A DNA stretch of 11,200 nt, taken from the IMG/VR virus record IMGVR_UViG_2541047728_000018. The stretch is one strand, 5' to 3'. Within the stretch, counting starts at the first letter, position 1; every line of letters begins with the position of its first letter. The notes beneath the pieces are model-generated. The model saw only the letters and a list, made by a program, of their open reading frames with translations, was not told the DNA's origin and searched no databases. Made by a program: the position numbers and the translations under genes. Positions 1 to 11,200 of this stretch are shown here, in pieces. This DNA comes from a virus. Lineage: Duplodnaviria; Heunggongvirae; Uroviricota; Caudoviricetes.

Positions 1-1242
1 ATGGCGAGAAAAACACACCCATTAACCACAGTGCAGATCAAAGCAGCCAGACCAGCGCAAAAGGAGTACACCCTGCAGGACGGCGGAGGGCTTTTTCTCC
101 TGGTCAAACCGTCTGGATCAAAACTCTGGAGATTTTCCTACTACCGACCATCGGACAAAAAAAGAATATTGCTGAGTTTTGGATCGCTTGAAGATGTTTC
201 CCTGGCTGATGCCAGAAAACGCCGTAGCGAGTACAGGACGTTAATCAGTGCCGGAACTGACCCGCAGGACCACGAGAGGCAAAAAAGAGAGACAGAGGCC
301 CGAAGACAAGGGAACACGTTCGAAAATGTGGCGGCGGCATGGTACCAGGTGAAAATCAGCCAGAATCTGGCCCCCAACACGATTAAAGACATCTGGCGTT
401 CGCTGGATAAATATGTATTCCCGTTCATCGGCAACACGCCAATAGATACCCTCACCGCCCGAAGGTTCGTTGAAGTGCTTACCCCCATCAAGGAGCGCGG
501 CAACCTGGAAACACTCAAGCGGGTTTTACAGCGCGTTAATGAGGTAATGGATTACGCCGCCAACAGTGGGCTGATTGATGCCAATCCGGCTATGAATGTG
601 CGTAAGGCGTTTCCCTCACCTGTAAAAAAACATATGCCAACAATCCGCCCCGAACAGCTGCCGGAGCTTATGCAGGCTTTATCAGTATCGGCAACAGAAC
701 GGCAGACCAGATTACTGATTGAATGGCAGTTACTGACCGTAACCCGTCCCGCCGAAGCGTCATCAACGCGGTGGGATGAAATCAACCTGGACGCGAAGCA
801 ATGGACGATACCTGCCGGACGCATGAAGATGCGCAGGGATCACGTTATCCCGCTTTCCGGTCAGGCTATGGCGGTGCTGGAGGCCATGAAACCAATCAGC
901 CACCACCGCAATTACGTTTTCCCAAGTCTGAAAGACCCACAGCAGCCGATGAACAGCCAGACAGCTAACGCAGCATTGCGGCGTATGGGATTCGCTGGCG
1001 TGCTGGTGTCTCATGGATTACGCGCCATATTCAGCACAGCAGCGAACGAGGAAGGATTCGAGCCGGACGTAATAGAGGCGGCACTTGCCCACGTCGACAC
1101 CAACGAAGTTAGACGGGCATACAACCGGAGCAACTACATAGAAAAACGCATCGTGCTGATGCGCTGGTGGGGCGAATTTGTCGAGGCTGCGGCGACGGGC
1201 GTAACCCTCGCCAGTGGTAAAAGGGGTATCCGAGCCGTGTAG
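1..1242 (+). CDS. int: Tyrosine-type site-specific integrase, P4-like family
   Basis: 413-aa ORF. N-terminal arm-binding-type motif (GGGLFLLVKPSGSKLWRFSYY) typical of P4-family integrases; C-terminal catalytic signature VTRPAEA (Arg), HGLRAIFST (H-x-x-R) and RRAYNRSNY (Tyr). Sits at the element boundary, as expected for an island integrase. Confidence 0.9.
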   Translation: MARKTHPLTTVQIKAARPAQKEYTLQDGGGLFLLVKPSGSKLWRFSYYRPSDKKRILLSFGSLEDVSLADARKRRSEYRTLISAGTDPQDHERQKRETEARRQGNTFENVAAAWYQVKISQNLAPNTIKDIWRSLDKYVFPFIGNTPIDTLTARRFVEVLTPIKERGNLETLKRVLQRVNEVMDYAANSGLIDANPAMNVRKAFPSPVKKHMPTIRPEQLPELMQALSVSATERQTRLLIEWQLLTVTRPAEASSTRWDEINLDAKQWTIPAGRMKMRRDHVIPLSGQAMAVLEAMKPISHHRNYVFPSLKDPQQPMNSQTANAALRRMGFAGVLVSHGLRAIFSTAANEEGFEPDVIEAALAHVDTNEVRRAYNRSNYIEKRIVLMRWWGEFVEAAATGVTLASGKRGIRAV

Positions 1243-1319
1243 CTGTACAGAAAACCAGTAAAAACTACGAAAACCATGTAAAACCGTCGTATAATTGCAT
1301 CAAATTTAACGACAAGGCC

Positions 1320-1571
1320 GTGAAACATGAAACCGTTAAGATGCAAAAAAATATCAGATGCAATTGCGACGGGCTGCAACTGGCCCTGATGGTTCAGCAT
1401 GAATTTTGGTCAACCTACGATCCGGAGGACAGGACGACGGCCCCATCAAAAAAACAGGTAGTAGATTTTCTGGTATCCCGTGGCGCTTCCAGAAATCTGG
1501 CGGTAAGTATTGATAAGGTCGTACGTCCGGCATCTATGAAGATCGGAGGCAGGCCCAAAAAATGGCGGTAA
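1320..1571 (+). CDS. Small hypothetical protein (83 aa), possibly a truncated AlpA/excisionase-like HTH
   Basis: ORF with GTG (1320) or ATG (1341) start, preceded by a perfect TATAAT at 1290-1295 and followed by a strong intrinsic terminator. The C-terminal motif VRPASMKIGGRPKKW resembles the P-x-P-x-K-(L/I)-G-x-R-x-x-x-W wing motif of AlpA/Xis-type proteins. Confidence 0.4.
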   Translation: MKHETVKMQKNIRCNCDGLQLALMVQHEFWSTYDPEDRTTAPSKKQVVDFLVSRGASRNLAVSIDKVVRPASMKIGGRPKKWR

Positions 1572-1581
1572 CAATCCTGGA

Positions 1582-1606
1582 AGCGGCAGAAATGCCGCTT
1601 TTTTTA
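1582..1606 (+). terminator. Rho-independent terminator
   Basis: Stem AGCGGCA / TGCCGCT with GAAA loop, followed by a run of 7 T, immediately after the stop codon at 1569-1571. Confidence 0.7.
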
Positions 1607-1632
1607 TAATTCCATTTCAAATCATCAATATA

Positions 1633-1718
1633 AAAAACGGTGTATACCGTTTAAAAACGGTGGGAACTGTTTTTACCCATATCCGATGATTTACCGTATT
1701 TGTCACCGGAATACACCG
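1633..1718 (+). promoter_or_regulatory. Cluster of dyad symmetries and direct repeats upstream of alpA (candidate operator region)
   Basis: AAAAACGGTG repeated at 1633-1642 and 1653-1662; palindrome ACCGTTT-AA-AAACGGT at 1646-1661; CACCGG-AATA-CACCGG at 1703-1718. Confidence 0.3.
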
Positions 1719-1738
1719 GATTCACAAGGTAAATCACG

Positions 1739-1945
1739 ATGGAAGCAATCAGAAAAATTATCTTTCGCCAGGAAGTAAAAAAAATTATCCACATCAAGGC
1801 AGACAGCACGCTGCAAAGCATGATCAACGCCGGAGAATTTCCGCAGGGTTTTCGCGTTGGTTTACGCCGTCGCGGATGGTATGAGGATGATGTGTTGGCC
1901 TGGCAGAAAGAACGCGAACAGGAAGCACGCGGAACGGCTGCTTAA
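1739..1945 (+). CDS. alpA: AlpA-family phage transcriptional regulator / excisionase-like HTH protein
   Basis: 68-aa ORF; ...LQSMINAGEFPQGFRVGLRRRGWYEDDVLAWQKER matches the AlpA family pattern (helix, then F-P-x-x-x-x-x-G-x-R-x-x-x-W, then acidic tail). Its position after int is typical of P4-like and PICI-like islands. Confidence 0.8.
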   Translation: MEAIRKIIFRQEVKKIIHIKADSTLQSMINAGEFPQGFRVGLRRRGWYEDDVLAWQKEREQEARGTAA

Positions 1946-2327
1946 CGGGTATCACAGATATGACAAACACGAAAAAAGCGGCCCCGATATGGAGCCGCCT
2001 TTCTGAACAATTAACCCGCTGCGCCTTATGTGTATGTGATCCCAAACATAAGCACGGGGATGATAGCCGCTATCAGGCTGGTGGGCAATGCAATCAGTCT
2101 GGTTCAGTGCGTTGCCATAACTGCGAAGTTCTCTCCTTTGATGAGTATTCTTTAAGGTACTTCTCAAGGGCAAAAGAACACGGCGCGAATCGTTCTGATT
2201 CATGCTCTTTCTTTCTGCGTCGTCTTTTTCGTGCAGGTGATGTTTTTTCGGTTGATTCTTCGTTGGTCATTGTGTGCGCCTGTAAAGCAATGCGCCGTAG
2301 TACCTCACACCACGGCGCTGATAGTTT

Positions 2328-2507
2328 TTATCCTTTGGGTTCTATGCCGCGTTGCTGTAATTCTTTGCGGATTATTCGCTTTATCCAGGCAGCAAGAGAA
2401 TCATCGCCGTCCTGTTGTTGTGCCTTTTCCATCTTTTCCCGTAAGTCAGGATCTAAACGGAACTGGAACGGAGGATTACCACGCCTTTCGTTTTTGTGTG
2501 TTGACAC
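2328..2507 (-). CDS. Ribbon-helix-helix (Arc/CopG-like) DNA-binding protein, 59 aa, GTG start
   Basis: Not in the supplied ORF track (59 aa). Minus-strand translation: VSTHKNERRGNPPFQFRLDPDLREKMEKAQQQDGDDSLAAWIKRIIRKELQQRGIEPKG. Beta strand with alternating hydrophobics (FQFRL), helix A, G/D turn and helix B fit the RHH pattern. Strong SD GAGGTG (complement of 2516-2521) 8 nt upstream of the GTG. Confidence 0.45.
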   Translation of the reverse strand: MSTHKNERRGNPPFQFRLDPDLREKMEKAQQQDGDDSLAAWIKRIIRKELQQRGIEPKG

Positions 2508-2528
2508 GTTAATTACACCTCATGTAAT
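2501..2528 (+). promoter_or_regulatory. Candidate rightward sigma70 promoter
   Basis: Consensus -35 TTGACA at 2501-2506; -10-like TGTAAT at 2523-2528 with 16-bp spacer. The palindromic operator lies just downstream. Confidence 0.3.
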
Positions 2529-2536
2529 GTATTTAT

Positions 2537-2557
2537 GTGTAATGACACATTACACAC
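2537..2557. promoter_or_regulatory. Perfect 21-bp palindrome TGTGTAATG-ACA-CATTACACA (candidate operator)
   Basis: Perfect 9-bp arms with 3-bp spacer, in the divergent interval between the minus-strand RHH gene and the rightward small-ORF/primase operon. Confidence 0.45.
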
Positions 2558-2562
2558 AATCA

Positions 2563-2607
2563 ACACAAAAAGCAAAGCCCCGCACTGTAGGAGCAGTAAC
2601 GGGGCTT
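2563..2607 (-). terminator. GC-rich hairpin; terminator-like on the minus strand, or a 5' UTR stem-loop of the rightward transcript
   Basis: Stem AAGCCCCG(c)ACTG ... CAGT(aa)CGGGGCTT (2575-2607). On the minus strand it is followed by TGCTTTTTGTG; on the plus strand there is no T tract. Confidence 0.35.
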
Positions 2608-2636
2608 CTAACCAACAACGTAAACTAGGAGCCGTT

Positions 2637-2834
2637 ATGGTTGCCGTAAATCATATACCACACCTTGTACACACACAAACGGCCTTTGTGTGGCGTTTTC
2701 TGGCACTGAGTGCCGGAGAATCTCAAATCATCCACGTAACCGCCTGGACGGAACGCGAAGCGCGTAGCCGTTGCCCGTCCGGTTGTGTTGCTGTATTTGC
2801 TGCCCGTATTCGCCAGGGGTCACATCATGCGTAA
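2637..2834 (+). CDS. Small protein (65 aa) with FVWRF...TEREAR...ARIRQG-SHA domain; possibly Icd-like (tentative)
   Basis: ATG at 2637 with AGGAG SD 5 nt upstream. The C-terminus is paralogous to the C-terminus of the next ORF. Family assignment is from memory of typical P4-like island annotations, not verified. Confidence 0.5.
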   Translation: MVAVNHIPHLVHTQTAFVWRFLALSAGESQIIHVTAWTEREARSRCPSGCVAVFAARIRQGSHHA

Positions 2835-3291
2835 AAACCGCTTGCAAAAAATTATCACGGGGCTGTATGCTTCCCCCGTCGCCCACATGGCGACCGGGTT
2901 TAGCAGCCTGAATACATCTGGCGGACAGCCGCCCACATCCGATAAGCGGTTTTTTTGTGTCCGTAAACCTACCCATACCCGCATTATGGCGGGGCGTAAC
3001 GGGGGAGCCTTTGTGCTCGCTGGTTTCCAGATGACCAGTCTGCTAACCCTGTTACGTCTCGCCACCATGTTTAGCAGCGTAGTAGCGAGACTCCTTAAAA
3101 TTCATCTGGGAGCCTTTCACATGGCTGTATTCGCACGCCCTTATTTTGTCTGGCGCTTTATGCAGTGCCTGACAGACAGTATTGCAATATTCACCGTTAC
3201 CGCTGCCACTGAGCGCGAAGCACGTGCACAGCTGCCGCACGCACATCTTATTTTTGTCGCCCGTATTCGCCAGGGGGGGAGTCATGCATAA
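2827..3291 (+). CDS. Protein (154 aa) whose C-terminal ~56 aa are paralogous to the preceding small ORF; alternative internal start at 3121
   Basis: Start overlaps the upstream stop in ATGCGTAA (2827-2834). C-terminus FVWRFMQCLTDSIAIFTVTAATEREARAQLPHAHLIFVARIRQGGSHA. ATG at 3121 has a GGGAG SD and would give a 56-aa paralog instead. Confidence 0.35.
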   Translation: MRKNRLQKIITGLYASPVAHMATGFSSLNTSGGQPPTSDKRFFCVRKPTHTRIMAGRNGGAFVLAGFQMTSLLTLLRLATMFSSVVARLLKIHLGAFHMAVFARPYFVWRFMQCLTDSIAIFTVTAATEREARAQLPHAHLIFVARIRQGGSHA

Positions 3292-3511
3292 AATACCCTT
3301 TGATGTTCTTGTTCATTCTGAAAACGCATTAATCCGCGCAAAGGAAATGGACGCATTACTACTTAAGTTAATTGATGTGCCGGAAAGTGGCGATGAATCT
3401 GATTCAATGATGTTTTCTGCCGTGCGTACGCTATTAACGCCTGTTATTAATGAATTAAATACAGTGATGGCAATTCACGAGAATAATAAAGCGCAGCACA
3501 CCGGAGAATAA
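3284..3511 (+). CDS. Hypothetical protein (75 aa)
   Basis: ATG 3284 overlaps the upstream stop in ATGCATAA (same coupling geometry as at 2827); SD GGGGGAG upstream. Acidic, helical-looking sequence. Confidence 0.5.
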   Translation: MHKIPFDVLVHSENALIRAKEMDALLLKLIDVPESGDESDSMMFSAVRTLLTPVINELNTVMAIHENNKAQHTGE

Positions 3512-3516
3512 AAAAC

Positions 3517-3816
3517 ATGAAAAATAAAAATTCTGGCGTTACTGCCAGCGGCCCCGCTCGTCCTGAATTTATGAACGGCGATATTTACCGCGATAAATAT
3601 GGCGGCATGGTAACGATTAAAGGCGTGGCAGAACGGCGCATCACCTACCGTCGTGAAGGCTACGAATATGATTGCGTGATGCCTGTTTATCAGTTTGATC
3701 GTGATTTTTCTCTGGTGCAGGCAGCGCCCCGTAGTGTGCCCACCAGCAGGGAGAAAGCACGCGCCAATATTCAGGAAATAAAAAAGATGCTTAACGTATT
3801 CAGGGGTAAAAAATGA
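3517..3816 (+). CDS. Hypothetical protein (99 aa), translationally coupled to the primase
   Basis: SD GGAGAA upstream; its stop overlaps the primase start in ATGA (3813-3816). Confidence 0.55.
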   Translation: MKNKNSGVTASGPARPEFMNGDIYRDKYGGMVTIKGVAERRITYRREGYEYDCVMPVYQFDRDFSLVQAAPRSVPTSREKARANIQEIKKMLNVFRGKK

Positions 3817-5561
3817 AACTGGCACCGAACGTAAAAAAACAGCCACGCGGAATAAAACACAAAGACACAGAGGTAATTATTTTCGCGGGTAGTGATGCCT
3901 GGTCGCACGCGAAACAATGGCAGGAGCAGGATGGCCCCGCATCCGGCGATAATGTGCCGCCTGTGTGGCTTGGGCCAAATCAGCTTGCCGAACTTGATGC
4001 ACTGAAAATTGTTCCGGATGGAAAAAAACGCGTAAGGCTGTACCAGGCCGGAGAACTGGATTTGGTGGAGACCAAAAAGATTGGTCAGAAGCTGGCGGCG
4101 GCAGATATTCAGGACGCAAATTTTTACCCCGAAGGAATGCACGTCCAGAAGTGTGAAAACTGGCGGCGCTATCTGAATGCTGAGCGTGAAAATATTGCCG
4201 CAGGGCTTACCATGCCGGAGCAGAAAAATACGCAACTGGCACAAATGGCAGACAGTGAGCGCGCGCAGCTGCTTGCCGAGCGCTTTGATGGCGTTTGTGT
4301 GCATCCTGAAAGTGAAATCGTTCACGTATGGCGCGGCGGGGTATGGTGTCCGGTCAGCACAATGGAGCTGAGCCGCGAAATGGTGGCGATCTATTCAGAG
4401 CACAGGGCCACTTTCAGCAAGCGCGTAATCAATAACGCCGTGGAAGCGTTAAAAGTTATTGCCGAACCAATGGGCGAGCCGTCCGGCTATTTGCTGCCGT
4501 TCGCCAATGGTGCGCTTGACCTGAAAACGGGGGAATTTTCCCCGCACACGCCGGAGAACTGGATCACCACGCACAACGGCATTGAGTACACGCCACCAGC
4601 ACCCGGGGAGAACATCCGCGATAACGCGCCAAACTTTCATAAATGGCTTGAGCACGCAGCCGGAAAAGACCCGAGCAAGATGATGCGTATATGTGCCGCG
4701 CTGTACATGATTATGGCGAACCGGTACGACTGGCAGATGTTTATTGAGGCCACCGGAGACGGCGGGAGCGGTAAAAGTACATTCACACACATAGCCAGCC
4801 TTCTGGCAGGGAAACAGAACACGGTAAGCGCTGAAATGACATCGCTTGATGATGCTGGTGGACGTGCGCAGGTTGTCGGGAGTCGTCTTATCGTCCTGGC
4901 TGACCAGCCGAAATATACAGGCGAAGGAACGGGCATCAAGAAAATCACAGGCGGCGACCCCGTGGAAGTTAACCCGAAATATGAAAAGCGTTTCACGGCG
5001 GTAATCAGGGCGGTGGTGCTGGCGACCAACAACAACCCGATGATATTCACCGAACGGGCCGGAGGTGTGGCACGTCGTCGCGTGATTTTCCGTTTCGACA
5101 ATATCGTCAGTGAGGCCGAAAAAGACAGGGAGCTACCGGAAAAGATCGCGGCTGAAATCCCTGTCATTATCCGCCGATTGCTGGCGAACTTTACCGACCC
5201 TGAGAAGGCACGGGCTTTACTACTGGAACAGCGTGACGGTGATGAAGCTCTGGCAATAAAGCAACAGACGGATCCGGTTATTGAGTTTTGCCAGTTCCTG
5301 AATTTTCTGGAGGAAGCACGCGGCCTGATGATGGGCGGCGGTGGCGATTCAGTGAAGTACACGACCAGAAACAGCCTTTACCGCGTCTATCTGGCGTTTA
5401 TGGCGTACGCAGGCAGGAGCAAACCGCTAAACGTAAATGACTTTGGCAAGGCTATGAAGCCAGCCGCGAAAGTTTACGGACATGAATATATTACGCGGAA
5501 AGTTAAGGGAGTAACGCAGACTAACGCAATAACAACAGACGAGTGCGACGCGTTTTTATAA
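3813..5561 (+). CDS. Phage/plasmid primase-helicase, P4 alpha-like (D5_N / primase C-terminal type)
   Basis: 582-aa ORF with Walker A motif GDGGSGKST; overall layout of P4-family primase/helicase C-terminal region; placed between alpA and an iteron origin as in P4-like and PICI replicons. Confidence 0.85.
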   Translation: MKLAPNVKKQPRGIKHKDTEVIIFAGSDAWSHAKQWQEQDGPASGDNVPPVWLGPNQLAELDALKIVPDGKKRVRLYQAGELDLVETKKIGQKLAAADIQDANFYPEGMHVQKCENWRRYLNAERENIAAGLTMPEQKNTQLAQMADSERAQLLAERFDGVCVHPESEIVHVWRGGVWCPVSTMELSREMVAIYSEHRATFSKRVINNAVEALKVIAEPMGEPSGYLLPFANGALDLKTGEFSPHTPENWITTHNGIEYTPPAPGENIRDNAPNFHKWLEHAAGKDPSKMMRICAALYMIMANRYDWQMFIEATGDGGSGKSTFTHIASLLAGKQNTVSAEMTSLDDAGGRAQVVGSRLIVLADQPKYTGEGTGIKKITGGDPVEVNPKYEKRFTAVIRAVVLATNNNPMIFTERAGGVARRRVIFRFDNIVSEAEKDRELPEKIAAEIPVIIRRLLANFTDPEKARALLLEQRDGDEALAIKQQTDPVIEFCQFLNFLEEARGLMMGGGGDSVKYTTRNSLYRVYLAFMAYAGRSKPLNVNDFGKAMKPAAKVYGHEYITRKVKGVTQTNAITTDECDAFL

Positions 5562-5576
5562 TTTTTTGTAATTGCT

Positions 5577-5800
5577 GTCTACCCTGTCTACCTGAGTAAA
5601 GAAAAATACATTTAATTCAGTGCATTAAGTTAGGTAGATAGCTTTTTTTTACTGTCTACCCACTATCTACCCTCTCTACCTGATTTTACCTGAATCAGAC
5701 AGGGAGGTAGATACGGGGTAGATAGTGGATAAAAGCACTCTACCCCGCTGAAAGCCGCGCCATTACTGGCATGAGGGCCACTAAGGTAGATAAGGTAGAC
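5577..5800. repeat. Iteron-type replication origin (about 11 copies of GGTAGAT(A) / (G)TCTACC in both orientations) with a DnaA-box-like site
   Basis: + orientation copies (xTCTACC) at 5577, 5586, 5654, 5665, 5674, 5738; inverted copies (GGTAGAx) at 5633, 5706, 5717, 5785, 5794. AGTGGATAA (8/9 match to DnaA box TGTGGATAA) at about 5724-5732. AT-rich spacer at 5596-5650. Lies immediately downstream of the primase gene. Confidence 0.6.
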
Positions 5801-5849
5801 AAGGGGAGGCACAACTCAAAACTTTTTAAACGAGGGGGTAAAAATAAAT

Positions 5850-6128
5850 ATGCACACTTCAGGGAAATTTAATAAATCACTCAAAAAACGCAGAGACAGA
5901 ACAGAACCGAAATATCGCGCGTTAGATATGACAGAGCACGCTTTAAAGGTGGCAATCAGAACGATAGACCGCCACGCGGGGGAAGGATACGCGAAAGCAC
6001 ATCCCGAACTGATAAGCGCATTCATGACCACGACGGCGGCAAACTTTGCCACGCTGACAGAACGGGAGATTGCCGAAGCGGAACAGGTAACAACCATCAA
6101 CGTTAAAACCGGAGAGGTGGAATCATGA
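5850..6128 (+). CDS. Hypothetical protein (92 aa)
   Basis: SD GAGGGGG upstream; its stop overlaps the ssb start (ATGA at 6125-6128). Confidence 0.5.
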   Translation: MHTSGKFNKSLKKRRDRTEPKYRALDMTEHALKVAIRTIDRHAGEGYAKAHPELISAFMTTTAANFATLTEREIAEAEQVTTINVKTGEVES

Positions 6129-6547
6129 CAGCACAGATAGCAGCTTACGGGCGGCTGGTGGACGACCCGCAGGTAAAACAGACCAGCAAGGGCACACCGA
6201 TGACGCTGGCGCGTATGGCGGTCCCCCTTCCGTGCAGCCAGGCAGATGACGGAACGGCGACGATGTGGTTATCCGTCCTGGCATTTGGCAGACAGGCCGA
6301 AGCACTGGAAAGGCACCGCAAGGGTGAACTCCTGAGCGTGGCGGGTAACATGCAGATCAGCCAGTGGACTGGGCAGAACGGAGAAACGCGGCAGGGCTGG
6401 CAGGTTATCGCAGACAGTGTAATCAGTGCGCGAACGGCGCGACTGGGCGGCAAAAAAGGTCAACAGGGCCAGGCTACTGACGCGCTGAACAGGGCAAAAC
6501 AACAGGCGGGGAATGATGATCCGTACGGGGATAACATACCGTTTTAA
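6125..6547 (+). CDS. ssb: Single-stranded DNA-binding protein (SSB) homolog
   Basis: 140 aa. OB-fold core alignable from memory to E. coli SSB (IAAYGRLVDDPQV..., WLSVLAFGRQAEALERHRKGELLSVAGNMQISQWT...), glycine/glutamine-rich linker, and C-terminal acidic tip ending DDPYGDNIPF (compare the DDDIPF tail of SSB). Confidence 0.75.
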   Translation: MTAQIAAYGRLVDDPQVKQTSKGTPMTLARMAVPLPCSQADDGTATMWLSVLAFGRQAEALERHRKGELLSVAGNMQISQWTGQNGETRQGWQVIADSVISARTARLGGKKGQQGQATDALNRAKQQAGNDDPYGDNIPF

Positions 6548-6563
6548 GCGACGAGTGACAGAA

Positions 6564-6585
6564 GCCGGAGCAATCCGGCTTTTTT
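6564..6585 (+). terminator. Rho-independent terminator after ssb
   Basis: Stem GCCGGA / TCCGGC with GCAA loop, followed by TTTTTT. Confidence 0.65.
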
Positions 6586-6587
6586 AC

Positions 6588-6760
6588 GGGTCCTCCTGGC
6601 GGGGTGGGCCTGAACACGGGGCGGGAGGCGCGGAAAAAAGCGCATTTTTGTGATTTTATCGTCATCATCATCATGAGCGTAATTTATTGTTTTTAATTGT
6701 TTTGATGCAAAAAAGATGATGGTTGTGGTTAATTTTTGTTCGACATCTTTGCAGGCAGAT
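6588..6760 (+). other. Degenerate cos-like site (cosQ-like GGGTCCTCCTGGC, altered cosN, satellite-type cosB-like tract)
   Basis: Paralogous to 9030-9130. cosQ-like box at 6588-6600; cosN-like ACGGGGCGGGAGGCGCGG at 6616-6633 (2-nt deletion plus substitutions relative to the intact copy); downstream GGTTGTGGTTAATTTTTGTTCGACATCTTT resembles GGTGGTGGTTTTGTTGTTTGCTCTATCTTT at 9109-9138. Confidence 0.4.
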
Positions 6761-6766
6761 AAAAAA

Positions 6767-6804
6767 GCCCGATAAGGTCAGAGGTGGCTTATCGGGCTTT
6801 TGCA
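6767..6804. terminator. Strong hairpin (11-bp stem) flanked by an A run and T-rich tail; bidirectional terminator-like
   Basis: AGCCCGATAAG (6767-6777) / CTTATCGGGCT (6789-6799), 11-nt loop, preceded by AAAAAA and followed by TTTGC. Confidence 0.3.
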
Positions 6805-6877
6805 TATGAGGCTTTTTGGTGCACTGACACACATGATCGGGATCATCATTTCATAATTTGCAACACAACTCAATATC

Positions 6878-6927
6878 ATTGCACAAAATGCAATCATGAT
6901 TATAATCAGAGCTGGATGAACATCCAG
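6878..6927 (+). promoter_or_regulatory. Candidate regulated promoter of the capsid operon
   Basis: Perfect -10 TATAAT at 6901-6906 with a weak -35 (TTGCAC at 6879-6884); inverted repeat ATTGCA-N5-TGCAAT at 6878-6894 over the -35 region; perfect palindrome CTGGATG-AA-CATCCAG at 6912-6927 just downstream of the -10. Confidence 0.35.
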
Positions 6928-6962
6928 TTATGATTTTTTAAGTCGAAGAGGAATTTCTTACT

Positions 6963-7169
6963 ATGGCTGAAGAGAAAAAAGGCGGTGTTTCGGTGTACAT
7001 AAGCCCCGAAATCGTGGAGGTGCTCAAGCAGCGCCACAAAAAAAACTATGAGGCTGGCGTGGCGGCTGGACTGGATCCGCTGATGACGCCGGAGCCGTCG
7101 ATAGGTTCACTTGTACGCTCTTATTTACTTGCGGCGCTTGGGATGCATAAAAATTATGGGGGTGAATAA
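6963..7169 (+). CDS. Hypothetical protein (68 aa), first gene of the head module
   Basis: ORF whose stop (TAA 7167-7169) overlaps the capsid gene ATG (7169-7171); purine-rich SD upstream. Confidence 0.45.
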   Translation: MAEEKKGGVSVYISPEIVEVLKQRHKKNYEAGVAAGLDPLMTPEPSIGSLVRSYLLAALGMHKNYGGE

Positions 7170-8224
7170 TGGCAGGCAAAGCAACGGCACTTAACACTAA
7201 CCAGCTTTTCATGTACCTGAATCGCGGGGATATTGCGGATTTTAAATTCAGCCCTCTGTTTACCACGCTGTTTTTCCCGAACGTGGCGACATTCAGCACG
7301 CAAAACATCATGCTGGATACCCTGGACATTGAAGAAGTCACCATGTCGGCGTTTTGTTCGCCTATGGTGGGTAGCCAGGTTCAGCGCGATAAAGGGTACG
7401 AAACCAGCACAATCAAACCTGGCTACATGAAGCCAAAGCACGAAATCGATCCAACGAAAACCATCATGCGCATGGCTGGAGAAGATCCGGCACAGCTTAA
7501 CGACCCTACCTATCGCCGTATGCGCCTGATTACTGGCAACATGCGCCGCCAGATAAACGCCATTAAGGCACGCGTGGAATGGCTGGCGGTGAATGCGGTA
7601 ACGACCGGAAAAAACATCATTGAGGGCGAAGGCATAGAACGCTATGAAATCGACTGGAAAATACCGGAAAACTGCATCATAGAGCAGGCCAAGGGTAAAA
7701 AATGGTCCGAGCAGGATAAAGACATGCACGACCCAATCTATGACATCGAGCTTTATGCTGATCAGGCTGGTTGCCCCGCAAACGTCATGATTATGGGCGC
7801 TGAGGTATGGCGAACGTTACGCAGCTTTAAAAAATTCCGTGAGCTGTACGATCTTTCCCGTGGTTCAGAGTCCGCCGCAGAGCTGGCCTGTAAAAACCTG
7901 GGCGAAGTGGTGAGCTTTAAAGGCTATCTGGGCGATATTGCCCTTATCGTCTATTCCGGCAAATACACTGACAGCGACGGCACAGAAAAATATTTCCTTG
8001 AGCCTGATTTGCTGGTTCTGGGCAGCACCAACAATAAAGGGCTGGTGGCCTATGGTGCGATTATGGATCAGGACGCAGTAAGAACGGGCGCAACGCAAAA
8101 CATGTTTTACCCGAAAAACTGGATTGAGGACGGCGATCCGGCGATTGAGTACGTGCAGACGCACAGCGCACCGCAGCCGGTTCCGGCAGATATTCGCAAA
8201 TTTGTTACCGTCAAAATTGGTTAA
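7169..8224 (+). CDS. Major capsid protein, lambda gpE family
   Basis: 351 aa. Collinear similarity to lambda gpE recalled from memory: KFSPLFTTLFFPN vs KFDPLFLRLFFRE; PGYMKPKHEIDP vs PGYVKPKHEVNP; DPTYRRMRLITGNMR vs DPAYRRRRIIMQNMR; YPKNWIEDGDPAIEYVQTHSAP vs YPKNWVTTGDPAREFTMIQSAP. Good SD GGGGGTGA. Confidence 0.85.
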   Translation: MAGKATALNTNQLFMYLNRGDIADFKFSPLFTTLFFPNVATFSTQNIMLDTLDIEEVTMSAFCSPMVGSQVQRDKGYETSTIKPGYMKPKHEIDPTKTIMRMAGEDPAQLNDPTYRRMRLITGNMRRQINAIKARVEWLAVNAVTTGKNIIEGEGIERYEIDWKIPENCIIEQAKGKKWSEQDKDMHDPIYDIELYADQAGCPANVMIMGAEVWRTLRSFKKFRELYDLSRGSESAAELACKNLGEVVSFKGYLGDIALIVYSGKYTDSDGTEKYFLEPDLLVLGSTNNKGLVAYGAIMDQDAVRTGATQNMFYPKNWIEDGDPAIEYVQTHSAPQPVPADIRKFVTVKIG

Positions 8225-8235
8225 CGGGGGATTCT

Positions 8236-8571
8236 ATGGACACTCCATACATTGAGTTATTTGCAGGCAGTCAGCAGGTCGCCACGACGCTGGTACATTT
8301 TGCCGCTGATGCTGGCGTTATTCAGGAATTTACCCCGCTGATGCTGGCGGACAATGGCGAGTTTAAGCCGTGGGATGGTAAGGAATCTGGCAAGGCTGTT
8401 TATCTGACCTCGTACCCTGTGGACACGTCAAAGCAGAAATCAGCACAGTGTTACAAGACGGGGATATTCAATATTGCCGCCGTTAACTGGCCTGAGAGCG
8501 TCGACACCGATGCGAAAAAATGCGCCGCCTTTGCGGGTTCTGGCGTATCCGTTCAGCCGCTGGCCCGATAA
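8236..8571 (+). CDS. Head decoration protein, lambda gpD-like
   Basis: 111 aa. TPLMLADNGEFKPWDG vs gpD TPLMLDTSSRKLVAWDG; YKTGIFNIAAVNWPESVDTDAKKCAAFAGSGVSVQ vs [43 protein letters not shown]. Confidence 0.75.
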   Translation: MDTPYIELFAGSQQVATTLVHFAADAGVIQEFTPLMLADNGEFKPWDGKESGKAVYLTSYPVDTSKQKSAQCYKTGIFNIAAVNWPESVDTDAKKCAAFAGSGVSVQPLAR

Positions 8572-8583
8572 GCAGGGGGAACG

Positions 8584-8997
8584 ATGGCAACGAATGAAAG
8601 CATCATGACGCTACCGCTGGCGAGTAAATTTAAAGCCGAAGCGCGGGCAATGGCTGACAGAGGTTTATCAACCTATGAGGCCGTATATCAACTAAACAAA
8701 CTGGAAGAGCAGGACAAGCCGCGCGCTGATGCGATTATGGCGCTTGATGAATCTGGCGACTATCAGCCGCTGTTACGTGCAATGGCAAACGTGCCTTGTA
8801 TCGATGTTGGTACGGCTAAAAGCATCCTTAGCATGACCATAGAGCAGGAACGTCCGAAGGTTGCGCCGGAACTTACTGCAGCCTTTGAAAACTTTATGGA
8901 CATGCACAGCCCGCAAGCCGTATCAGCTGGCATGGCATACGATGGCAGAAACCAGGGCGATGACGGCGACATCGATCGCATACTGAAAACCATCTGA
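8584..8997 (+). CDS. Hypothetical protein (137 aa) in the head module
   Basis: Good SD AGGGGGA, tight spacing after the decoration gene, followed by a terminator. No recognisable family. Confidence 0.5.
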   Translation: MATNESIMTLPLASKFKAEARAMADRGLSTYEAVYQLNKLEEQDKPRADAIMALDESGDYQPLLRAMANVPCIDVGTAKSILSMTIEQERPKVAPELTAAFENFMDMHSPQAVSAGMAYDGRNQGDDGDIDRILKTI

Positions 8998-9003
8998 GAC
9001 AAG

Positions 9004-9027
9004 GCCGGAGAAATCCGGCTTTTTTTT
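9004..9027 (+). terminator. Rho-independent terminator closing the head module
   Basis: Stem GCCGGA / TCCGGC with GAAA loop, followed by 8 T. Confidence 0.65.
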
Positions 9028-9029
9028 AT

Positions 9030-9138
9030 GGGTCCTTTCCGGCATATGGACCCGTTACGGGGCGGCGACCTCGCGGTTTTTCGCTATTTATGAGCTTTTT
9101 CAGGGGGGTGGTGGTGGTTTTGTTGTTTGCTCTATCTT
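9030..9138 (+). other. cos site (cosQ-like, lambda-identical cosN, non-lambda cosB) upstream of the Nu1-like gene
   Basis: GGGTCCTTTCCGG (9030-9042) matches the lambda right-end cosQ-proximal sequence; CGTTACGGGGCGGCGACCTCGCGG carries the lambda 12-nt cohesive end GGGCGGCGACCT (9060-9071). Downstream sequence diverges from lambda cosB (no CGTTTCC-type R sites). Confidence 0.7.
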
Positions 9139-9165
9139 TATGAATGAAAAGGGAAAGATGCAAAC

Positions 9166-9203
9166 AATACACCAACCTGAAGCAGTAATTAAGTTGGTGT
9201 ATT
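9166..9203. promoter_or_regulatory. Perfect 11-bp inverted repeat AATACACCAAC / GTTGGTGTATT just upstream of the Nu1-like start codon
   Basis: Arms at 9166-9176 and 9193-9203 with 16-nt spacer; the right arm ends 2 nt before the ATG at 9205. Could be a cosB-type binding site or an RBS-occluding stem-loop. Confidence 0.3.
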
Positions 9204-9204
9204 A

Positions 9205-9747
9205 ATGAAATCGCACCTGATGAACAAAAAAAACATGGCGAAAAGCTGCCGTGTAAGTGCGACAGCGTTCGACAAGTGGGGAGTGACTCCCGTTGAACGT
9301 AAAGGCCGTGAGGCGTTTTACGATGTTGCCAGCGTGATAGACAATAGGGTTAACAATGCAATTAGCCAGCTTACAAACGACAAAGGCGATATTGATGATG
9401 ATGAACTCTTACGAGTCAGGATCAGATTACTGACAGCACAGGCGGAGGCGCAGGAACTTAAAAACGAGCGCGATCGCGGTGACGTGATTGATACTGAGTT
9501 TTGCCTGTACGCGCTTTCAAAGCTGGCGAGTCAGATTTCATCAATCATGGACAGCCTCCCGCTTACTATGCAAAGGAGCTTCCCACAGATTACCCCCGCC
9601 ATGCTGGATAGGCTTAAAAGGGAAGTGGTTAAAGCCTGTAATGCCAGTGCCAGAGTTGCCGACAACCTCCCACAGATACTGGCTGATTACTTGAAAGAAA
9701 CAACCGGAAACGTACCGGAAAAGTTGCTACAGAAGAAAGGCGAGTAA
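9205..9747 (+). CDS. Terminase small subunit, lambda Nu1-like (possible packaging-redirection TerS)
   Basis: 180 aa. LLTAQAEAQELKNERDRGDVIDTEFCLYALSKLASQISSIMDSLPLTMQRSFPQI vs lambda Nu1 LTRAQADAQELKNARDSAEVVETAFCTFVLSRIAGEIASILDGLPLSVQRRFPEL; N-terminal wHTH region (NKKNMAKSC...FYDVASVI) is related but diverged. Alternative starts at 9220 or 9235; SD is weak. Confidence 0.8.
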   Translation: MKSHLMNKKNMAKSCRVSATAFDKWGVTPVERKGREAFYDVASVIDNRVNNAISQLTNDKGDIDDDELLRVRIRLLTAQAEAQELKNERDRGDVIDTEFCLYALSKLASQISSIMDSLPLTMQRSFPQITPAMLDRLKREVVKACNASARVADNLPQILADYLKETTGNVPEKLLQKKGE

Positions 9748-9775
9748 CAGACGCGCAATTATTGAACAAAACTGA

Positions 9776-9969
9776 GAAACGACATGAAAGCGTCATAAAT
9801 CGCCATTTTAGATGATTACCGTGTCGTTTCTTTTTATTGTGTATCTATTTAAAAACAAATAGTTATGTTCGAGAAGTACCGACATGCTTTTTCCAGAAAA
9901 ATTTTCATAAACAGATAAAAACCGCGAGGTCGCCGCCCCGTAACGGGTCCATAATTCCAGGAAGGACCC
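9776..9969 (-). other. Complete lambda-type cos (cosQ, cosN, cosB with R-site-like repeats) in inverted orientation
   Basis: 9917-9952 is the exact reverse complement of 9046-9081. Read on the minus strand, the flank resembles lambda cosB: TTTATGAAAATTTTTCTGG; AAAAGAAACGACACGG; CATGTCGTTTCTCAGTTTTGTTC (compare lambda TTTATGAAAATTTTCCGG; AAAGGAAACGACAGGTG; CTGTCGTTTCCTTTCTCTGTTTTTGTCC). cosQ-like GGGTCCTTCCTGG is the complement of 9957-9969. Confidence 0.65.
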
Positions 9970-10003
9970 GACGACACCAGACAATCAGAACGATGGGTGC
10001 ACA

Positions 10004-10285
10004 ATGACAGAAGCCGAAATACTGGGATTAATCCGCCGTGCTGGTGGAATCAGCCAGCAGACTGACGAACAGGCCACGCAGCCGGACAGCGTGACAGCCG
10101 AAAATTATGCGCGTGTTGTTGCTGAGGTGATGCGCCGTGATGGTATCCAGCTTAATGATGTGGATATGCGCAACATACGGATCCGCGTTCTTGAAATGCT
10201 GGCCTACAATCGCCGCGTGGCACTGTATCGGGAAACGGAGAAAATTACATACCACTGGAAGAAGCCGGAGCGGTTGCGGCGGTAA
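10004..10285 (+). CDS. Hypothetical protein (93 aa)
   Basis: ORF with weak SD, immediately outside the inverted cos; Arg-rich C-terminus. No recognisable family. Confidence 0.4.
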   Translation: MTEAEILGLIRRAGGISQQTDEQATQPDSVTAENYARVVAEVMRRDGIQLNDVDMRNIRIRVLEMLAYNRRVALYRETEKITYHWKKPERLRR

Positions 10286-10462
10286 CTGGTTGATATTTTC
10301 GAAATTCGCCAGCGGCGAACATCGGGGAAACCAGCCTAACCCGTTGATATTTTCGGGAACCTCAAATTGAGGAGGTCGGAAACATAACCCGTCATATTCT
10401 GGATGCTGATAATTACCACGCAGCCCATTAAGGCCTAACCCGTTGATTCTTTCGGAAACAGC
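10281..10462. repeat. About four imperfect tandem repeats (period about 48-54 bp) with core TAACCCGTTGATATTTTCGG and recurring CGGAAAC
   Basis: GTTGATATTTTCG at 10289-10301 and 10343-10355; TAACCC at 10337, 10385, 10436; variant cores TAACCCGTCATATTCTGG and TAACCCGTTGATTCTTTCGG. Confidence 0.5.
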
Positions 10463-10877
10463 CATTGGCGTAATCCGGCGCGGTAACTTGCTGAACTTAA
10501 AGCAAAGCGCAAAATTGCGCTGGCTGGTGGGCATGATGCCGATATGGTGATCCCCATAACGGAAATATCCACCAGCACGGCAACGGCAGAATAGCCACAA
10601 CACAGAAAAACCACGAATATGGGGTTTTTGTTATGGCATGGGCATGATGACCGCCCCTGCTCTGAATGGTGGAAATCACCACGCAGATCATCCACCAGCT
10701 TCGTTTTTATAAATTAAACATCCGGGAAAATCCGACCCTGAATTGTGCATTTTTTCAGCAAATCATTTTAGTTATACGTTTGGTTATACGGTTTAAAAGT
10801 TGAATCATATACATTATTTTAAATCATGAAGTTACACGCTCAATTAAACTACTCTCGTGGACCAAAAATCCCAAGAA

Positions 10878-10904
10878 AACCAACCTATTGCGGTTGGTTT
10901 TTTT
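10878..10904. terminator. Hairpin terminator, probably bidirectional, near the right junction
   Basis: Stem AACCAACC / GGTTGGTT with 6-nt loop, followed by TTTTTTT on the + strand and preceded by an A-rich tract (T-rich on the minus strand). Confidence 0.4.
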
Positions 10905-11102
10905 ATATCTGCATTTAATTCGATAAACAGACCGCGACACATCACGGCCTGTTTATTTTCTGTTATCAGAACGTCCAGACTACACCCGCCTGAGTTGTGC
11001 TGCTTTCTTCACAGGAGAAACGACTATCGATACCGAGCGTCAGGCCCGTCAATGTTTGCTCAAAGCCAGCTCCCGCATCAGTGTTCACGCTGTTGCGGCT
11101 GT

Positions 11103-11200
11103 TAATTGCCGAACTCCACATCGCCGCCCTTTACGCTACCAAGACGCTCACGCACGGTGTCCAGTTCTGCATCAAATACCAGCGGTTGTGCTGCCGCCAT
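11103..11200 (-). CDS. Short minus-strand ORF at the window edge (31 aa); possibly a small flanking chromosomal gene
   Basis: ATG is the complement of 11198-11200; frame is open to TAA (complement of 11103-11105): MAAAQPLVFDAELDTVRERLGSVKGGDVEFGN. The other two frames are closed. Not assignable by eye. Confidence 0.2.

Follow-up and report, generated by a model that had tools for sequence, protein, structure and literature searches.

Which packaging site does the small terminase gene of a phage satellite serve, and is the perfect inverted repeat directly before that gene a DNA-binding site or an RNA switch? The window, that is, the whole 11,200-nt stretch of DNA analysed here, is a phage-inducible chromosomal island (PICI) of E. 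coli IHE3034 (99.9% identical), in which it lies between cspD/yljB and clpS. It has the features of a Gram-negative cos-type PICI: a length of about 10–11 kb, int, alpA, a primase/replication module, cos, a chromosomal site and an incomplete set of virion genes. Specifically, Pfam matches across the window correspond to integrase, AlpA, D5-type primase, SSB, capsid E and decoration D, and the order in IHE3034 is int-alpA-pri-ssb-capsid E-decoration D-hyp-terS. A one-line statement that this island encodes TerS was made in 2018 (Fillol-Salom 2018, PMC6092414), and the gene is already annotated as a small terminase in RefSeq; searching the literature by island name, or for any PICI whose Nu1-type TerS has been characterised, returned nothing beyond that statement. 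The terS locus is an uncharacterised member of an already known kind of system.

The terS gene and its place in the island

The window is collinear with the model island EcCICFT073 and 95% identical to it up to position 9101 and again from 9892, by the second cos site. The stretch between these positions is unrelated in the two islands, and the order cos1, gene, inverted cos2 is common to both; terS occupies the slot of rppA, between two inverted lambda-type cos sites. The features of this region are as follows.

9001-9028, + strand: terminator-like hairpin and T-run (9-pair stem with five GC pairs, 9001-9022, then TTTTTTTT)
9030-9036, + strand: cosQ of cos1, GGGTCCT, aligned with lambda cosQ and conserved in all related loci
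9055-9076, + strand: cosN of cos1, identical to lambda cosN
9107-9130, + strand: predicted element R3', GGTGGTGGTGGTTTTGTTGTTTGC, bp 48-71 from the nick
9160-9179, − strand: predicted element R2', bp 101-120 from the nick, containing the left repeat arm (9166-9176)
9190-9203, + strand: predicted element R1', containing the right repeat arm (9193-9203) and ending 1 nt before the ATG
9205-9747, + strand: terS, Nu1-family small terminase of 180 aa (from ORF, Pfam, PHROG and BLASTP)
9766-9897, − strand: cosB of cos2, phage-like, aligned with lambda and PhiR5_1 cosB
9772-9784: R1-like element of cos2, GAGAAACGACA
9822-9833: R2-like element of cos2, TGTCGTTTCTTT
9853-9865: I1/IHF-like site of cos2
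about 9868-9886: R3-like element of cos2
9898-9969, − strand: cosN and cosQ of cos2, inverted relative to cos1

The original prediction had placed a Nu1-like TerS at 9166-9747. The reading frame is real and spans 9205-9747; what begins at 9166 is the inverted repeat, not the gene. The ATG at 9205 is backed by the N-terminus M-x-x-H-L-[LM]-N-K-K, which is conserved in homologues of 57–60% identity. Internal starts at Met6 or Met11 were considered and rejected, and Met6 is Leu in the same homologues. The assignment to the Nu1 family is borne out by matches to Pfam Phage_Nu1 (PF07471; E=2.3e-23, 83 bits against a cut-off of 30, residues 33-148), to PHROG 57, 'terminase small subunit' (E=3e-53, residues 1-174), and to lambda Nu1 (BLASTP, 35% identity over residues 6-166, E=2e-34). 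TerS is a full-length member of the family and retains the C-terminal 40–50 residues of Nu1 that Rpp proteins do not have (PMC9026076). Judged by its sequence, the gene is the small terminase of a lambda-type (cos) PICI.

TerS is encoded directly downstream of a cosQ-cosN-cosB' unit (9030-9036, 9055-9076 and 9077-9204), and all sufficiently long related loci have the same layout. The terminator-like hairpin lies between a capsid/scaffold-like operon and cos1, with the same sequence in EcCICFT073. ORF and Pfam/PHROG annotation found no TerL encoded in the island, the next gene after terS being a 93-aa ORF of unknown function; the missing cognate TerL gene is expected for a satellite and leaves the Nu1 family membership unaffected. 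The cosB'-terS unit is carried by 767 of 5426 complete E. coli genomes (~14%), including EHEC O157:H7, O26:H11 and the probiotic strain Nissle 1917. Relatives are embedded in lambda-type prophages, which suggests that the helpers are lambdoid. A search of GTDB genomes gave only four related loci, two of which are marine prophages with a terL gene.

The inverted repeat and a predicted private cosB

The two parts of cos1 nearest to the capsid/scaffold-like operon are phage-like. cosQ was identified by alignment with the final 30 bases at the right end of lambda, of which it matches the first seven, and cosN contains the 12-nt cohesive-end sequence GGGCGGCGACCT at 9060-9071, position 9060 corresponding to bp 1 of lambda. 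The phage match stops at about 9105, and beyond this point cos1 has no match in the phage collection searched.

The sequence that follows contains three related elements. R3' lies where R3 lies in lambda (50-65) and N15 (48-59). Its block GGTGGTGGTG-TTGTT is kept in the alignment of 14 related loci, which come from E. coli and three further genera, and in a fourth genus too. It is rich in GKT triplets, like N15 R3 (GAGGTTGTTGTT, bp 48-59), with which it agrees at 7/12 positions at the equivalent position, a better match being obtained with a shift of about 9 bp. In addition, R3' pairs with 9160-9177 as an 18-nt inverted repeat (78% complementary), a segment within R2'. The R2' element is placed comparably to lambda R2 (about 108-123 from the nick), and loci from E. 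coli, Kosakonia and Superficieibacter and those of the L008 type all keep its core AAYAYACCMAC, which is more diverged in the L012 type (AATATAGCCAC). Read as its reverse complement (AGGTTGGTGTAT), R2' matches the N15 R3 12-mer AGGTTGTTGTTT at 10/12 positions; this agreement is not significant window-wide, where the 12-mer used as a probe with at most two mismatches gives 3 matches against 1.25 expected. Conservation of R3' and of the R2' core thus extends from E. coli to four further genera, with spacers that vary.

The third element, R1', overlaps the sole Shine-Dalgarno-like sequence, GGTG (9196-9199). Among alleles it reads GTTGGTGTATT, GTGGGTGTATT, GTGGGGATATT, GTGGGGGTATT or GTTGTGGTATC, and the element is absent outside E. 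coli. Since R1' varies while the DNA-binding domain (DBD) of TerS stays essentially identical, it may be a weak or dispensable site. A scan of the spacer between R3' and R2' of cos1 for the IHF consensus found no site. We infer that R3' (+), R2' (−) and R1' (+) form a private cosB, arranged as in lambda. The earlier suggestion that TerS directs a helper large terminase to a different cosB is the most reasonable reading, given that the predicted cosB of cos1 has no counterpart in the phages searched.

How, then, is the repeat between R2' and R1' to be understood? Its arms, AATACACCAAC (9166-9176) and GTTGGTGTATT (9193-9203), are complementary at 11/11 positions across a 16-nt loop, confirming the perfect 11-bp repeat reported before, and only A9204 lies between the right arm and the ATG. 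When the window is shuffled with its dinucleotides kept, 0.10 such repeats arise per 11.2 kb, with at least one in 7% of shuffles, and the window has two further perfect repeats of 11 bp or more; the repeat is statistically unusual, but not overwhelmingly so. No T-run follows it, and it was rejected as a terminator on that ground. In lambda, R2 and R1 together make up a perfect inverted repeat of 16 bp shortly before the start codon of Nu1 (see also PMC9026076), and with this precedent a perfect repeat at this position is the expected signature of a cosB. The repeat is therefore most likely R2'/R1', a pair of predicted binding sites of TerS itself, rather than an RNA switch.

The RNA alternative holds that the terS start codon and ribosome-binding site are masked by a hairpin in the mRNA, for a translational control possibly relieved or reinforced by TerS. 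This was the reading that the original prediction preferred. In the window allele, the 11 perfect pairs hold the only Shine-Dalgarno-like GGTG, 1 nt from the ATG, and the predicted energy is −13.7 to −14.5 kcal/mol (z=−4.7). The sampled O26:H11 and O157:H7 alleles have this perfect repeat as well, and the identity bands with a perfect repeat, including that of the window type, comprise about 470 of the 767 genomes (an estimate from the bands and five sampled loci). Against an RNA function, the pairing is not conserved and shows no covariation: in other E. coli alleles, with 0–4 substitutions in the first 46 residues of the DBD, the arms match at only 7–9 of 11 positions through non-compensatory changes, and a plain Shine-Dalgarno sequence, AGAGGTGAAAATG, stands in place of the right arm in the Kosakonia, Superficieibacter, Enterobacter and Citrobacter relatives. 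The folds predicted for these other alleles and relatives (−1.5 to −7.4 kcal/mol, z from −1.8 to +0.7) are no different from those of shuffles. A search of the repeat region against Rfam gave no family match. A sigma-70 promoter scan from the terminator (9001-9028) to the repeat found no promoter-like site upstream of terS, so that the transcript may not include the left arm. The hairpin thus lacks the conserved structure with compensatory changes that characterises cis-regulatory RNA, and we consider translational control by it quite improbable. Of the two functions originally proposed for the repeat, the cognate DNA site is the better one.

The second cos site is of a different kind. Its cosB is 83.6% identical to that of PhiR5_1 over 151 nt and 73.9% identical to that of lambda (blastn), and this region also gives an inverted repeat (I2). 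The cohesive-end sequence of cos2 is at 9927-9938 and its cosQ at 9963-9969, and cos1 and cos2 are complementary over 56 nt at 89% (I1) and over 16 nt at 81% (I4). Among relatives, cos2 is optional.

Domain composition of TerS

Alignment with the small terminases of lambda, N15 and PhiR5_1 divides TerS into four segments, followed by a 13-residue tail.

Residues 1-52: predicted winged helix-turn-helix (wHTH) DBD, N15-type
Residues 53-72: short linker, with an 11-residue deletion relative to lambda
Residues 73-127: central oligomerisation region, conserved
Residues 128-167: putative TerL-binding C-terminus

Identity to lambda Nu1 is 35% in the DBD, 15% in the linker, 56% in the central region and 28% in the C-terminal segment (43/11/56/28% with a slightly different segmentation). 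The original prediction of a diverged N-terminus with conserved central and C-terminal parts accordingly holds for the centre and fails for the C-terminus: relative to lambda Nu1, only the central region is well conserved, and conservation is lower over the final 40 residues than in the wHTH. Nor is the wHTH a novel divergence. It belongs to a known specificity class, that of N15 and the Monarch group (PMC4669245), since it is 58% identical to N15 gp1, with an identical recognition-helix core, AFDKWGV, and shares with N15 its deletions relative to lambda. In particular, residues 14-40 are 63% identical to N15 gp1 as against 37% to lambda, and the recognition helix is of the N15 type. An AF2 model built from a 22-sequence alignment gives the order strand-helix-helix-strand-strand-helix for residues 5-56 (pLDDT 70–84); its overall pLDDT is low (64), and a Foldseek search of this low-confidence model against the PDB gave no match with E<0.1, so that we draw on its local N-terminal topology alone. 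Comparing the full-length protein with the sequences of solved structures found no terminase, Nu1 or Rpp chain.

Of all parts of the protein, the central region resembles the phage sequences most (56–67% identity). The C-terminal segment has the right length for a TerL-binding domain and is 28% identical to the TerS proteins of both lambda and N15, and 41–49% identical to those of PhiR5_1 and the CFT073 potB prophage, the terminases of the resident CFT073 prophages having been taken in as comparison sequences; to any phage class examined it reaches at most 48–49% (48% to the PhiR5_1-type Nu1). By these comparisons the protein is a mosaic of an N15-type DBD, a conserved central region and a C-terminal half closest to the PhiR5_1 type. 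There is a precedent for such a combination, because an N15-type DBD fused to the C-terminal half of the lambda protein is a functional terminase subunit (PMC4669245).

Selection acts unevenly on these segments. Among alleles, dN/dS of terS is 0.09–0.24, indicating purifying selection; the DBD is the most constrained segment (0.02–0.14), and the C-terminal segment is the most variable among island alleles (0.21–0.27 in most pairs). A constrained DBD with a variable C-terminus would be expected if the island cosB stayed fixed and the helpers varied. These values also bear on the proposal that TerS is an interference-only decoy that titrates the helper TerL, or a decaying relic that does nothing, with the repeat as a leftover of a captured phage cosB. 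Such a proposal would fit an island that encodes no TerL, and it would fit the sole published test of transfer (PMC6092414), in which induction of the resident prophages with mitomycin C did not mobilise the IHE3034 island. Set against this, the ORF is intact and subject to purifying selection across several genera and in hundreds of genomes, always lies immediately 3′ of a complete cosQ-cosN-cosB', and has the cosB' elements conserved alongside it. We regard a decoy or relic as very unlikely.

The composition of the protein bears likewise on how it would reach the large terminase. The prophage that surrounds one relative has a Nu1 alignable with the lambda protein at nearly every residue and a TerL whose N-terminus is identical to that of lambda TerL over 80 residues; together with the weak C-terminal match, this means that direct binding of TerL by TerS is not assured. 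An Rpp-like arrangement, in which TerS and the helper Nu1 co-assemble through the central or DBD dimer interfaces, would accommodate a central region that is so phage-like next to a C-terminal segment of 28% identity to the lambda class, and would agree with the position of terS in the slot of rppA, whose product acts by a hetero-oligomer route. Three observations speak against it. The full-length C-terminal domain is kept, unlike in Rpp, and is under purifying selection; residues ~48-58 of lambda Nu1 are missing and the linker is only 15% identical, precisely where the Rpp-contact and escape residues Y50, A55, E65 and D68-R70 lie; and N15-type DBDs form tight homodimers (PMC4669245). Co-assembly of this kind, with the island subunit reading the private cosB, the helper subunit contacting TerL and packaging of the helper poisoned at the same time, is on balance unlikely.

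Proposed packaging route and related systems

With moderate confidence, we take the most likely role of TerS to be twofold, namely binding of the private cosB and recruitment of the large terminase of the helper. A TerS dimer would bind through its N15-type winged-helix domain, recognising R3', R2' and R1', whose distances from cosN are about those of lambda R3, R2 and R1 and whose orientations are the same (+/−/+). The central and C-terminal regions would then bring in a helper large terminase of the gpA type, which would nick the phage-like cosN at 9060-9071, and island DNA would be packaged rightwards. TerS alone would in this way do the job of Rpp plus the helper TerS in EcCICFT073. The inverted cos2 (9898-9969), with its helper-type cosB, may be an optional extra that lets an unmodified helper terminase act on the island. 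The published induction test, in which the resident prophages did not transfer the IHE3034 island, counts against this route.

A broader proposal, which we put forward tentatively and consider somewhat doubtful, is that cos1, the specificity protein and the inverted cos2 form an exchangeable cassette bounded by the cosN/cosQ repeats. Here the cassette would hold a mosaic TerS (N15-type DBD and PhiR5_1-like TerL-binding half) with its own tripartite cosB, providing packaging independent of the helper TerS as a second hijacking route distinct from Rpp, and R1' would double as an RNA/DNA operator over the terS ribosome-binding site in the commonest alleles.

Four known systems are close to this one. 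With lambda Nu1 and its cosB (R3-I1-R2-R1), TerS shares the Pfam family and the three-part layout of wHTH DBD, central and C-terminal regions, and the locus shares the position of the gene right after cosQ-cosN-cosB, the +/−/+ elements and the R2/R1 inverted repeat just before the start codon. It differs from lambda in an overall identity of 35–38%, a different recognition helix, the 11-residue deletion after the DBD, R sequences unrelated to the CGTTTCC type, a spacer between R3' and R2' that does not contain an IHF consensus, and an absence of terL after terS. N15 gp1 is the closest phage TerS found (46% overall), with the same short wing and linker in addition to the shared recognition helix, and GKT triplets (GGTTGKTGT) abound in the R elements of both. 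An N15-type DBD is likewise paired with a tripartite cosB in the Monarch group (PMC4669245), a likeness drawn from its published description. In contrast, the C-terminal half of N15 gp1 is lambda-like (79% in the last segment), and N15 has one R3 only, together with a remote rR2 that lies within the gene; none of the R elements of the island is identical to this R3.

The EcCICFT073-type Rpp system (Fillol-Salom 2019, PMC6739421) shares with this island its backbone, with 95% identical flanks, the slot between cos1 and an inverted cos2, and the presumed aim of steering lambdoid packaging towards a private cosB located where R3 lies. The (ACC)n/(GGT)n-rich element at bp ~48-62 is also like that of CFT073 in composition, in the opposite orientation. 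However, TerS has no detectable similarity to RppA (BLASTP E=0.2). Rpp proteins are of 139–154 aa, have a coiled-coil C-terminus without a TerL-binding domain and are related to RppA/B/C, whereas the island protein is a complete Nu1 homologue of 180 aa. The TerS proteins of SaPI1 and SaPIbov1 provide the precedent of a satellite whose own small terminase redirects the helper large terminase (PMC6092414), but these belong to a headful, pac-type system with an unrelated TerS family in Gram-positive hosts, and the present system is of the cos type: its cohesive ends are defined, and its cosB resembles that of lambda in architecture.

The worked-out packaging route of lambda-type PICIs has so far been that of Rpp only, and TerS-encoding islands on the same backbone are common in E. 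coli. For these islands our analysis corrects the idea of an RNA switch before terS and offers predictions of the DNA elements of the private site, of the specificity class of the DBD (N15/Monarch), and of the helper class to which the C-terminal half is nearest (PhiR5_1 and the CFT073 potB prophage). Such predictions should aid the finding of helpers and the building of PICI-based delivery vehicles. For the biology of these satellites, they extend known principles rather than point to a new kind of system.

A terS cassette between inverted cos sites

By sequence, the window is an E. coli phage-inducible chromosomal island (PICI) of the EcCICFT073 type. The 1.2-kb stretch around terS shares 99.9% identity with E. 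coli IHE3034 and numerous further ExPEC genomes, in which the ORF is already labelled 'terminase small subunit', and the IHE3034 copy of the island is inserted between cspD/yljB and clpS. The IHE3034 element is among the Gram-negative PICIs of Fillol-Salom et al. 2018, is said there to encode TerS, and was reported not to be transferred by the strain's own prophages (PMC6092414). No later work on this island was found in the literature searched. The existence of terS and its 'TerS' label are already public.

The island genes encode an integrase, an AlpA-like regulator, a DUF4222 protein, a D5-type primase, an SSB, a lambda E-type major capsid protein, a lambda D-type decoration protein, a 137-aa protein, TerS and a 93-aa protein. 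In lambda, the nested scaffold Nu3 is the C-terminal end of the head maturation protease. The 137-aa ORF (8584–8997, + strand), located between the decoration gene and the left cos site (cos1), matches PHROG 1999 (unknown function) and has a weaker match (E=1e-8) to the lambda-type head maturation protease, PHROG 53, at its C-terminal end. Because the latter match covers the Nu3 region, the ORF could have a scaffold-like role, and the island may encode a trio of capsid E, decoration D and scaffold-like protein. Some relatives carry a 127-aa AlpA-like HTH protein in its place. Further features of the window are:

2982–3069, + strand: C4 antisense RNA (Rfam RF01695, full-length match, 72.7 bits, E=5e-13), just upstream of an ORF labelled Icd-like cell-division inhibitor in IHE3034
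6763–6801: perfect 14-bp inverted repeat (arms 6763–6776 and 6788–6801, 11-nt loop), intergenic between ssb and the capsid module
7371/7416: second perfect 11-bp repeat, within the capsid gene
10283–10295, 10337–10349 and 10436–10448, − strand: IHF consensus WATCAANNNNTTR, matched exactly three times in a span of 170 bp close to the island's right end and nowhere else in the window

The C4 RNA and Icd-like ORF resemble the P1/P7-type c4-icd immunity arrangement, here inside a PICI, and the three IHF-consensus sites may represent att-arm architecture.

terS is flanked by a long inverted repeat (9030–9100 and 9898–9969), each arm of which consists of a lambda-type cosQ and cosN, with a 12-nt cohesive-end sequence identical to that of lambda. 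cos1 reads towards terS and resembles lambda cos in orientation, in cosQ/cosN and in the +/−/+ order of its candidate cosB elements. Phage matches to it stop at ~9105, and its cosB (9106–9204) has no phage counterpart in the collection searched. The right, inverted site (cos2) has a cosB at 9766–9897 with R3-, I1-, R2- and R1-like elements, which aligns with lambda and, better, with PhiR5_1 (83.6% over 151 nt).

We located EcCICFT073, the model island carrying rppA, in CFT073. It has the same layout as the window island (L026, the CFT073 stretch, compared over 42480–43380) and is 95% identical to it up to 9101 and again from 9892, but is unrelated between these positions. There, EcCICFT073 has a cosB of its own, rppA, and a cos2 with a cosB like that of a resident CFT073 prophage (87% over 153 nt). 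terS thus takes the place of rppA in an island that is nearly identical elsewhere. The breakpoints are the cosN-proximal ends of both cos repeats, and the alternation of terS and rppA, each with its own cosB pair, looks like the result of recombination in the cos repeats that exchanged one cassette for another.

cos2 is optional and polymorphic among otherwise similar islands (9748–10003 region of the window, compared in L015–L018, L020, L021, L030 and L031). The window, O26 and O157 islands have a full-length cos2 whose cosB is lambda/PhiR5_1-like. The cos2 of L020 has another cosB, containing GGATCTGA-type repeats, and that of L021 and L030 is truncated within cosN; L015–L018 and L031 have no cos2, and their next ORF (93-aa) starts 12 nt after terS. 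Neither a terS-for-rpp cassette exchange between cos repeats nor a polymorphic helper-type cos2 is reported in the literature searched. In E. coli GPEC79-13-647 (L032, 4700–22300), the island cohesive end, GGGCGTCAGGCG, differs at several positions from that of the embedding prophage, GGGCGGCGACCT; cosN positions 6–12 vary in other relatives too (L008–L014 also compared).

Family and mosaic make-up of the island TerS

The terS ORF (9205–9747, + strand) encodes 180 aa. Its product belongs to the Nu1 family, with matches to Pfam Phage_Nu1 (E=2.3e-23), to PHROG 57 (terminase small subunit; E=3e-53) and to lambda Nu1 (35% identity over nearly the full length, E=2e-34). The start at 9205 is backed by the conserved N-terminus of homologues of 57–60% identity; an internal start at Met6 was rejected, as these homologues have Leu at that position. 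The protein was also ruled out as an Rpp (BLASTP against RppA, E=0.2), and a sequence search with it returned no Rpp chain among solved-structure sequences.

Segment-wise identity between the island TerS and its phage counterparts (island residue numbering)
DNA-binding domain (DBD), 1–52: lambda Nu1 35%; N15 gp1 58%; PhiR5_1 Nu1 29%
Linker, 53–72: lambda Nu1 15%; N15 gp1 20%; PhiR5_1 Nu1 15%
Central, 73–127: lambda Nu1 56%; N15 gp1 53%; PhiR5_1 Nu1 67%
C-terminal, 128–167: lambda Nu1 28%; N15 gp1 28%; PhiR5_1 Nu1 48%

N15 gp1 is the closest phage protein overall (46% identity). It shares with the island TerS the recognition-helix core AFDKWGV and a shortened wing and linker (the linker region has an 11-residue deletion relative to lambda Nu1), but is only 28% identical in the C-terminal segment; the C-terminal half of the island protein is nearest to PhiR5_1-type Nu1. 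The island TerS is thus a mosaic that joins parts of two lambdoid TerS types, both already known, and is no lambda Nu1 with a novel head. No report of such an N15-type/PhiR5_1-type mosaic was found in the literature searched.

The original prediction described a diverged N-terminus with a conserved centre and C-terminus. The centre is indeed conserved relative to lambda (56%), but the C-terminal segment (28%) is less similar than the DBD (35%), and among island alleles the picture is reversed: constraint is strongest in the DBD (dN/dS 0.02–0.14) and variation greatest in the C-terminal segment (dN reaching 0.26, with a ratio of 0.21–0.27 in most pairs), with the whole gene under purifying selection (dN/dS 0.09–0.24).

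The inverted repeat and the cosB of cos1

The perfect 11-bp inverted repeat predicted before terS is real, with one base between its right arm and the ATG; 0.10 such repeats are expected per window from shuffles. The repeat and the candidate cosB elements (R3', R2' and R1'; distances from the nick, 9060 = bp 1) are:

9166–9176: left arm, AATACACCAAC, bp 107–117, within R2' (9160–9179, − strand)
9193–9203: right arm, GTTGGTGTATT, bp 134–144, within R1' (9190–9203, + strand), after a 16-nt loop
bp 48–71, + strand: R3', a third related element, GGTGGTGGTGGTTTTGTTGTTTGC

Lambda cosB comprises R3, an IHF site, inverted R2 and R1, and the 16 bp that R2 and R1 have in common make them a perfect inverted repeat a short distance upstream of the Nu1 start (PMC9026076). 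The island elements follow this +/−/+ orientation, with R3' at the R3 position and the left arm of the repeat close to lambda R2 (~108–123). R3' and the extended left arm form an 18-nt inverted pair (78% complementary), and the R3' block and R2' core (AAYAYACCMAC) are conserved, with variable spacers, across 14 aligned loci from E. coli, Kosakonia, Superficieibacter and Enterobacter/Citrobacter-type elements. As its reverse complement, AGGTTGGTGTAT, R2' agrees with N15 R3 at 10/12 positions, which alone is not significant (1.25 expected per window); N15 gp1 is also the phage TerS with the most similar DBD. In Monarch group phages, the recognition helix is of the N15 type and cosB is tripartite (PMC4669245), and we infer this arrangement for the island TerS and the private cosB of cos1. 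No report of a private three-element cosB in which the repeat represents R2'/R1' was found in the literature searched. At the same distance from cosN, EcCICFT073 cos1 has ACACCACCACCAC (L026 ~42590–42610) and the window GGTGGTGGTGGT (9107–9120), (ACC)n and (GGT)n runs in opposite orientation, despite DNA-binding proteins unrelated in sequence.

The alternative proposal, that the repeat forms an RNA stem over the ribosome-binding region of terS, fares badly. The predicted hairpin of the window allele is stable (−14.5 kcal/mol, z=−4.7), and the perfect repeat recurs in sampled O26 and O157 alleles and probably in ~470 of the 767 genomes carrying the cosB'-terS unit (identity-band estimate, five sampled loci). 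However, in E. coli alleles whose DBD is essentially the same, the right arm reads GTGGGGATATT, GTGGGGGTATT, GTTGTGGTATC or GTGGGTGTATT, matching the left arm at 7–9/11 positions with no compensatory changes, other genera have a plain Shine-Dalgarno sequence instead, and hairpins elsewhere (−1.5 to −7.4 kcal/mol) are indistinguishable from shuffles. Since the only SD-like GGTG of terS lies in the right arm, the repeat may still affect translation locally in the window allele. No Rfam family matches the repeat region.

A strong intrinsic-terminator-like hairpin with an 8-T run (9001–9028, + strand), also present in EcCICFT073, lies between the capsid operon and cosQ of cos1, and a sigma-70 scan found no promoter-like site between it and the repeat. 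Expression of terS would need read-through, antitermination or a promoter missed by the scan.

Proposed packaging mechanism and helpers

In the mechanism that we propose, the N15-type DBD of TerS probably contacts R3' and R2', with R1' less critical, and the C-terminal half of the protein would recruit a helper gpA-type large terminase (TerL) to the phage-like cosN of cos1, making the island TerS a one-protein equivalent of Rpp plus helper TerS. Such a mosaic can work, since a chimeric TerS with the N15 DBD on the lambda C-terminal half is functional (PMC4669245). The predicted helpers are lambdoid, because PICIs with terS relatives are embedded in the capsid gene of lambda-type prophages.

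The C-terminus appears to be the weak point of TerL recruitment. The C-termini of TerS and the N-termini of TerL can be sorted into corresponding classes (lambda/N15, PhiR5_1/CFT073-potB and the CFT073 icd prophage), and the island C-terminus is nearest to the PhiR5_1/CFT073-potB class at only 41–49%. This match is poor, yet one relative sits in a lambda-class prophage, which leaves room for a less likely reading, co-assembly of the island TerS with helper Nu1 through the well-conserved central region. Against co-assembly, it retains under selection a C-terminal domain that is absent from Rpp, and lacks the lambda Nu1 segment ~48–58 and most of the linker, where Rpp-contact residues map. The Rpp-escape mutations Y50, A55, E65 and D68–R70 map to a region that is missing or ~15% identical in the island TerS (residues 46–72), so the protein might be insensitive to Rpp from competing islands. 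The main use of the finding lies in the concrete predictions that it offers for helper hunting and packaging assays.
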